Shown here: in pieces, positions 1 through 64,000 of the stretch
How positions within the stretch are numbered: position 1 is the first letter of the stretch
Layout of the letters: the number at the start of each line of letters is the position of its first letter
NCBI GenBank assembly: GCA_002238445.1
Contig: MPML01000008.1
Location: forward strand, 45,599 to 109,598
Direction of reading: 5' to 3'
DNA from: Caldilineaceae bacterium bin5
GTDB taxonomy: Bacteria > Chloroflexota > Anaerolineae > Caldilineales > Caldilineaceae
Length of the DNA: 64,000 nt
Program-made: the position numbers and the translations under genes
Notes under the pieces: model-generated
Seen by the model: the letters and a program-made list of their open reading frames with translations, nothing else
What the model was told of the DNA's origin: nothing
Databases searched by the model: none

Positions 1-186
1 CTGCTCAAGATGTTCGCACGGGGGATGTCGTACGCGGAGATGGCTGAAGCGCGGGGCAACAGCAATCCAATGACGGTACGGAACGCTATTTATGCCATAC
101 GGCGCAAGCTGGGGGTGGGGTCCAGGCAGGAGATGGGTGTTTGGGCGGCACGCAGCGGCCTGCTGGACGACGACGAATTGCTATGA
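1..186 (+). CDS. LuxR/GerE-family HTH DNA-binding domain, C-terminal fragment (5' end outside window)
   Basis: Frame-1 translation LLKMFARGMSYAEMAEARGNSNPMTVRNAIYAIRRKLGVGSRQEMGVWAARSGLLDDDELL ends at TGA 184-186. The pattern (S..E.A......S..TV+N.I..I..KLGV.SR.E) is typical of LuxR-type HTH output domains. Confidence 0.75.
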   Translation: MLKMFARGMSYAEMAEARGNSNPMTVRNAIYAIRRKLGVGSRQEMGVWAARSGLLDDDELL

Positions 187-213
187 CGCGGGGAAGGCTA
201 TGGTTGACTTTTT

Positions 214-521
214 GCAACTACTAAGCCGCATACAGCATCTGTCTTGACCAACTCTTCATCTTCGCCGCCAGTCAGACTTTCAGATGGCGTATTCGGTTGG
301 CGGCAGCCAGGTTGGGAGAGCGGCACTGCCGGAATGCGCAGACACGGTCGGTGAGCGATGGTTTTGGAGGGGGGCGTTGCGGGGGCGCAGCCCCTGCACA
401 AGGGAGGCCGCTTGCGGCCGACCGCCCATAAGCAAAGAAAGAGTATAGAGGAGTGAGGAGAGAGGAAACAGCTTTGCTCGCGTCGTTCAAGGTTGCGAAT
501 CAGTTGCGGCTGAGTAGTTAC
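214..521 (+). mobile_element. MITE-like repeat, copy 1 (about 308 bp) with terminal inverted repeats and conserved two-hairpin core (358-427)
   Basis: Left end GCAACTACTAAGCCGCA (214-230) is the reverse complement (14/15) of right end TGCGGCTGAGTAGTTAC (505-521). Core GGTTTTGGAGGGGGGCGTTGCGGGGGCGCAGCCCCTGCACAAGGGAGGCCGCTTGCGGCCGACCGCCC recurs near 8172, 21304, 32380 and 53046. Flanks GACTTTTT / GTTTTTTT form a possible degenerate 8-bp duplication. Confidence 0.7.
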
Positions 522-828
522 GTTTTTTTTGCCGCGGCCGGCTGGTTGAATTAGCGATATTGCGAATTACGTAAGCGAGACGAACCGGCTTCGAGTGGGA
601 AATGCTGTAGAACAGGCTCTGATGGGGCCACAGTTTGCGTGAAGGAGGGGGACGGCTCGGTTGAGGCGTTTCCCTCCTTTTTGCGCCAGCGGAGGCGCGT
701 CGTCCTGGCATGGCTTTTTCCCTGTTTGCGATTCCTGCTATAGTATCTCGAACAGCGCAGCCCGCGTTTAGCGGGCGCGCAACCACCCTGTATACCCTGT
801 CGGATCATTTCACTTGGAAAGTAAAGGT

Positions 829-1977
829 ATGTCCTCTCACTCGATGCTCGGCGCGTACGGCTCGTGGGCAGCAACCCTGGCCGGTGAAGGCCCCAATTTT
901 CTCTCTTTTCGGCACACGCATTGGATCGACCCGGCGTCCTGGCGGCCGGCGGCGCGCCAGCGATTTCGCGAGCGGGTGGCAATGCCGGACACGGGCGGGT
1001 CAGCGGAGGTCCAGGTAGAGCGCCGGTACGAATATGACGGGCTGCAGGTGGAGGAGCTCTCGTGGCAACTGCCCTATGGTCCGCGCACGGAGGCGGTACT
1101 GTTGAAACCGGCGGGGGCGCGCGGCCAGCTGCCCGGCGTTCTGGCGTTGCACGATCACGGCGGCCATAAGTTTCATGGCTGGCAGAAGATCACGCGGACG
1201 GACGCACAACAGAATGCAGTAAATGTGGACCACCAGGCGCGGGCGTACGGGGGCGCGCCGTGGGCCAACCGCCTGGCGCAGCGCGGGTATGCGGTTCTGG
1301 TGCCGGATGCATTCGCATTTGGCAGCCGCCGCGTCCGCATCGCGGATCTGCCGGCGGTGATTCGCGACGGCATGGACGAGCAGGAGTCGGACGATCCCGA
1401 ATACATCGCCGCTTACAACCGCTGGGCGGGCGGCCACGAGTCGACCGTGGCGAAGTCGCTGCTGAGCGCGGGGACGACGTGGGCGGGGGTGTGGCTGGCT
1501 GAAGATGTGCACGCGCTGGATGTGCTGTGCGGGCGCGACGATGTGGACGCGCAGCGGGTCGGCATCGGCGGGTTGTCCGGCGGCGGCCTGCGTACGGTAT
1601 ATCTGGCGGGACTGGATGACCGCGTGCGCTGCGCGGTCTGTGTCGGCATGATGACAACGTGGCGGGATTTGCTGCTGAACAAGAGCCATACGCATACGTG
1701 GATGATCTACGTGCCGCACCTGGCCAACGAGATGGACTACCCGGACATTCTGGGGATGCGGACGCCGCTGCCGACATTGGTACAGAACAATACGGAGGAC
1801 CCGCTGTTCACGCTCTCGGAGATGCGGCGGGCCGACGTAATGCTGCGCCAGGTGTATGAGAAGGCAGACGCGGCCGATCGGTACGGCTGCACATTTTATG
1901 GCGGGGAGCACAAGTTCGACATTGCGATGCAGTCGGAGGCGTTCGACTGGTTCGACCGCTGGCTGGAGGTATCCTGA
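829..1977 (+). CDS. alpha/beta-hydrolase fold esterase (dienelactone hydrolase / acetyl esterase-like)
   Basis: 387-aa ORF (814-1977). Nucleophile elbow GLSGGG, VLALHDHGG oxyanion-type segment, no competing sense ORF. ATG 829 chosen (GGAAAG upstream); TTG 814 is an alternative start. Confidence 0.8.
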   Translation: MSSHSMLGAYGSWAATLAGEGPNFLSFRHTHWIDPASWRPAARQRFRERVAMPDTGGSAEVQVERRYEYDGLQVEELSWQLPYGPRTEAVLLKPAGARGQLPGVLALHDHGGHKFHGWQKITRTDAQQNAVNVDHQARAYGGAPWANRLAQRGYAVLVPDAFAFGSRRVRIADLPAVIRDGMDEQESDDPEYIAAYNRWAGGHESTVAKSLLSAGTTWAGVWLAEDVHALDVLCGRDDVDAQRVGIGGLSGGGLRTVYLAGLDDRVRCAVCVGMMTTWRDLLLNKSHTHTWMIYVPHLANEMDYPDILGMRTPLPTLVQNNTEDPLFTLSEMRRADVMLRQVYEKADAADRYGCTFYGGEHKFDIAMQSEAFDWFDRWLEVS

Positions 1978-2061
1978 CACAGTGATGATCGGTTAGAGCA
2001 GTGGATTGGAAAGAGCAGACAGACTAGACAATTTCATCAATTGCCGCGAAGCGCGCCAGAA

Positions 2062-4638
2062 ATGGAGAGTCCCATGAATCCAGTCTCCCCACATTTCACG
2101 ACCGTTGATCTGTCGAATTTCTTTAATGCTGAACGCGCCGGGCTTCCTGAACAACTGCGCGTGCCCTCATTGGTTGAAGACAGGACGGGCGCAACCGCCT
2201 TCAACGGAATCCCCTTTTTGCTCGGTGGGTTCGAAGGCCCTGCCGTAATCCTGCTGGACGCGGAACCGGTGACTGTTGAACTGGGGGAAGGACTGGCAAC
2301 ATATGTCGTCTTCCTGCACGCGGTGGCCGATCGCGTCACCAACTACCTCGACGGTTTCGCGGACTTCGCACAGGACGGGAACGAACTGGGCGACCACGTC
2401 TCTTCCTATGTCTTTGAATACGAGGACGGCAGCCGCCATGAAACGCCGATACGGCGTCGATTTGGCATCCAGCAGAGCCGGGTTGTGTGGGGGGGCAGCC
2501 CCTTCGAAACGGTGCCGGCGATGAAGGCTACGGTCTTCAATTCGGCGACGGAGGAGACCCAGTTGGGGCGGGTTCCAGTCAATGACTACGGCCGCGGCGA
2601 AACGCGCACCAGCTCCGGGCGCGATCAGATGGAAGAGAAGATGTGGCTGTACGCGTTGGAGAACCCGCATCCCGACAAGCCGATCCGCCGCCTGGTTTTG
2701 CAGCCGCGCAACGAGGGGTCGACTATCTACGCGATCAGCCTGACGAACGTGGATGAGCATCCGCTGCGGCCGGGCGTGCGCCGCAAGCTGCGGCTGACGC
2801 TGCCGGAGGGTGTCGAGTTCAACGCGATTGACGAGTACGAGGACCTGGCTATCGATCTGGGCTATGTCATTTCCGCGCGCGCGGCGTTTGATTATGACGG
2901 CGGGCGCTGGCTGGGTGAGGAAGCGAACGTGCAGCCGGCGGTATCGCAGCGGGATCTGATCGTCGAGTACAGCGCGCATCCGCAGGCGTGGCTGCACGTC
3001 GGCGTCGACAGTGACGAGCCGATTGTCTATGACCTGTCGCAGCTTGAGGACGGCCAGCCTGGGGACACCATCGTTGGGGTAGCGCCGGCCCACCGGCTGG
3101 TCGACGTGCGCGTGGTGCAGAAGGGGACCAACAACCTGGTGCCGGTGCGGATTCATTTTCACGGTGAGCACGGCGAGTATCTGCCGCCGCGCGGCCGCCA
3201 TCGCAAGGTGAATCCGCACTGGTTTGAGGACAACTACGGTGAGTTCGTGAACGGCCGCAACCAGTATTGCTACATCGACGGCCATTGCGAGGTGGATATG
3301 CCGTTGGGCGAGGTGTTCGTGGAGATCACCAAGGGTTATGAGACGGCGCCGATTCGCAAACAGGTCACGATTGCGGCCGACACCGATGAACTGGTCTTCG
3401 AGTTGGAACGGGTGCTACCGTGGCGGGAAAAGGGCTGGGTGACTGCGGATACGCATGTTCATTTTCTGAGCCCTTCGACGGCGCTGCTGGAGGGTCAGGC
3501 CGAGGACGTGCATGTTGTGAATCTGCTGGCCAGCCAGTGGGGCGAGATGTTCAGCAATGTCAGCGACTTTGACGGCAGGACAACGTTGGGGGCGCGCGAG
3601 TTCGGCGGCGACGGCGAGTTTCTGGTGCGGGTGGGAACTGAGAACCGCATGCAGATACTCGGTCACATTTCGCTGCTGGGATACAACGGCAAGATGATCC
3701 ACCCGCTTTGCAGCGGCGGCCCGTCGGAGTCGGCGCTAGGTGATCCGCAGGAGGTGGTGATGGCCGAGTGGGCGCAGCGCTGCATTGACCAGGGCGGGCT
3801 GGTGGTGATGCCGCACGCGCCGAACCCGCAACTGGAGCGGGCGGCGGATATCGTGCTCGGCCTGATCCATGCGATTGAAATGATGACATTCAACCCCTGC
3901 GAACGGGAGCTCAACCCGTACGGCATCGCCGACTGGTACCGTTATCTCAATCTGGGGTATCAGCTGCCGATCGTGGGCGGCTCGGACAAGATGGCGGCTT
4001 CGTCGCAGCTGGGCGGCGTGCGTACTTATGCGCATCTGGGGGAGCGGGAGTTCACGTACGAGAGCTGGATGGAGGCGGTGCAGGCCGGCAACACTTTCAT
4101 GACGATCGGTCCGCTGGCGGCGTTGACAGTAGAGGGCGTGGCGCCGGGTGGGCAGGTGCAGTTGCCGGTTGGCGGCGGGAGTGTGGGCGTCGACTGGCGG
4201 GTCGAGTCGGTGCTGATACCGATCGAGCAGGTGGAGGTGATCCAGGGTGGGCTGGTGGTCGACCAGGTAGACGTACAAGGCGAATACAGCGCGTCGGGCA
4301 GTGTGCAGGTTGCGGTTACGGGTTCCTCGTGGATCGCGCTGCGGGTGCGGGGCAGTTATACCGGCGCGGAGGGTGAGATCGCAGCGCATACGAGCGCGGT
4401 GCAGACATTGGTGGGGGATAGCCCGCTGTTCAGCGAGGCGGACGCTTCGGCGGTGTTGGAGCAGATCGAGGGCGCGATGGCCTATGTGGACACGATCGCG
4501 CCGCGGCCGAATGCGCAGCGTTTTCGGGAGATGCGGGCGGTGCTGGAAGCGGCGCACAACCGATTGCATCAGCGGATGCACGCGCACGGCGTCTATCACA
4601 ATCATACGCCGGTGCACGGACATGGGAACGGGGAGTAA
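2062..4638 (+). CDS. large metal-dependent hydrolase, CehA/McbA (PHP-like) family C-terminal domain with uncharacterised N-terminal half
   Basis: 865-aa ORF. Has WVTADTHVHFLSP (H-x-H metal motif) and later GGSDKMA, typical of PHP/CehA-type metallohydrolases. Start ambiguous: TTG 2041, ATG 2062, or ATG 2074 (preceded by GGAG). Confidence 0.7.
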   Translation: MESPMNPVSPHFTTVDLSNFFNAERAGLPEQLRVPSLVEDRTGATAFNGIPFLLGGFEGPAVILLDAEPVTVELGEGLATYVVFLHAVADRVTNYLDGFADFAQDGNELGDHVSSYVFEYEDGSRHETPIRRRFGIQQSRVVWGGSPFETVPAMKATVFNSATEETQLGRVPVNDYGRGETRTSSGRDQMEEKMWLYALENPHPDKPIRRLVLQPRNEGSTIYAISLTNVDEHPLRPGVRRKLRLTLPEGVEFNAIDEYEDLAIDLGYVISARAAFDYDGGRWLGEEANVQPAVSQRDLIVEYSAHPQAWLHVGVDSDEPIVYDLSQLEDGQPGDTIVGVAPAHRLVDVRVVQKGTNNLVPVRIHFHGEHGEYLPPRGRHRKVNPHWFEDNYGEFVNGRNQYCYIDGHCEVDMPLGEVFVEITKGYETAPIRKQVTIAADTDELVFELERVLPWREKGWVTADTHVHFLSPSTALLEGQAEDVHVVNLLASQWGEMFSNVSDFDGRTTLGAREFGGDGEFLVRVGTENRMQILGHISLLGYNGKMIHPLCSGGPSESALGDPQEVVMAEWAQRCIDQGGLVVMPHAPNPQLERAADIVLGLIHAIEMMTFNPCERELNPYGIADWYRYLNLGYQLPIVGGSDKMAASSQLGGVRTYAHLGEREFTYESWMEAVQAGNTFMTIGPLAALTVEGVAPGGQVQLPVGGGSVGVDWRVESVLIPIEQVEVIQGGLVVDQVDVQGEYSASGSVQVAVTGSSWIALRVRGSYTGAEGEIAAHTSAVQTLVGDSPLFSEADASAVLEQIEGAMAYVDTIAPRPNAQRFREMRAVLEAAHNRLHQRMHAHGVYHNHTPVHGHGNGE

Positions 4639-4662
4639 GGGCAGAGAGGAGGCTGGGCGCGG

Positions 4663-5403
4663 GTGAAGTCAGAGATGGACGAGCGCTATGTGACTTCGGG
4701 GCGTGCCCGGCTCTGGTCGACGGCGAGTGGTCGGGGTACGCCGCTGCTGATGTTCAACGGCGGCCCGGGATGCGACGACTATCTGGGCCCGGTCGCGGAG
4801 ATGATCGACGACCTGTGCGAGGTGATCCGTTTTGAGCCGCGTGGGTGCGGGCGCTCCGACTGGGACGGCAACTACGATATTGACACTCTCCTTACTGACG
4901 CTGAGGCGGTCCGCCAGGAATACGGTGCAGCACGGTGCATTGTAGCGGGCCACAGTTTTGGGCCCAGCGCGGCTCTTGCGTATGCGTTGCGGAATCCATC
5001 GTGCGTGATGGGGTTGATCGGAATCGCAGGCGGCAGAGTTGTTAATGACAGGAGCTGGAGCGCTGCCTATCGCAAGGGCCTTGAGGAGGTGGGGGAGGAC
5101 ATCGGAGGGAAGGTATTCAGGGCCGATCCGGACGTGAATGCGCAGAGCAACCTCAGTTGGAAGGAGTACATCAGGCGCCCCACTTTGTTCCGTGAGATTG
5201 CAGATCTGCATATACCCGCCATCTTCATCAACTGCGACAAGGATATTCGCCCTAACTGGCCGACAAGACAGTTGGCGTCGCTGATACCCAATGGACGTTA
5301 TGTCGAGATTGCTGGCGCGGCCCATACGATCTGGCTGACACACGCTGACGAACTGAGGGACGAGCTTCGCGGGGCGGTTCGAGAGATTATTCTGAACGCT
5401 TAG
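4663..5403 (+). CDS. alpha/beta hydrolase (proline iminopeptidase-like)
   Basis: 246 aa. Contains NGGPGC, nucleophile elbow GHSFGPS and C-terminal AAH triad histidine context. GAGGAGG lies 11 nt upstream of GTG 4663. Confidence 0.85.
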   Translation: MKSEMDERYVTSGRARLWSTASGRGTPLLMFNGGPGCDDYLGPVAEMIDDLCEVIRFEPRGCGRSDWDGNYDIDTLLTDAEAVRQEYGAARCIVAGHSFGPSAALAYALRNPSCVMGLIGIAGGRVVNDRSWSAAYRKGLEEVGEDIGGKVFRADPDVNAQSNLSWKEYIRRPTLFREIADLHIPAIFINCDKDIRPNWPTRQLASLIPNGRYVEIAGAAHTIWLTHADELRDELRGAVREIILNA

Positions 5404-5404
5404 A

Positions 5405-5575
5405 GCCGCGAAGAACACCTTTTTTGTCCACGAAGGGCCACTAAGGGCCGCGAAGAACACCTTTTTATCCACGAAGGGCCGCTAAGGGCCGCGAAGAACA
5501 CCTTTTTATCCACGAAGGGCCACTAAGGGCCGCGAAGAACACCTTTTTATCCACGAAGGGCCGCGGAGAAAGCCA
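5405..5575. repeat. intergenic tandem repeat, 41-42 bp unit x 4 plus a partial fifth
   Basis: GCCGCGAAGAACACCTTTTT(A/TG)TCCACGAAGGGCC(A/G)CTAAGG starts at 5405, 5447, 5488 and 5529. Units are contiguous with no spacers. The array begins 2 nt after the stop codon of the 4663-5403 gene. Confidence 0.9.
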
Positions 5576-5858
5576 TTCTTGATTTGCGAAGGGCGGGAAA
5601 GAAGGCTCTCTGTGATTGTCGCCGAAGATAAGCGTCGTAGAACACGGGAATCGGGCGAGAATCGGGCCGATTTTGCTGGCAGGCGTCCTGCTTCTGTCAT
5701 ATTTTGAATGGACTTCTGCAAGTGTCAAAGGTACCTAATCACTTGGGGTTTATCCTGACGGGGCGCATTTGCCGGTTAATGATCACCCCATCGAACTCGT
5801 GGTACAATGCGGTCGCCAGATACGGAATACGCAATAGGAAATAAACGAGGACCGAATT

Positions 5859-6845
5859 ATGCCTGAAATTCGCTGGGGGATCGTCGGTTGCGGGGATGTG
5901 TGCGAGGTCAAGAGCGGGCCTGGGCTGTACAAGGCCGAGAACTCGGCGCTGACGGCGGTTATGCGGCGCGATGGGGCGCTGGCGGCCGACTTTGCGCGGC
6001 GCCACGGCGTGGCGCGCTGGTACGATGACGGCGACAAGCTGATCAACGACCCGGAGGTGGACGCGGTTTATGTGGCGACGCCGCCGGACACGCACATGGA
6101 ATATACGTGCAAGGCGGCGGCGGCGGGCAAACCGGTCTATGTGGAAAAGCCGATGGCGCGCACTTACGAAGAATGCCAGACGATGATTGACGCCTGCGAA
6201 GCCGCGGGCGTTCCGCTGTGGGTCGGCTATTACCGGCGGGGGCTGCCGAAGTTCCTCAAAGTGCAGGAGCTGCTCGAGCAGGGCGCGATCGGCGATGTGC
6301 GCTCGGTGCTGATTCGCTATTACCAGCCGCCGAAGCCGAGCGACGCGTTCCCGGACCAGCGCAGTTGGCGGGTCAATCCGGAGATTGCGGGCGCGGGCCT
6401 CTTCCTGGACCTGGGCTCGCACATGCTGGACATTCTCGACTATCTGCTTGGCCCGATCAGCCGTGTGCAGGGGTTTGCGGCCAATCAAGCGGGGTTTTAC
6501 GACGCCGAGGACATTGTCAGCGGCAGCTTTACGTTCGAATCGGGTGTACAGGGGACGGGGACATGGATGTTCACCGGCTTCGAACACCTTGACTGGACTG
6601 AGATCGAAGGCACGAAAGGACGCATCGGCTATGTCTGTTTCGATGCCAGCCCGATCGCGCTGACGACGAGCGCGGGCACCGAGGAGATCCCGGTAACGCA
6701 GCCGGACCATGTGCATCAGCCGCTGATTCAGACTATCGTGGACGAGTTGAATGGACGCGGGCGCTGTCCCAGCACGGGTGAAAGCGGGGCGCGTACGTCT
6801 TGGGTGATGGACGAGATGCTGGCGGAGTACCGGCGAGGAGGTTGA
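5859..6845 (+). CDS. Gfo/Idh/MocA family NAD(P)-dependent oxidoreductase
   Basis: 328 aa. N-terminal Rossmann motif IRWGIVGCGDV and EKPMA motif typical of the family. An extended -10 (TGGTACAAT, 5800-5808) lies upstream. Confidence 0.9.
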   Translation: MPEIRWGIVGCGDVCEVKSGPGLYKAENSALTAVMRRDGALAADFARRHGVARWYDDGDKLINDPEVDAVYVATPPDTHMEYTCKAAAAGKPVYVEKPMARTYEECQTMIDACEAAGVPLWVGYYRRGLPKFLKVQELLEQGAIGDVRSVLIRYYQPPKPSDAFPDQRSWRVNPEIAGAGLFLDLGSHMLDILDYLLGPISRVQGFAANQAGFYDAEDIVSGSFTFESGVQGTGTWMFTGFEHLDWTEIEGTKGRIGYVCFDASPIALTTSAGTEEIPVTQPDHVHQPLIQTIVDELNGRGRCPSTGESGARTSWVMDEMLAEYRRGG

Positions 6846-7171
6846 GGGTCAGTTTCTAGTTATTGGTTTTAGTTTTCAGGTCACTGCCAAGGTCCCTTTG
6901 TTAGTCTGGGAAAACATTTTAAGGAACGTGTTGTAAAAGTCTGATCTAGCCAAACTCTCACCCCGCCTGCACTCCCCAAGAACATGTGCTAAAATACCCC
7001 ACGAACCAGATCCATGATCCGCCGCCCTCGCCCGCAGGGTCTGCGCATTGGGCAAGCGCCATAGCAACGGATTAACAGTGATGAGCCAAATCTCTCGGCA
7101 GAGAGCGGGCAACTCTCTCTAAAGATCTGGGTACTCTCCCGTTCGCACCGCAAAGGAAAGAGCGCACAACA

Positions 7172-7450
7172 ATGCCACAGACGCCGGTCGGTGAAAGAGA
7201 ACAGGCGACGCCAGCAACCCGAATAGAAGACACTTCGTCCGAGTCACCTGTTCGCCAGGAGGGGCCAGTCATAGGCATTTTCTGGGAATCTCCCGCTTTG
7301 GAAGAACTGGCGCGCGCGCAGAACGTCCAACCATTGACTGATGTGCAGGTTCTGTTTGGCACGTGGCCGGGCGACGAAGATGACGGCTTTGAAGAGGCAG
7401 TTTACAATCTTCGACATGCTGTCAGCGCGAATAGTGGCCGTCGAGAATGA
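7172..7450 (+). CDS. putative antitoxin partner of the PIN toxin (VapB-like, family unassigned)
   Basis: 92-aa ORF whose stop overlaps the PIN gene start (ATGA at 7447-7450). Acidic C-terminal LFGTWPGDEDDGFEEAV segment resembles antitoxins paired with PIN proteins. Confidence 0.6.
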   Translation: MPQTPVGEREQATPATRIEDTSSESPVRQEGPVIGIFWESPALEELARAQNVQPLTDVQVLFGTWPGDEDDGFEEAVYNLRHAVSANSGRRE

Positions 7451-7866
7451 GTGTTGACACACTCATTCTCGACACGAACATCGTCTCGTACCTGATGAAG
7501 GGCGGACCGCTCGGGCGAGCATATCAACCGCATGTCCAGAATCATCTGCTTGCCATCAGCTTTATCACCGTTGGAGAGCTTTACTTCGGGGCGGAGAAAG
7601 GCAACTGGGGTAAGAGCAGGCGGAATGAACTCGAAGCGATCATTCGCAGATTCGTAATCATTCCTTACGACCATGAGGTTGCGCGCTGCTACGGTCGATT
7701 GGTCGCCGAGCGGCAGCGGGCCGGAAGACCGATTGCGCCCAACGATGCCTGGATTGCTGCCTGCACTGTGCGGCACGCCGTGCCTCTAGTTACCCACAAC
7801 CCCAAGGATTTCCAAGGTATAACATCTCTTCAGGTAGTCTCGGAGTCTGCTTCGACAGCGCACTGA
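7447..7866 (+). CDS. vapC: type II toxin VapC (PIN-domain ribonuclease)
   Basis: 139 aa. LILDTNIVS (first acidic PIN residue), NDAWIAA and THNPKDF motifs. Confidence 0.9.
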   Translation: MSVDTLILDTNIVSYLMKGGPLGRAYQPHVQNHLLAISFITVGELYFGAEKGNWGKSRRNELEAIIRRFVIIPYDHEVARCYGRLVAERQRAGRPIAPNDAWIAACTVRHAVPLVTHNPKDFQGITSLQVVSESASTAH

Positions 7867-8027
7867 TATGTAGCCTGAGAAGCCAGTACCGGATCCCCAT
7901 GACCACGAACCGACACGGGCTCACGAAAGACGAGGCCCGGCTTTACCACCAACAGGAGTGGCTGAGGCCTTTCACTCTGATCTCGGAGGAGGAGAAGGCT
8001 GTTGTGCGGCGAAGGGTGTACGGACAC

Positions 8028-8395
8028 GCCTAAGCGGGTCTTGGGGATGAGGGTTAGGGAGGACCTACTTCGCCGCTGCCACCATTCAGACTTTCTTCAT
8101 AGCATTCCTGGTTGGCCGCAGCTACCTTGCTTGAGCCGCACTGCTGCGACAGAAGCGTACCGTTCGTGAGGCATGGTTTTGTAGGGGGGCGTTGCGGGGG
8201 CGCAGCCCCTGCACAAGGGAGGGCCGAAGGCCCGACCGCCCATAGACTAGAAGAGAGTAAGGAGAAGTGAGGAGAGAGTAAACACCTTCGACCGCCTTGG
8301 TTTGGGTCGGGGATGCCGGTTGCGGCCAGGCCGAGACGGGCGGCTGCGTTGGGAAAAGCAGGTTTTCGGAGTTAACGGCAGGAATCAGAAACTCG
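8028..8395 (+). repeat. MITE-like repeat, copy 2 (degenerate ends)
   Basis: Core at 8172-8241 is near-identical to the other copies. Left arm (CCATTCAGAC...GTGAGGCATGG) and purine-rich right arm (GAGGAGAGAGTAAACA) are collinear with copies 1, 4 and 5. Termini have diverged, so the boundaries are approximate. Confidence 0.5.
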
Positions 8396-8414
8396 GGGCA
8401 CGGAGCCAGGAACT

Positions 8415-9470
8415 ATGAGACTCAGCAGCCAGGCATTCGGCAAAACGCAGAGTGGACAGGCCGTCCGACAGTATACGCTGGCCAACAACACGGGTGTACA
8501 GACCGATGTACTTGACTATGGCGGGTTGATCCGCACGCTCTCGACGCCGGACCGCAACGGCAAGGCGGGGGATGTGGTGCTGGGCTTCGATACGCTCGAC
8601 GAATATCTGGCCGGGCACCCGTACTTCGGCGTGCTGGTCGGCCGCTGCGCCAACCGCATCGGTGGCGGGAACTTCGAGCTGGACGGTGTGTTTTACCAGC
8701 TTGCGTGCAATGTCAACGACGACCATCTTCACGGCGGGGAGGGTGGCTTCGACAAGGTCGTGTGGCAGGCCCGGCCCTTTCAGAACGAGCGGGAGGTAGG
8801 GCTGGTGCTCTCCCACCACAGCCCGGACGGGGAAGACCACTATCCGGGCGCGCTGGACACGACGGTCAGGCTCAGCCTGAACGATGACAACGAGTTGCGT
8901 CTCGACTACCGGGCGACCTGCGACGCGCCGACGATTGTCAACCTGACCAATCACAGTTATTTCAACCTGGCGGGGCAGGGAGATATCCACGACCACGTCG
9001 CCATGATCGATGCGGATGCGTTCACGCCAATGGACAGCGCGCTGATCGTGACAGGTGAGGTGCGGGACGTGACCGGCACACCCTTCGACTTCCGCCAGCC
9101 CACTGCCATCGGCGCGCGCATCAACGCCGACGATGAGCAGATCCGCGCAGGCGGCGGCTACGATCACAATTTCGTTCTCAATGGTGCGCCGGGCACGCTG
9201 CGGCTGGCGGCGCGCGTCTCCGAGCCGGTCAGCGGACGAGTACTGGAGGTGCTGACAACGGAGCCGGGGGTGCAGTTCTATGCAGGCAACCAGATGGAGG
9301 CTGCGAGCACGGGCAAAGGGGGACAGGTCTATCCCCACCGCGGCGGGTTCTGCCTGGAGACGCAGCATTTTCCGGATGCGCCGAACCAGCCGGATTTTCC
9401 GTCGATTGTTCTGCGGCCCGGCGAGGAGTATACGCAGACGACAGTCTTCCGCTTTTCGACCGATCGATAG
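8415..9470 (+). CDS. galM: aldose 1-epimerase (galactose mutarotase)
   Basis: 351 aa. GRCANRIGGG.F.LDG..YQL..N...HLHGG..GFDKVVW and later HFPD motifs are characteristic of GalM. Confidence 0.9.
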   Translation: MRLSSQAFGKTQSGQAVRQYTLANNTGVQTDVLDYGGLIRTLSTPDRNGKAGDVVLGFDTLDEYLAGHPYFGVLVGRCANRIGGGNFELDGVFYQLACNVNDDHLHGGEGGFDKVVWQARPFQNEREVGLVLSHHSPDGEDHYPGALDTTVRLSLNDDNELRLDYRATCDAPTIVNLTNHSYFNLAGQGDIHDHVAMIDADAFTPMDSALIVTGEVRDVTGTPFDFRQPTAIGARINADDEQIRAGGGYDHNFVLNGAPGTLRLAARVSEPVSGRVLEVLTTEPGVQFYAGNQMEAASTGKGGQVYPHRGGFCLETQHFPDAPNQPDFPSIVLRPGEEYTQTTVFRFSTDR

Positions 9471-9543
9471 AACCTACTCTGGGGCGAGGCGTCCCACGAC
9501 CTGCGTTCGTTTCCAGGGTCTTTTACTGGAATAGGGGCTGAAG

Positions 9544-10548
9544 ATGGAAGCATACACAAGCGAACTGACCGGGGCGGCGACCTTTGACGCGAAACGGGCC
9601 ATCCTGAGCAAACGAGATATGTTCCGGCCGCTGGCTGTGCAGCGCACGGAGGGGCTGGCCGACGCGTTGAGACGCAAGAAAGTCCGCGGGGAGACGCCGC
9701 TGCTGGTGCTGGAACGGGACGGCGCGGCGTTGACGCTGCTCACCAGCCAGATGATCTTTCACCATGTGGCGCAGGGTGAGTGGAACGGAACACCGATTCT
9801 CGCCACTTTCTGAGCGCCGTGCAACAGCGGCGTCAGTCTGACGCCGGTACTTGACGGGGAAACTTACACTTTTGCGACGCGGGGCCTCTATAACGGCATG
9901 TCGCTGATGGGTGATCACCAGACGGGCTCTTATTGGGATCACGTCACAGGCGAATGTCTTCATGGACCGCTCAAGGGGCGGCGTCTCGAACTGGAGCCGC
10001 TGCGGCATATGCAGGCGGACCAGGCGCTGGCGCAGTTCCCGGAAGCGCGAATCGGGCTGTCACGGCTGCCGCTGCCTTTTGGTTTGGCGGCGGGCCTGAT
10101 GAAGGTCCTGGTGCGATTGACCAGGGGACGCTTTTTGCCGCCGGGTTTTGCGGGCTCGATGGGTGCGGAAGATCCACGGCGGCCGCGCCTGGAGATGGGG
10201 CTGGGCGTCTGGACAGAGAGGGTCAGCCGGTATTATCCGCTCGGAGTTCTCAAGGCGCGGGGCGGCGTGTTGTTCGACGTCATCGACAGCAAGAATATGC
10301 TGATCTACCTTGACCCGGTGTCTGGCACGCCGGCGCCGCTCTTCGCCGATGGGCAGGATGCCGAATGGGATGGCAGCGACCTTCGCATGGAGGACGGCGC
10401 GATTGTTCGCAACGGCAGGCTTTACGATCCCTCGGGAGAGGAGTTACCCACTGAACAGCCGTTGCACCTTTTTGCTCGCTGGTACGGCTTCTCGCTGACC
10501 TTTCCGAATTGCGAGATCTATGGGGAGGCGGGCGAAGGAAGCGGATGA
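9544..10548 (+). CDS. DUF3179-family protein with one in-frame UGA (9811-9813): candidate selenocysteine codon; alternatively a nonsense-disrupted pseudogene
   Basis: Track ORFs 9544-9813 and 9898-10548 share a frame and are separated only by the TGA. Read-through gives contiguous DUF3179-like core ...GTPILATF[U]APCNSGVSLTPVLDGETYTFATRGLYNGMSLMGDHQTGSYWDHVTGECLHGPLKGRRLELEPL... Confidence 0.6.
9828..9846 (+). promoter_or_regulatory. SECIS-like stem-loop 14 nt downstream of the in-frame UGA
   Basis: Perfect 8-bp stem CGGCGTCA / TGACGCCG with GTC loop. The apex CAGUCUG resembles the CAGGUCUG apex of the E. coli fdhF SECIS. Confidence 0.4.
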
Positions 10549-10621
10549 GGGCGGCCTGTACGTAAACCGTAGTTGCGCAGGCAGACCTTGCAGGACAACA
10601 CTCTTGAGGAGAAGCCATACC

Positions 10622-11419
10622 TTGCAACTCAATCTTTCGGGCAAGACAGCCATTGTCACAGGAGGCAGCGCGGGCATCGGACTGGCCTGCGCGCAGGCGT
10701 TGTACGCGGAGGGTGTCAGCGTGTTGATCGCGGCGCGCGACGAGGAGCGGCTCGCTCAGGCCCTCGGCGCGATCGCGGACCATGCGCCCGAGAGCACCGC
10801 GATGGCGCTCTCGGTTAGCGCAGATGTGAGCACGGCGGAAGGGGTCGAAGGCGCGGTCAGTCACGCCCTTTCCACGTGGGGCCATGTGGACATCCTTATC
10901 AATAACGCCGGCTCGGCGCCGAGCGGTGACTTTTACAGCCTGAGCGACGACGCCTACCACGGCGCATGGGATTTGAAGCTGCTGGGATATATGCGGATGG
11001 TGCGGGCGCTGGCGCCGCAGATGAAGGCGCGGCGGGAGGGACGGATCGTGAATATTGTGGGCGCGGCGGCGCACAACCCGACGCCGACATTCCTCGCCGG
11101 CGGTACGGCCAATGCCGCGATAATCAACTTTACGAAGGGGATCTCGCAGGATCTCGCTCCCTTTGGAGTGCGCATCAACGCGATTTCGCCGGGCCCGGTG
11201 AATACGGAACGGGCGCGCCAACTCGCCCGCCAGGAGGCTGCTGCGCAAGGGATTTCGGTAGAGGAGGCGAGCGCCCGCCGTATTGCTTCGGTGCCGCTGA
11301 GCCGGATGGCGGAAGCGGACGAGATTGCGGACATGGCGCTGTTCCTGGCATCGGACCGGGCGGCGAGCATCACCGGCGCAGAGATCCTCATTGATGGCGG
11401 GACGACAGCCAATGTCTGA
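10622..11419 (+). CDS. SDR-family oxidoreductase (FabG-like)
   Basis: LSGKTAIVTGGSAGIG cofactor motif, NNAG, and catalytic Y...K region. TTG 10622 is preceded by GAGGAGAAG. The track ORF start at 10520 is probably too far upstream. Confidence 0.85.
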   Translation: MQLNLSGKTAIVTGGSAGIGLACAQALYAEGVSVLIAARDEERLAQALGAIADHAPESTAMALSVSADVSTAEGVEGAVSHALSTWGHVDILINNAGSAPSGDFYSLSDDAYHGAWDLKLLGYMRMVRALAPQMKARREGRIVNIVGAAAHNPTPTFLAGGTANAAIINFTKGISQDLAPFGVRINAISPGPVNTERARQLARQEAAAQGISVEEASARRIASVPLSRMAEADEIADMALFLASDRAASITGAEILIDGGTTANV

Positions 11420-12671
11420 GCCGCGGCGCGTCTCGGCCCCGACGGCTACAGCCTCCGATGCCGCCCAAGGCGCGTACCGGTGGTACATTCTGGTGCTGGC
11501 CGCGCTGACCCACACGCTGGTTGTGGGCATGCCGATGATGTCGCTGCCGGTCCTGTTCGACGAGATTGGCACTGAGCTTTCGCTGAATCTGGTGCAGATT
11601 GGATATGTGTGGGGCGCGGCTTCGCTGTTGGGCGTTGCCATGAGCCTGACAGGGGGCGTGATTGGCGACCGCATCGGGGCGCGGCGGATGCTGGTGATTG
11701 CGTGCCTGCTTGCGGGCGTCACGGGGGCGACGCGGGCGTTTGCCAGTGACTACGCCAGCCTGACGGCGACTGTTCTGGTGGCCGGTCTCTTCCCGATGGC
11801 GGCGCCGATGAATGTGCACAAGACGTGCGGCGTGTGGTTTTCGGGGAAGCGCCTGGGCATGGCGAACGGCGTTGTCTCGGCGGGCATGGCCCTGGGCTTC
11901 CTGCTCGGCTCGCTGATCAGCGCGACGTTGCTTTCGCCGCTGCTGGGGGGCTGGCGGAACGTGCTCCTATTCTATGCGGTGCTGGCGTTGATCGTTGGAA
12001 CGTTGTGGGCGTTCACGAGACCCGGGCCGGATGGCGAAGGTAGTGCAGCTGGGCAAGAGGACCGGCCTTCGCTGCGCGCGTCGTTACTGCGCGTGGCCCG
12101 TTTGCGCAACGTGTGGCTGCTGGGGGTGGCGATGTTTGGCATTGGCGGCGCGATTCAGGGATCGCTTGGCTACCTGCCTCTCTACTTGCGCAATGAGGGT
12201 TGGGAGCCAGGCGCAGCGGACAGCGCCCTGGCCAGCTTCCATTTCGCGAGTCTGCTCTTTACGATTCCGTTTACTCTGCTGTCCGACCGGCTGGGGGTGC
12301 GCCGCCCGTTGCTGCTGGCGTCGGCACTGATGTTAATCGTTGGCTTCGGCCTCCTTTCGTTCGTACAGGGGCTCATTGTGTGGCTGGCGGTTATTTTCGC
12401 GGGCATCACGCGAGACGGCTACATGGCGACGATGATGACACTTATCATTGAACTGCGGGGGATTGGACCGGCCTTTGCCGGGACGGCCACCGGGTTTATC
12501 ATGGCTATCTCTCGGATTGGCTCTGTGGTCGCGCCACCGATTGGCAACAGACTGGAAGCGATGGGCGCGGGTGTGCCGTTTCTGTTCTGGGCGGCGCTGG
12601 CCCTGATGGGCTTTGTCGCGTTGACCGCTGTGCGCGAGGAGCGCGGAAGCGTGGGTCAATCGACGCAGTAG
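11412..12671 (+). CDS. MFS transporter
   Basis: Multiple hydrophobic helices and a G.IGDRIGARR loop motif (MFS signature between TM2 and TM3). ATG 11412 overlaps the SDR stop (ATGTCTGA), implying translational coupling. Confidence 0.85.
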   Translation: MSEPRRVSAPTATASDAAQGAYRWYILVLAALTHTLVVGMPMMSLPVLFDEIGTELSLNLVQIGYVWGAASLLGVAMSLTGGVIGDRIGARRMLVIACLLAGVTGATRAFASDYASLTATVLVAGLFPMAAPMNVHKTCGVWFSGKRLGMANGVVSAGMALGFLLGSLISATLLSPLLGGWRNVLLFYAVLALIVGTLWAFTRPGPDGEGSAAGQEDRPSLRASLLRVARLRNVWLLGVAMFGIGGAIQGSLGYLPLYLRNEGWEPGAADSALASFHFASLLFTIPFTLLSDRLGVRRPLLLASALMLIVGFGLLSFVQGLIVWLAVIFAGITRDGYMATMMTLIIELRGIGPAFAGTATGFIMAISRIGSVVAPPIGNRLEAMGAGVPFLFWAALALMGFVALTAVREERGSVGQSTQ

Positions 12672-12745
12672 GCGCGGCGGTCCTGCAATGCCAGCGCCGG
12701 AGTGTGTATCGAAACGGTAAGCCCTTGGGCTAAATTGCATACGAT

Positions 12746-12775
12746 TTGCCATCCCGGTGCATGGGTCGCTATACT
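12746..12775 (+). promoter_or_regulatory. candidate sigma-70-type promoter for the Rieske-domain gene
   Basis: TTGCCA (12746-12751), 18-nt spacer, TATACT (12770-12775), about 160 nt upstream of ATG 12933. Confidence 0.4.
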
Positions 12776-12932
12776 GGGCGGGAACTGTATGGAGCCTTGC
12801 GGCGCGAGAGGCTCTGCTGGATTAGGTTGGAAGGGAGTGGGGCCTGCAATGGCACGCTCTTCGCTGCGATGACCCCCGTTGAATCCACAAACTTTGGCAC
12901 GGATGCCGCAGAACGAAATCAGGAGGCGAGGA

Positions 12933-14714
12933 ATGACAACCAACGTCGCTGCTGACGCATATCAGCGCATTGCGAGTGTCACAGAAGTCACAGAAGTCGG
13001 CCTGCATACGGTCCAACTTAACGGCCACGTCGTCGTTCTCGTTCATCACGAGGGCGAGATTTACGCGCTCGACAACCGCTGCCCGCATATGGGCTTTCCG
13101 CTGGACAAGGGCAGTGTCCATGATGGAATTCTGACGTGCCACTGGCATCACGCCCGTTTTGATCTGTGCACGGGCGGCTCTTTTGATCTGTGGGCGGACG
13201 ACACGCCCAACTTCCCGGTGGAGGTGCGGAACGGTGATGTATTTGTTGATGTCACGCCGCGGCACGATCCGGTGGAACATCAACGCAAGCGGCTGGCAGT
13301 CGGCCTGGAGCGCAATCTTTCACTGGTGGTTGCCAAGGCGGCGATTACGCTGGTGGATGAAGCCGGAGACACGTTGACTCCCTTCGCCGCGGGCCTGGAT
13401 TTCGGCACCCGCTACCGGATGGAGGGCTGGGGTCAGGGGCTGACGATGCTCACCTGTTTCCAGAATCTTCTGCCCAGCCTGGGACGTGAGGACCGGGCGC
13501 GGGCGTTGGCGCACGGCTTGGCGGCGACCGCGTCTGATTCGGCCGGCAGTTCACCGCGCTTCCCGGTAACGCCTCTGCCCGACGGCAGCCCGGATCTGAA
13601 GACGCTGAAGCAGTGGTTCCGCCGCTTCATTCTGGTGCGGGATGCCGAGGGGGCGGAGCGGTGCATCGTTACAGCCTTAGAGGCCGGCGCGAGTCCGCGG
13701 GAGATGGCAGATATTCTGTTCAGTGCGGCGACAGACTTCCGCTATATCGATATTGGACATCCGCTGGACTTTACGAACAAGGCGTTTGAAGCGCTGGAAA
13801 TTGTCGGTTGGGAGAAGGCGGAAGCTGTTCTGACCAGCCTGGTGCCGGGCTATGCTGGGGCAAGACGGATGGAGGAGTCCAACGCGTGGCGCAATCCGAT
13901 AGATCTGATCGATCTGTTGGGCGAAGCGCGGGCGCAGATTCCTGACGCGCTTGCGACAGGTCAGGCGCAGCGCGGGCGCTGGGCGGGGCGCGCGGGGCTG
14001 GTGTCGGTATTGCTGACCGATGATCCGCAGGCGATTGCAGACGCGCTGCTTGGGGCGTTGCGAGCCGGGGCCAGCGAGGTTGAACTGGCGGCAGCGGTCA
14101 CCTATGCGGCGGCGCTGCGGATTGCCCGCTTCCACACGAGCAATGAGTTCGGCGACTGGGACACGGCTATGCACACTTTCACCTTCGCGAACGCGGTCCA
14201 TCAGGGTTTGCGGCGTTTGGAGGGGTACGAATCGCCGGACGAATATTTGCTATTGCTGCGGGGTGTTTTCGACGCGGCGATGAGCATCTATCTCGACCGC
14301 TTTTTGAACATTCCCGCGGCCAGGCTGCCGGCGGCTTCCGGCAGCAACGGGACGGCGCCTCCACTGCCGGCGCTGGCGGAAATGCTGGATCAGCAGCAGC
14401 AGGTGAACCAGGCCGGAAACGCGGTGGGCGGCTACCTCTTCCATGGCGGCGACTCGGCCGCGCTGCGGGCAGAGCTGGGCGCGCTGCTGCTGCGAGAAGA
14501 CCGCGACTTCCATACGATTCAGTGTGTGGAGGCGGCCTTCCGTCAGCATGATCTGCTGTCTGCCGAGGCGGAATCACAGGAGGAGGCGGTTCTTGTGCTG
14601 GTGGCGGCAGCCCGCTACCTGGGCGCGCACGCGCCGACGATGCGGGCCCAGGGCCAGACCTTTGGCATTGCGCGCCGGCTGCATCGCAACGAGAAGCTGT
14701 TCGAGGGAGAGTAA
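12933..14714 (+). CDS. Rieske [2Fe-2S] domain protein fused to a large (about 480 aa) uncharacterised helical C-terminal domain
   Basis: CPHMGFPL...CHWHHARF is the Rieske C-x-H...C-x-x-H ligand pattern. AGGAGG lies 6 nt upstream of ATG 12933. Confidence 0.85.
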   Translation: MTTNVAADAYQRIASVTEVTEVGLHTVQLNGHVVVLVHHEGEIYALDNRCPHMGFPLDKGSVHDGILTCHWHHARFDLCTGGSFDLWADDTPNFPVEVRNGDVFVDVTPRHDPVEHQRKRLAVGLERNLSLVVAKAAITLVDEAGDTLTPFAAGLDFGTRYRMEGWGQGLTMLTCFQNLLPSLGREDRARALAHGLAATASDSAGSSPRFPVTPLPDGSPDLKTLKQWFRRFILVRDAEGAERCIVTALEAGASPREMADILFSAATDFRYIDIGHPLDFTNKAFEALEIVGWEKAEAVLTSLVPGYAGARRMEESNAWRNPIDLIDLLGEARAQIPDALATGQAQRGRWAGRAGLVSVLLTDDPQAIADALLGALRAGASEVELAAAVTYAAALRIARFHTSNEFGDWDTAMHTFTFANAVHQGLRRLEGYESPDEYLLLLRGVFDAAMSIYLDRFLNIPAARLPAASGSNGTAPPLPALAEMLDQQQQVNQAGNAVGGYLFHGGDSAALRAELGALLLREDRDFHTIQCVEAAFRQHDLLSAEAESQEEAVLVLVAAARYLGAHAPTMRAQGQTFGIARRLHRNEKLFEGE

Positions 14715-14741
14715 GGCTCTGTCTGCGTTGGAGATGATGAA

Positions 14742-14784
14742 GGGCAAAGAGAAAAGGCGACTCTTTTCTCTCTGCCCTTTTTTT
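14742..14784 (+). terminator. Rho-independent terminator
   Basis: GGGCAAAGAGAAAAG (14742-14756) pairs with CTTTTCTCTCTGCCC (14763-14777) and is followed by a T run at 14778-14784, directly after the Rieske gene stop. Confidence 0.65.
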
Positions 14785-14838
14785 GTTGTGTACTGTTAGA
14801 GTCGAAAAATTCGAACGGCCGCCGTCCAGGAGGAAAAA

Positions 14839-15120
14839 GTGACCGAAAGAATCCAGACGCTACACCCGGCTGGAAAGAATGGCGTCAATATTGACAAGGG
14901 CAAGTATGACATGGTGCGACAGGCGATTGAGGAGACGCTGCAAGAGCAACCGGGGATTACGTTCAGCGGACTGACGGACACGGTGGGCGAACGGATCGGC
15001 GATGTCTTTGATGGCTCGGTGGGCTGGTATGTGGTTTCGGTCAAGCTCGATCTGGAGGCGCGGGGTGTGGTGGAGCGGATAGATGGCCGCAGTCCGCAGC
15101 GGCTGCGGCTGGTGAAGTAG
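14839..15120 (+). CDS. hypothetical protein (93 aa)
   Basis: GTG start preceded by CCAGGAGG at a 5-nt spacing. No strong motif recognised. Confidence 0.6.
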   Translation: MTERIQTLHPAGKNGVNIDKGKYDMVRQAIEETLQEQPGITFSGLTDTVGERIGDVFDGSVGWYVVSVKLDLEARGVVERIDGRSPQRLRLVK

Positions 15121-15206
15121 GTGATCGCGGTGCGAATTGTTGAGAGAGGAGACCGATGTTAGAATCACACCGTAAGCGCTACGCGCCAGAGAAAAGGACA
15201 GGATGA

Positions 15207-15617
15207 ATGGCAACTCTAACATTTGAAGTCTCCGATTCTCTCCTCACTCGCGCCCGCGAAGCAGCCGAGGCGCTGGATCGCCCTTTAGAGGATGTGCTGA
15301 TAGGGGCATTGGCAGTCGGCCTACCCGATGTGCATGATGTCCCTGACTCGGTACGCAGTGAACTGCTGGAGATGACTTTCTTCGATGAAAATTCACTTTG
15401 GCAGATTGCGAAGGGTGAAATGACTTCAGCAGAACAGAGAGAGCTTCAGGCGCTTCTTGACGTGCAGAAGCGCCCCCTTCTTCCGCAAGAACAGGTGCGC
15501 TTGCAGGAATTGCGAGAGAGTTATGGGAAAGCCACGCTTAGGAAGGCACGCGCCTATGCGCTGTTAAGTTTGCGCAGCGGTGAGTCGCTTCTGGCTGCTC
15601 TAGACATGACTGATTGA
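15207..15617 (+). CDS. hypothetical protein, upstream partner of the HNH endonuclease
   Basis: 136-aa ORF ending 9 nt before the HNH gene. Helical, charged sequence; no motif recognised. Confidence 0.6.
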   Translation: MATLTFEVSDSLLTRAREAAEALDRPLEDVLIGALAVGLPDVHDVPDSVRSELLEMTFFDENSLWQIAKGEMTSAEQRELQALLDVQKRPLLPQEQVRLQELRESYGKATLRKARAYALLSLRSGESLLAALDMTD

Positions 15618-15626
15618 CCAGAAGCG

Positions 15627-16052
15627 ATGGCATCTGTCTCAGCCTATTTGCGATCTCAAGTTGCGCAACGCGCTCAGTTTCGCTGTGAGTATTGCCGGAC
15701 TTCGCAAAAAATCAGCGGAGCACAGATGCATGTTGAACACATCTGGCCTCGCAGCAGAGGCGGCGCTTTGACCCTCGATAATCTTTGCTTCGCCTGTGCC
15801 TGGTGCAATAGCTACAAAGGCACACAGACCCACGCCTTCGATCCTGAAAGTCAAGAGGAAGTTCGTCTCTTTCATCCTCGCACCGATGTGTGGAGTAGCC
15901 ACTTTGCATGGGGTGAGGCCGGGCTACGTATTCTGGGAATCAGCCCCATCGGGAATGCAACGGTGGAGGCTCTTCACATAAACAATGAATATGTTCTTCC
16001 CGCCAGAAGACACTGGATACTGGCAGGATGGCATCCTCCCCAGTTGGATTGA
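15627..16052 (+). CDS. HNH endonuclease
   Basis: CEYC...HVEHIWPRSRGG...NL..AC..CN..KG is the canonical HNH/zinc-finger motif set. Confidence 0.85.
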   Translation: MASVSAYLRSQVAQRAQFRCEYCRTSQKISGAQMHVEHIWPRSRGGALTLDNLCFACAWCNSYKGTQTHAFDPESQEEVRLFHPRTDVWSSHFAWGEAGLRILGISPIGNATVEALHINNEYVLPARRHWILAGWHPPQLD

Positions 16053-16149
16053 TAGATCTCCGGCGCGCCTCTCAAAGTCATGGATCATTTCGGACGTTTT
16101 GTTGCAGCTCTCCAAGCTGCCTTTAGCGGACTGGCGCATAGACTGACCA

Positions 16150-17571
16150 ATGCCATTTTATGATGCCGTCGTTGTCGGGGCCGGGCCCAATGGGTTGGCG
16201 GCTGCTATTACTTTCGCTCGCGCCGGACATTCTGTCCTCTTGATCGAGGGCAGGGGCACGATCGGCGGGGGAAACCGGACTGCCGAGCTTACGCTGCCGG
16301 GCTTCCAGCACGACATCTGCGCCGCGGTCCATCCGCTGGTGGCGGGCTCGCCCTTTATGCGCACTCTGCCGCTGGAGCGTTTCGGCGTCGAGTGGGTACA
16401 GCCGGAGATTGCGGCGGCGCACCCGTTGGATGATGGCACGGGGGTAGGGCTTTATCGTTCGTTGGAGCAGACGGCGTCGTCGATTGGCGGGGACGGCCAG
16501 AGCTGGATGCGGCTGATTGGGCCGTCGGCGGCTGACTGGGACAAGCTGGCGCCGATGGTGCTGGGGCCGCAGCCGGTGGGCGCTGATCTGGCAGCATTAG
16601 TCCGTTTCGGCCTTGCTGCGGCCATACCGGCTCATGTGTTGGCGCGCCTTTGTTTCCGTGAAGAACGGGCGAAGGCTCTATTCGCCGGGCTTACGGCCCA
16701 CTCCTTTCTCAGTTTTCGGCAACCGTTTACTTCGGCGTTCGGGATGCTGCTGGGGGTTCTGGCCCATGCTGTCGGGTGGCCTTTTCCGCGCGGTGGGGCG
16801 CAGGCGATAACCGACGCAATGGGCGCGTATTTGCGCGCGCTGGGCGGAGACATCGCGGCCGGCTGGCAGGTGGAGTCGCTGGACGAACTGCCGCCGAGCC
16901 GGACAGTGCTGTTGGATGTGACGCCCCGGCAGGTCTTGCGGCTGGCGGGGTCGCGGCTTCCGGCGGCGTACCGGCGCAGCCTGGAGAGATTTCGTTATGG
17001 TCCGGGCGTGTTCAAGGTGGACTACGCGCTGAGCGAGCCTGTGCCGTGGCGGGCGCAGGTATGCAGGCGCGCCGGCACTGTTCATCTGGGAGGCACCCTG
17101 GCGGAGATCGCGGCAGCGGAAGAGGCAACGAGCAGCGGGCGCATGCCGGGACGGCCCTATGTGCTGGCGGCGCAGCATAGTCTGTTTGACACGACACGGG
17201 CGCCGGCAGGGAAGCATACGCTTTGGGCATACTGCCATACGCCGCATGGCTCGACCACCGATATGACGGCGGCGATCGATGCGCAGATCGAACGGTTCGC
17301 GCCCGGTTTTCAGGACACGGTTCTGGCGCGCGCCGTGATCAACAGTGCCGACTACGAACGCTACAACCCCAACTATGTCGGCGGCGACATCAACAGCGGG
17401 GTGCAGGATGTGCGGCAGCTGTGGACGCGGCCGATGCTGCGGTTTCCGCCTTACAGCACACCGGTTGCGGGCCTTTACCTGTGTTCCTCCTCCACGCCGC
17501 CCGGGGGCGGTGTCCACGGCATGTGCGGCTTCAACGCTGCCCGCGCCGCATTAAGACGGTTGCAAATGTGA
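16150..17571 (+). CDS. NAD(P)/FAD-dependent oxidoreductase, phytoene desaturase (CrtI-like) family
   Basis: N-terminal YDAVVVGAGPNGLAAA dinucleotide-binding motif. 473 aa, with C-terminal PPGGGVHG motif typical of the family. Confidence 0.85.
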   Translation: MPFYDAVVVGAGPNGLAAAITFARAGHSVLLIEGRGTIGGGNRTAELTLPGFQHDICAAVHPLVAGSPFMRTLPLERFGVEWVQPEIAAAHPLDDGTGVGLYRSLEQTASSIGGDGQSWMRLIGPSAADWDKLAPMVLGPQPVGADLAALVRFGLAAAIPAHVLARLCFREERAKALFAGLTAHSFLSFRQPFTSAFGMLLGVLAHAVGWPFPRGGAQAITDAMGAYLRALGGDIAAGWQVESLDELPPSRTVLLDVTPRQVLRLAGSRLPAAYRRSLERFRYGPGVFKVDYALSEPVPWRAQVCRRAGTVHLGGTLAEIAAAEEATSSGRMPGRPYVLAAQHSLFDTTRAPAGKHTLWAYCHTPHGSTTDMTAAIDAQIERFAPGFQDTVLARAVINSADYERYNPNYVGGDINSGVQDVRQLWTRPMLRFPPYSTPVAGLYLCSSSTPPGGGVHGMCGFNAARAALRRLQM

Positions 17572-17599
17572 CTCGTGGTGTTGATTGTCTACGAGCTGC

Positions 17600-18874
17600 T
17601 CAGACAACCTCCCCTTGCAGCCGCGCTTTGAGTTGCGCCCAAGGGCTGCGTTGCAGCGACTCGATGGCATCACCGGAATCGTCTTCTTCCTTATGGAACA
17701 GGATATTCAGCCGGTCGCCTTCGTACTTGGCGCCGTCGATCTTCAACCGCGCCAAGCCGATCGGCAGAGCGATGTTGCGTTTCCAGTTGCCGATGCGGAC
17801 GATCAGCTCGTCGACGACGCTGCGGTGGAGGTTTACCTCTTCTTTGGCGACCAGAGGAAGGGCGATGCTGAGGATGTAGTGGCCGTCGCGGGCGAAGATT
17901 TTCTGCGGTTCGCCCTGATAGTAGAGGCGGGTGGGGTCACCATGCCCACCGCGCTCCGGTACTTCTCCGAAAATCGTCGCGGCCATGCGTTGGAGCATTT
18001 TCTGTCCCAGGACTTCCTCGTCGAAGAAGGGAATTCGGGAGATGGGAAGGGGGTGGAAGGCTTCTTCGACGAAGGCCAGATTGCGCTGCTGCGCTTCGAT
18101 CCAACCGCTAAAGTAGGCTTCTTTCAGTTCCTGGGGGAAGACCCGATTGCAGACAACGGAATCGACGGCGTAGCCATAGAGGTTGAGGTAGGCGTAGGCG
18201 CGCTGCGCCTCCTTGATTACCATCTTCTCCGGATTGATCACAAGCCGCATGCTGCTGATTGTACTATCGCTCAGGAGGAGGCTGGTGCGCTCGAGCACGT
18301 TCACCAGATCTTCGACGCTCTCGAACAGGTCGTCATCCGGCAGAGGGATATCGCTCATACGGGACATGATGGGGCGGGCGATCTGCAGGGTTCGGCGTTC
18401 GAAGGGCATGATTTTCTCGATATACCAGCGAGCGATATCGGGGAAACTGAGCAGTTGCAAGGTGGACCCGGTGGGTGCAGCGTCAATGATAATCGTGTCG
18501 TACTTGCCGCTGTCGGCCAGATGTGTAATGTGCATGAGGCTGGCGAGCTCCACCATTCCCGGCAGAACTGACGTCTCTTCAGCGACCAGAGAATCCATGC
18601 CGCGCCAGGAGAAGAGTACATTGAGATAGTCCTGCACGCGCCCCCAGTACTTGTCCATCTGATGGAGCAGATCGATCTCCTGTCCCCAGAGATTGGGCGC
18701 CAATTCCACCAACTCACTGCCGATGCGGGTGTCGAAACTGTCGCCAAGACTGTGGGCGGAGTCGGTGCTGAGCACGACGGTGCGGTAGCCCAGTTGGGCG
18801 CAACGGAGGGCGCAGGCCGCGCTGACACTCGTCTTGCCGACCCCGCCTTTGCCCGTATAAAGCAGAATACGCAT
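17600..18874 (-). CDS. ArsA/GET3-family anion-transporting/targeting ATPase
   Basis: MRILLYTGKGGVGKTS deviant Walker A and STDSAHSLGD (ArsA signature DTAPTGH-type region APTGSTL). Confidence 0.9.
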   Translation of the reverse strand: MRILLYTGKGGVGKTSVSAACALRCAQLGYRTVVLSTDSAHSLGDSFDTRIGSELVELAPNLWGQEIDLLHQMDKYWGRVQDYLNVLFSWRGMDSLVAEETSVLPGMVELASLMHITHLADSGKYDTIIIDAAPTGSTLQLLSFPDIARWYIEKIMPFERRTLQIARPIMSRMSDIPLPDDDLFESVEDLVNVLERTSLLLSDSTISSMRLVINPEKMVIKEAQRAYAYLNLYGYAVDSVVCNRVFPQELKEAYFSGWIEAQQRNLAFVEEAFHPLPISRIPFFDEEVLGQKMLQRMAATIFGEVPERGGHGDPTRLYYQGEPQKIFARDGHYILSIALPLVAKEEVNLHRSVVDELIVRIGNWKRNIALPIGLARLKIDGAKYEGDRLNILFHKEEDDSGDAIESLQRSPWAQLKARLQGEVV

Positions 18875-19100
18875 TAAAATTACTCCGTGTCTGTTTTTGG
18901 ACGCGCATACCGGTTCTTATGCACTGTCATAAAATAAGTACGCCGTACGACCATTTTGGTTCCCGACAGATGTCCGAAACCTAGGTTGGCCAGTACGGCG
19001 CTAAGTTACTGCAAATCAGTTGTGGTGATTGCGGTTCAGACAGTTTCTGTCGTCGCCATCACACATTTGGATCTAAGGCTATCACCTGCGGATGCGTTGA

Positions 19101-20921
19101 CTACCCGTCGTTGTTATCGTCTGTTCCGGTATCGGCGTTTTCGTCTTCTTCTGCCGGGAGGATGTCGACGAGAGTAGCGAAAATCCAGTAGCCGTTATCA
19201 AGCTGCAGCCATTGGTCGTCGTCGGATCGAGCGACGATCGTCACTTGCGTGCCGACGGGAGCGGAGTCGACGATGGTTGCATCGAGACCGGGGCCGTTGC
19301 GCAAGTTGGCATCGGTGTTTACAGTTGCCAACACGATCTGTTCGGCCTCTTCCTGCGTATCTTGTTCGTCTTGGTCGGTCTGCTCATCCTGCTCGTCTTC
19401 GTCAGTCTGTGTATCTTGTTCGTCTTCGTCGGTCTGCTCGTCCTGCTCGTCTTCGTCCGTCTGTGTATCTTGTTCGTCTTCGTCAGTCTGCTCGTCCTGC
19501 TCGTCTTCGTCAGTCTGTGTATCTTGTTCGTCTTCGTCGGTCTGCTCGTCCTGCGCATCGTCCCCCGCCTGCACGTCTTCCTCATCGTCGGACGCGTCCG
19601 GTGGGGTTGTCTCGTCGGTGGTCTCGTCGTCGGCGCCGGTTTCGTCGGTCTCGGCTTCCATTGCTTCTCCCGAATCTACAGGGAGGTCTGCGGGCACGTT
19701 GTTCACCAGGGCGGCGAAGATCCAGGAGCCATCTTCAAGTTTCAACCAGTCTCCACCTTCATCCTGAGCCACAATTGCCAGTACTTCGCCTTCCTCGACG
19801 CCGTCAACACGGTCAAATTCGACGCCGGGACCGGTGCGCAGATTGGCGCCAAGCGGGGCAATGACAACCGGTTGCAACTGCTCGGCGTCGGTTTCTGTCT
19901 CGGCCTGTTCGTCGCCGGTTTCAGGTTGCTCGGTCTCGGTATCCGGCTGTTCGGTCCCTGCCGGCGCCTGGTCGTCGCCGGTGTCAATTTGCTCGGTGTC
20001 AGCAGTGGTCAACTCATCTGAAACGGTGTCCTCAGTGACGATCGGAACGTCAACGGCTTCGACGAGGAGGGCAGCGAAGAGCCAATCCCCGCTTTCGAGC
20101 AAATACCATTCACCGTCGGCAGATATGCCGACGACGGACACTTCTTCGCCGAAATTGACACCATCCACACGGTCGAAGTCGGTGCCGGGGCCGGCGCGCA
20201 GATTCGAGTCGGCATTGACAACGGCGGTGACAGCCTCGAGTTGTGTGGGAGGGGAAGTCGTATCTTCTTCGGAAGGCGGCGACGACTCCTCAGGCCCTTC
20301 GGGAGGTTGCAAGGACTCCACCATGACCACAGGGAGCTGATCTTGCGGGGCATCAACCAGGTCATCGGCGTCGATCCAGGTGCCGTCTTCCAGGCGATAC
20401 CAGCGCCCGGTGGAATCGCGGGCGGTGACAGTGACGGTGCCACCTGCGGCGACGAGCCCGATGACGTCTGCGTCTTCGCTGGGTGCAGAGCGCAAGTCGG
20501 CTTGTCGATCTTCTGACACCGAAACGGCGACGGAGGTTTCGGCAGCTTCGGGCTGGTCATCGGCGTCGGAACTCATCGAGGGCGCGGTGGTTGGTGTCGC
20601 GGGCTCCGCGGTTGGCGGCGCGACAGTGGGCGTCTCGGGGACAGGGGTGGCCGTGGGCGGGGCGGATACTGCCGGATCGGGCGTGGCGGTTGGTATGACT
20701 TCAGGCTCAGCAGGAGGCTGTACGCCGATGGCCTCCGCCAAAGAATTGGTGAAGTTTTCCCACTGTTCCCGCAGTGCCTCCGGTTCAGTAATTTCTCTCA
20801 CTGGGGCTGGCAGTAGTTCGTGAAGGTCAGGCACGAAGAAACCTGCCAGCAATACGAGAATCAGACTGAGCCAGACAATACTTACGAGAACCGCGGCGAT
20901 TCTCTTCACAATTCCTGCCAT
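19101..20921 (-). CDS. membrane-anchored protein with four bacterial SH3-like repeats and acidic low-complexity linkers
   Basis: N-terminal TM helix (AAVLVSIVWLSLILVLLAGFFV). Four W(Y/L).LE.G.WI.A.L(V) modules each preceded by N(L)R.GPG. Contains a DEDEQDTQTDEDEQDEQT repeat. Confidence 0.8.
   Translation of the reverse strand: MAGIVKRIAAVLVSIVWLSLILVLLAGFFVPDLHELLPAPVREITEPEALREQWENFTNSLAEAIGVQPPAEPEVIPTATPDPAVSAPPTATPVPETPTVAPPTAEPATPTTAPSMSSDADDQPEAAETSVAVSVSEDRQADLRSAPSEDADVIGLVAAGGTVTVTARDSTGRWYRLEDGTWIDADDLVDAPQDQLPVVMVESLQPPEGPEESSPPSEEDTTSPPTQLEAVTAVVNADSNLRAGPGTDFDRVDGVNFGEEVSVVGISADGEWYLLESGDWLFAALLVEAVDVPIVTEDTVSDELTTADTEQIDTGDDQAPAGTEQPDTETEQPETGDEQAETETDAEQLQPVVIAPLGANLRTGPGVEFDRVDGVEEGEVLAIVAQDEGGDWLKLEDGSWIFAALVNNVPADLPVDSGEAMEAETDETGADDETTDETTPPDASDDEEDVQAGDDAQDEQTDEDEQDTQTDEDEQDEQTDEDEQDTQTDEDEQDEQTDEDEQDTQTDEDEQDEQTDQDEQDTQEEAEQIVLATVNTDANLRNGPGLDATIVDSAPVGTQVTIVARSDDDQWLQLDNGYWIFATLVDILPAEEDENADTGTDDNNDG
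19345..19560 (-). repeat. 54-bp tandem repeat (about 4 units) inside the SH3-repeat gene
   Basis: GTATCTTGTTCGTCTT recurs at 19357, 19411, 19465 and 19519, an exact 54-bp period. It encodes (DEDEQDTQTDEDEQDEQT)n. Confidence 0.85.
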
Positions 20922-21124
20922 TAAGCTTCTCTCGTCATTTGATTAGAGTAGAATGAATGCAGATAACCATTCCTCGACCCGACCGATTCAGAACCGGTAG
21001 TACGGGTCAGGTTACGAGCGACTATAGCATCAGACAAGAGTCAGCGCTGAGCTTTGGTTTTGGTGTTGAGAGCGACGTACTTTGGAACGCCACTCGTAGT
21101 TGTCCAGCGTTTGTCCACAGGACC

Positions 21125-21475
21125 TTCAGTGTAGCATACGAAATTTAGTGTAGCATAACACGAATTTGTCGACAATTGCACTGTTTTGGCGGGTCTTGTC
21201 CCCGATTTTGGGGCATAAGTGACAGAAGGTGTGGTGCAGCCGCGCGTGCGCCTCCTGCGAAGGACTGGGGAAGGTGGCGGGAGACTCGTGCGGCGGCGGG
21301 GCGTGTTTTTGGAGGGGGCGTTGCGGGGGGTGTCCCCCCGCACAAGGGAGGGCCGAAGGCCCGACCGCCCAGATGAGAGACAGTGGGTGGGCAGATTGAG
21401 TGAATGGCATGGAAGGGCGTGAATGACAGAGGCGCGGGGACCATTTGGGGAGGCGTCATGGGGCGGTAGTTTTCC
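21125..21475 (+). repeat. MITE-like repeat, copy 3 (most diverged)
   Basis: Core at 21304-21370, TTTTTGGAGGGGGCGTTGCGGGGGGTGTCCCCCCGCACAAGGGAGGGCCGAAGGCCCGACCGCCC, has compensatory changes in hairpin 1. The arms are only loosely alignable, so boundaries are approximate. Confidence 0.45.
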
Positions 21476-21823
21476 TAAGGTTATGGAACGCTAACTTTTC
21501 TGCAACAGAAATATAACTTTTCAGTGCTAAGCTTGAGAGAGAGAGCGCAGAGAATAGTGCGCGGTTGATAAGGATCTTGTAAGGATAGAAAGCGTAGAAA
21601 TTGCCGTGAAAAACTGCTATACTTTAGACAGTGTACAGTTTCTGACCGGACTATAGATTCGATTGGGGGCCTTTTCAAGAATTTGTGCTTTCATGGCACA
21701 TGATTTGCACAAGTTAGACTCATTTTGTGCCTTCTCAACGGCGGAGGCATTCACAGATTCCGCCCTAGCTGGCGCCATGAGAATGGGAGTAGTACTGCGG
21801 AGCAGCCAGAAAGGATGTGATAA

Positions 21824-22528
21824 ATGTTCGATAATTCTTATCGACACGCTGTTACCGACGATGTCCTGGGCCGAAAACCGGAACTTTTGCAGACGTTGAT
21901 GGATCTCCACAATGATGATCCTTCGTTTGGGAAGCATGTACGCATGCGTTCATACCGGCCGCATGAGGTTGTTGCCGATGCGGCAGCTCTTAAAAGAGAG
22001 ATGTTCGTGCTGATGAAGGGGAGGATCAACCTGGTCTGCCCGAATCATGAAGGCCGGCGGCTGGTGATTGGGTCGCTGGAGCCGGCAGCCATATTTGGCG
22101 AGGGCGCGTTGAACAGGCCGCAGGAGGCGAACGTTTTTGCCGAGGCGGACACAGATGCGGTGGTCTGGTCGATTCCGGCAGCCGAGGCGCGCAACATGAC
22201 GCTTCAGTATCCGATTCTGGGATGGGGGATGCTGCAGACGTACGGCAGCCGGCTTCTTCAGGTAGAGGACAGGCTGGAAGATGTGGCCTACAAGAAGCTA
22301 CCGGAGCGACTGGCGGCACTTCTGGTTGAACTGTGCAACGACAGGGAAGAGGTGATTCAGGGGGTGAGCCATCAGGTTCTGGCGGATCGACTCGGTACAT
22401 ATCGGGAGACGGTCAGCGCCATTCTGCGTGATTTCAAACGGCAGGGCCTGGTGGAATTGGGTTATAGACGAATCGGGATCCTTGACGTTGAGACGCTGAA
22501 GGAGATCGCCGGCATCTGGGACTGGTAG
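21824..22528 (+). CDS. Crp/Fnr-family transcriptional regulator
   Basis: 234 aa. Has a cNMP-binding-type beta-roll (FGEGAL) and a C-terminal HTH (SHQVLADRLGTYRETVSAILRDFKRQGLV). Confidence 0.9.
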   Translation: MFDNSYRHAVTDDVLGRKPELLQTLMDLHNDDPSFGKHVRMRSYRPHEVVADAAALKREMFVLMKGRINLVCPNHEGRRLVIGSLEPAAIFGEGALNRPQEANVFAEADTDAVVWSIPAAEARNMTLQYPILGWGMLQTYGSRLLQVEDRLEDVAYKKLPERLAALLVELCNDREEVIQGVSHQVLADRLGTYRETVSAILRDFKRQGLVELGYRRIGILDVETLKEIAGIWDW

Positions 22529-22829
22529 GGGGAAAGTTGAGAGATTGGCCAGTCCTGGTTGGCGCCGGCACTTGGGTTGCGGGTATTCAGCGGCAGTCGG
22601 CGGTGACGACGGTCAACGGAACGAAAAAACGATACGAGTTGCAAGTTCCACTGAAGGGGCCGGGAGTTGATCGTGAGCGTGCGGCGATCGTGCTCCGGGC
22701 CCCAATTGTGTGCAGCGCGGTTTTTCAGTGGTTTCTGGGATTGCGGGCGTTTTTCCGGACTAGGCTGCGGAATGCGCGGCGGCGGGAGATGGGCGAAGAT
22801 TTCGATGTGAAGCTGCAGAAGAATGGTAG

Positions 22830-22858
22830 TTGACTTAATCCTAAAAGGCTGCTATACT
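22830..22858 (+). promoter_or_regulatory. near-consensus sigma-70 promoter driving a long (about 390 nt) rho leader
   Basis: TTGACT (22830-22835), 17-nt spacer, TATACT (22853-22858). No ORF lies between it and rho ATG 23254. Confidence 0.55.
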
Positions 22859-23253
22859 TGTTGTCGATGCCGTACGTTTGCCTCCGCCCTATATGTCCGC
22901 GTCGTCTATCCAAAGAGAAATCAGTAAAGTAGCCGGCTTGCTCTAAACGCAATTGGCGATGATTGTTTCAGAATGATCGAGCACAGCGGACGGCAGCCGC
23001 GGATAGGAGGCAAACGCGACTGATTGTTCGTTGAATGCACCTCTTAAGAATTTACCCAACCCTGGCGCTAGACAATTCACTAGGAAAACCTGCCCGAATT
23101 CGGGCAATCCCCAAAGATTGTATTGTGTAGACGGTAGGTCTACCCAACAAATAGACAGCCCACGCTTTCAGCACTCTCACTCGTATGCATATCACGCTGT
23201 CCTGTTGCGCAAGCAATGAGTGACTTTTTGTTGAGCCTGACAAGGAACGAACT

Positions 23254-24513
23254 ATGGAAATGCTCAGTATGACTATGGCCGAATTGGAGGATTGCACCCT
23301 GGATGAACTCAGGGAGTTAGCTCGTTCCATGGCGATGACTGGCCATACCCGTTTAAAGAAGCACGATCTGATAATTCTCTTATTGCGGGCGAACGCCGAA
23401 AAACAGGGTTATATTTTTGGCGGCGGAACTCTGGAAATCGTACAGGATGGCATAGGCTTTCTCCGCAGCGATCATCTATTGCCGGGACCGGAAGATGTGT
23501 ACGTCAGTCAGAGCCAGATTCGTCGATTTGGTTTGCGGACAGGAGATCTGGTTGTTGGCCAGGTACGGCCGCCAAAGGACACGGAGAAGTATTTCGGTCT
23601 GCTAAAGGTGGAAGCCGTCAACGGCCTTGACCCGGAGGAGGCCAAGCGGCGTCCGATATTTGAGAAGCAGACGCCGATTTTTCCAGACGTTCAGATTCAC
23701 CTGGAAACCAAACCGAACCTGCTGGCCACCCGGATGATCGATTTGTTGTCGCCAATCGGCCGCGGCCAGCGCGGGATGATTGTCAGTCCTCCCAAAGCCG
23801 GCAAGACGACCATTCTGAAGCGCATAGCCAACGGCATGTCGAGCAATTATGAGGACCTGCATTTGATGGTCGTGCTGATAGGTGAGCGGCCCGAGGAAGT
23901 AACCGACATGGACCGTTCGGTGGAGGCGGAGGTGATCAGCAGCACATTTGACGAACCGGTCCAAAACCATGTGCGCGTAGCGGAGATGGCGTTGGAGCGG
24001 GCCAAACGTCTGACTGAGAGCAACCGCGATGTGGTGATATTGCTGGACAGCATTACGCGCCTCACCCGCGCCTATAACTTAACAGTGCCTCCGTCTGGCC
24101 GCACGTTATCGGGCGGGATCGATCCGGCGGCGCTTTATCCACCAAAACGATTCTTTGGCGCGGCCCGGAATCTGGAAGAGGGCGGCAGTCTGACGATCAT
24201 TGCGACCTGTCTCGTCGATACGGGTAGCCGGATGGACGACGTTATATACGAGGAGTTCAAGGGCACGGGCAACATGGAGTTGCATCTCAACCGGCGCACA
24301 TCGGAACGGCGAATCTTCCCGGCGATCGATATTGAAAGAAGCAGCACGCGGGCCGAAGAAAAGATGCTGGAGCCGGAGGTGTTGGCAAAGGTGTACACGC
24401 TGCGGCGCATGAGTGACGCGATGGGAGGGGGGAACGAAGCGATTTTACCCATCCTGGAACGTCTGAGCCGAACGCGAGACAACCAGGAGTTTCTGGACAC
24501 ACTGATCAAATAG
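23254..24513 (+). CDS. rho: transcription termination factor Rho
   Basis: 419 aa. N-terminal L.ELRELA...G.....KK.DLI motif, RNA-binding GFLR...Y.....D.YVS..QIRRF.LRTGD, Walker A PPKAGKT, and R-loop/Q-loop regions. Confidence 0.95.
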
Positions 24514-24725
24514 GCAGGTCGGTGGTGGGAGCGAAACCTCGAAGCGAGCTTCGATGGTGCGCGCCGGGCGGGGAATTTGAGGGGACGCGGCCAGTGTTGG
24601 GCGGAAAAGTAGCAAGAAAGTTGCCCGAATCACAGAAAAATGACGCTTACCCTACGTTTTCCCTACGTTTTATTGTCACAATGTGTCAAGAGGGCAATAA
24701 AACGAGATTAGAGCCGAAATCGGAT

Positions 24726-24754
24726 TTGTGCGGTGCCTGTTTTGTCCCTATAAT
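24726..24754 (+). promoter_or_regulatory. candidate promoter upstream of the LysM/M23 peptidase locus
   Basis: TTGTGC (24726-24731), 17-nt spacer, TATAAT (24749-24754), about 150 nt upstream of ATG 24904. Confidence 0.4.
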
Positions 24755-24903
24755 GCCATTCTTGAGGCAATTCGGGCCTTTTTGACTGTGGACGTCAGCA
24801 GACCTGAAGGCATATCCCCCCCGCCAAGCCATCTCTTGAACTTTGTGTTCAGAGGAGAATATGATACAGTTTCGGTTCTGTATCCCTATCCTGGGCAGGC
24901 TGT

Positions 24904-25326
24904 ATGCTGAAAAGTAAAGAGCACGTAGAACAACGTCAGTTCAACTACCACACTTTCCACAGGCCAAACGGCGCCCCCGCATTGGATCGGGAAGTAATCG
25001 TTTCCTCCGTTTCGAGCAGTTTGTCAGAGTTTAGTCCCACCCCATCACCGAATCAGATAAATCCGAGTTCAGAGGGCGCGGCTGAAGTCGCGCTGGAAGA
25101 TGGATCGGCCGGCCTGGTAGATACGGCGGGCGGGGGGATTGAGAATTTGTCTTTAGGCATACGGGGCTTCCTGCGCGAGCAGGGTGCGCCCATCCCGCCT
25201 TTCCACCACCCCGCGGGTCTTGGAGGGGGGGCGGGGCGATTGAGAATTTGTCTTCAGGCATACGGGGCTTCCTGCGCGAGCAGGTTGCGCCAATCCGGCT
25301 TGCCAGCCACCTTGCGGTCCTGGTAG
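24904..25326 (+). CDS. possible original N-terminal segment of the LysM/M23 peptidase gene, now out of frame with it (see findings)
   Basis: 140-aa ORF. Residues IENLSLGIRGFLREQGAPI duplicate the first residues of the downstream ORF (..SSGIRGFLREQVAPI) in another frame. A promoter-like element lies upstream. Confidence 0.3.
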   Translation: MLKSKEHVEQRQFNYHTFHRPNGAPALDREVIVSSVSSSLSEFSPTPSPNQINPSSEGAAEVALEDGSAGLVDTAGGGIENLSLGIRGFLREQGAPIPPFHHPAGLGGGAGRLRICLQAYGASCASRLRQSGLPATLRSW

Positions 25327-26345
25327 TGGCAGCGATAGTTATTTTGATCAGACAGGTAGATGCCCCCAATTGGGAGTTTCCGCTGGGCACATTGCCGGCG
25401 GCGGAGGCACCGTTGGCGGAAGGTACGGCTGCTGACGCACTGCTGGCTCGCCGCAATCCAATTGCAGAGGTTGGTAATGCACTGCAACGTGCGGTACTTC
25501 CCTTCACGCGGAGTACCGATGAGCCTGCTGCTGCATCCCCAAGTATACAAGGCGCGGAGCAGGAACCGGTTGTAAGCGCCGCCCCATCCCGGATTGACAG
25601 AATCCAGATTTACAAGGTATTGCCAGCTGACAACCTTCAGAAGATTGCTGCGCGGTACGATCTCCGGCCGGAGACGATTTTGTGGGCCAATCCGAAGCTG
25701 GAGTCCAATCCGGATCTGTTGTGGCCTGGCCAGGAATTGATTATTCCCCCGGTTGACGGGGTGATGCATGTGGTAAGGACAGGCGACACGCTGTCTACTC
25801 TGGCGGTTAAGTACAAAGTAGGCGTCGAAGAGATTGTTGCTTTCCCGCTGAATAATCTTGAGTCGGCGAATTCCCCGATCAACAGCGGCAAGCAGTTGAT
25901 CATTCCCAATGGTACTAAGCCGTATGTCGCTCGACAGGTGGCAATGTATCGGGGCCCGGTTCCCGCTTCGGCGGTCAGAGGTTCCGGAAACTTTGACTGG
26001 CCGGTCAGCGGCCACTTGACCCAGCAGTTCTGGCACGGTCATAGAGCGATTGACGTTGGAGCCAGGGCAGGGTCCCCGATTGTTGCAGCCGACAGCGGTT
26101 ATGTAATCAAGGCGTCACATGGTTGGAATGGCGGCTATGGCAGTATGGTCATGGTCGATCATGGCAACGGCTTTGTTTCGCTCTATGCTCATATGAATAT
26201 GGTCTACGTGCGCCAGGGCGAAAACGTCGCCAAGGGTGAACATATAGGTACGGTCGGCAATACCGGGCGTTCGACGGGGCCGCACCTGCACTTTGAGATT
26301 CGCCAAAATGGCGCGGCGCGCAATCCAAACTACTTCCTGCCGTAG
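25248..26345 (+). CDS. LysM-domain M23-family peptidoglycan DD-metalloendopeptidase
   Basis: TM anchor LASHLAVLVVAAIVILI, two LysM-like repeats (YKVLPADNLQKIAARY; HVVRTGDTLSTLAVKY), and M23 motifs HRAIDVGA and GNTGRSTGPHLHFE. TTG 25248 is only the first in-frame start. Confidence 0.85.
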   Translation: MSSGIRGFLREQVAPIRLASHLAVLVVAAIVILIRQVDAPNWEFPLGTLPAAEAPLAEGTAADALLARRNPIAEVGNALQRAVLPFTRSTDEPAAASPSIQGAEQEPVVSAAPSRIDRIQIYKVLPADNLQKIAARYDLRPETILWANPKLESNPDLLWPGQELIIPPVDGVMHVVRTGDTLSTLAVKYKVGVEEIVAFPLNNLESANSPINSGKQLIIPNGTKPYVARQVAMYRGPVPASAVRGSGNFDWPVSGHLTQQFWHGHRAIDVGARAGSPIVAADSGYVIKASHGWNGGYGSMVMVDHGNGFVSLYAHMNMVYVRQGENVAKGEHIGTVGNTGRSTGPHLHFEIRQNGAARNPNYFLP

Positions 26346-26372
26346 ATAGAACAGGGTTACAGAAAATAGAAA

Positions 26373-26400
26373 GGTCCGGCACTTGGTGCCGGACCTTTTT
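26373..26400 (+). terminator. Rho-independent terminator (potentially bidirectional)
   Basis: GGTCCGGCAC / GTGCCGGACC form a 10-bp stem with a 3-nt loop, followed by TTTTTT. An A-rich tract lies on the other side. Confidence 0.65.
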
Positions 26401-26567
26401 TCGTTCAGCAGTGTTCAGTACAGCAGCTATCCGTTCAGCAGCTCTCGATTCGAAAGCGGGCGAGCGACAGCCGAGAAGGCTGACGTGAAAGGATGAGCTG
26501 TGGGCATATCTCATCCCCTGGCCACGGAGATGGCATCACACAGGTTGCCATGCAGACGGGCCAGGTC

Positions 26568-27971
26568 TCAGCGCTGCTGGATGCCGCCTTCGGTCAGTTT
26601 GCGGGGATCGAGCAGTTCATCGAGTTCGGCGGCGCTGAGGTCGGTCATCTCCAGGGCGACCTCTTTGAGGGTGCGTTCCTGGGCATAGGCGGTCTTGGCG
26701 ATTTGTGCGCCCAGTTCATAGCCAATCACCGGATTCAGGGCGGTCACCAGAATCGGATTGCGGTCTACGAGCTGGCCGATGCGCTCTGCATTCACTGCGA
26801 AGCCGGCGATGGCTCTGTCTGCCAGGAGACGGCTGGCGCCGGCCAGAATTGAGATGCTCTGCAGCAGGTTGTAGGCGATGACAGGGAGCATGACGTTCAG
26901 TTGAAAACTGCCTGACTGTCCTCCGATTGTAATCGTCAGGTCGTTTCCGGTTACCTGGGCGGCGACCATGGTGACCGCTTCAGGAATGACCGGATTGATC
27001 TTGCCTGGCATGATGCTGCTGCCTGGCTGCAGGGCAGGAAGCTCGATCTCGCCGAAGCCGGCAATCGGCCCGCTGTTCATCCAGCGCAGATCATTTGCCA
27101 TCTTCATGAGCGAGGTCGCGATCGTCTTGAGTTGACCGCTCATCTCCACAGAGGCATCCTGGCTGCTGAGACTTTCGAAGTAGTTTTCGCTTGTCCTGAA
27201 GGGCTGCGCTGTCATGGCGGCGAGTTTGGCGGCAATACGCTCACCGAATTCAGGATGAGCATTGATGCCGGTGCCGACGGCGGTACCGCCCTGGGCAAGC
27301 TCTGCCAGCCGCGCCAAGGCGTCGCGCAGCCGGCGCTGTCCTTTGTCGATCTGGTTGCTCCAGCCGCCCAGTTCCTGGCTGAGGCGGACAGGCATGGCAT
27401 CCATAAGATGGGTGCGCCCGGTTGTGACGACGTCGTCCACCTCTGCGGCCTTGGCGTCGAGTGTTTGCTGGAGGTGCTGCAGAGCGGGCAAGAGTTCCTC
27501 GACAACGGCGAGATAGGCGCTGACGTGGATAGCAGTGGGAATGACATCGTTGCTGCTTTGCCCCATATTGACATGATCGTTAGGGTGAACGCTGCGGCCG
27601 AGGGTGCGGGATGCCAGGGTAGCGATCACTTCATTGGCGTTCATGTTTGTGCTGGTGCCGGAGCCGGTCTGGAAGATATCGAGCGGGAAATGGGCGTCGT
27701 GGGCGCCGTGGGCGACTTCGGCGCCGGCGTTCTGAATTGCGGCCGCCATTTCGGCGTCGATCTGACCTAGATCGAGATTGACAGCGGCGGCCGCGCCTTT
27801 GATCAGCCCGATGGCGCGGATAAACTGCCGGGGGAAAGACAACGGGCTAATGGGGAAGTTGTCGACGGCTCGCTGGGTTTGGGCTGCATAGAGAGCATCT
27901 TGCGGTACTTTTACTTCGCCGAGGCTGTCATGCTCGATGCGATATTCCTGTCCACACATAAGAATTTTCAA
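26568..27971 (-). CDS. fumC: class II fumarate hydratase
   Basis: 467 aa with the GSSIMPGKINP signature (GSSxMPxKxN) and overall FumC/aspartase family architecture. Confidence 0.95.
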   Translation of the reverse strand: MKILMCGQEYRIEHDSLGEVKVPQDALYAAQTQRAVDNFPISPLSFPRQFIRAIGLIKGAAAAVNLDLGQIDAEMAAAIQNAGAEVAHGAHDAHFPLDIFQTGSGTSTNMNANEVIATLASRTLGRSVHPNDHVNMGQSSNDVIPTAIHVSAYLAVVEELLPALQHLQQTLDAKAAEVDDVVTTGRTHLMDAMPVRLSQELGGWSNQIDKGQRRLRDALARLAELAQGGTAVGTGINAHPEFGERIAAKLAAMTAQPFRTSENYFESLSSQDASVEMSGQLKTIATSLMKMANDLRWMNSGPIAGFGEIELPALQPGSSIMPGKINPVIPEAVTMVAAQVTGNDLTITIGGQSGSFQLNVMLPVIAYNLLQSISILAGASRLLADRAIAGFAVNAERIGQLVDRNPILVTALNPVIGYELGAQIAKTAYAQERTLKEVALEMTDLSAAELDELLDPRKLTEGGIQQR

Positions 27972-27998
27972 CTCCGGTTGGTTTTTTGAAAATAGAAG

Positions 27999-28955
27999 CT
28001 AACGTTCGCCGCGCATATAGGGCAGGCCGAGCGCTGCAGGGGCGCCGAGGCGGCGGCTTACGTTTTCATAGACGGTGATCAGTATCAGCACAACGACGGT
28101 CAGCAGATAGGGCATCATCGCCAGCATAGCAGCGGGAATGACGCCGCCGCCGGCGGCCTGCAACCGAAACTGGACCGCGTTGACGCCGCCAAAGATCAAG
28201 GCTCCAAGCAGAGCGCGGGCGGGATCCCAGGTGGCAAAGATGACGAGGGCGATGGCGATCCAGCCCCGTCCGCCGGTGAGATTTTCAGTCCAGCCGGGAG
28301 TATAGGCCAAGCTGAGGTGGGCGCCGCCCAGCCCCATGAGCATACCGCCGCCGATGGTGGCCAGATAGCGGGTGCGCGTGACCGATATGCCCATTGCATC
28401 GGCTGTGTCCGGGTCTTCGCCTACTGCGCGCACGTTGAGTCCAAGGCGGGTGCGATAGAGCAGGAAGGCGGATATGGGAACGGTCAGATACATAAGGTAG
28501 ACCAGCAGATCCTGGTTGAAGATGGCCTGGCCAAGCAGCGGAATCTGGCTGAGACCGGTGAGCGCGATTTTGTTGAACTTAGGGCCGACCAAGCCCACCA
28601 GCGGCGCGCCTTCGGGGCCAAGGCGCTGGCCCAGAAAGCTGCTCAGCCCGATGCCAAACAGTGTCAGCGCCAGGCCGCTGACGACCTGGTCCGCCCGCAG
28701 GGTGACGGACAAGAAGGCGTGGAGGGAGGCCAGTACGCCGCCTACTATGACCGCCGCCAGTGTGCCCAGGAGGAGACTGTCGGTGTGAAAACCAACGGCA
28801 AAGGCGCTGACTGCGCCCATGATGAGAATACCTTCCAAGCCGAGATTGAGAACGCCGGCCCTTTCGGTGTAGATTTCGCCGACGGCGGCAAAGACAAGAG
28901 AAGCGCCAGCCTGAATTGTCACCGTCAGAATCGAGATAAGTAGGGCGAGTTCCAT
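27999..28955 (-). CDS. ABC transporter permease (BMP/nucleoside-simple sugar type)
   Basis: Polytopic membrane protein. ERAGVLNLGLEGIL motif is typical of the second permease of BMP-family uptake systems. ATG 28955 is preferred over the 34-codon longer track start at 29057. Confidence 0.85.
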   Translation of the reverse strand: MELALLISILTVTIQAGASLVFAAVGEIYTERAGVLNLGLEGILIMGAVSAFAVGFHTDSLLLGTLAAVIVGGVLASLHAFLSVTLRADQVVSGLALTLFGIGLSSFLGQRLGPEGAPLVGLVGPKFNKIALTGLSQIPLLGQAIFNQDLLVYLMYLTVPISAFLLYRTRLGLNVRAVGEDPDTADAMGISVTRTRYLATIGGGMLMGLGGAHLSLAYTPGWTENLTGGRGWIAIALVIFATWDPARALLGALIFGGVNAVQFRLQAAGGGVIPAAMLAMMPYLLTVVVLILITVYENVSRRLGAPAALGLPYMRGER

Positions 28956-29086
28956 TATCGTAACGCCTTCACATGCTTGGTAGCCGGCGGCAGTATGCGG
29001 TTGCCGGTTTCCTGTCGCCAGGTTTTGCTCAGTGTCGACCGGTGTTTTCGTGGCCACCGGTTACTGACATTAGATCGGCGCTTCTT

Positions 29087-30220
29087 CTAATCGGCCGGCG
29101 CCGGTCCCTCGGAGACGGGCGCCGGTTTGGGGGCCGGCCGGGGCTGGGTACGAATTACGCGCAGCCGGTAGTTGATAAAGACATCGGCACCGAGCACGAA
29201 GAAGAGTATTGACCCCTGAAGCACACCTGCGACCGCCGCCGGCAGCCCCATGGTAATCTGCAACTGATCGCCGCCGGTGTTGAGTCCGGCCAGCAGTATG
29301 CTGACGAGCAGGATGGCCCAGGGGTTCAGCTTAGCCAACCAGGCCACAATAATCGCGGTAAAGCCATCTCCGACTGCGATTCCATTCTGCAGCCGGTGCC
29401 CCACACCGGCCACCTGGCTGAATCCGGCCAGCCCGGCGATGCCGCCGCTTACGCACATAACGAGGAGCACATTGCGCGCAATGCTCATGCCTGCGTAGCG
29501 GGCGGCCAGTGGGTTCTTGCCAATTACCTTGATCTCGAGCCCCCATTTGGTGCGGTCGAGGACGAGCCAGATCAGGAACGCGGCCAGGATCGCAATCACC
29601 AAGCCATAGTGGACCCGGCCGAGGTCGATTGGCAGGCGCGGCAACCAGGCGTGCTGGGGGAACTGGGCGCTGCCGGGAAAGCCGAAGCCCTCGGGATCCT
29701 TCCAGGCTCCGGTGTAGAGATATTGCATAAACAGCAGGGCCACATAGTTGAACATGAGGGTTGTAATGATTTCGTTGACCCGCAGGGCGGTTTTGAGGAA
29801 GGCCGGGATCAGGCCCCAGATGGCGCCGGCTGCAAAAGCGGCCACGATCATGGCCGGCAGGAAAGCCCATTGCGGCAGACCGCCGATCTGTTCCGGCAAA
29901 AAGAGCGCAACCCAGGTTGCGGCAATGACTCCCCAAACAAACTGTCCTTCGGCGCCAATATTCCAGAACAACATGCGAAAGGCGATGCCGACTGACAGGC
30001 CCGTCAGCATGAGAGGGATAGCGCGCAGAATTGTTTCGCTGATGTGGTAGCGTTGGCCGAACGCGCCGGCTGCCATGGCCGCATAGGTCTCAAACGGGTT
30101 TGCGCCGAATATCCATAGCAGAATACCACTGAAGATCAGCGCCAGAACGAGCGCGATCAGTGGAAAGAGAAATTCTACATGGCGGGGACGCGTCAGGCGT
30201 CTTTCAAGAATGAGTTGCAT
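29087..30220 (-). CDS. ABC transporter permease (BMP/nucleoside-simple sugar type)
   Basis: Polytopic. FWNIGAEGQ motif is typical of the first permease of BMP-family systems. ATG 30220 is preferred over the track start at 30292. Confidence 0.85.
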   Translation of the reverse strand: MQLILERRLTRPRHVEFLFPLIALVLALIFSGILLWIFGANPFETYAAMAAGAFGQRYHISETILRAIPLMLTGLSVGIAFRMLFWNIGAEGQFVWGVIAATWVALFLPEQIGGLPQWAFLPAMIVAAFAAGAIWGLIPAFLKTALRVNEIITTLMFNYVALLFMQYLYTGAWKDPEGFGFPGSAQFPQHAWLPRLPIDLGRVHYGLVIAILAAFLIWLVLDRTKWGLEIKVIGKNPLAARYAGMSIARNVLLVMCVSGGIAGLAGFSQVAGVGHRLQNGIAVGDGFTAIIVAWLAKLNPWAILLVSILLAGLNTGGDQLQITMGLPAAVAGVLQGSILFFVLGADVFINYRLRVIRTQPRPAPKPAPVSEGPAPAD

Positions 30221-30301
30221 AAGAGAATCTCTTCCTGTGCGACTGTGCGGCACTGGGGCGCGATTTACTTTCGCAAGCGCACTCGCTGCCAAGCCAGCGT
30301 T

Positions 30302-32038
30302 CTAAGCGACTTCGATCTCGTCCACAGGTAAGGCCACGAAGACAGTTGTGCCCTTGTTCAGGTCACTGCGCACCCAGATTTCGCCGTGGTGGGCCTCGAC
30401 GATTGCCTTGCTGAGGAAAAGACCGAGACCAGCGCCGGCCGTTTCACGGCGGAGGCTGCTATCCACGCGGTAGTACTTTTCGAATATACTCGGCAACTCC
30501 CTTGCCGGAATACCGATTCCCTCGTCAGCGACATAGAGCACCAGCCGGCGGGCCGCGCCCTCATCCTGCGGCTCTTCCTGCCAGCCGCCAATACGAATCA
30601 CGCCGCCGTCCGGCGAGTATTTGATGGCGTTGCTGAGTAGATTCGTGAAGACCAGGCGCAGCCGTTCTTCGTCGCCGTAGATGAGCGGCAGATCGGGCGG
30701 CAGATCGAACGCGATTTCGTGCGCGTCGGTCTGTGTGCGGTAGTCTTGAGCGACGCGTTCGAGCAGCCGCTGCAGTTGTACGTCGGAGCGCTCCAGCCGG
30801 AGGCCGCCGGCCAGGATGCGGCTCACGTCGAGCAGACTGTTGATCAGCGCCTCGAGCCGGTCGGCTTCCTCCTCGATCACTTCGAGGCTTTGGCGGGCGG
30901 TTTCGGCATCCCAGGCGGCGTCCGGGCGCGCCAGAGTCTGGGCATAGCCTTTGATCAGCGCTACGGGCGTCTTCAGTTCGTGGTTGATAATCGAGGTGAA
31001 GGTGGACTTCATCTCCTCTTCTTCGCGGAAACGGGTGATGTCCTGCACATTGGCGATAATATTCACCAAGCGCATGCGTTCATCCTTGACCGGGATGAAG
31101 GTTACGGAGACCGACATTTGGCCTCCGTCGGGGAGAACGATGTCTCCTTCAGTTTGGGCGCCGCTTTCGGGCAAGGAATCGACATCGAAATCGGCGCCGC
31201 AGAGATCCTCACCTTGCAAATTGAGTAGCGGCAGGACTTTGTCGCACGGCTGACCGATGGCCTCTTGGAGCGCGATGCCGGTCATTTGGGAGAGAGCCTG
31301 GTTGATCACTTCGACCCGCTTATTGGGGGCCAGGATCATCATGCCGTGGACGCTGTTTTGAACGATCATCGACAGCCGGCTGCGTTCTGTGGTCAGTTGC
31401 TGGTAGAGGCGGGCATTGCGCACGGCAATAGCGGCCTGGTCAGCGAACCCCTGCAAGAACTGCCAGTCCAGTGGAGAGAAGGCGGAATCGCCGCGGAACA
31501 GGTAGATCACGCCGAGAAGGTCCTCTTCGAAAAGAAGCGGGAGGCCGATCACCTGCCCCAATCTCTGGCCCAGGGCCGACTCTACCTCGCGTACGCGGCG
31601 CTTGATATCCTGCTGGTAGCGGTCTCCCAGCGAGAATTCGGCTGCGATGGCTTGGCCGGCCTCCCATTCGCCCGCTATTGCAGAGTGGTTCGACTCTTCA
31701 ACCGCTCGTGGATCTTCGGATGGCGGCCAGGATTGGGAGGCTACTTTGAGGAGGGGACGAAACGCGGGCAGGAGCTGGCGAGGGATGCCATAGGAGGCGC
31801 GGATGCGAAAGGGTTCATCGTCCTCGACGGTGCTGCGCCCGTCTGCGAGAGGCACGGCAGCGGATTCGTCATCCAACACGATTACGCCGGCCGGCGCGGC
31901 CAGCATTTCGGCGGCGCTCTCGAGGATCAGGCGCAGGAGGCTGGGCAAGTCGAGCCGCGAGGTCATGGCGCGGGTTATGCGCAGCAGATATTCTCGTTGA
32001 CGCAACTGGTAGGTTGCCATCAGTGCGGGAACATTCAT
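30302..32038 (-). CDS. sensor histidine kinase (GAF-PAS-HisKA-HATPase_c), cytoplasmic
   Basis: H-box FTSIINHELKTP, N-box LLSNAIKY, G-boxes DEGIGI and GAGLGL, with GAF- and PAS-like regions upstream. No adjacent response regulator. Start 32038 or 32131. Confidence 0.85.
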   Translation of the reverse strand: MNVPALMATYQLRQREYLLRITRAMTSRLDLPSLLRLILESAAEMLAAPAGVIVLDDESAAVPLADGRSTVEDDEPFRIRASYGIPRQLLPAFRPLLKVASQSWPPSEDPRAVEESNHSAIAGEWEAGQAIAAEFSLGDRYQQDIKRRVREVESALGQRLGQVIGLPLLFEEDLLGVIYLFRGDSAFSPLDWQFLQGFADQAAIAVRNARLYQQLTTERSRLSMIVQNSVHGMMILAPNKRVEVINQALSQMTGIALQEAIGQPCDKVLPLLNLQGEDLCGADFDVDSLPESGAQTEGDIVLPDGGQMSVSVTFIPVKDERMRLVNIIANVQDITRFREEEEMKSTFTSIINHELKTPVALIKGYAQTLARPDAAWDAETARQSLEVIEEEADRLEALINSLLDVSRILAGGLRLERSDVQLQRLLERVAQDYRTQTDAHEIAFDLPPDLPLIYGDEERLRLVFTNLLSNAIKYSPDGGVIRIGGWQEEPQDEGAARRLVLYVADEGIGIPARELPSIFEKYYRVDSSLRRETAGAGLGLFLSKAIVEAHHGEIWVRSDLNKGTTVFVALPVDEIEVA

Positions 32039-32236
32039 GGTAAGAACATACCAGAGCGGCAAAGTAAAGTCAACGATTCGGGGAGGGAGGGGCTGCGTTG
32101 CCGCTGGCTGCTCTGCTAGCCGTCGCGGCAACCGCTCGGCCCGCGCTTGGGTCTTCGGCCAGCAGCGGGAGTGACACAGGCAAGCGCAGGGGCATGGTTA
32201 GCGGGGGCAGCGGAAGCACCTTCAGATAGAAGAACC

Positions 32237-32536
32237 GTAACTACTAAGCCACATACAATGTCTGTCTTGACCAGCTCTTCTTCGCCGCGGCCATTCAGGC
32301 TATCAGATAGCCTATTCGGATGGGAGCGGCCAGGTTGCTGGAGCCGCGCGGCTGACCTGAATTCGTAAGGTCAGTGAGGCATGGTTTTGGAGGGGGGCGT
32401 TGCGGGGGCGCAGCCCCTGCACAAGGGAGGGCCGAAGGCCCGACCGCCAAAATACTACTCAAGAGGAGCGAGAAGAGGGTAAACGGCTTCGCTCGCCTGG
32501 TCGAGGGTTGCGAATTGACTGCGGCTGAGTAGCTAC
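32237..32536 (+). mobile_element. MITE-like repeat, copy 4 (300 bp) with TIRs and a perfect 8-bp target-site duplication
   Basis: Termini are GTAACTACTAAGCC... and ...GGCTGAGTAGCTAC (inverted). The element is flanked by GAAGAACC at 32229-32236 and again at 32537-32544. Core at 32380-32448. Confidence 0.75.
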
Positions 32537-32619
32537 GAAGAACCCTTTATCCCGAAACATACGGTTGGGAATATAGGGGGCACTTCTTCACCGGCGACAG
32601 GTTGGTTCAAGAGTACTGT

Positions 32620-34338
32620 CTACTCTTCTGTGATCATCGAGATAGCACCATCCTGATAGCTGATGACGTAGACGTTGCCGTCCTGATCTTCGCCGATGGC
32701 GCTGACTGGTACTGAGGCATTGATAAGCAGGGGGCTTTGCCACTTATCCTGGGCGCCGCCTGTCAACCCCCAGATTTTTCCGCGGCAGAAATCGGCGAAG
32801 AGGAAAACACCTTGCAGGTGAGGCAGGCTGGCGCCGCGATAGACGGCCCCGCCGACAATCGCGCATCCTTGTGAACGGTTGTATTCGGCCACGGGCGAGG
32901 TCTGGCCATCTGCGCTGCATATCCAATGTTCGACAGTACAGGGTTCACCCTCGGTGCAACCCCAATGCTCAAAACAGATGCTTCCTTCGGTGATACGCCA
33001 GCCGTAGTTTTCGCCGCCGGCGCTGGTTGCCGGCTGGTAGTTGACCTCTTCCTGGGTGATATTGCCCACATCTGGGATGTAAAGTTCGCCTGTTTGCTTG
33101 TCGAAAGCAAATCCCCAGGGATTGCGCAGGCCATAGGCCCAGATTTCGTCGCGATAGCCTTCAAGCTGCCCGAATGGGTTGCTAGCGGGGATAGCGTAAG
33201 GCTTGACGCCGGACTCGACATCGATGCGCAGAATGGCGCCCAACAGCGTGTCGGGGTTCTGCCCATGATTGTCAGGATCGTTGAAGGAAATTCCGCCGCC
33301 ATCGCCGCTGCCGATGTACAGGTAGCCATCTAGCGGACCAAAAAGGATACGCCCGCCATTGTGCGAATCGTAAGGTTGCTCGATCGTGAGCACAATTTCC
33401 TCGCTGGCTGGATCGGCTCTGTCAGGATCGGCGGTCGTTTGGTAGCGGGCGATGACTGTAGTGCCATCGCCATTGGTATAGCTGATGTAGAAATGCTGTT
33501 TGGCGCCATAGCCCGGCGGGAAAGCCAGATCGAAAAGCCCCCGTTCCCCGCAGCAACTGACCCTCTCGGAGATATCGAGGAATGGTGTATCGTTCACAGA
33601 CCAGGCGGCGTCGCCGTTGGACGCGTCAGCTTTCTTGATAATGCGGATGCGCCCTCCTTGCTCGACGACGAAGAGGCGGCCACTGTTATCGCCAGAGTGG
33701 GTAAGCTGTACCGGCAAATTCAACCCTGAGGCGATTGTGCTGAGTTTGAGCGGCGGCAGGGCAGGAATTTCAGAGGGTTCGCCGAACACGCGCACCTCGC
33801 GCCAAGCGACCCAACTCGGGCTTTGAACAGTGCGAATGAACACCTCGTTAATGCTGCGGGGCGGTTCAATCGTTACTTCGAGAGTTTGTCCATCTTCGGT
33901 GTTATCGCTGACGAGCCGCTCGTAGAGGACGCGTGTACCGGAACCGTCGCCCAACCAGACCTCATGCGTGGTAGGACCAGGAGGGGCCTGGGCAATGACC
34001 AGCTCGACTCCTTCGACCAGGTAGTGTCCATCGAGTGCGATGCGGAACCATCCCAGCGGGGCGCGCCCCGAGTTCCAAAGTGAGTCGAGATCGCCATCGA
34101 CTGCCAGGTTCGCGGATTCTTGGCCCGACGAAGGAATAGCCTCTCCCGAAGCGGCAATGTTTGTCGACAGCGCCGGTGTTGCGGTTGGCGTATTTGATTG
34201 CGCGTCAAGGGTTGCGATAGGGGGTGTTGCGGTCGCGGTTGCGGTTGCGGTGGGCTGGGCAGGTGGTGGGTCTGGCACACAGGCGGCAACGGCCAACAGT
34301 GCGAGCAACCCGATTGTCGCTACGCAGAAATTCTTCAT
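32620..34338 (-). CDS. PQQ-dependent sugar (glucose/sorbosone) dehydrogenase lipoprotein with N-terminal discoidin-like domain
   Basis: Lipobox LLAVAAC. Contains GLRNPWGFAFD and HNGG motifs of soluble PQQ-dependent dehydrogenases. Confidence 0.85.
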   Translation of the reverse strand: MKNFCVATIGLLALLAVAACVPDPPPAQPTATATATATPPIATLDAQSNTPTATPALSTNIAASGEAIPSSGQESANLAVDGDLDSLWNSGRAPLGWFRIALDGHYLVEGVELVIAQAPPGPTTHEVWLGDGSGTRVLYERLVSDNTEDGQTLEVTIEPPRSINEVFIRTVQSPSWVAWREVRVFGEPSEIPALPPLKLSTIASGLNLPVQLTHSGDNSGRLFVVEQGGRIRIIKKADASNGDAAWSVNDTPFLDISERVSCCGERGLFDLAFPPGYGAKQHFYISYTNGDGTTVIARYQTTADPDRADPASEEIVLTIEQPYDSHNGGRILFGPLDGYLYIGSGDGGGISFNDPDNHGQNPDTLLGAILRIDVESGVKPYAIPASNPFGQLEGYRDEIWAYGLRNPWGFAFDKQTGELYIPDVGNITQEEVNYQPATSAGGENYGWRITEGSICFEHWGCTEGEPCTVEHWICSADGQTSPVAEYNRSQGCAIVGGAVYRGASLPHLQGVFLFADFCRGKIWGLTGGAQDKWQSPLLINASVPVSAIGEDQDGNVYVISYQDGAISMITEE

Positions 34339-34549
34339 CAGATTATTACTCGCTGGAACCGGTCTAATACCTGCGACCGGTTTTCATTTCATTCGGGCAA
34401 GAGGACTTTGTCGGGCGATCGCAGAGGCGCGCTTGGCCGCTTGGCGAACTGGTGCCCTGCGGGGGGCACTTTGCACGGTGCGCCCCGAATTTTTCTGGAT
34501 TGCAAATGTGACGGCAGACTGCGTCGGCGGGGACACTGTGCGATGGTCG

Positions 34550-34936
34550 TCAGGCGCCGAAGGCGTCGGGCAGCAATGCGCGCACGGTCGTGCTGCGGAA
34601 GTTGCCGGCCGCGTCGCTGATATACACGTCCATGTCTACCCCGAGTTCAACCATCACCTGACGGCAAAAGCCGCAGGGCGAGCCGCCGTCCACGGTAACG
34701 ACGGCGATGGCAGTCAGGTGCCGTTTGCCCTGGGCGATGGCGGATGTGAGCGCGACGCGCTCGGCGCAGATGGTGCCCCCATAGGAGGCGTTTTCAACGT
34801 TACATCCCGGTATGATTTCCCCGTTTTCGGTCAATACGGCGGCGCCGACGGCGTAGTTGCTATATGGGGCATACGCCTGTTTGCGGGCGGAGTGGGCCGC
34901 GGCGACAAGTTGCTGGGGGGATACAGTCGCGTTCAC
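34550..34936 (-). CDS. cdd: cytidine deaminase
   Basis: 128 aa with zinc ligands CAERVA and PCGFCRQ. Confidence 0.9.
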   Translation of the reverse strand: MNATVSPQQLVAAAHSARKQAYAPYSNYAVGAAVLTENGEIIPGCNVENASYGGTICAERVALTSAIAQGKRHLTAIAVVTVDGGSPCGFCRQVMVELGVDMDVYISDAAGNFRSTTVRALLPDAFGA

Positions 34937-34987
34937 GATAGCGTCCTTTCTGTACGCCGTTTCCGAGCGGGGGCGCGTACCATGTTG

Positions 34988-36337
34988 TCAGGCAGCCGAC
35001 TGCAAGTAGCCGGGGCCTGTGGTGTCCTCGGGCTGTTCTTCGGCCTCAGGCTGGTTCAAGATCTGGGCATTGTTGTCTGCACTGTGGTGCGGCTCGACAC
35101 GCACCTCGTCGATACGGCGGGAATCAACCGACAGGACGGTGAAACGCCAGTCTTTGAACTGTATGCTTTCGCCCTGCTCCGGCACCCGCCCCAGTTGGCT
35201 GTAAATGAAACCGCCTAGAGTATCGATATTCTCACGGCCGGCGGACAGGTCGACGTTGATAAGCTGGGACACCTCATCGATATCGTAACGGGCGTTAAAG
35301 ATGTAGATTTCGGGGGCCAGTTTTTTCAGCTGCGGCTCTTCCGAATCGTACTCATCTTGAATTTCGCCGACGATCTCCTCGAGCAGGTCTTCGATCGTAA
35401 CGAGCCCGGCTGTGCCGCCGTATTCATCCACGGCCAAGGCCATGTGGATGCGGTGTGCCTGCATTTCCTCGAAAAGCTCGTCCAGTTTTTTGCTCTGGGG
35501 CACAAAGTAGGCTTTGCGCAGCAGCTGACGAACGGAAATATCCTGACTGCCGTCGCGCAGACAGAGCAGGAGATCTTTGGCATAGAGGACACCGAGCAGA
35601 TGGTCAATGCTGTCTTCATAGACGGGAATGCGGCTGTGTCCATTTCCGATAATCAGATCGAGGGCTTGACTGAGCGGCGCGGTCACTTCTACCGCCACGA
35701 TGTCGAGCCGGGGCACCATGATTTCGCGCACGGTCGTCTCGCCGAATTCAAAGATGCCGGCGATCATCTGCTTCTCATCTTCTTCGATCACGCCCTCGCC
35801 TTCGCCCACATGAATCAGGAAGCGCAGGCCGTCTTCGCTGAGAAAGACGCTTTCCGCGGTCACTTCGTCTTCGTCTCCCCGGGCGGAGGAGGCCAGGCGA
35901 CGCAGCAGAATCGACAGCGGGGCGAGAACTACAGCCACGAGGTCGACAGAACGGGCGATGGAGAGGGCGACCGTTTCCGGCTGTCGCAGCGCCCAACCGC
36001 GGGCGACGATTTGGATGGCAAGAAGCAGGAGCCAGATCAGGCCCACCGCGGCGCTGACGCCGACATCGGACCATTGGAGGGTCATTGCCAGACAGACGGT
36101 CATGGAGCCTGCGGCAATATACGCAAGGCTTTTGAGGATCAGCAGGGTAGAGAGAAAACGGGCCGGGTTTGAGAGCATCTGGTCGATCAGCTTAGCCCGC
36201 TGATTGCCGCTGGCGAGAAGTTCTCGAATACGGCTTCTAGATGCTGCCGACAGCGATACTTCGGCGGCAGCTACAAAGCCGATCGTTAATAGAGGCAGCA
36301 AGAGCGCCGCGATCAGCCATGCAGGTTCCACATCCAC
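34988..36337 (-). CDS. CNNM/hemolysin-family membrane protein (DUF21-CBS pair-CorC_HlyC)
   Basis: N-terminal TM region, CBS pair (VREIMVPR...), and C-terminal transporter-associated domain (GGFIYSQLGRVPEQGE). Confidence 0.9.
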   Translation of the reverse strand: MDVEPAWLIAALLLPLLTIGFVAAAEVSLSAASRSRIRELLASGNQRAKLIDQMLSNPARFLSTLLILKSLAYIAAGSMTVCLAMTLQWSDVGVSAAVGLIWLLLLAIQIVARGWALRQPETVALSIARSVDLVAVVLAPLSILLRRLASSARGDEDEVTAESVFLSEDGLRFLIHVGEGEGVIEEDEKQMIAGIFEFGETTVREIMVPRLDIVAVEVTAPLSQALDLIIGNGHSRIPVYEDSIDHLLGVLYAKDLLLCLRDGSQDISVRQLLRKAYFVPQSKKLDELFEEMQAHRIHMALAVDEYGGTAGLVTIEDLLEEIVGEIQDEYDSEEPQLKKLAPEIYIFNARYDIDEVSQLINVDLSAGRENIDTLGGFIYSQLGRVPEQGESIQFKDWRFTVLSVDSRRIDEVRVEPHHSADNNAQILNQPEAEEQPEDTTGPGYLQSAA

Positions 36338-36447
36338 AAGTGACTCCTTTTTCTACGATGCCTTGCGCGATGCCGGGCCGAGCGCAGGCAGCATGACGGA
36401 AAAATTCGACCCTAAAGGCTAGGATGCCACATTATACTTCGTAAGGT

Positions 36448-37908
36448 TCACTCTTGCTTCTTCTTCGATTGGGAGGCGATTTGGCCGGCGGCGGCCTCCT
36501 CCCCGGTTTCGGTATCCGGTTGCGCTGGGGCGGCCGTGCATGAATCAGCCTGTTCGGCGGGACGCGGGCGTCGTGCGGGCACGCCGTAGACGAGCGCATC
36601 CTCGTCCACATCTCTGGTTACGACAGAGCCGGCGCCGGTGCGGGCGCGGGCGCCAAGCGTAACGGGAGCAACCAGGAGGGTATCACTGCCGAGAAAGACT
36701 TCATCGCCGAGAATTGTACGGTTCTTTGAGACGCCATCGAAATTACAGGTGATGGAGCCGGCGCCGATATTTACATTTTCGCCAACGGTGGCATCGCCAA
36801 TATAGCTGAAATGACCCATTTTGACGCCTGGACCCAAGTAGCTGTTTTTCACTTCGCCGAAGTTGCCCATGTGTACATCTTCGCCGAGATGGGCACCCGG
36901 CCGCAGATGGCCAAAGGGGCCTACTTCGCTGCCGCGCTCCATCGCGGCCTGCTCGATGACGCTGTACTCAACCCGGCAGTCGTCGCCGATTGCGCTGTCG
37001 ACGATCCGGCTGTTCGGCCCGATGCGGCAGCCTTCGCCAACGTTGGTGCGCCCTTGCAGATGGGTTCCCGGATAGATAGTCGAGTCCTGACCGATTGTCA
37101 CTTCAGCGTCGATATATGTAGAAGCGGGATCGACAATGGTGACACCGGATAGCATGTGTTCGGTATTGATACGTTGGCGCAGCGCTTGCGCGGCGGCGGC
37201 CAACTGGCTGCGGTCATTGATGCCAAATGTCTCTTCGGGCGCGGCGGCAAAGGTTTCGATCGGTTGGCCCTGTTCGACGGCGATTTCAACCATATCGGTC
37301 AGATAGTATTCCCCGTTAGAGTTTGGCGCAAGCAGGGAGATGTTTTGCCAGAGCCATTGGGCATTAAAGCAGTAGACACCAGGATTCAGCTCGCGAACAG
37401 CCAGTTGTTCCGGCGTGCAGTCCACCTCTTCCACGATTTTGTGGACAGCCCCGTTCTTGTCGCGCACGATCCTGCCGAAGCCCTGGGCCTCTTCGCGCTC
37501 GACAGTCAAAAGGGAGAGCGCGGTTGGCTTTTGCTGCGGTTGTGTACTGCAGGCGAGACATTGGGTCAAGCTTGCCAGTGTTTCGGGACGCAGAAGGGGC
37601 ATATCCGAGTAGAGGACCAGCACATGATCGGCCCTCTGATACAGGAGTTCTTTTGCTTGCATCAAGGCGTGGCCGGTGCCGAGTAGTTCCTTCTGCAGGC
37701 AGTAGTGGACGCGCTCGCCGAGGACATTTTGCACTTGTTCTTTTGCATGACCGACGACGACAACCGGCGGAAGATCAGAAAGCCCTTCTGCCGCTTGCAG
37801 AGACCACTCGATCAGGGGCCGGCCGGCCAGAGGGTGGAGAGATTTGGGCAGTCTAGATTTCATGCGGGTTCCGAACCCGGCGGCCAGGATGACGGCGGCG
37901 ACTGTCAT
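36448..37908 (-). CDS. glmU: bifunctional UDP-N-acetylglucosamine diphosphorylase / glucosamine-1-phosphate N-acetyltransferase
   Basis: AVILAAGFGTRMKS..PK.LH motif and a C-terminal left-handed beta-helix of hexapeptide repeats. ATG 37908 (MTVAAVILAAG) is preferred over the track start at 37968. Confidence 0.9.
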   Translation of the reverse strand: MTVAAVILAAGFGTRMKSRLPKSLHPLAGRPLIEWSLQAAEGLSDLPPVVVVGHAKEQVQNVLGERVHYCLQKELLGTGHALMQAKELLYQRADHVLVLYSDMPLLRPETLASLTQCLACSTQPQQKPTALSLLTVEREEAQGFGRIVRDKNGAVHKIVEEVDCTPEQLAVRELNPGVYCFNAQWLWQNISLLAPNSNGEYYLTDMVEIAVEQGQPIETFAAAPEETFGINDRSQLAAAAQALRQRINTEHMLSGVTIVDPASTYIDAEVTIGQDSTIYPGTHLQGRTNVGEGCRIGPNSRIVDSAIGDDCRVEYSVIEQAAMERGSEVGPFGHLRPGAHLGEDVHMGNFGEVKNSYLGPGVKMGHFSYIGDATVGENVNIGAGSITCNFDGVSKNRTILGDEVFLGSDTLLVAPVTLGARARTGAGSVVTRDVDEDALVYGVPARRPRPAEQADSCTAAPAQPDTETGEEAAAGQIASQSKKKQE

Positions 37909-38187
37909 GCAGGATGCTCCTGAGCTGTGGGGGGAGGAAGCGGTGCGCGCAAAGTCGGCCTGTGGCATGCTGCCAAGGGGGTGAACGCGTCGATTATTTG
38001 GTTAAGCGCGAGAGAGACAGCGAAACTGATCGGGGATAAGGATGGTATAAATCCGGGTTCAGGAGGGATATCATCCATGGATTAGATCGCAGACCGGGGC
38101 AGATTGATGTCTGCGCACATTGTATCACAAGGTAGCGGGTTGTCCAGAAGAGAAGTTTTCTTTAGTGGAGTGTTAAAGAAAGAGGAG

Positions 38188-38303
38188 GTTGGCAGCGGTC
38201 TACTCTCACACGGGGTCGCCCCCGCACTACCATCGACGCTGGTGGACTTTACGACCGGGTTCGGGATGGGACCGGGTGTTTCCCCACCGCTCTTGCCACC
38301 AAC
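38188..38303 (-). rRNA. rrf: 5S ribosomal RNA
   Basis: The reverse complement reads GTTGGTGGCAAGAGCGGTGGGGAAACACCCGGTCCCATCCCGAACCCGG...GAGAGTAGACCGCTGCCAAC, with the conserved CCCATCCCGAAC and GAGAGTAG blocks and a terminal helix. Confidence 0.85.
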
Positions 38304-38486
38304 TCCTCTATTCTTGCACGGTTATGATGCGAGTGGATGTTGTGCATATTGTGGTATTTGTCGTGGCCGCTGCGTTCTGGTGCAGGGGCGCTGGCAAAGG
38401 TCCACTCGCATGGGCACAGCAGATATATTGACACACTAAGAACTGAACAGGATTGAGAAGTACTGCTTTAGGCGCAAGATACACAC

Positions 38487-41425
<2,939 letters not shown>

Positions 41426-41678
41426 TGCTGTGTGTCGAATACAACGACCTCGCAGCCGCTGCATTCCTTCCTACTCCTACAGCAGTTCTTCTCTATCCTA
41501 TTCAGTTCTTAATGTGCCATTCCTGCTGGACTACTTTACTACTTGCTCTGCAACCTTCTGGCAGACGGCCGGCCGATTGACTTCCGACCTTCCGCATTGT
41601 TCCAGCCGGGCCTGTCAGGGCCTTGGCTTGCTGCCATCGTCAGCGTTTGCGAATTCTGCTTGCTTTTGCTTAACGAGG

Positions 41679-41752
<74 letters not shown>

Positions 41753-41897
41753 ATTCCACTTGCCCTTTTGATGCAACAGAGGCACGTTAACCCCTGAAAA
41801 GTGGCAAGATAGTCGTATCCTGTGCAAACCTTGCTGCTGCAGACGTTTCTGTTTCTACAACGGCTTTGCCGTCTCCACAGTGACGTCCGGTCTTCCT

Positions 41898-43422
<1,525 letters not shown>

Positions 43423-43699
43423 TTCGCAGCCGTTACATCCACATCCCTCTTACTCCCAGAACGTAAACGTTCGACCACTCTTCTACGCAAAGCTACTTCC
43501 AACTCATCATTGACTTGCTCCCAAGAAAGAACGCATCCGCATTACCTGCGCCTACGCCCCAACCCAGAAGCTGCCTTCTCAAGCTTGCTGGACTTCGTCT
43601 ATCTTGCCACTCTTCAGCTGTTAATGTGCCACAACCTTACTACTCTACTACGGTTGCAAATCCCTGACAAAGAAATTCTTGTTTTGTGCAGGTTTCCTC

Positions 43700-43728
43700 A
43701 ATATATCACACGGCTTTTGAACTGTCAA
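43700..43728 (-). promoter_or_regulatory. rRNA operon promoter (near-consensus sigma-70)
   Basis: On the minus strand: TTGACA (plus-strand 43723-43728), 17-nt spacer, TATATT (43700-43705), about 270 nt upstream of the 16S 5' end. Confidence 0.6.
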
Positions 43729-43798
43729 ATGCGAATCAGGTTGAATTTCACTTAGTTTCGCGTTGCTTAAAGGAAAGCCTTTGGATACAAGAGGCGAG

Positions 43799-44296
43799 CT
43801 ATCCGATTACGATCAGTACTGCGTCCTGTTCAACGCTCTGGCCGGCGGTGACTTCTACTTTACGCACCACGCCCGAGCGCACGGCGCGAATCTCATTCTC
43901 CATTTTCATTGCTTCCAGGATCATCAGCGGTTGATCTTCGATGAGCTCATCGCCATCTTGCACCAGCACTTTCACGATCATGCCTGGGATAGGGGCTCTG
44001 ACGGCCAGGTCGCCCTGTGGCACTGCCGGCCCTTGGCGGCCTGCATTGAGGCGCCGCGTGCGTTCATCTTCTATCTGCACACGGAACTGCTCACCCCGAA
44101 GCGTCACGTCATGGCCCTGCGGTGTTTCCTCGACCAGCATTTCGAAACTTGCGCCGTCCAACAGCAGGCTGTATAGCTGGGTAACGCCACTCTGGCGCAG
44201 GTCGACGGTGATAGGTTCGCCGTCGACCAACACTTCATCCTCGTTGATCTCAATTTCAAAGGTATGGTCGCCGACACTGGAAAAGTATTTCACCAC
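43799..44296 (-). CDS. biotin carboxyl carrier protein-like (biotin/lipoyl attachment domain)
   Basis: 165 aa with EAMKMENEI biotinylation motif. The start overlaps the biotin carboxylase stop. Confidence 0.85.
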   Translation of the reverse strand: MVKYFSSVGDHTFEIEINEDEVLVDGEPITVDLRQSGVTQLYSLLLDGASFEMLVEETPQGHDVTLRGEQFRVQIEDERTRRLNAGRQGPAVPQGDLAVRAPIPGMIVKVLVQDGDELIEDQPLMILEAMKMENEIRAVRSGVVRKVEVTAGQSVEQDAVLIVIG

Positions 44297-45798
44297 CGCC
44301 CTCCCATCCCCCTCAGGCGGCCGGCCTCCTTCCAGGGGCTGGCGGCGTTGTTATCGTTCCCACCGATATTGACGGCGCGGCGGCCCTCTTCATGCGCCAC
44401 CAGCGCGGCGGCAACGGCTGCGATACGCGCCTGCTCCAGGTCGGGTTCATTTCTTGCCACCAGCCGGCGACGGTCGAGGAATCCGGTATCGAATGTTCCC
44501 CAGATAAATTCGGTGCTGTCCATAATTTCCTGATGGAATGGTATCGATGTTTTGATGCCACTGATGCGATATTCGTTCAGGGCGCGGCGCATACGCAGGA
44601 TCGCTTCGGCCCTGTTTTCGCCCCATACGATCAGTTTGGCGACCATGGGATCGTAGAAAAGGCTGATTTCGTAGCCGCGGTAGAGTGCGCTTTCGACGCG
44701 CACACCTGGTCCGGTGGGCTCTTTGAGGTAGGTGACGACGCCGCTGTTGGGCATGAAATTGTTGAAAGGGTCCTCGGCGGTAAGGCGGCACTCAATCGAC
44801 CAGCCCTTGGGCCGGATATCTTCGGGACGGTAGCGCATGCGACGGCCGGCGGCGATGGTCAGCTGCTCTTTGACAATATCGACCCCGGTCACGAATTCGG
44901 TGACCGGATGCTCCACCTGGAGCCGGGTATTCATCTCGAGAAAGTAGAATTTATCTTCCTTGGCATCGAACAGGAATTCAATGGTGCCGGCGTTGACATA
45001 TTCCACCGACTCGGCGGCGGCCACGGCAACGCGCCCGAGTTCCTGGCGCAGGTTTTCGTCGACGGCGACGCTGGGCGCCTCTTCGATAAGCTTCTGGTGC
45101 CGGCGCTGGATGGAGCATTCCCGCTCGCCGAGGTGAATTGTATTGCCGTAACTGTCGGCGAGGATCTGCACTTCGATGTGGCGGGCGCTGGAGATGTATT
45201 TTTCGAGGTAGACCTCGCCATTGCCGAAGGCGCCAATGGCTTCGCGCCTGGCAGCCAAAAGGGCGCTTGTAAACTGGTTGGGGTCGTGAACCACGCGCAT
45301 CCCTTTGCCGCCGCCGCCGGCGGTGGCCTTGATCATCAGGGGGAACCCGATCTGGATGGCGGTCGCTCTTAGTTCTTCATCTCGCATGCCCTTGGGCGAA
45401 CCGGGCACGAGCGGCACATTGTTTTTGGCGACGGTTTCGCGCGCGGTCTGTTTGTCCCCCATTTTGGCGATGGCATCGGGTGACGGCCCGATAAATGTAA
45501 TGCCGACGTCTGCGCAGGCGGCGGCGAATTCGGCGTTTTCTGCCAGAAAGCCGTAGCCGGGGTGGACAGCATCAACGCCGGCCTTGCGCGCCACATCGAT
45601 TATCTTATCAATGCGCAGGTAGCTGTCGCGGCTGGGGGCCGCGCCGATATGGTAGGCCTCATCGGCGTAGCGTACGTGAAGGGCAGTCCGGTCCACGTCT
45701 GAGAAGACGGTAGCAGTGGCGATGCCCCGCTCTTCACACGCCCGCAACACCCGCACGGCGATTTCGCCTCGATTCGCAACCAGAACTTTCTTAAACAT
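44290..45798 (-). CDS. accC: biotin carboxylase subunit of acetyl/acyl-CoA carboxylase
   Basis: MFKKVLVANRGEIAVRVLRAC N-terminus, ATP-grasp GGGGKGM loop, EMNTRLQVEHPVTE motif. Confidence 0.95.
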   Translation of the reverse strand: MFKKVLVANRGEIAVRVLRACEERGIATATVFSDVDRTALHVRYADEAYHIGAAPSRDSYLRIDKIIDVARKAGVDAVHPGYGFLAENAEFAAACADVGITFIGPSPDAIAKMGDKQTARETVAKNNVPLVPGSPKGMRDEELRATAIQIGFPLMIKATAGGGGKGMRVVHDPNQFTSALLAARREAIGAFGNGEVYLEKYISSARHIEVQILADSYGNTIHLGERECSIQRRHQKLIEEAPSVAVDENLRQELGRVAVAAAESVEYVNAGTIEFLFDAKEDKFYFLEMNTRLQVEHPVTEFVTGVDIVKEQLTIAAGRRMRYRPEDIRPKGWSIECRLTAEDPFNNFMPNSGVVTYLKEPTGPGVRVESALYRGYEISLFYDPMVAKLIVWGENRAEAILRMRRALNEYRISGIKTSIPFHQEIMDSTEFIWGTFDTGFLDRRRLVARNEPDLEQARIAAVAAALVAHEEGRRAVNIGGNDNNAASPWKEAGRLRGMGGRW

Positions 45799-45927
45799 GC
45801 TCAGTTCCTCAGATACTCACGTCTATTTCAAGAAGAGCGTGTTCGAAGACACTATAGTATTGTACTCGTTCTCGCCTCACCGCCATCTCTTCTTCCGGGG
45901 CCGATGAATGCCGATGTAATGGGCATA

Positions 45928-46614
45928 TCAGAATCCCTGCCGATGGACACGGGCCTGAATCAGCAGCCGGTCACAGGTAAAGGGAGCCGGTGGGATCTCG
46001 CTGCTGGTATGCCAGGTGCCGAAAGCGCTGTCGTCCGGCGATAGGAGCAGACGGCGAAACTCCCACATGGAGACATCGACGGTGCGCCCCACGGGGGAGG
46101 TGAAACTCTCTTCCACGATTGCCTGGACGGGCGCAAAGCCGGCCGCGTAGCGGGTTTCCCAGGTTCCTTCCGGCAGAACGCCGTCGCTATTGGGTGCGCA
46201 GGCGATTCGCAGGGTGACGAACCCGCAGTCTACCACGACTACGGCCATCTGGCTGCTGCCGTATTGGATATCGGCCTCGACGATTTGGCCGGCAAACGCG
46301 TACAGCGCGGGGCCGATCTGTGTAAAACGTGAGGTCAGCGGCCCTTTTTGCACGGCGTACCAGGGATCCGGCCCGGGTTCCGGCAGCAGCACGCCGCCAT
46401 CGAGCACGGCCGACAGGGGAAGACCCTGTTGCAAGCGGGGGAAGCCCATCAGGGAGAACTGTTCGGCGGACAGCTCAAATTCGATTTGGGGCAGTCCCTG
46501 GATTCTGGTCATCGGCGGCCGGGGTCCGACGAGCTCCCGATCCTGCGGGGAGATCTGGCCGGTCGTGCGATCGATATTTCTTTCTCCGTTCGGTCCCAGC
46601 GGCGTTCGATTCAC
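45928..46614 (-). CDS. hypothetical protein (228 aa) embedded in the acyl-CoA carboxylase operon
   Basis: Its start overlaps the carboxyltransferase stop (ATGA at 46611-46614). No motif recognised. Confidence 0.6.
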   Translation of the reverse strand: MNRTPLGPNGERNIDRTTGQISPQDRELVGPRPPMTRIQGLPQIEFELSAEQFSLMGFPRLQQGLPLSAVLDGGVLLPEPGPDPWYAVQKGPLTSRFTQIGPALYAFAGQIVEADIQYGSSQMAVVVVDCGFVTLRIACAPNSDGVLPEGTWETRYAAGFAPVQAIVEESFTSPVGRTVDVSMWEFRRLLLSPDDSAFGTWHTSSEIPPAPFTCDRLLIQARVHRQGF

Positions 46615-48170
46615 AGAGGGATGTTCCCGTGTTTTTTGGGCGGGAGTTTATCGCGTTTATTTTGCAGCATTTCCAGTGCGTTGATCAAGCGCGGCCGGGA
46701 CTCATGCGGTTCGATGACATCGTCGATGAACCCGTTGGCGGCTGCGATGTAGGGGTTGGCAAAACGGGTTCGATAGTCTGCGACCAGGTCGGTCCTCTTA
46801 GCAACGGGGTCGTCGGCAGCCGCGATTTCGCGGCGGAAAATGACATTTACGGCGCCCTCCGGCCCCATCACTGCGATTTCTGCCGAAGGCCAAGCCAGGA
46901 CCAGATCGGCGCCGATGTGGCGGGGGTTCATGACACAGTAGGCCCCGCCGTAGGCTTTACGGATAATCACGGTCAGTTTTGGGACTGTTGCTTCGGAGAA
47001 GGCGTAGAGCAGTTTAGCGCCATGGCGAATGATGCCGCCGTGTTCCTGGTTGAGGCCGGGCATGAATCCGGGCACATCCTCCAGGACGACCAGCGGGATA
47101 TTGAAGCAGTCGCAGAAGCGGACGAAACGGGCCGCTTTCTGACTGGCATCGACATCGAGGACACCTGCCAGCACGGCCGGTTGCTGGGCGACGATGCCGA
47201 TGGAGCGGCCGCCGAGACGGGCGAAACCGACCATGACGTTGCGCGCCCACTGTTCATGCACTTCCAGGAACTGGCCGTCGTCTACGATACGGTGGATGAT
47301 CTCTTTCATATCGTAGGGACGGTTGGGGTTGTCGGGCACAATTGAATCCAGCTCTTCATCCTGGCGCAGAAGATCGTCGGTGGATGGCACGACGGGGGGA
47401 TCTTCCATATTGTTATTGGGCAGGAAGCTCATCAACTGTTGCACTATGAAGAGGGCGTCTTCTTCATTTTCGGCGGTGAAATGGGCCACGCCGGACTTGC
47501 TGCCGTGGACTGAGGCGCCGCCGAGCTCTTCAAAGGTGACTTCCTCGTGAGTGACCGTTTTCACCACATCCGGGCCTGTGACGAACATATGGCTTGTATC
47601 TTTTACCATAACGACGAAGTCGGTGATTGCGGGCGAGTAGACGGCGCCGCCGGCGCAGGGCCCCATTATGACGCTGACCTGGGGCACGACACCGGAGGCC
47701 ATGACATTGAGGAAGAAGATGTCGGCATAGCCGGCCAAGCTGAGCACTCCTTCCTGAATGCGGGCGCCACCTGAGTCGTTGAGGCCGATAACCGCGGCGC
47801 CGTTTTTCATCGACATGTCCAGAATTTTGCAGATTTTGGCGGCGTGATGACGGCTGACACTGCCACCGAAGACTGTAAAGTCCTGCGAGAAAACATAGAC
47901 GAGACGGTCATCGATTGTGCCATACCCGGTTACGACACCGTCGCCGGGGATGCGCTGCTTGTCGAGGCCAAAGTCGTGGCTGTCGTGGGTGACGAGCGCG
48001 TCCACTTCCCTGAAACTGCCCTTATCGAGCATCAATTCGAGCCGCTCGCGTGCGGTGGCCCTACCCTTGGCGTGCTGTGTTTCGATCCGTTCGCGACCGC
48101 CGCCCAACTTGGCCATGTCCTTGCGGCGGCGCAGATCGGTGATACGGGGATCGATTGTCGAGTCAGTCAA
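46611..48170 (-). CDS. acyl-CoA carboxylase carboxyltransferase subunit (propionyl-CoA carboxylase beta / methylmalonyl-CoA carboxyltransferase family)
   Basis: 519 aa with family-typical segments LGGG..R...QH.KGK.TARER, GGARIQEG, and the duplicated crotonase-like fold. Confidence 0.95.
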   Translation of the reverse strand: MTDSTIDPRITDLRRRKDMAKLGGGRERIETQHAKGRATARERLELMLDKGSFREVDALVTHDSHDFGLDKQRIPGDGVVTGYGTIDDRLVYVFSQDFTVFGGSVSRHHAAKICKILDMSMKNGAAVIGLNDSGGARIQEGVLSLAGYADIFFLNVMASGVVPQVSVIMGPCAGGAVYSPAITDFVVMVKDTSHMFVTGPDVVKTVTHEEVTFEELGGASVHGSKSGVAHFTAENEEDALFIVQQLMSFLPNNNMEDPPVVPSTDDLLRQDEELDSIVPDNPNRPYDMKEIIHRIVDDGQFLEVHEQWARNVMVGFARLGGRSIGIVAQQPAVLAGVLDVDASQKAARFVRFCDCFNIPLVVLEDVPGFMPGLNQEHGGIIRHGAKLLYAFSEATVPKLTVIIRKAYGGAYCVMNPRHIGADLVLAWPSAEIAVMGPEGAVNVIFRREIAAADDPVAKRTDLVADYRTRFANPYIAAANGFIDDVIEPHESRPRLINALEMLQNKRDKLPPKKHGNIPL

Positions 48171-48376
48171 GACAAACTCCTATATATACTGTCGTTGGTC
48201 GTTGTACGGTTGTTCTCGGCATATTGGCCGCTGCTTGCCACTGGTTTGGCGTGTTTGGCGTGTTCAGCGGGCAGCATTGCGATCGAGACGCGGAAGAGAC
48301 CGGCATTGACCGCAGGGCCACGATGTGTGGCCGGCGATTGAAATAGAGAACGCTCCGCTCTTTGCAAGTTCAACTG

Positions 48377-49234
48377 TCACCCCAGAGTTATGGTACCTGT
48401 CAGGAGCAGCAGCCCAATCAGAATCGGCTGATGAATCACGTAAATGACCAGAGAGTGACGGCCAAGAAACTGCAGGGCAGGGAATGGGAAGAACGCCCCG
48501 AGATTTGGCAGAGACAGTCTGCGAGTACCCCCTGCATAGAATACGGACCCCACGAAGACACCGATCAGAAAGACGGCAAACCAGTGGGGAAAGGGAAAGT
48601 AGTCGGAATAGTAGTAGCCAGGCGGTTCAATGCCCAGCGGAACCAGCCAGGAGACGCCAGCCGGCGCCTGCAGGTTCATGAATTTCAGAAGATAACTGAG
48701 GGCATACAACAGGCCCGCCACTGCCAGCGTCAGCCAGCGATTGCGCAGAAAAGGAATCGAGCAGATGATCGATGTGCCGATCAGATGCAGCACGCCAAAA
48801 TCGATTGGAGGCAGACCGGCCACACGCATCACCAGCGAAAAGATCAGGCCGATACCCAGAATGTGCAGCCCGCGGCGCGCAATCTTCCAGGCAAGGCCAT
48901 CGGCCGACCCTTGCTTGAACAGCGCGCGATTGTAGCTGAGAACTACCGAGACTCCGGACAGTGCGATGAACGAAGTGGCGGTAAAGCGCTGAAAGTAGAA
49001 CCAGAAGCCCTCATGCAGTACGACGGGTACGCCGCCGAAGTTCCGCAGGTCGAACATCAGATGGAAGATGACCATCGTGATGATGGCGACGCCGCGCCAG
49101 CTATCGACCTCCCAGAAGCGGGTGATGGCGGGGGGCGTCACGGAAGCGACGGCGCCGCTCTCCGGTCCATCCATGCTCGTCAGCTCCTCATCGTTTTCAG
49201 ATATATTCCGCTGAGCCGATGCGGCTTTTTGCAT
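48377..49234 (-). CDS. DUF1624 / heparan-alpha-glucosaminide N-acetyltransferase-like membrane protein
   Basis: R.WE.D..RG.AI..M...H motif at the N-terminus and about 8 hydrophobic helices. The overlapping plus-strand ORF 48362-49291 has an implausible composition. Confidence 0.8.
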   Translation of the reverse strand: MQKAASAQRNISENDEELTSMDGPESGAVASVTPPAITRFWEVDSWRGVAIITMVIFHLMFDLRNFGGVPVVLHEGFWFYFQRFTATSFIALSGVSVVLSYNRALFKQGSADGLAWKIARRGLHILGIGLIFSLVMRVAGLPPIDFGVLHLIGTSIICSIPFLRNRWLTLAVAGLLYALSYLLKFMNLQAPAGVSWLVPLGIEPPGYYYSDYFPFPHWFAVFLIGVFVGSVFYAGGTRRLSLPNLGAFFPFPALQFLGRHSLVIYVIHQPILIGLLLLTGTITLG

Positions 49235-49627
49235 CAGTTGGACCTTTCAGACGCCTGGGGCTGTGGGCGGGCGCATTTGCTGCGCACTTGAAACATTTTC
49301 CGGTTCCTGCGAGAATCAGAAAGCCTGCTACTCGCTGTAGTCGACCTGGCGTCCGGTGAACCGGTTGCAGAGGTCAGTGCACACTACGCTCTGATCGCGA
49401 TAGAGTAGCGTACAGGACATTATATCCCATACGGTAAACCCGGCGCTCCCCAGCCCAACGGCAACGCGCGCTAACATTATCGTCAATGGAGGGGTTGGCG
49501 CAGGAACGGCGTCTGAGCGTGGTCAACTGGTCGCAGTTCGTGGTCAGAGAGTTTACCAAGCCTCGCCACTTTTGACCGCAACAGTGCGCGGTCATTTTAC
49601 ACGATACTATAGGAGATCACAAGCAAA

Positions 49628-50596
49628 TTGAGCCAGGCGGAAACGGACCGTCGCGGAGACAGTTCGCGGGAAAAGGCAGATAGTTTCTGCCAGCCGCAGC
49701 CCAATCCACCGGGATGGATTGGACGCGCACGAGCAGCCATGGGCGGTTTGGGAGGGCATAGGGCTGGACGCCATGTGGGGCACTGTATCGAGTTTTACAG
49801 TTCAGTGCCAAGCACGATGGCGGTGGCGCGCGGTATTCTGGACAGGCGCGGCGAGGAAGCAGCGGGCGCAGTGGTGATCGCCGACCATCAGACGGCGGGA
49901 CGGGGCAGGTTGGATCGCGGGTGGGAGGACGCGCGCGGACGCGGGCTTCTGGGCAGCTATATATTGAGCGACGATCTGCTGCCGGAACATCCCTCATTGG
50001 CGGTGATGGCGGCGGGGCTGGCTATGGTACGGGCGATCCGGCAGTGCTGTCCACAGCTTGGAGATCGCATTCGTCTGAAGTGGCCAAACGATGTCATCGC
50101 TGTGGAAGCTGACGGACCCGTGAAATTGGCGGGCATTCTGGCGGAAAGCATCTTCGAGCAGCATGAACTCAGCGGCGTGATTCTGGGAATTGGTGTCAAT
50201 GTTAATCAGGATGAGCACGAGTTGCCGTCGATTCGTCCTGGCGGGCTGCGTCCATCCAGCTTGATGCTTCTGGGCGGAGGAGGCGAACGGGCCCGTGCCA
50301 CCTATTCCCCGATCGACAGGGAGCATCTGTTGGTAGCTCTGTGCGGGGCGTTGGATGATTTGTGTGCGCCCGGCTCAAGTCCGGCTGCGGATGTAGTCCA
50401 TGCCGACTGGCAAGGTGCGCTATTCGGCCTGGGGGCTGGGGTCAGCGCGCACAGCGCGAGCGGGACAGTTCGCGGCCGGGCGGTCGGCACGTCTCCGCAA
50501 GGGGCGCTGCAAGTACGCACTGCGGGCGGCGAAACGCTCGAAATCCACTCCGGCGATGTTACATTTGAATGGGCGACTGTACCCGACGGTGGGTAG
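49628..50596 (+). CDS. birA: biotin--[acetyl-CoA-carboxylase] ligase
   Basis: QTAGRGRLDRGW (GRGRxGRxW biotin-binding loop) and KWPND motif. Start uncertain: TTG 49628 (AGGAG 12 nt upstream) or ATG 49739. No obvious N-terminal HTH. Confidence 0.85.
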   Translation: MSQAETDRRGDSSREKADSFCQPQPNPPGWIGRARAAMGGLGGHRAGRHVGHCIEFYSSVPSTMAVARGILDRRGEEAAGAVVIADHQTAGRGRLDRGWEDARGRGLLGSYILSDDLLPEHPSLAVMAAGLAMVRAIRQCCPQLGDRIRLKWPNDVIAVEADGPVKLAGILAESIFEQHELSGVILGIGVNVNQDEHELPSIRPGGLRPSSLMLLGGGGERARATYSPIDREHLLVALCGALDDLCAPGSSPAADVVHADWQGALFGLGAGVSAHSASGTVRGRAVGTSPQGALQVRTAGGETLEIHSGDVTFEWATVPDGG

Positions 50597-50822
50597 ATGG
50601 TATCGGGCGACTCTTCTGATGGCGGCGCTTTCCTGTGCCAGCTGGGGGCCTATTGAATTGCTTGCTCCCCGGCTTCCACGGCTTGCGATCATGATCTCCG
50701 TTCTTGCAGACAGGTCCCGGTGTAGAGATCGGTGTAAAGATCATTGGCCTTCTTTGGCGTAGGGGGTATCATTAAAAGAATTCACTCTTTTGATTGATGG
50801 CCCACAACAACCTACTTTTGCT

Positions 50823-52163
50823 ATGAATTTGCCCTTTGAGTCATCCGTACGATTTCAACTTGTGCAAACGCCGGCGCCGAGGGACGCTCCGCACGAGCGC
50901 CCGCCTGGTCCCCCGAAGGCGCAACAGCGCTGGATGGCCTTCGTGATCTTAATTGCGTTCGGTTGGCGGATGGTCGGCCTGATTGCGCGGAAGCTTGTCC
51001 AGGTGGAGCAGGATACGATTCTGCTAGCGGCCCGCCCGATAGGCGAGACGGTTGGGGCGCTGGTGGCGCCGGAGCAGAATGGGACGATCTATTATCTTTT
51101 GATGCGCCCGTGGCTCCAGTTCTTCGGAACCGATCTCTTTGCGCTGCGTTATTTTTCTGTGTTGGCCAGCGCTATCGCTATCGCCTTGATGTGGCAGGTC
51201 GCCCGTCGGATGGTGCCGGCAGTTGGCAGCACGCTTCTGATGAACCTGCCGCTGCTGTCAACCCTTTTTCTGGCCTTCAATCCATTACAGCTGTGGTATA
51301 GCCAGGAGGGGGGGAGCTATGCGCTGGTTGTGGCACTGGCGCTGTTATCGAGTTGGGGCTGGCTGCAGGCGATGTGGTACAGCGGATATGTGCGCTGGCT
51401 GATCTATCTTGTCATCACATCAATAGCTATCTATACGCAGGTGATGACTGCCTTGCTGCTGCCGGTCCATCTGGTCTGGTTTTTGCTGGCCAACCCGCTC
51501 AACCGGCAACGCTGGAAAGGATACGGGCTTACGCTGGTGGGCTTTGCGCTACCGATCCTGCCATTGACAGGGTGGGGCGGACACCTGTTGACCGGGGGAG
51601 CTAACGGGATCGACCCGGGAAGCGGCAGCGTGCTGCAGAACGTCGTTAGCGACCTGCCCGCCACGCCTCTACCAGAGATTGCCCGAACCCTGCTGCTCAA
51701 CAATGCCCAGGGCTTTCTGGGCTCGATTTCGCATTTCTGGCTGATCCCGATCTTCTTTCTTGGATTGACCGGTTTGCTGGTGGGGTATACGGAATTTGGA
51801 GGGCGCGTTGCAAACGTGGGCATGCTGGCGACCTGGCTGATTCTGCCGGTTCTGCTGCTGTACGTCATCAGTCTGGTAGCGCCGATTTTTTCGGGGCCCA
51901 CAGCTCAGATCGGAGAGAGAGCAGCCCAGTTCGAGGGTGTTATCTGGATTGCGCCGGCGTTTACGATGTTCCTGGCGTTGGGGGCACAGGTGATGCGTCG
52001 CGCCTATGGAAAGCTGGGCAATTGGCTGGCGCTGGGGCTGATTGCCTTTGTGATGGTGTTTTGGGGATATAGCTGGTTGGAACATGCCCAACGTCCCATC
52101 AACACGCAATCGGGCGCGTCTGAGTCCTCCCTCCACTCATGGCGCGGTTACCTGGAGATGTGA
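50823..52163 (+). CDS. polytopic membrane protein, GT39/ArnT-like (PMT_2) glycosyltransferase family (putative)
   Basis: About 11 hydrophobic segments. The N-terminal loop pattern (...Y..L.R.W...FG.....LR..S.L......) is reminiscent of ArnT/PMT-type glycosyltransferases. Start uncertain (50790 TTG, 50823 ATG). Confidence 0.6.
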   Translation: MNLPFESSVRFQLVQTPAPRDAPHERPPGPPKAQQRWMAFVILIAFGWRMVGLIARKLVQVEQDTILLAARPIGETVGALVAPEQNGTIYYLLMRPWLQFFGTDLFALRYFSVLASAIAIALMWQVARRMVPAVGSTLLMNLPLLSTLFLAFNPLQLWYSQEGGSYALVVALALLSSWGWLQAMWYSGYVRWLIYLVITSIAIYTQVMTALLLPVHLVWFLLANPLNRQRWKGYGLTLVGFALPILPLTGWGGHLLTGGANGIDPGSGSVLQNVVSDLPATPLPEIARTLLLNNAQGFLGSISHFWLIPIFFLGLTGLLVGYTEFGGRVANVGMLATWLILPVLLLYVISLVAPIFSGPTAQIGERAAQFEGVIWIAPAFTMFLALGAQVMRRAYGKLGNWLALGLIAFVMVFWGYSWLEHAQRPINTQSGASESSLHSWRGYLEM

Positions 52164-52164
52164 T

Positions 52165-52875
52165 ATGTTTCAAGGGTCTGGCGGGCGGGGCTGGAACGCC
52201 CTCTCCCGCACGCAGCAGATTGTAATTGGGATCGTGGGGCTAGTGGTTGTGTATGCGCTACTGTCCGGGGGCGGTTCTCTGGGGCGAATGGGCGATCCGT
52301 TATGGCTCGTCGCGGTCGCGGTAATCATTCTGGTTGCCTTACCTGTCCACGAAATGGCGCATGCGGCCATGGCGGTCCAATTGGGAGACGAGACGCCGCG
52401 CTTGCAAGGGCGTTACACGTTCAATCCGATCGCCCATATCGATCCTTTCGGCGCTCTGCTGATCCTTTTTACGGGATTTGGTTGGGCCAAACCGGTCCAG
52501 TGGAATCCCAACAACATCGACGTGGACATACGGCTGGGGACGATTCTTGTGGCTGCAGCCGGACCTGTCAGCAATCTCGTGCTGGCTGCGGTGGGCGCCT
52601 TTCTGGTTCCATTTGCCGACTTCGCGATGCTGGAGCGATTTCTCACCTTTTTCGTCTGGATCAACACGTTGTTGTTTGTATTCAATCTGATTCCGATTCC
52701 GCCGCTGGATGGCTCCCATATTCTGTTTGCCCTTCTGCCCGGAGACAATTTCGAACTGCGCATGTTCCTGGGCCGCTTCGGTTTTATCATTTTGATAGGA
52801 ACCATCTACCTCGGGGGCGGCTTCATCACCGGCCTGGCCAGTCAGGTTGTTGGGTGGCTTTTTCTCATTTTCTGA
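52165..52875 (+). CDS. site-2 protease (M50) family membrane metalloprotease
   Basis: HEMAHA (HExxH) within a TM segment and a later NLIPIPPLDGS motif. GGAG lies 7 nt upstream of ATG 52165. Confidence 0.85.
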   Translation: MFQGSGGRGWNALSRTQQIVIGIVGLVVVYALLSGGGSLGRMGDPLWLVAVAVIILVALPVHEMAHAAMAVQLGDETPRLQGRYTFNPIAHIDPFGALLILFTGFGWAKPVQWNPNNIDVDIRLGTILVAAAGPVSNLVLAAVGAFLVPFADFAMLERFLTFFVWINTLLFVFNLIPIPPLDGSHILFALLPGDNFELRMFLGRFGFIILIGTIYLGGGFITGLASQVVGWLFLIF

Positions 52876-52902
52876 AGTTGAAATTCAGTTTCCGGATTTT
52901 GG

Positions 52903-53195
52903 GTAAGTACTAGGCCACATACAGTGTCTTTCTTATCCAGCCCTTCATTCCCGCCGCCATTCAGACTATGTCACAGCGTATTCGGTTGGCAACCGCCGGG
53001 TTGCCGAGGCAGCACGGCTGCGCTGAAGACGTAAGGTCGATGAGGCATGGTTTTGGAGGGGGGCGTTGCGGGGGCGCAGCCCCTGCACAAGGGAGGCCGC
53101 TTGCGGCCGACCGCCCAAATGCAAGGAGAGAGTAAACAACTCCGCTCGCCTTGCTCGAGGACAGGGATGCCGGTTGCGGCGTTCGATTTGCGGCA
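52903..53195 (+). repeat. MITE-like repeat, copy 5 (right terminus apparently truncated)
   Basis: Left end GTAAGTACTAGGCCACATACAG (52903-) and core 53046-53115 are collinear with copies 1 and 4. Hairpin 2 is the GGCCGCTTGCGGCC variant shared with copy 1. The right TIR was not found after TGCGGC (53189-53194). Confidence 0.55.
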
Positions 53196-53284
53196 TGGGA
53201 GGGAGGGATGGTGACTGTTTCCCATTTGGGTGGACGGCGATGATTGAGTATGATGGGGAAACAGGCGTTGGACGGGATTGACAC

Positions 53285-53926
53285 ATGCAGGGAACGGCCG
53301 GCAGGATTGCGCAGCGCATACGCCAATTCGTGCGCGGCGTCACAGCTTCAGTATCAGTTGACGAACTGCAAGAGGCAGCCCGATTTCTGCCGCCTGCCGG
53401 GTTAAGCCGCTTTCGCCAGATGCCCGTGGATGCCCAGCGACACAGTCTGAACGTTCTGACAACTTTGCAGGGCGCGGGCTGGCATGATCCGGATTTGGCG
53501 GCGGCGGCGCTGCTCCATGATGCCGGCAAGTTGGCGGCGGCGAAGGCCGGACTGACGTTCAATGCGTGGGTGCGGACGGCGCTGGTGCTTTTGGATACGT
53601 TTGCGCCGACGCTTGCGGCCCGCCTGGCAGTGGAGGAAGCGGCCGGCGGCTGGCGCTATCTGTTGCATGTCCATTTGGCGCATCCGCTTATTGGTGCGCA
53701 TTGGGCCGATGCGGATGGATGCAGCCCGCTTACTTGCTGGCTGATCGCTCGTCATCAGGACAAGACGAGTCTGTCGGACCCTCCATCGAACTCAGTAGAC
53801 GGTCCAAACCGGCGACGGACAGCAGGCGAGGTGGCGCGGTGGTCGGAGGTTGATGAGCCGCACCTGGCCACAGAGGAGCGAATGCGTTTGCTGCGCGCGC
53901 TGCAGTGGGCTGACAGCCAGAACTGA
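53285..53926 (+). CDS. HD-domain phosphohydrolase-like protein
   Basis: H...(ALLHDAGK) HD motif; 213 aa. Confidence 0.75.
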   Translation: MQGTAGRIAQRIRQFVRGVTASVSVDELQEAARFLPPAGLSRFRQMPVDAQRHSLNVLTTLQGAGWHDPDLAAAALLHDAGKLAAAKAGLTFNAWVRTALVLLDTFAPTLAARLAVEEAAGGWRYLLHVHLAHPLIGAHWADADGCSPLTCWLIARHQDKTSLSDPPSNSVDGPNRRRTAGEVARWSEVDEPHLATEERMRLLRALQWADSQN

Positions 53927-54132
53927 AGCCGGCCGGCGCCATGACACGCGGATTGCGGGGACGGACGGGGCAAAGGGCGGCAATCGGCCTGGCCAGTTGG
54001 CGCCGACAGTGTCCTCCGAATCGGACGGGTTTGTGCCGGGTTGCTGTGCCAGATCCAGTTTGACGCCCTGTTTGAAACGATATCGCAGCGCTTGTAGAGA
54101 AGCGCTTTTGACAACATTCAGGACAGCTACTT

Positions 54133-55146
54133 ATGGCAGAAACGACAGCAAGAATCACACTCGTTGGGCTGGACCTGATTGGAACCAGCATCGGTCTCTC
54201 GTTACACGAGAATGCGGGCAATTATCAGGTGATCGGCAACGACCGCGAGCCTACGCGCATGAATGAGGCCAAACGGCTGGGTGCGCTCGACTCGACCAAG
54301 TGGAATCTGCATTCGGCTTGTGACAACGCCAGCCTGGTCATCACGACCGAACCGCTGTCGGAGCTGCCGGAGTTTTTTCAGCAGATTCGTGAGGATGTGG
54401 CTGAGGGCGCGGTGATTTTCGGGATTGGCCCTGTCATGCAACCGGCCCTGGACATCGCGGCCAACAACCTGCCGGAAGGCATCAACTTTGTGGCCGGCCG
54501 GCCGGTCCACAGTGACATCAGCAGCCAGCCGGAGCCGCGCAGCGAGCTGTTCAAAGATAGCACGTTCTGCATTGGCGCGAGCCCACAGACGGCAACCAGC
54601 GCGTTGGAACTGGTGAGCAATTTGTTGGCGCGGCTGGGCGCAAAACCGCTCTACATTGATCCGCTTGAACATGACGGCATCGTCGCGGCGGTGGAGCAGC
54701 TGCCTGAAATTCTGGCGGCTGTTCTTTTCCAGGCTGCGTTTGACGGCTCCGGATGGCATGAAAGCCAAAAGCTGGCGGGACGCCGCTTCGCCCTCAGCAC
54801 AGCCCTGGAGGCAAGTCCCGAGGAGCTGGCCGCCTCGCTGTTCGCCAATCGCGATATGCTTTTGCAAAGGCTGGATCAGCTGTCCACACAGCTGGAAACC
54901 TGGCGGGAGCGACTGGCTGCCGAGGACACCAAACCGCTGGAGGAGTCGCTCGATGGATTGGTGCAGGGCCGTGCCAAGTGGGAGCGAGACGCGAAGCTGC
55001 GGGATTGGGACCGTCTGACGGAGCCAACCTCACGCGCGGATTATGGCGGCTCTATGAGGCAGATGTTCTTCGGCAATCTCTTTAGCGGACGTTCGGGCCG
55101 CCGCGACCCTGGGGGCCGCGATAAGGACACGCCGAAGAAGCGATAG
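54133..55146 (+). CDS. prephenate/arogenate dehydrogenase family protein
   Basis: N-terminal Rossmann ITLVGLDLIGTSIG and a family-like central region (DP..HD...A..S.LP). Confidence 0.75.
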   Translation: MAETTARITLVGLDLIGTSIGLSLHENAGNYQVIGNDREPTRMNEAKRLGALDSTKWNLHSACDNASLVITTEPLSELPEFFQQIREDVAEGAVIFGIGPVMQPALDIAANNLPEGINFVAGRPVHSDISSQPEPRSELFKDSTFCIGASPQTATSALELVSNLLARLGAKPLYIDPLEHDGIVAAVEQLPEILAAVLFQAAFDGSGWHESQKLAGRRFALSTALEASPEELAASLFANRDMLLQRLDQLSTQLETWRERLAAEDTKPLEESLDGLVQGRAKWERDAKLRDWDRLTEPTSRADYGGSMRQMFFGNLFSGRSGRRDPGGRDKDTPKKR

Positions 55147-55426
55147 AGCCTTTTTTTGCGACACGCTTGCGCGGTGTGCCGGCGCCGGCCAAGACGGTCG
55201 CGTCGCTTCTGACTCTGATCCGATGCGCTCACTGGCGACTCGTTTCCTGGCAGGATGCTGGCCAGGCGATGCGCAGTTGCATACCTTCCAAGTCCCGGAT
55301 GCGCCGATCGGAAAGTTGTTGACGACACGACATTCTTACACTAAACTGAAAAAATATAGTGGTAGTTCACGCCCCTGATTTAACATTGGAACGCGCAGCG
55401 TATTTTGGAAGGAGCAGTGCAAAAGT

Positions 55427-56761
55427 ATGAAACGGAAACAGCTGTTTGCCCTTGTGACAGTCGCACTGGCATTTGTGTTCGCCTTAGTTATGAGTGATGC
55501 ACGCACTTATGCTCAAGGGCAGTTTCCAGGCTACAAGTCTACTATTCAGACCTATAACATGAGTGAGACCACGGCCAATATCATTCTGGCGTTTTACAGG
55601 CAGGATGGCAGCCTGGAGAAGACACTTACTGATATTATCGAGCGTGATCGTTCAAAGATATATTTCACACTGCCGGTGAATGAGGGATTCAGCGGGTCGG
55701 TTGTGATCTCATCGGATCAGCCCGTGGCTGCGCTCAGCAACATGATGAACAGCGCGCTGACGGCCGGCGGCACCTATGTGGGCCGCAGTGAGGGAAGCAC
55801 TTCGGTCTATCTGCCGCTGCTGATGGTCAATAGTAATGGCTTCAACAGCTGGTTTGCGCTACAGAATCCCAATCCTTCTTCAACAAATGTGACGGTGAAC
55901 TACAGCGACGGCATCACGACGTCGATCAACCTGGCAGCCTACGCATCCCACAATTTTTATCAGAAGCAGGAGCCGCACACGAGTAACGTCTTCGCCGCGG
56001 AGGTCACCAGCGATGAGCCTGTAGTGGTGGTGGCGTTTTTGGAAGATACGAAGACGCTGGCGGCCTACCACGGTTTTGCCAGCGGCGCGGTCAGCCCGGC
56101 AATGCCGTTGGTTAACTCCAACAATAACGGTTTCTATACCGATATTCATATACAGAATACTGGGGACGCTGATACCAGCGTCACGGTATCCTATCAGCCG
56201 TCAGCGTCCGGCACCTCGTGCACGGAAACACAGACAGTTGCGGCAGGACAGACAGTCACGTTTGCGCGCGACGCATTTCAGAACGGCTCAAATTCCACCT
56301 GCACGGGCGGCGAGAGGTTCATCGGCTCCGGCAATGTTACCACTAACAGCGCGAGCCAACCTCTGGCCGCGGTTGTCACTCAACGCGCCGGAAGTCCTTC
56401 TCTAATCCAGTTTGCGGCTTACAGTAGTTTTGACCCGGACGAGGCCACGCAGGCTGTGCGCCTGCCTTCGGTTATGGACCGCAACAGCGGCTTTTTCACC
56501 AGCGTCAATGTGATGAATGTTGGATCATCAGAGACTGCGGTGGAGTGCACATTCACGGACACGACCTATACGGTCACCGGAACTCTGCAACCCAATGAGA
56601 CATTGACGGATCTACAGGCAAACAGAATTCAGAGTGGCTATGTAGGCGGCGCGGCCTGCACTGCTCAGGCTGACGGCGCCAAAATCGTGGCGGTGGTAAA
56701 CCAGTTGAAGACGGACGCCACCGACGATCAGTTCCTGGTGTACGAGGGGATCAATCAGTAG
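55427..56761 (+). CDS. secreted hypothetical protein with about four internal beta-rich repeats
   Basis: Signal peptide MKRKQLFALVTVALAFVFALVMSDARTYA. Recurrent modules: NSWFALQNPNPSSTNVTVNY, GFYTDIHIQNTGDADTSVTVSY, GFFTSVNVMNVGSSETAVECTF. Confidence 0.75.
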   Translation: MKRKQLFALVTVALAFVFALVMSDARTYAQGQFPGYKSTIQTYNMSETTANIILAFYRQDGSLEKTLTDIIERDRSKIYFTLPVNEGFSGSVVISSDQPVAALSNMMNSALTAGGTYVGRSEGSTSVYLPLLMVNSNGFNSWFALQNPNPSSTNVTVNYSDGITTSINLAAYASHNFYQKQEPHTSNVFAAEVTSDEPVVVVAFLEDTKTLAAYHGFASGAVSPAMPLVNSNNNGFYTDIHIQNTGDADTSVTVSYQPSASGTSCTETQTVAAGQTVTFARDAFQNGSNSTCTGGERFIGSGNVTTNSASQPLAAVVTQRAGSPSLIQFAAYSSFDPDEATQAVRLPSVMDRNSGFFTSVNVMNVGSSETAVECTFTDTTYTVTGTLQPNETLTDLQANRIQSGYVGGAACTAQADGAKIVAVVNQLKTDATDDQFLVYEGINQ

Positions 56762-56815
56762 CGGAAGAGAGTGCGGAGAGAGAACGCGTTTCGCTTCTCA
56801 TGCTGATAACGGCTC

Positions 56816-57361
56816 ATGGGACGTCAGACGTACATTCTTGTTACGGTTTTGCTGTTGCTGGCGTGCAGGCCCAGCAGCGGAAGACCTGACGCAGCGCAGA
56901 ACTCGCCTTCGACAGCGCCCGAACGGGCTGGGGTTACCGACAGTTCAGGGTCGGACAGCGAGGCGGGGGCGCAACCCGAAACTTCATCGCTCGAAACCAC
57001 AACCGACAGCGGCGCGCTGACCGGTGTTTTGCTTCTGAGGACGGTCGATGGTTTTCAGCCGGTTGTGGACGTCAAGCTGGCGCTCGGTGAGACTTTGAGC
57101 GATGATGAGGGAACCGAGCGCATAGTTGCGTACGATCCATCCGCGGCGCCGGTCGCTTATACGGATTCCAGCGGCCGCTTCTTGTTCGAAAATCTTCAGT
57201 CCGGGCGTTACGGCCTCATTCTCGACACTGTGCTGAGTGCATCCCTGTTGTACCAGGAGGGCACGGACAACGCCATCCTCTTTGACATTACAGACGACGA
57301 AATGACCGACCTGGGCAACCTCGAGTACTCGGAGTTGCCTCTACCCCTGTCGTCCAGATAG
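56816..57361 (+). CDS. putative lipoprotein with carboxypeptidase-regulatory-like (CarbopepD_reg) beta-sandwich
   Basis: Lipobox-like LLLLAC, low-complexity linker, then SGRFLFENLQSGRYGLIL, which is typical of the Cna-B/CarboxypepD_reg fold. Confidence 0.65.
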   Translation: MGRQTYILVTVLLLLACRPSSGRPDAAQNSPSTAPERAGVTDSSGSDSEAGAQPETSSLETTTDSGALTGVLLLRTVDGFQPVVDVKLALGETLSDDEGTERIVAYDPSAAPVAYTDSSGRFLFENLQSGRYGLILDTVLSASLLYQEGTDNAILFDITDDEMTDLGNLEYSELPLPLSSR

Positions 57362-57382
57362 CTGAGGACGGCCGCCCGTCTG

Positions 57383-58183
57383 TTATCGGGCAGAAGAGCC
57401 GTCCAGGATCCACGTTCCCATCCAGTAAATCTCATCGAGGAAGCCCATACGGCGGTAGAGCTGTACGGGGGTGTCCGCCGGGTCGGTGGCGATCACGAGC
57501 GATCGTTTGCCCTGAGCGTAGGAGTCTGCAATGACGCGGGAAAGCAGTTGGCGGGCGATACCCTGATTGCGGAATGGTGTTCGGGTCGCGAGGTTGAAGA
57601 TGTAGCGGTCGGCGCCCTCGTACCAGCCGATGATAGCGGCGGCTTGATCGCGGACACGGGCGATGAGGAAGGCGCCATCGGCGTTGAGGTCCGCCCGACG
57701 GGTTGCCATACTGGCCTCGACGGCTGCCTGGCCCGGCTCCTCTTCGCTGTCGGCGAAAGCCTTTAACTTTGTAATCGTATAGTCCAGGAGGTTGCTGCGC
57801 GTAACCGGCTCAATCTGCGCGGGGCCCAACTCTGCCGCGGGCGATACGCACGTATCTACGTGGGCCAGATAGAGCTTTGCAGTGCCGCGGGTGCAGCCGG
57901 CCTGCTTCAGGGCGCAGGACAGTTGCCTGTCGACAGCCTGGCTGTGGGTGAAGATGAGGACGCGCCGCTGTCCGTAGAAGGCGTTGACGTCGGCATTAAA
58001 GGCGGACGTCTGTGCCGGGTCGAACGGTTCCACTATGTGGACGTCGTTGTAGTTGGTCTGTTGGATGCGGCTGTAGTAGCCGAAGCGTCGCCGCTCCACG
58101 ACCTTGCCCAGGGCTGGATAGTCCTGAATGTACCAGGAGCGCACCTCCTGGACGAGAGCGTCGTGAGCGGGATGGTTTGTCAT
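57383..58183 (-). CDS. GNAT-family N-acetyltransferase
   Basis: C-terminal R.QGIARQLL acetyl-CoA binding motif (Q/R-x-x-G-x-A); 266 aa. Confidence 0.8.
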   Translation of the reverse strand: MTNHPAHDALVQEVRSWYIQDYPALGKVVERRRFGYYSRIQQTNYNDVHIVEPFDPAQTSAFNADVNAFYGQRRVLIFTHSQAVDRQLSCALKQAGCTRGTAKLYLAHVDTCVSPAAELGPAQIEPVTRSNLLDYTITKLKAFADSEEEPGQAAVEASMATRRADLNADGAFLIARVRDQAAAIIGWYEGADRYIFNLATRTPFRNQGIARQLLSRVIADSYAQGKRSLVIATDPADTPVQLYRRMGFLDEIYWMGTWILDGSSAR

Positions 58184-58247
58184 GTGCGTGCATTCTGCGA
58201 TGTGCGGGGCGTTTGCAGCGATCAGCCGCCAGCAGTGACAAGAGCTA

Positions 58248-59483
58248 CTATGTGATCAGTCCATTGGCGCGAAATGCGGTCGCGAGGCGACGAATCCCTT
58301 CCTTGATCTCATCAGGCTGGTTGTAGCCGAAGCAGAGCCGGGCGCAGTTGGCGCCGGAAACGCCGTCGGGCGCAAAGTTTGGGCCCGGAAGATAGCCGAC
58401 GTCGTACTCTTCGAGAATGTCGTCGCGGACAGCGACCAGGTCGACGTGTTCGGGGAGCTGCAGCCAGATGAAGAGCCCGCCCTGCGGACGGCTCCAGGTG
58501 GCGCCGCTGCCGCTGAAGTTTTCGTCGAGCGCGTCGAGAATGGCGTCGCGGCGGTCTTGCTGGATATCGTTGATTTCCTCGATGTGGCTGTAGAGATGGG
58601 AGGTGGAGAAGCGATGCACGGCCCATGAGGCGAAGGTGTTCACGGAGCCGCCGCTCTTTGCGCCGATCGCGCGTTCGAGGAAGGGCCGGGGGCCGGTCAG
58701 ATAGCCGAGCCGCATACCGGGCGCGATGATCTTGGAAAAGGAGGCGACGTAGAGCACGCGACCTGTTTCGTCCAGAGAATGGAGGGAGGGAACGTCGGTG
58801 CCCTCGAAGCGCAGATCGACATAGCAGTCATCCTCCAAAATAGGCACGTCATACTGCTGCGAGAGGGCCACCAAGGCTTTGCGGCGGGCGAGGGTCATGG
58901 TCCAGCCCTGCGGATTCTGGAAGGTGGGCACGGTGTAGATCAGCTTGGGGCGTTTGCCCTCGGCGCTGGCGGTGCGGATGGCCTCTTCGATAGCGGCCGG
59001 GATCATGCCCTCTTCATCGGTGGCGACGCCGCGCAGGTCGGCGTTGAAGCGGCGCAGGGTATTGAGGGTGCCGGCGTAGACGAAATCTTCGGTGAGGACG
59101 ACATCGCCGGGATCCAGCAGGGTTTCGGCAACCATGTGGATGGGCTGGCTGGAGCCGTCGGCGAGGATGATATCGTCGGCGGTCACGTTGATCGCTCGGT
59201 CGCGCTGCAGCTTGGCGGCCACGAACTCGCGCAGAGGTGTGTAGCCCTGGGGATTGGCGTAGAGGGAGAGGTCGCCGCCTTCGTCGTCCATTGCCTGTTT
59301 CAGGCCATCGAGAAGTCCTGCCAGAGGCAGAGAGCCGGGATCCGGATAGGCGACGGCAAAGTCGTAGCGGCCGCGTTTCCCCGCGCCCAAGCCCTTTGGT
59401 TCAGCCGCATTGCTGGCATACATACCAGCCCAGGTAAATTGCGCTGGGGGTTCGCTGCTTGGGTGCTGGCTATTGGTTGACAT
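58248..59483 (-). CDS. PLP-dependent aminotransferase, class I/II (2-aminoadipate/aromatic aminotransferase-like)
   Basis: SFSKIIAPGMRLGY contains the PLP-lysine motif (SxSK); 411 aa. Confidence 0.9.
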   Translation of the reverse strand: MSTNSQHPSSEPPAQFTWAGMYASNAAEPKGLGAGKRGRYDFAVAYPDPGSLPLAGLLDGLKQAMDDEGGDLSLYANPQGYTPLREFVAAKLQRDRAINVTADDIILADGSSQPIHMVAETLLDPGDVVLTEDFVYAGTLNTLRRFNADLRGVATDEEGMIPAAIEEAIRTASAEGKRPKLIYTVPTFQNPQGWTMTLARRKALVALSQQYDVPILEDDCYVDLRFEGTDVPSLHSLDETGRVLYVASFSKIIAPGMRLGYLTGPRPFLERAIGAKSGGSVNTFASWAVHRFSTSHLYSHIEEINDIQQDRRDAILDALDENFSGSGATWSRPQGGLFIWLQLPEHVDLVAVRDDILEEYDVGYLPGPNFAPDGVSGANCARLCFGYNQPDEIKEGIRRLATAFRANGLIT

Positions 59484-59690
59484 GAGAGAATCTCCACTGT
59501 CGTGTGATCGGGAGGTTTTTCAGGATAGAGGCAAGGAAAGAGTAACTGCCAACAGGCAAAAAAGCAATTGTGCACCCCTGTGTGCAGTTGTGTAGGCAGA
59601 CGGAAACTGCGATAATTCGGGATGCGTTACCGCATCACAAACTGCACGCGGGGGCGCCACACGTCATTCACCAGACAAGGACTCAGCCCT

Positions 59691-60980
59691 ATGGCAACCT
59701 TCGAAAGCTCTAAACAGTTGATCGCGGAGGCGTCCCAGTCTCTGCCCGGCGGGGTGAATAGCAACTACCGGTTGGGGATTGCGCCGACGCCGCTGGTTTT
59801 TGAGCGGGGGGAAGGGCCTTACCTGTATGACGCAGACGGCAACCGGCTGATCGACTATTACCTGGGCATGGGGCCGATGATTCTGGGGCACAATCCGGCG
59901 CCGGTGTTGGAGGCGGTGCAGGGGGAGCTCGGGTCGGGCATTCTTTATGCCGGACAGAGCCGGGTCGAGCAGGAGGCGGCCAGGCTTGTCTGCGAGATGG
60001 TGCCGTGTGCGGAGCGGGTGCGCTTCAGCTGCGCGGGCAGTGAGGTGGTGCAGGCGGTGATCCGGCTGGCGCGGGCGGCGACGCAGCGTTCGGTGATCAT
60101 CAAGTTCGAGGGGCACTACCACGGCTGGATGGACAACATTTTGTGGAGCATCGCGCCTACGCCGGAGGAGTACGGTCCGGAGGAGGCGCCGAACGCGATT
60201 CCCGCCAGCGCGGGACAGGACCTGCAGGCCGGGTTACACACTGAGGTGCTGCCGTGGAATAACCTTGAACTGTTGGAGAGGCGACTCGAACGCGGGGATG
60301 TGGCGGGCGTGATCATGGAGCCGGCGATGTGCAATACGAGCACGGTGTTTCCGGCTGCGGGCTATTTGGAAGGAGTGCGGCGCGCATGCAGTGACGCCGG
60401 CACTGTCCTTATATTTGATGAAGTCATCACCGGCTTCCGGGTTGCGCCGGGCGGCGCGCAGGCCCATTTTGGGGTGACGCCGGACCTGGCGACTTTTGGC
60501 AAGGCGATTGCGAGCGGTTTTCCGGTTTCCTGTTTTGCGGGGCGCGCCGACCTGATGGACCTGTTTGTCAGCGGCGGCGTGATGCACGGCGGCACGTTCA
60601 ATGGGCATCCGGCGTGCATGGCGGCGCTGGTGGCAACGCTGGAGGAACTGAAAAAGCCGGAGACATTTGCCGGGCTCGGCAGGCAGGGAGCGCGGCTGAT
60701 GGAGGGCATCCGGGAGGCGTTGGACGCGGCCGACATCGCGGCGAGGGTTGAAGGTTTTCCCCAGGCCTTTCACGTAGGGTTTGGGGTGGAGGGGCAGGTC
60801 ACAGATTACCGCAGCTCGTTGCAGGCGGATAAGGCGCGCTATGTGCGCTTCACGGAGGCTCTTCACTATCGCGGCGTGCGCGCGCTGGAACGGGGGGCCT
60901 GGTTCCTGTCGACGGCGCATACGGCAGATGTAGTTGACGAGACGGTGGCCGCGGTGGCTGCGGTGGCGCGGGAAATTTGA
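59691..60980 (+). CDS. class III aminotransferase (glutamate-1-semialdehyde 2,1-aminomutase-like)
   Basis: FDEVITGFR and TFGKAIASGFP (PLP lysine) motifs. ATG 59691 (MATFESSKQL) is preferred over the track start at 59622. Confidence 0.9.
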   Translation: MATFESSKQLIAEASQSLPGGVNSNYRLGIAPTPLVFERGEGPYLYDADGNRLIDYYLGMGPMILGHNPAPVLEAVQGELGSGILYAGQSRVEQEAARLVCEMVPCAERVRFSCAGSEVVQAVIRLARAATQRSVIIKFEGHYHGWMDNILWSIAPTPEEYGPEEAPNAIPASAGQDLQAGLHTEVLPWNNLELLERRLERGDVAGVIMEPAMCNTSTVFPAAGYLEGVRRACSDAGTVLIFDEVITGFRVAPGGAQAHFGVTPDLATFGKAIASGFPVSCFAGRADLMDLFVSGGVMHGGTFNGHPACMAALVATLEELKKPETFAGLGRQGARLMEGIREALDAADIAARVEGFPQAFHVGFGVEGQVTDYRSSLQADKARYVRFTEALHYRGVRALERGAWFLSTAHTADVVDETVAAVAAVAREI

Positions 60981-61028
60981 GGTAGCTTCAGGCGGCTGCC
61001 GGGACCTTCCCCGGCCACTAATCGGTGA

Positions 61029-61946
61029 TCACTGGCCGCCATCTTTCCAATAGAGCTCTTTCAGGCGGCGAATGTATGCCCGGTCCCGTTCCTCGACGGC
61101 CTCGTCGAAGTCGGCGGGGTCCAGGAACCAGGGCTCCCCCTTCAACATTTGTTCGCGGAGTTTTTCATTTTCGATGGCGCGGGGATTGCGCGCATCTTCG
61201 GGCCATTTCCAGATGCCGGCGAGGTCGTAGTGCAGGAAGGGGCCTTCGTGAGGCATGCGGAAGCCGAAGGTGGAAACGATCCCCAGTTCGATATCCTCTG
61301 CGCTGGCCATGCCTTCGGCCCACAGCAGGCTGGCCTCCCTGACCATGGCGTGCTGAATCCGGTTGATAAGATATCCTGATTTCTCCCCGCGCACACGGAT
61401 GGGGATTTTGCGGGCGCTGCTCAACAGTTCGCAGGTGAGCTCGAAGGTCTCGTCGGTTGCGCCGGGCCCTTTGGCGACCTCCAATCCGGGGACGATATGC
61501 GGCGGCGCGAAGTAGTGGGTGAGCACCAGCTTGTCCTGGCGGCCGATGTGGGCGCCGATGTCGCTGAGGACGAGGCGCGAGGTGTTGCTGGCGAGAATCG
61601 TATGGGGCGGGCAGAGTTCGTCGAGCTGTTTGAACAGCGCCTGCTTGTCGGGCAGCCGCTCGACGATCGCTTCGGTGATGAAATCGCTCTGTCCGGCCAT
61701 TTGCGCCAGGTCGGTGGTGGTGGTGATCCGGGCCAGCGTTTCCTCGGCGCGCGCCTGGCTGATCAGTTCGCCCTCGACGAAGAGCTGCAGCGCATGAGCG
61801 ATGTTGGCCCTGGTGCCGGTCAGCGCTTCATCATTGAGGTCGCTGATGATGGTGGGGTAGCCCCACAGGGCGAAGTTGATGGCGATGCCGAAGCCCATGG
61901 TGCCGCCGCCGACGACGCCGACGGTTTTGATATCGGATAGCTGCAT
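61029..61946 (-). CDS. 3-hydroxyacyl-CoA dehydrogenase family protein
   Basis: N-terminal VGVVGGGTMGFGIA NAD-binding motif and a 3HCDH-like central region (NTS.L). Confidence 0.85.
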   Translation of the reverse strand: MQLSDIKTVGVVGGGTMGFGIAINFALWGYPTIISDLNDEALTGTRANIAHALQLFVEGELISQARAEETLARITTTTDLAQMAGQSDFITEAIVERLPDKQALFKQLDELCPPHTILASNTSRLVLSDIGAHIGRQDKLVLTHYFAPPHIVPGLEVAKGPGATDETFELTCELLSSARKIPIRVRGEKSGYLINRIQHAMVREASLLWAEGMASAEDIELGIVSTFGFRMPHEGPFLHYDLAGIWKWPEDARNPRAIENEKLREQMLKGEPWFLDPADFDEAVEERDRAYIRRLKELYWKDGGQ

Positions 61947-62026
61947 GGTTTTCGTCTCCGGTCTTCAGCGGCCGTTGGCCAGCAAAACTCCCCTGGCCAA
62001 CGGCACTTGGTGACTATCTACTACCG

Positions 62027-62512
62027 TTAGTTACTGCCGTTAGCCAGTGCCAGTTCATGCAGCGGCTCAAGCTGGCCGGCGTGCATCGCTTCGTGGAAGA
62101 CCAGATAGAAGTGCAGCCGCTGATCTACGGTGACACCCTTTTCCTCATCCAACATTTCATCCAAGCGGGTTTCCGGCATCTTTTCGAGGGCGGCGACGAC
62201 CTGGTCGGACAACTCATCAAGACGCGCCAGGATGGTTTCGAGGGGGATGGCTTTATCGGGGTCGGTCAACGGTTCGGAGCCAAAGCCGTAGAGGGCGAAT
62301 TCGTCTTCGTCGGGCTTGCTGACGCCGTCGATCACGCCGAGGTACTGCGCCCGATAGACCATAATATGGCCGAGGATCCAGTTCATGCAGTTGGCGGGGA
62401 TGGGTAACTGCAACATGCTGTCGGCATGGGACAGGCCCTCGGTCTTCTGCTTGATTATGTTGTTGACGGTCCCGAGCATGCTGACATACAGGGTTGGGCT
62501 GTGCACAAGCAA
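62027..62512 (-). CDS. DinB-superfamily (DinB_2-like) protein
   Basis: 161 aa four-helix-bundle-type sequence with H...H..H.GQ metal-ligand spacing (ILGHIMVY ... HEAMHAGQL). Confidence 0.75.
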   Translation of the reverse strand: MLVHSPTLYVSMLGTVNNIIKQKTEGLSHADSMLQLPIPANCMNWILGHIMVYRAQYLGVIDGVSKPDEDEFALYGFGSEPLTDPDKAIPLETILARLDELSDQVVAALEKMPETRLDEMLDEEKGVTVDQRLHFYLVFHEAMHAGQLEPLHELALANGSN

Positions 62513-62578
62513 CTCCTTTCTTAACTAGATCTGACTGGTTTTTGCGGTGGGTGCAGGTCGCTAGCCACTGACCACCGG

Positions 62579-64000
62579 TCATTCATATATGTTTTCCATC
62601 TGCCAGGCTTCAAGCGAAACGACGCGAGCGTCCTGGCCCTGCGAGCGCAGTGAGACGCCGATGCTGTCCTCCCGCTCGGGATAGACGCGCGTGGCCACGC
62701 ACTGCTTGCCGTTGACGAAGACTTCGACGACGCTTTTGTCGACGAAAACTCTGAGGCGCAGCGGTTCATCCCTATCGAGGAAGACCGGTCCGGTCTCCGG
62801 CGCCCGCGAAAGGACGTCGGGCGCGAGGGAGGCGTGGGAGGCGTCGATGGAGATGAGGCTGTAGGTGGCCGCGGCCAGCTTTTCCCGTTGCTCGTCGCTG
62901 AGGAGACTGCTGCTGAAGAATCCGGGCCCAGCGCCGTCGTTGACGGCGGCCAGCATGTCCCGCATCCAGCTTTCGGACAGCTCCCAGTAGCGGAAGCCGC
63001 GCTCGCGATAGAAGGCGATACGGGTGTACTCCTCACTGCCGGGGGAGCGCAGCACATTCAACTCGATTAACGGCGCGTCGTTGTCTTCGATCTCCATCAT
63101 CAGCTCGATCGCGTTTCCCCTGATGCTCCCCAATACGATCTCTTGATTGGCCGGCAGGGTCAAATCGGTGATCTGCCGGTGCTCCCGGCGCAGCGATTCG
63201 ACATCGCCAGCGGGTTCGACCAGCAGCGTGTCGCGGCCGATTTTGTCGGTGCCCTGCAGCGTCAGGCGGCGCGGCAGCGTCATGATCTGGTTCCAGCCCT
63301 CGGTCGGTTTGGCCGGGTTCATGTTGAAAATGACGTTGACGCCGCCTTTGCCGTCGGGCGTTGCCGATGGGGCATGGACGCCGCCCGGCTCGGAGGCACC
63401 GAAGTTGAAATCATGGTGCGAGGTGACGACGAACTTGTCACGTTCTGTGTCATAGTCGCCCAAGAGGGCCTGACCGCCGCTCATGTGGCCGTAAAAAAGG
63501 AGGATGTGGCGGTCGCCGATTGGCCAGAAATAGGGGCAGGCGCCGTCGTCGCCGACGAGCGTGAAGCGGTCATCTTCCACAAACGGGTGCAGATAGTCCC
63601 AGTCGACCAGGCTCGACGAGCGAAAGAGGAAGTTGGCGCGGGTGCGCCTGCCGGAGGCTGCGTGGGGCAGGATACTGCCGGAAAGGGCGTAGTAGTGGTC
63701 CCCTTTCTTCCAGATGCAGGGATCGAAGACCCGATAGGGCAGGGGCGAGCCGTCGGCACTGGCCTTGGGAATGACCGGCGCGCCGGTGAGCTTTTCCCAA
63801 TTGAGCAGCAGGGGATCATGCGAGACGGCCACCATGTTGCCCACCGTGGTGCCGTGATACATGGCGATAACTCGATCCTCTTCGACCAGCGCCGCGCCCG
63901 AATAGCAGCGTTCCTCCGGATTGGGGTAGATGGCATAGGGAAGGTCCTGCCAGTGGATGAGATCATCGCTGATGGCGTGGCCCCAATGTTGACGCGGGTC
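62579..64000 (-). CDS. GH32-like glycoside hydrolase (beta-fructofuranosidase/levanase fold), 5' end outside window
   Basis: The frame stays open from 63862 to the window edge (DPRQHWGHAISDDLIHWQDLPYAIYP...). Beta-propeller segments are followed by a C-terminal beta-sandwich with LRVFVDKSVVEVFVNGKQCVATRVYP, typical of GH32. Confidence 0.8.
   Translation of the reverse strand, partial: DPRQHWGHAISDDLIHWQDLPYAIYPNPEERCYSGAALVEEDRVIAMYHGTTVGNMVAVSHDPLLLNWEKLTGAPVIPKASADGSPLPYRVFDPCIWKKGDHYYALSGSILPHAASGRRTRANFLFRSSSLVDWDYLHPFVEDDRFTLVGDDGACPYFWPIGDRHILLFYGHMSGGQALLGDYDTERDKFVVTSHHDFNFGASEPGGVHAPSATPDGKGGVNVIFNMNPAKPTEGWNQIMTLPRRLTLQGTDKIGRDTLLVEPAGDVESLRREHRQITDLTLPANQEIVLGSIRGNAIELMMEIEDNDAPLIELNVLRSPGSEEYTRIAFYRERGFRYWELSESWMRDMLAAVNDGAGPGFFSSSLLSDEQREKLAAATYSLISIDASHASLAPDVLSRAPETGPVFLDRDEPLRLRVFVDKSVVEVFVNGKQCVATRVYPEREDSIGVSLRSQGQDARVVSLEAWQMENIYE

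Follow-up and report, generated by a model that had tools for sequence, protein, structure and literature searches.

A conserved in-frame UGA in a DUF3179-family gene of Caldilineaceae almost certainly encodes selenocysteine

We analysed a 64-kb stretch of DNA (hereafter, the window) from a Caldilineaceae (Chloroflexota) genome and found that positions 9544–10548 of its forward strand very probably form a single functional gene whose product, a 334-residue selenoprotein, belongs to the DUF3179 family. The gene consists of 334 codons followed by a terminal TGA (10546–10548), and its in-frame UGA (codon 90; 9811–9813, forward strand) almost certainly encodes selenocysteine (Sec), guided, as comparative sequence evidence suggests, by a conserved hairpin just downstream. 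Comparisons with homologues established the integrity of the gene, the alignment of Sec with Cys in a single column, and the conservation of both the TGA and the hairpin. The gene is a mis-annotated new member of a selenoprotein family that is already catalogued, not a new kind of selenoprotein.

A single UGA interrupts a DUF3179 gene

The open reading frames 9544–9813 and 9898–10548 share a frame, with an offset of 354 nt in the list of open reading frames. An earlier note on this DNA had described them as interrupted only by the TGA at 9811–9813, and translation of 9544–10548 agrees: the sole internal stop is codon 90, in the context ...ILATF*APCNSGVSLTPVLDGETYTFATRG.... The read-through protein matched the Pfam profile PF11376 (DUF3179) with E = 2.7e-20 and 73.4 bits, well over the gathering cut-off of 27. 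This match spans residues 47–170 and runs across the stop codon, bearing out the family assignment that the earlier note had made. No NCBIfam model matched the read-through protein.

Only profile positions 22–146 of 292 were matched. Because only the N-terminal half of the protein fits the Pfam profile, we assign it to a divergent DUF3179 subfamily of about 330 aa that is apparently cytoplasmic, and no signal peptide-like N-terminus was found in the 334-residue product. Full-length Cys homologues (320–335 aa) could be aligned with the read-through protein from end to end, and the N-terminus MEAY..ELT.AA is kept among Caldilineaceae orthologues. Residues H73, H74, U90, C93, D124, W131 and H133 are invariant in the orthologue set; the remaining two Cys of the protein, C138 and C323, are conserved in 42/79 and 46/79 orthologues, respectively.

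The TGA and the Sec/Cys column are conserved across phyla

The earlier note had proposed comparing orthologues for Cys or TGA at this position and for conservation of the hairpin. We carried out this comparison in 80 GTDB species-level genomes from several phyla. TGA occupied the codon-90 column in 79 of the 80 and TGC in the remaining one, and the hairpin was conserved in the Sec forms (see below). Carriers of TGA include Caldilineaceae, Anaerolineales, Gemmatimonadota/Longimicrobiales, Acidobacteriota, Thermodesulfobacteriota, Planctomycetaceae, Myxococcales and Calditrichia, and the identical TGA was present in 31 other Caldilineaceae genomes. The Sec-bearing orthologous group includes aerobic Caldilineaceae and Gemmatimonadota.

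The UGA is the first position of an invariant U/C-x-x-C motif, which in the window protein reads U90-A-P-C93 and lies within the DUF3179 domain. Its partner, Cys93 (codon 9820–9822, forward strand), was Cys in all 79 aligned orthologues, such that U-x-x-C was found in 79/79 Sec forms. Full-length homologues read F-C-x-x-C-N-[SAT]-G at the stop column, as expected if the UGA stands in place of the first Cys of a C-x-x-C pair, which is where the earlier note had put it. Of the homologues, 43 full-length representatives and six Cys-form loci have Cys at this point, with TGC or TGT in loci L066 and L085–L090. The motif that the earlier note had given for the family, (T/V)YCPLC, was not seen among the relatives examined, in which the two intervening residues vary (AP, VV, PV, VI, AI and others).

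Coding conservation extends to both sides of the UGA. The frame was open for 60 codons upstream and 200 codons downstream of the TGA in 80/80 genomes, with dN/dS values of 0.13–0.35 upstream and 0.05–0.21 downstream. UGA serves as a normal stop elsewhere in the window: the Pfam-complete genes for a fumarase (26568–27971) and a biotin carboxylase (44290–45798) terminate in TGA, so UGA has not been reassigned genome-wide.

A covarying SECIS-type hairpin follows the UGA

RNAfold and comparative pairing placed a bacterial SECIS-type hairpin at 9828–9846 (forward strand), inside the coding sequence (codons 95–101, SGVSLTP). RNAfold confirmed what the earlier note had described, a perfect 8-bp stem formed by 9828–9835 and 9839–9846 around a GUC loop (9836–9838), 14 nt after the TGA. 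The conserved 7-bp core pairs 9829–9835 with 9839–9845, and the conserved apex is C-(A/G)-G-U-N-U-G. Judged from the window sequence alone, the hairpin does not stand out statistically (fold z-score of the 71-nt segment, −1.43), and its significance comes from the comparative data.

In an alignment of 72 distinct orthologous sequences, paired cells made up 93.6%, compared with 31–48% in slid registers, and five of the eight hairpin pairs showed double-sided changes. The covariation score was 0.327 versus 0.156 for shuffled alignments, with 0/500 shuffles as high, although, with many of these 72 being relatives of one another, shuffle-based statistics overstate their independence. RNAalifold returned the identical 7-pair helix. 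The best-covarying pair joins two synonymous, four-fold-degenerate third positions, those of Gly96 (GGN) and residue 100 (NNN). This wobble–wobble pair was kept in 70/72 sequences versus 35.7 expected (0/20000), by means of five pair types (CG, GC, GU, AU and UG). The codon for Val97 was GUC in 63/64, and codons covaried as GUC(Val)/ACN(Thr), AUC(Ile)/AUY(Ile) and ACC(Thr)/GUU(Val).

All seven core pairs were formed in 72/79 Sec forms (mean slot ΔG −10.6); the loop was GUC, GUU, GGA or GUA in 78/79, and the 7–8-bp helix begins 14–15 nt past the UGA. The six Cys forms, in contrast, had three to six of the seven core pairs with ΔG values of −0.8 to −6.7, and their hairpin was absent or weak. The helix was missing from Cys-form homologues with similar peptides (CNAGMSFSP, CNSGVVFSS) and similar G+C. 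On these comparative grounds, we conclude that the hairpin acts as a genuine element of the RNA. Since it sits inside the coding sequence, the peptide S-G-V-S-L-T-P is also constrained by it.

A stem–loop directly 3′ of the UGA has been used as a criterion for bacterial SECIS elements (PMC9312934), and a conserved G has been described in the SECIS apical loop (PMC1976440, Fig. 5 legend). The window gene has a conserved stem–loop in this position with a G in its apical loop. The likeness to the apex of the Escherichia coli fdhF SECIS to which the earlier note had drawn attention held when we compared it with the actual fdhF sequence. Both hairpins lie directly 3′ of the UGA inside an open reading frame, their apexes read GCAGGUCUGC in fdhF and UCAGUCUGA in the window, and their 17-nt upper stem–loops are alike (GGUUGCAGGUCUGCACC and GGCGUCAGUCUGACGCC, respectively), with G-U in both apexes. 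The window element differs in having a loop of 3 nt (GUC) rather than 4 nt (GGUC), in a helix without the bulged U, and in the placement of the loop G-U, at positions 26–27 counted from the U of the UGA rather than 23–24, one codon farther. An Rfam search of 9760–9920 at a permissive threshold found no SECIS family; its matches to CcsR1, mir-622 and weev_FSE were chance matches under the gathering score.

We also looked for a second selenoprotein gene among the 57 in-frame TGAs of the window that have open frames on both sides. A SECIS-shaped filter left only the TGA at 9811 as convincing. The one candidate at the level of whole genes, formed by 50790–52163 and 52302–52913, was rejected as an ordinary stop; its downstream translation looks non-coding and its fold z-score was −0.2.

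Proposed recoding and the Sec machinery

By analogy with established bacterial Sec biology, we propose a SelB-dependent mechanism. The hairpin, with its conserved apex and a loop G-U 26–27 nt from the UGA, would be the recoding signal, and SelB would bring selenocysteine to the UGA such that translation goes on instead of stopping.

ARAGORN and Rfam detected no tRNA-Sec in the 64-kb window, where tRNA-Ile was the only tRNA, and ARAGORN detected none in any of the loci. A Pfam scan of the approximately 35 large open reading frames of the window gave no SelA, SelB or SelD, and neither selA, selB and selD nor tRNA-Sec were found in the flanks of 85 loci. A cluster at 26.5–32.1 kb whose gene sizes were suggestive of sel genes was rejected, as it comprises the fumarase, two branched-chain permeases and a histidine kinase. 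When E. coli SelA, SelB and SelD served as tblastn queries against the window and all loci, the single match was a SelB candidate in locus L038, which is TypA/BipA by Pfam. Given that no Sec machinery lies within the window or the flanks, Sec decoding in the source genome is something that we infer; the gene itself implies Sec decoding by this Caldilineaceae lineage. Sponge-derived Caldilineaceae bins 5 and 34 encode SelA, SelB and SelD (PMC5649159 Table S4). Enrichment of SelA and SelB in sponge symbionts is a published observation, with which the sponge-metagenome style of the names of several of the closest MAGs agrees. Among 52 non-redundant loci, no neighbouring gene family was present in more than 8, and the top neighbourhood 'cluster' turned out to be an antisense open reading frame overlying the DUF3179 gene itself.

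Alternative explanations for the UGA and the hairpin

The earlier note had raised the alternative that a Cys-type DUF3179 gene recently became a pseudogene by a TGC-to-TGA nonsense mutation. Such a mutation needs only a single-base change, and public gene callers do see two open reading frames at this locus. However, we reject it as extremely improbable given the TGA at the same column in all but one of the 80 species-level genomes, purifying selection on both halves with further stops or frameshifts in 0/80, and a covarying hairpin that goes with the TGA but does not occur in Cys forms. Virtually the same can be said of a sequencing or assembly error at 9813, which could be entertained as a general possibility only: one independent JGI metagenome contig is 100.0% identical to the window over 18,158 bp and a second contig is 99.99% identical over 17.4 kb, the downstream 216-aa fragment is found exactly on 12 contigs (JGI, ENA and Logan samples), contigs of four independent samples carry the codon-90 TGA, and 31 other Caldilineaceae genomes share it.

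The UGA might instead be recoded or bypassed without Sec, either through near-cognate read-through (Cys or Trp) or through termination and re-initiation, yielding 89 aa and a C-terminal part. Downstream hairpins can promote read-through generally, and the available sequence (the 64-kb window and the flanks) contains no Sec machinery. We nevertheless regard these routes as very unlikely, since all homologues free of the TGA have Cys at the UGA column, the classic mark of a Sec/Cys pair; the hairpin agrees with bacterial SECIS elements, that of fdhF among them, in position, size and G-U apex; and related sponge Caldilineaceae bins encode SelA, SelB and SelD. Re-initiation would further forgo the 28 codons from the TGA to the next ATG, which include the invariant C93, N94, G96, P101, F110 and G114, and two separate polypeptides are unlikely because a single Pfam domain and a single predicted fold encompass both halves. 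It is still less probable that the hairpin simply results from the conserved peptide S-G-V-S-L-T-P and high G+C instead of being a functional RNA. Conserved residues are indeed encoded there, G+C is about 60–65% and the single-sequence z-score is weak; yet the best-covarying pair falls at synonymous third positions and is retained at about twice the expected frequency, Val97 is almost always GUC, amino acid changes are complementary (Val/Thr, Ile/Ile and Thr/Val), and Cys forms with similar peptides and G+C have no helix. Selenocysteine insertion at codon 90, guided by the hairpin, is the reading that we retain.

Fold and possible function

We examined an AF2 model of a Cys homologue, P0023, which is 42% identical to the window protein (pLDDT 86.5). 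The model is β-rich with two β-domains, and its motif is located on a tight β-hairpin turn: C82 ends the strand 78–82, C85 lies in the turn, and the strand 87–92 follows. U-x-x-C with Sec for the first Cys is a typical redox-active arrangement, shared with thioredoxin, DsbA-like and Prx-like UxxC/CxxC oxidoreductases. However, the P0023 model lacks the thioredoxin fold, in which CxxC would stand at the N-terminal end of an α-helix; its motif sits on an inter-strand turn. A PDB sequence-profile search gave no match at E ≤ 1 and Foldseek against PDB none at E ≤ 0.001, and no thioredoxin, Dsb or peroxiredoxin was present, by description, among the best 50 Foldseek PDB matches.

The only high-probability local Foldseek matches were of Rieske type (probabilities 0.95, 0.87 and 0.80; TM 0.42–0.50 over about 90 residues), with weak E values of 0.12–0.27. 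Examples of the Rieske-type [2Fe-2S] proteins matched are PetC3 (5cxm) and the carbazole dioxygenase ferredoxin (3gce). Ligand-type residues lie on β-hairpin loops in both the model and Rieske domains, but the Rieske signature C-x-H...C-x-x-H is missing from the window protein, and neither sequence nor profile showed similarity (hhalign probability 0.13 against the Rieske domain encoded in the window).

Taken together, the motif, the predicted secondary structure and the weak fold matches suggest, with low confidence, that the active centre is most likely formed by the Sec90/Cys93 pair. It may act as a selenenylsulfide redox couple, the reading that we tentatively prefer, or as a metal-chelating knuckle. 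In a more specific form of the latter, which we consider unlikely, a Sec90-x-x-Cys93 knuckle would bind a metal or iron–sulfur centre in a Rieske-like β-domain together with the clade-invariant His73/His74 and His133, and would not be a thioredoxin-like dyad. If this were true, a widespread and almost always Sec-bearing group would represent a new class of seleno-metalloprotein, routinely truncated by annotation pipelines. Whether redox couple or metal site, the presence of Sec in 79/80 species-level genomes across phyla suggests that selenium is hard to replace in this DUF3179 protein, making it a reasonable target for learning what DUF3179 proteins do.

Relation to catalogued DUF3179 selenoproteins and public annotation

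Reviews from 2022 (PMC9312934) and 2026 (PMC13188914) include DUF3179, with the motif UxxC/T, among the predicted selenoprotein families of prokaryotes, and both credit Zhang & Gladyshev, NAR 2007 (PMC1976440). The DUF3179 entry stands beneath the 'experimentally verified' block of the review table, and the representatives given are MBW1804167.1 and MDJ0986319.1. We found no report in the literature of experimental selenium incorporation for any DUF3179 protein; PMC9230427 includes one DUF3179 protein as a table entry only, without functional information. The window gene resembles the catalogued selenoproteins at the level of Pfam family and motif, with U-x-x-C, Sec/Cys pairs and a stem–loop after the UGA, and has relatives of 44–48% identity in Thermodesulfobacteriota and 'delta proteobacterium' MAGs (L033, L035, L037 and L039). 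This is the group from which the DUF3179 selenoprotein family was first reported. The window gene differs in coming from Caldilineaceae (Chloroflexota) and in belonging to a divergent subfamily. The earlier note had put forward a candidate new selenoprotein. Its proposal of a Sec-encoding UGA with a SECIS element is upheld by TGA conservation, selection on both sides, covariation and the lack of a hairpin in Cys forms, whereas the claim to novelty falls: DUF3179 with a UxxC Sec motif is already catalogued and no new category is opened.

What changes in practice is the annotation. Public calls on identical contigs consist of an 89-aa open reading frame without a Pfam match and a 216-aa open reading frame with a weak DUF3179 match. 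The latter (9898–10548, forward strand) begins with an internal Met and does not contain the U-x-x-C. In the protein collection, the 22 close relatives are all C-terminal fragments of 209–233 aa, and selenoprotein annotation was absent from the public calls examined. The gene is thus routinely split into an 89-aa orphan and a 216-aa fragment without the active-site motif, and because of this split it is under-counted when the selenoproteomes of Chloroflexota, Gemmatimonadota and Acidobacteriota are surveyed.

A conserved in-frame TGA in a DUF3179 gene

The open reading frames at 9544-9813 and 9898-10548 (+) share a frame, as the earlier note had claimed, and translation of 9544-10548 gives 334 codons interrupted by only one stop, TGA 9811-9813, flanked by residues ...GEWNGTPILATF*APCNSGVSLTPVLDG... 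When the stop was read as Cys, PF11376 (DUF3179) matched residues 47-170 of the read-through protein (E = 2.7e-20; 73.4 bits against a cut-off of 27), a match that spans the stop and bears out the claim of a continuous DUF3179 core. NCBIfam models did not match the read-through protein.

A search of a protein collection returned 41 relatives. Five of them (P0023, P0024, P0027, P0028 and P0032; 323-334 aa, 34-42% identity) align end to end, and their F-C-x-x-C-N-[SA]-G aligns with F-*-A-P-C-N-S-G of the window; the UGA does stand in place of the first Cys of a C-x-x-C motif, as proposed. All 22 closer relatives (P0001-P0022; 58-90% identity; 5.8-billion-protein collection) are fragments of 209-233 aa that span only the C-terminal 62-69% of the query, and some more distant calls start one or two residues past the column (VVCNSG..., VCNSG..., MPCNSG...), the products that a gene caller yields on meeting an in-frame TGA. 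Public calls for the window and for loci L081-L084 split or shorten the gene: they show an 89-aa frame that no Pfam family matches, plus a C-terminal piece of about 216 aa. When 1.84 billion representative proteins were searched exhaustively, 1,328 relatives passed E <= 0.001 and 109 passed E <= 1e-30; 43 of 147 newly listed representatives are full-length with F-C-x-x-C-N-x-G, and many others begin just past the column. Judged by sequence, the DUF3179 relatives are a large family with predicted selenocysteine (Sec) and Cys forms.

Orthologues were then compared for TGA against Cys codons and for the hairpin, as the earlier note had suggested. Scanning a single genome for each GTDB species turned up 276 relatives. 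The 80 best loci were taken further, and tblastn located the codon-90 column in each of them. Among these best 80 of 276 the column is TGA in 79 and TGC in one. The TGA-bearing genomes comprise 32 Caldilineaceae, Anaerolineales and another Chloroflexota MAG, many Gemmatimonadota and Longimicrobiales, Acidobacteriota (Vicinamibacterales, Terriglobia), Thermodesulfobacteriota and Desulfobacterales, Planctomycetaceae, Myxococcales and Calditrichia. This is evidence that Sec would be almost fixed in the subfamily of about 330 aa. The single Cys form (L066, Aggregatilineales; MAG CBDFFR010000001.1, position 10244; CGLCNGG) retains five of the seven helix-core pairs discussed below and may have reverted from Sec to Cys within Chloroflexota.

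An interrupted frame could also reflect a TGC-to-TGA nonsense mutation that made a pseudogene, the alternative raised in the earlier note. We reject it: besides the conservation of the TGA, no further stop interrupts the 60 codons before the column or the 200 after it in any of the best 80 loci, and dN/dS against 14 Caldilineaceae orthologues is 0.13-0.35 across the 89 codons that precede the TGA and 0.05-0.21 across the 100 that follow it, indicating selection on both sides. A sequencing error is excluded by two JGI metagenome contigs, one 100.0% identical to the window over 18,158 bp and the other 99.99% identical over 17,410 bp; the closed chromosomes of two Caldilineaceae MAGs match the window at about 96% identity. 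Nor is UGA reassigned genome-wide, since Pfam-complete genes of the window, for example those for fumarase, biotin carboxylase and carboxyl transferase, terminate in TGA. A long antisense frame at 9523-10008 (-), with equivalents in 14 loci, overlies the gene; its apparent conservation is a by-product of high G+C and sense-strand conservation and does not point to a gene.

Covariation in the downstream hairpin

The 8-bp stem described 14 nt past the TGA is present: 9828-9835 pairs perfectly with 9839-9846 around a GUC loop. On its own this sequence shows no statistically exceptional folding here (z = -1.43), so the case for the hairpin must rest on comparison across genomes. We aligned 72 distinct sequences, ungapped, from -6 to +54 around the TGA, with helix columns 24-31 and 35-42 corresponding to the two arms. 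Standard pairs fill 93.6% of helix cells; sliding the 3' arm by 1-3 columns lowers this to 31-48%. Two-sided changes occur at five of the eight pairs, and RNAalifold independently predicted the inner seven. The covariation score was 0.327 against 0.156 for shuffled alignments (reached in 0/500 shuffles), and at the most informative pair, between the third positions of Gly96 (GGN) and codon 100, 70 of 72 sequences were paired against 35.7 expected by shuffling (0/20,000), statistics that overstate independence because many of the sequences are related. Relatedness does not affect the slid-register control, the variety of pair types or the contrast with Cys forms.

The Gly96/codon-100 pair occurs as CG, GU, GC, AU and UG; both sites are synonymous, so the protein gives no reason for them to covary. 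Val97 is encoded by GUC in 63/64, and codons 97 and 100 show complementary replacements (GUC-Val with ACN-Thr, AUC-Ile with AUY-Ile, ACC-Thr with GUU-Val). These residues change together because their codons pair; the putative SECIS helix (9829-9845, codons 96-101) imposes covariation at the protein level. The loop is GUC in 48, GUU in 15, GGA in 10 and GUA in 5 of the 79 Sec forms (78/79). All seven core pairs form in 72/79 Sec forms, with a mean slot energy of -10.6 kcal/mol, whereas six Cys forms (L066, L085 and L087-L090) keep 3-6 of the seven, at -0.8 to -6.7 kcal/mol. From these comparisons we take the hairpin to be an RNA element under selection and linked to the TGA.

The likeness to the E. 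coli fdhF apex proposed in the earlier note is real on comparison with NC_000913.3. There the UGA is followed by CACGGCCCAUC and then GGUUGCAGGUCUGCACC; in the window it is followed by GCGCCGUGCAACAGC and then GGCGUCAGUCUGACGCC. Both have a 17-nt upper stem-loop with the apex C-A-G-(G)-U-C-U-G. Counted from the U of UGA, the loop G-U occupies positions 23-24 in fdhF and 26-27 in the window. No Rfam family matched the window hairpin.

TGA conservation, helix covariation and the contrast with Cys forms together lend strong support to the Sec and SECIS interpretation, and we conclude that UGA 9811-9813 very probably encodes Sec with this hairpin as its SECIS. The family itself is not new, contrary to the earlier note: PMC9312934 (2022) and PMC13188914 (2026), both citing Zhang & Gladyshev 2007 (PMC1976440), list 'DUF3179 domain-containing protein, pfam11376, UxxC/T' in their tables of selenoprotein families. 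[quoted passage not shown] Modestly new are the Caldilineaceae member, the near-fixation of Sec, the quantified SECIS covariation and the systematic shortening of the gene in public calls.

Sec machinery and other UGA codons

No tRNA-Sec was found within the 64-kb window, and no SelA, SelB or SelD by Pfam in its large frames or in the precomputed annotation of identical contigs. Querying the window and every locus by tblastn with E. coli SelA, SelB and SelD yielded one match, in L038, which was rejected as TypA/BipA. Chloroflexi selenoproteins were reported in 2006 (PMC1794560). Published data lend indirect support: Slaby et al. 2017 (PMC5649159) report SelA and SelB together in most bins of sponge symbionts, and their two Caldilineaceae bins, bin5 and bin34, each have SelA = 2, SelB = 1 and SelD = 1 (Table S4 of that paper, with columns counted by us against its header). 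The names of several of the closest MAGs (SB066x, RHO2, COS1) are in sponge-metagenome style, which may suggest a sponge link.

No other UGA-interrupted gene in the window was convincing. Frames 50790-52163 (457 aa; sub-threshold match to PMT_2, glycosyltransferase) and 52302-52913 (+) are in the same frame with TGA 52161 between them and a GC-rich foldable stretch after it; the downstream sequence looks non-coding and the fold z-score is -0.2, so we rejected a second Sec codon in favour of an ordinary stop. Frames 814-1977 and 2041-4638 (+) (387 and 865 aa, without Pfam hits) also share a frame across TGA plus 63 nt; with no hairpin past the TGA (dG60 = -5.0) and two genes in public calls, they are probably just adjacent genes.

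Protein structure and possible chemistry

Invariant or nearly so among 79 orthologues are H73, H74, Q77, G78, F89, U90, C93, N94, G96, P101, D124, W131, H133, D210, R212, W223, R312 and W313, among others; the remaining two Cys, C138 and C323, are conserved in only about half. Sequence searches found no relatives of known structure. P0023, a full-length Cys homologue, gave a confident, beta-rich AlphaFold2 model (pLDDT 86.5, pTM 0.84). Thioredoxin-fold oxidoreductases typically carry their motif at a helix N-terminus, whereas the modelled C-x-x-C sits in a beta-hairpin 'knuckle', where strand 78-82 ends and in the four-residue turn leading to strand 87-92.

In our working model the selenol/thiol dyad would be the active centre. 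We favour a selenenylsulfide redox couple, at about an even chance; a metal-binding knuckle is a serious, somewhat less probable alternative. Foldseek found no PDB match to the model at E <= 0.001, and its only high-probability local matches are Rieske-type (5cxm_A, 0.95; 3gce, 0.87; 5bok, 0.80; TM 0.42-0.50 over about 90 residues). The Rieske ligand signature is absent from the DUF3179 protein, and comparing its profile with that of the Rieske domain encoded in the window gave nothing (probability 0.13).

Genomic neighbourhood

The neighbourhood of the gene, here an aldose epimerase upstream and an SDR and an MFS transporter downstream, is not conserved across phyla. Two genes upstream, a 92-aa frame (7172-7450) overlaps a 139-aa PIN-domain frame (7447-7866, both +) by 4 nt, and the two resemble a VapBC-type toxin-antitoxin pair; in L085, too, there is a PIN gene close to the Cys-form homologue. 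Three genes downstream, at a position conserved in Caldilineaceae, 12879-14714 (+) encodes a 611-aa protein that has a Rieske [2Fe-2S] domain near its N-terminus (residues 30-100), with some 500 other residues that match nothing in Pfam. An ArsA-type ATPase with a C-terminal ArsA_HSP20 domain (17600-18874, -) lies about 7 kb downstream. A complete rRNA operon occupies 38187-43422 (-), with tRNA-Ile(GAU) (41677-41752) the only tRNA detected in the 16S-23S spacer, and no tRNA-Ala, between 16S (41902-43422) and 23S (38486-41425), followed by 5S (38187-38303).

Follow-up and report, generated by a model that had tools for sequence, protein, structure and literature searches.

A probable miniature transposon family with a slowly changing core and skew-linked orientation in a sponge-associated Caldilineaceae genome

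The window analyzed here, a stretch of 64,000 nucleotides (C43:45599-109598) from the 120-contig, 5.55-Mb assembly of a sponge-associated Caldilineaceae genome, contains an rRNA operon (5S, 23S, tRNA, 16S; 38187-43422, - strand) and five copies of a dispersed repeat, all on the + strand. A sequence-only reading had placed five copies of a putative miniature transposon (MITE) at these positions, and re-examination of the window bore this out. Copy 4 (32237-32536, +), which has a minus-strand gene on each side, is a full-length element of 300 bp and matches positions 1-293 of an nhmmer profile built on 56 full copies; aligned together with their flanks, these 56 copies show sharp boundaries for elements of this type. 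The copy begins with GTAACTACTAAGCC (32237-32250) and ends with GGCTGAGTAGCTAC (32523-32536), and the octamer GAAGAACC stands in identical form on its left (32229-32236) and right (32537-32544), giving inverted termini of 14 bp and confirming the perfect 8-bp target-site duplication that had been read from this copy. Just upstream, 110 nt (32093-32204) are replaced by 9 nt (ATGGTCCGC) in DNA contigs from two sponge runs (X6 and X13), a strain-level indel adjoining copy 4.

The other copies are preserved to different degrees. Copy 1 (214-521, +) is a full-length MITE; its termini are GCAACTACTAAGCC and GGCTGAGTAGTTAC, its flanks, GACTTTTT and GTTTTTTT, match at 6/8 positions, and its core lies at about 366-428. 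Copy 5 (52903-53180, +; profile positions 1-282) retains the left terminus GTAAGTACTAGGCC, a core at 53063-53115 and a decayed right end. Both copies carry the allele CCGCTTGCGG at the second of the two core hairpins described below. Copy 2 (8068-8326, +; profile positions 41-282) is a 5'-truncated, decayed MITE, in which about 40 nt of the 5' end are gone and arm identity is 0.70, with the core (8189-8240) at 100%. Copy 3 (21294-21381, +; profile positions 136-224) consists of the core only, with a compensated hairpin-1 allele, GGGGGG-TGT-CCCCCC, and flanks bearing no relation to the MITE arms. Indels among the copies preserve no reading frame in common, in agreement with the initial reading. 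That reading was also correct in finding no transposase in the window, which for IS66-type DDE transposases holds for the whole assembly.

Across the 5.55-Mb genome, nhmmer located about 490 loci, of which 180 have both ends plus the core and about 420 have the core; 75/490 touch contig ends. A local segmental duplication is thereby ruled out as the source of the similarity. Intergenic placement, claimed for the window copies, extends to 483/490 loci by codon-model gene calls. The consensus is 293 bp long and non-coding, most full copies measuring 285-308 bp, and its 14-bp terminal inverted repeats (TIRs; GTAACTACTAAGCC ... GGCTGAGTAGTTAC, 13/14 complementary) lie at sharp alignment edges. Flanking 8-bp duplications are the rule: among the 153 full copies with placeable termini, 7-8 of the 8 flank bases match in 106 and all eight in 64; when the left flank was shifted by 10 nt as a control, 0/153 copies had at least 7 of 8 matching. 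The duplicated target is roughly symmetric (S-W6-S) and, at 43% GC in a 60% GC genome, represents AT-rich intergenic DNA. Spacing between copies has a coefficient of variation of 0.75, a value biased by truncation at contig ends. Our literature search found no paper describing this MITE family.

A search of this genome for terminus pairs 0.4-6 kb apart yielded no autonomous copy; matching duplications occurred only in variants of 446-621 bp. Such variants, for example C43:18551-19031, C15:134430-135050 and C106:36698-37143 with duplications CTTATCGG, GGAATGTG and AGGCCGCC, have the termini of the MITE and have apparently taken up extra internal repeat material.

Comparison with relatives revealed filled and empty sites. 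We compared flanks in this genome with loci totaling about 1.5 Mb on six complete chromosomes of related Caldilineaceae (MAGs; OZ220684.1, OY759723.1, OZ244843.1, OX638330.1, OZ242287.1 and OY282376.1) and found 49 insertions shared, 9 in the relative only and 5 in our genome only. The empty sites that the sequence-only reading had proposed to look for exist: at three clean sites the relative has the order 8-mer, MITE, 8-mer, and our genome a single 8-mer. One of them lies in the window, where a single GAATTCAC (50778-50785) is orthologous to a 285-bp MITE with GTGAATTC on each side in OX638330.1 (locus L077, 4962-5246). The copy-4 insertion was found in DNA runs of several sponge species and is therefore old.

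The relatives also supplied the autonomous element that had been suggested as a search target. Every full-length match to the IS66 DDE domain (PF03050) in four relatives, G003-G006, in which this domain is multicopy, belongs to an insertion sequence (IS) of 1550-1569 bp with the MITE termini, GTAACTACT(A/C)AGCC, and 8-bp duplications, which are perfect in most copies (GCCAAAGA, ACTCTGCT, GTAGTCAG, TTATTTTA, CTAAAAAC); G003 (OZ244843.1) has four IS copies. PF03050 was not found in our own genome (G000), G001 (OZ220684.1) or G002. A single ORF fills the IS and encodes a transposase of 483-515 aa (in G003, 483 aa counted from the first ATG). The protein has DDE_Tnp_IS66 (PF03050, E 4.5e-44), zf-IS66 (PF13005, E 1.8e-11) and DUF6444 domains and shares 44-48% identity with annotated IS66-family transposases from cyanobacteria and Candidatus Chlorohelix. 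IS66-family elements generate 8-9-bp duplications and have ends beginning GTAA (ISfinder); we took the GTAA... ends together with the 8-bp duplication as a lead to this family, and the IS indeed has an 8-bp duplication and ends starting GTAA. It lacks the tnpA-tnpB-tnpC arrangement of classical IS66 and, with 1.55 kb, one ORF and DDE_Tnp_IS66 plus zf-IS66, matches the single-ORF ISBst12 group of the ISfinder classification. By its sequence features, the partner thus belongs to the single-ORF branch of IS66.

The MITE shares nothing with the ISBst12-like IS beyond the 14-bp termini and a subterminal piece of 54 nt. MITE positions 12-65 are 81% identical (E 1.6e-10) to the subterminal 54 nt of the IS right end, from which they derive; compared with the IS, this piece is inverted relative to the adjacent terminus. 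MITE positions 66-279, about 210 bp that include the core of about 60 nt, have no counterpart in the IS. Mobilization of the MITE by the IS is suggested by the shared termini, the shared duplication length and the co-occurrence of the two elements. Copy number, duplications, empty sites and autonomous IS all speak for the DDE-type MITE first proposed from the window. We consider it highly probable that the repeat family is a real miniature transposon, a non-autonomous DNA transposon of about 293 bp, and on sequence features the element conforms in every respect to a bacterial MITE.

The family appears to differ in activity between genomes. Four 307-bp MITE copies in G003 (C1, 214850, 729405, 1437959 and 3662097) are 100% identical, which points to recent transposition; G003 holds the IS, and the family therefore seems to be still moving where the IS is present. 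In our genome, full copies have a median nearest-neighbor identity of 92%, and the arm identity of copies to the consensus is mostly <0.9. Neither this genome nor its two closest complete relatives have the IS, and the approximately 490 copies here are therefore, as judged from their sequences, an orphaned and aging population.

The internal core (32389-32449 in copy 4, +) is predicted to fold into a three-way junction, the minimum-energy fold of the + strand with DNA and RNA parameters alike. The predicted helices are P1, GGGCG/CGCC(A) in copy 4 and GGGCG/CGCCC in the general description of the core; hairpin 1 (P2), GGGGGC-GCA-GCCCCT with a UUGC/GCA.A extension; and hairpin 2 (P3), GGGCC-GAA-GGCCC. 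The RNA folding z-score of the + strand is -2.5, and that of the - strand -1.15. Over about 410 copies, core positions 155-214 have a conservation of 0.97-1.00, the allelic positions of hairpin 2 excepted, and the arms a mean identity to the consensus of 77%. Because consensus identity confounds age with subfamily, we turned to 45 pairs of orthologous copies, each occupying the same site in our genome and in a relative. Here the arms diverge by 12.4%, the flanking 400 nt by about 7%, the core as a whole by 4.5% and core positions 161-190 by 1.2-3.1% (core versus arms, Fisher p 4e-34), indicating that the core is, by these substitution rates, under far stronger constraint than the arms.

The hairpins of the core change in an unusual way. 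Hairpin 2 differs as a whole allele (GCCGAAGGC, CCGCTTGCGG or GCGCTTGCGC) in 15/41 orthologous pairs and is always perfectly paired; hairpin 1 shows a whole-allele difference in about 5/41. In pair 61, the copies are about 97% identical elsewhere and differ by the hairpin-2 cassette only. Among 33 diverse cores, 96% of the cells hold a standard pair. Covariation is seen at two pairs only, from C-G to G-C in 7 sequences and from G-C to C-G in 9 sequences; one further pair (25-39) alternates between G.U and G-C, and helix P1 is invariant and so devoid of covariation. The hairpin-2 allele swaps are not point mutations and can be explained by short-tract ectopic gene conversion, which would also help to hold the core uniform. 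As a rough estimate, about one conversion occurred per pair while neutral sites diverged by 12%. This rate seems too low for a 4-10-fold slower change of the core, and we therefore infer purifying selection as well. The uniformity of the core thus probably reflects both purifying selection and ectopic gene conversion in short tracts between copies; the argument for selection comes from rates, part of which gene conversion alone could explain.

The core also occurs in other repeat contexts devoid of MITE arms; in one of them, GACACGTTGCTGGGGAAGAATGAACACGGTGGCTAGCC precedes the core and AACTGCAGT(GGTYAGT)n follows it. Core-only loci such as C21:74389-74513, C41:9146-9241 and C54:215039-215141 are mosaic arrays of (GGTYAGT)n tracts and AACTGCAG units, a BIME-like architecture distinct from the MITE. 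A covariance model of the core found it in 29/32 sampled genomes of the genus in very unequal numbers, with three genomes lacking a match and several others having 1-9 matches among 41 scored candidates; the same model did not find the core in 89 genomes of 24 other genera of the order. Rfam 15 at gathering scores detected only rRNA and tRNA in the window, and for copy 4 at E up to 10 nothing credible. Scans found no promoter-like or terminator-like consensus and no fixed distance of copies to neighboring genes.

In sponge metatranscriptome contigs, the summed depth of the core reaches about 2000, and the arm-to-core ratio is equal to that of DNA runs. From the gene-to-core ratio of the DNA runs, single-copy genes are expected at 1-2x in the metatranscriptome, and their coverage is none. 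Given the DNA-like ratio and this low expected gene depth, genomic DNA at about 1-2x suffices for the core signal. The sequence-only reading had suggested RNA data as a check on transcription of the copies; the core is indeed present in metatranscriptome contigs, but the signal is explicable by a trace of genomic DNA.

The uniform orientation noted among the window copies proved to be a genome-wide feature that follows GC skew, one orientation being used nearly always within a contig. We computed skew with the elements masked and scored a copy as co-oriented when its + strand, with the G-rich core, lay on the locally G-rich strand. Co-orientation was found for 412/490 loci (binomial p 7e-56) and for 357/403 loci at |skew| > 0.04; at this threshold, it held for 114/136 full MITEs and 55/58 core-only copies. 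On contig C54, a switch in orientation coincides with a change in the sign of the skew. With the age of the copies, the bias shows a weak and non-significant trend only. In the six related genomes, 110/126 copies are co-oriented overall and 99/106 at strong skew. Genes, by comparison, are divided about evenly (2003/4033 on the G-rich strand). Most gene-length classes have 47-54% of their members on that strand and the 2-3-kb class has 38%; what had looked like a surplus of long genes on the C-rich strand was discarded as a score-threshold artifact. A weaker and separate bias, independent of skew (Fisher p 0.89), concerns the downstream gene, which lies on the element's strand in 249/357 copies with a called downstream gene.

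Observations that bear on which strand is the leading one point in different directions. The G-rich strand is rich in T as well, and rpoBC, the S12-EF operon and the L14 operon lie on it, which fits the usual rule for leading strands. The rRNA operon of the window, on the other hand, lies opposite to the regional GC skew and to all five MITE copies; if the G-rich strand is the leading strand, this operon is head-on to replication. In G003 (640-880 kb), a diffuse maximum of the cumulative skew coincides with a + to - change in element orientation, and dnaA is located about 140 kb from this maximum and 100-250 kb from the change. By the usual rule, a cumulative-skew maximum marks the terminus. 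In G001 (about 1.96-2.2 Mb), dnaA likewise lies near a skew maximum and 100-250 kb from a + to - switch of the elements. In none of five genomes inspected was dnaA at a sharp skew switch, and no DnaA-box cluster was found near dnaA in G003 or G001.

Polarity extends to other repeats. At window positions 5421-5564, a 41-nt tandem unit, TTTTTGTCCACGAAGGGCCACTAAGGGCCGCGAAGAACACC, represents another dispersed repeat family, and the words CCACGAAG, CACGAAGG and AACACCTT of this unit are the most strand-skewed 8-mers genome-wide. With the most skewed 8-mers falling in other repeat families, the MITE is not alone in its replication-linked polarity. A KOPS- or Chi-type word in the core was considered and rejected: no 7-mer or 8-mer is exceptionally skewed outside the elements, the skew of core words does not exceed the prediction from base composition, and the top skewed words come from other repeats. 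Compared with KOPS/SRS and Chi, the elements show the same order of density (about 1 per 12 kb) and co-orientation (about 85-90%), but KOPS/SRS and Chi are motifs of 5-8 bp, and the element is confined to one genus.

We favor an account in which the IS66-family transposase of relatives would move the MITE via the common 14-bp termini, giving rise to 8-bp duplications, while the core of about 60 nt would be kept uniform by purifying selection plus ectopic short-tract conversion. The orientation bias would arise largely at or soon after insertion and would then be reinforced by loss of oppositely oriented copies, the likely reason being that the replication fork may tolerate a structure-forming G-rich strand on one template strand only.

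A reading that partly overlaps with this account, and that we regard as a real though not a leading possibility, is that the core is a functional module of the host or the element for which the MITE is only one vehicle, acting as a strand-specific three-way junction in single-stranded DNA or RNA at the replication fork or in transcripts. Conservation of 97-100% over about 410 copies and across species, a 4-10 times slower change of the core than of the arms in orthologous copies, and pairing that is always kept in the hairpin alleles are consistent with such a module. Moreover, the core occurs in arm-less contexts, and the copies in these contexts are the most strongly oriented (55/58); the G.U to G-C change at pair 25-39 and the z-score of -2.5 favor the + strand, on which the downstream gene also lies in 249/357 copies. 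However, limitation to one genus (29/32 genomes, and 0/89 elsewhere) argues against an ancient or essential function, and the core has no Rfam match, no promoter or terminator consensus and no fixed gene distance. Genomic DNA traces can account for the RNA signal, and gene conversion could mimic constraint.

It is also conceivable, if rather doubtful, that the transposition machinery reads the replication fork and thereby sets the bias at insertion; contact with the beta sliding clamp, which has been proposed for several IS families, would be one way of doing so. An IS survey found orientation trends in many families and attributed them to beta clamp contacts (PMC3971601); in the same survey, IS66a has a leading-strand tendency and IS66 TnpB and TnpC carry beta-clamp-binding motifs, but IS66b shows no orientation bias (PMC3971601). 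Polymorphic insertions, presumably the younger ones, are already co-oriented in 11/14 cases (shared insertions, 40/49). On the other hand, copies of the autonomous IS, the youngest insertions, are co-oriented in only 10/16 cases, the strongest bias is found in core-only copies outside the MITE, and other repeat families of the genome are polarized too. The bias seems to be present early and is not obviously a property of the transposase; with the IS at only 10/16, the data do not support the notion that the transposase imposes it, and the polymorphic sample is small.

Two further readings have very little probability. One is transposition of single strands, with the element either a PATE derived from IS200/IS605 or a REP/BIME for which a RAYT acts as transposase. 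The strong orientation with skew and the conserved hairpins recall such systems, as do the abundance of intergenic hairpin repeats and the mosaics with other repeats, and IS200/IS605 elements are themselves oriented with replication (PMC3971601). However, the MITE has TIRs and is regularly flanked by 8-bp duplications, which are not a product of Y1 transposition, no Y1 (PF01797) or RAYT transposase was found in the genome, and its four TnpB genes are not beside any copy; the duplications and the matching DDE IS contradict a PATE or REP/RAYT identity. The TnpB-like genes, at C13:28298, C18:28098, C85:1319 and C60:20862, are intact (372-406 aa), with no Y1 in the assembly. The other, a small RNA gene family or local segmental duplication rather than a mobile element, draws on the intergenic position, common strand and predicted folding of the copies, and is contradicted by the empty sites, the duplications, the dispersal of some 490 copies and the existence of an autonomous element with matching ends. 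The element is neither a REP nor a PATE, and it is no described RNA.

Set beside the bacterial MITEs chosen for comparison from a review (PMC3184786) and general knowledge, namely Correia/NEMIS of Neisseria, ERIC/IRU, RUP, Nezha and Chunjie, the family is alike in being short, non-coding and intergenic with hundreds of copies, in its TIRs, fixed-length duplication and predicted fold, and in its likely dependence on a related IS transposase. In contrast to these families, its internal core is far better conserved than its termini and recurs in repeats of other types, orthologous copies differ by swaps of entire hairpin alleles, and 84-95% of its members, depending on the copy set, stand in one skew-relative orientation. 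A constrained core with swapping hairpin alleles and the replication-linked polarity are therefore the properties that set the element apart from the ordinary. Our literature search returned no report of skew-tied orientation for DDE-type MITEs, and we know of none.

A stronger version of the module reading, which we put forward only as speculation, holds that the 60-nt junction core may be a strand-specific module, acting on single-stranded DNA at the replication fork or as RNA, that was spread through the genus by MITEs and mosaic repeats and kept by selection plus targeted short-tract conversion with interchangeable hairpin cassettes. Were this so, the core would be a genome element of a new, replication-polar kind, with a DDE transposon as its means of delivery.

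For practical purposes, the family breaks short-read assemblies and should be masked or modeled when sponge-symbiont Chloroflexota genomes are annotated. A MITE is in itself routine; the interest lies in the combination of orphaning, slow core, allele exchange and polarity, in a DDE-type MITE orphaned here and apparently active in sister species, whose core changes several times more slowly than its termini and whose orientation, unlike that of genes and of the parent IS, is tied to replication-associated asymmetry. If this polarity is due to a folded G-rich strand, the family would provide hundreds of natural replicates per genome for studying template-strand tolerance and, under the same condition, for studying how ectopic conversion homogenizes dispersed repeats.
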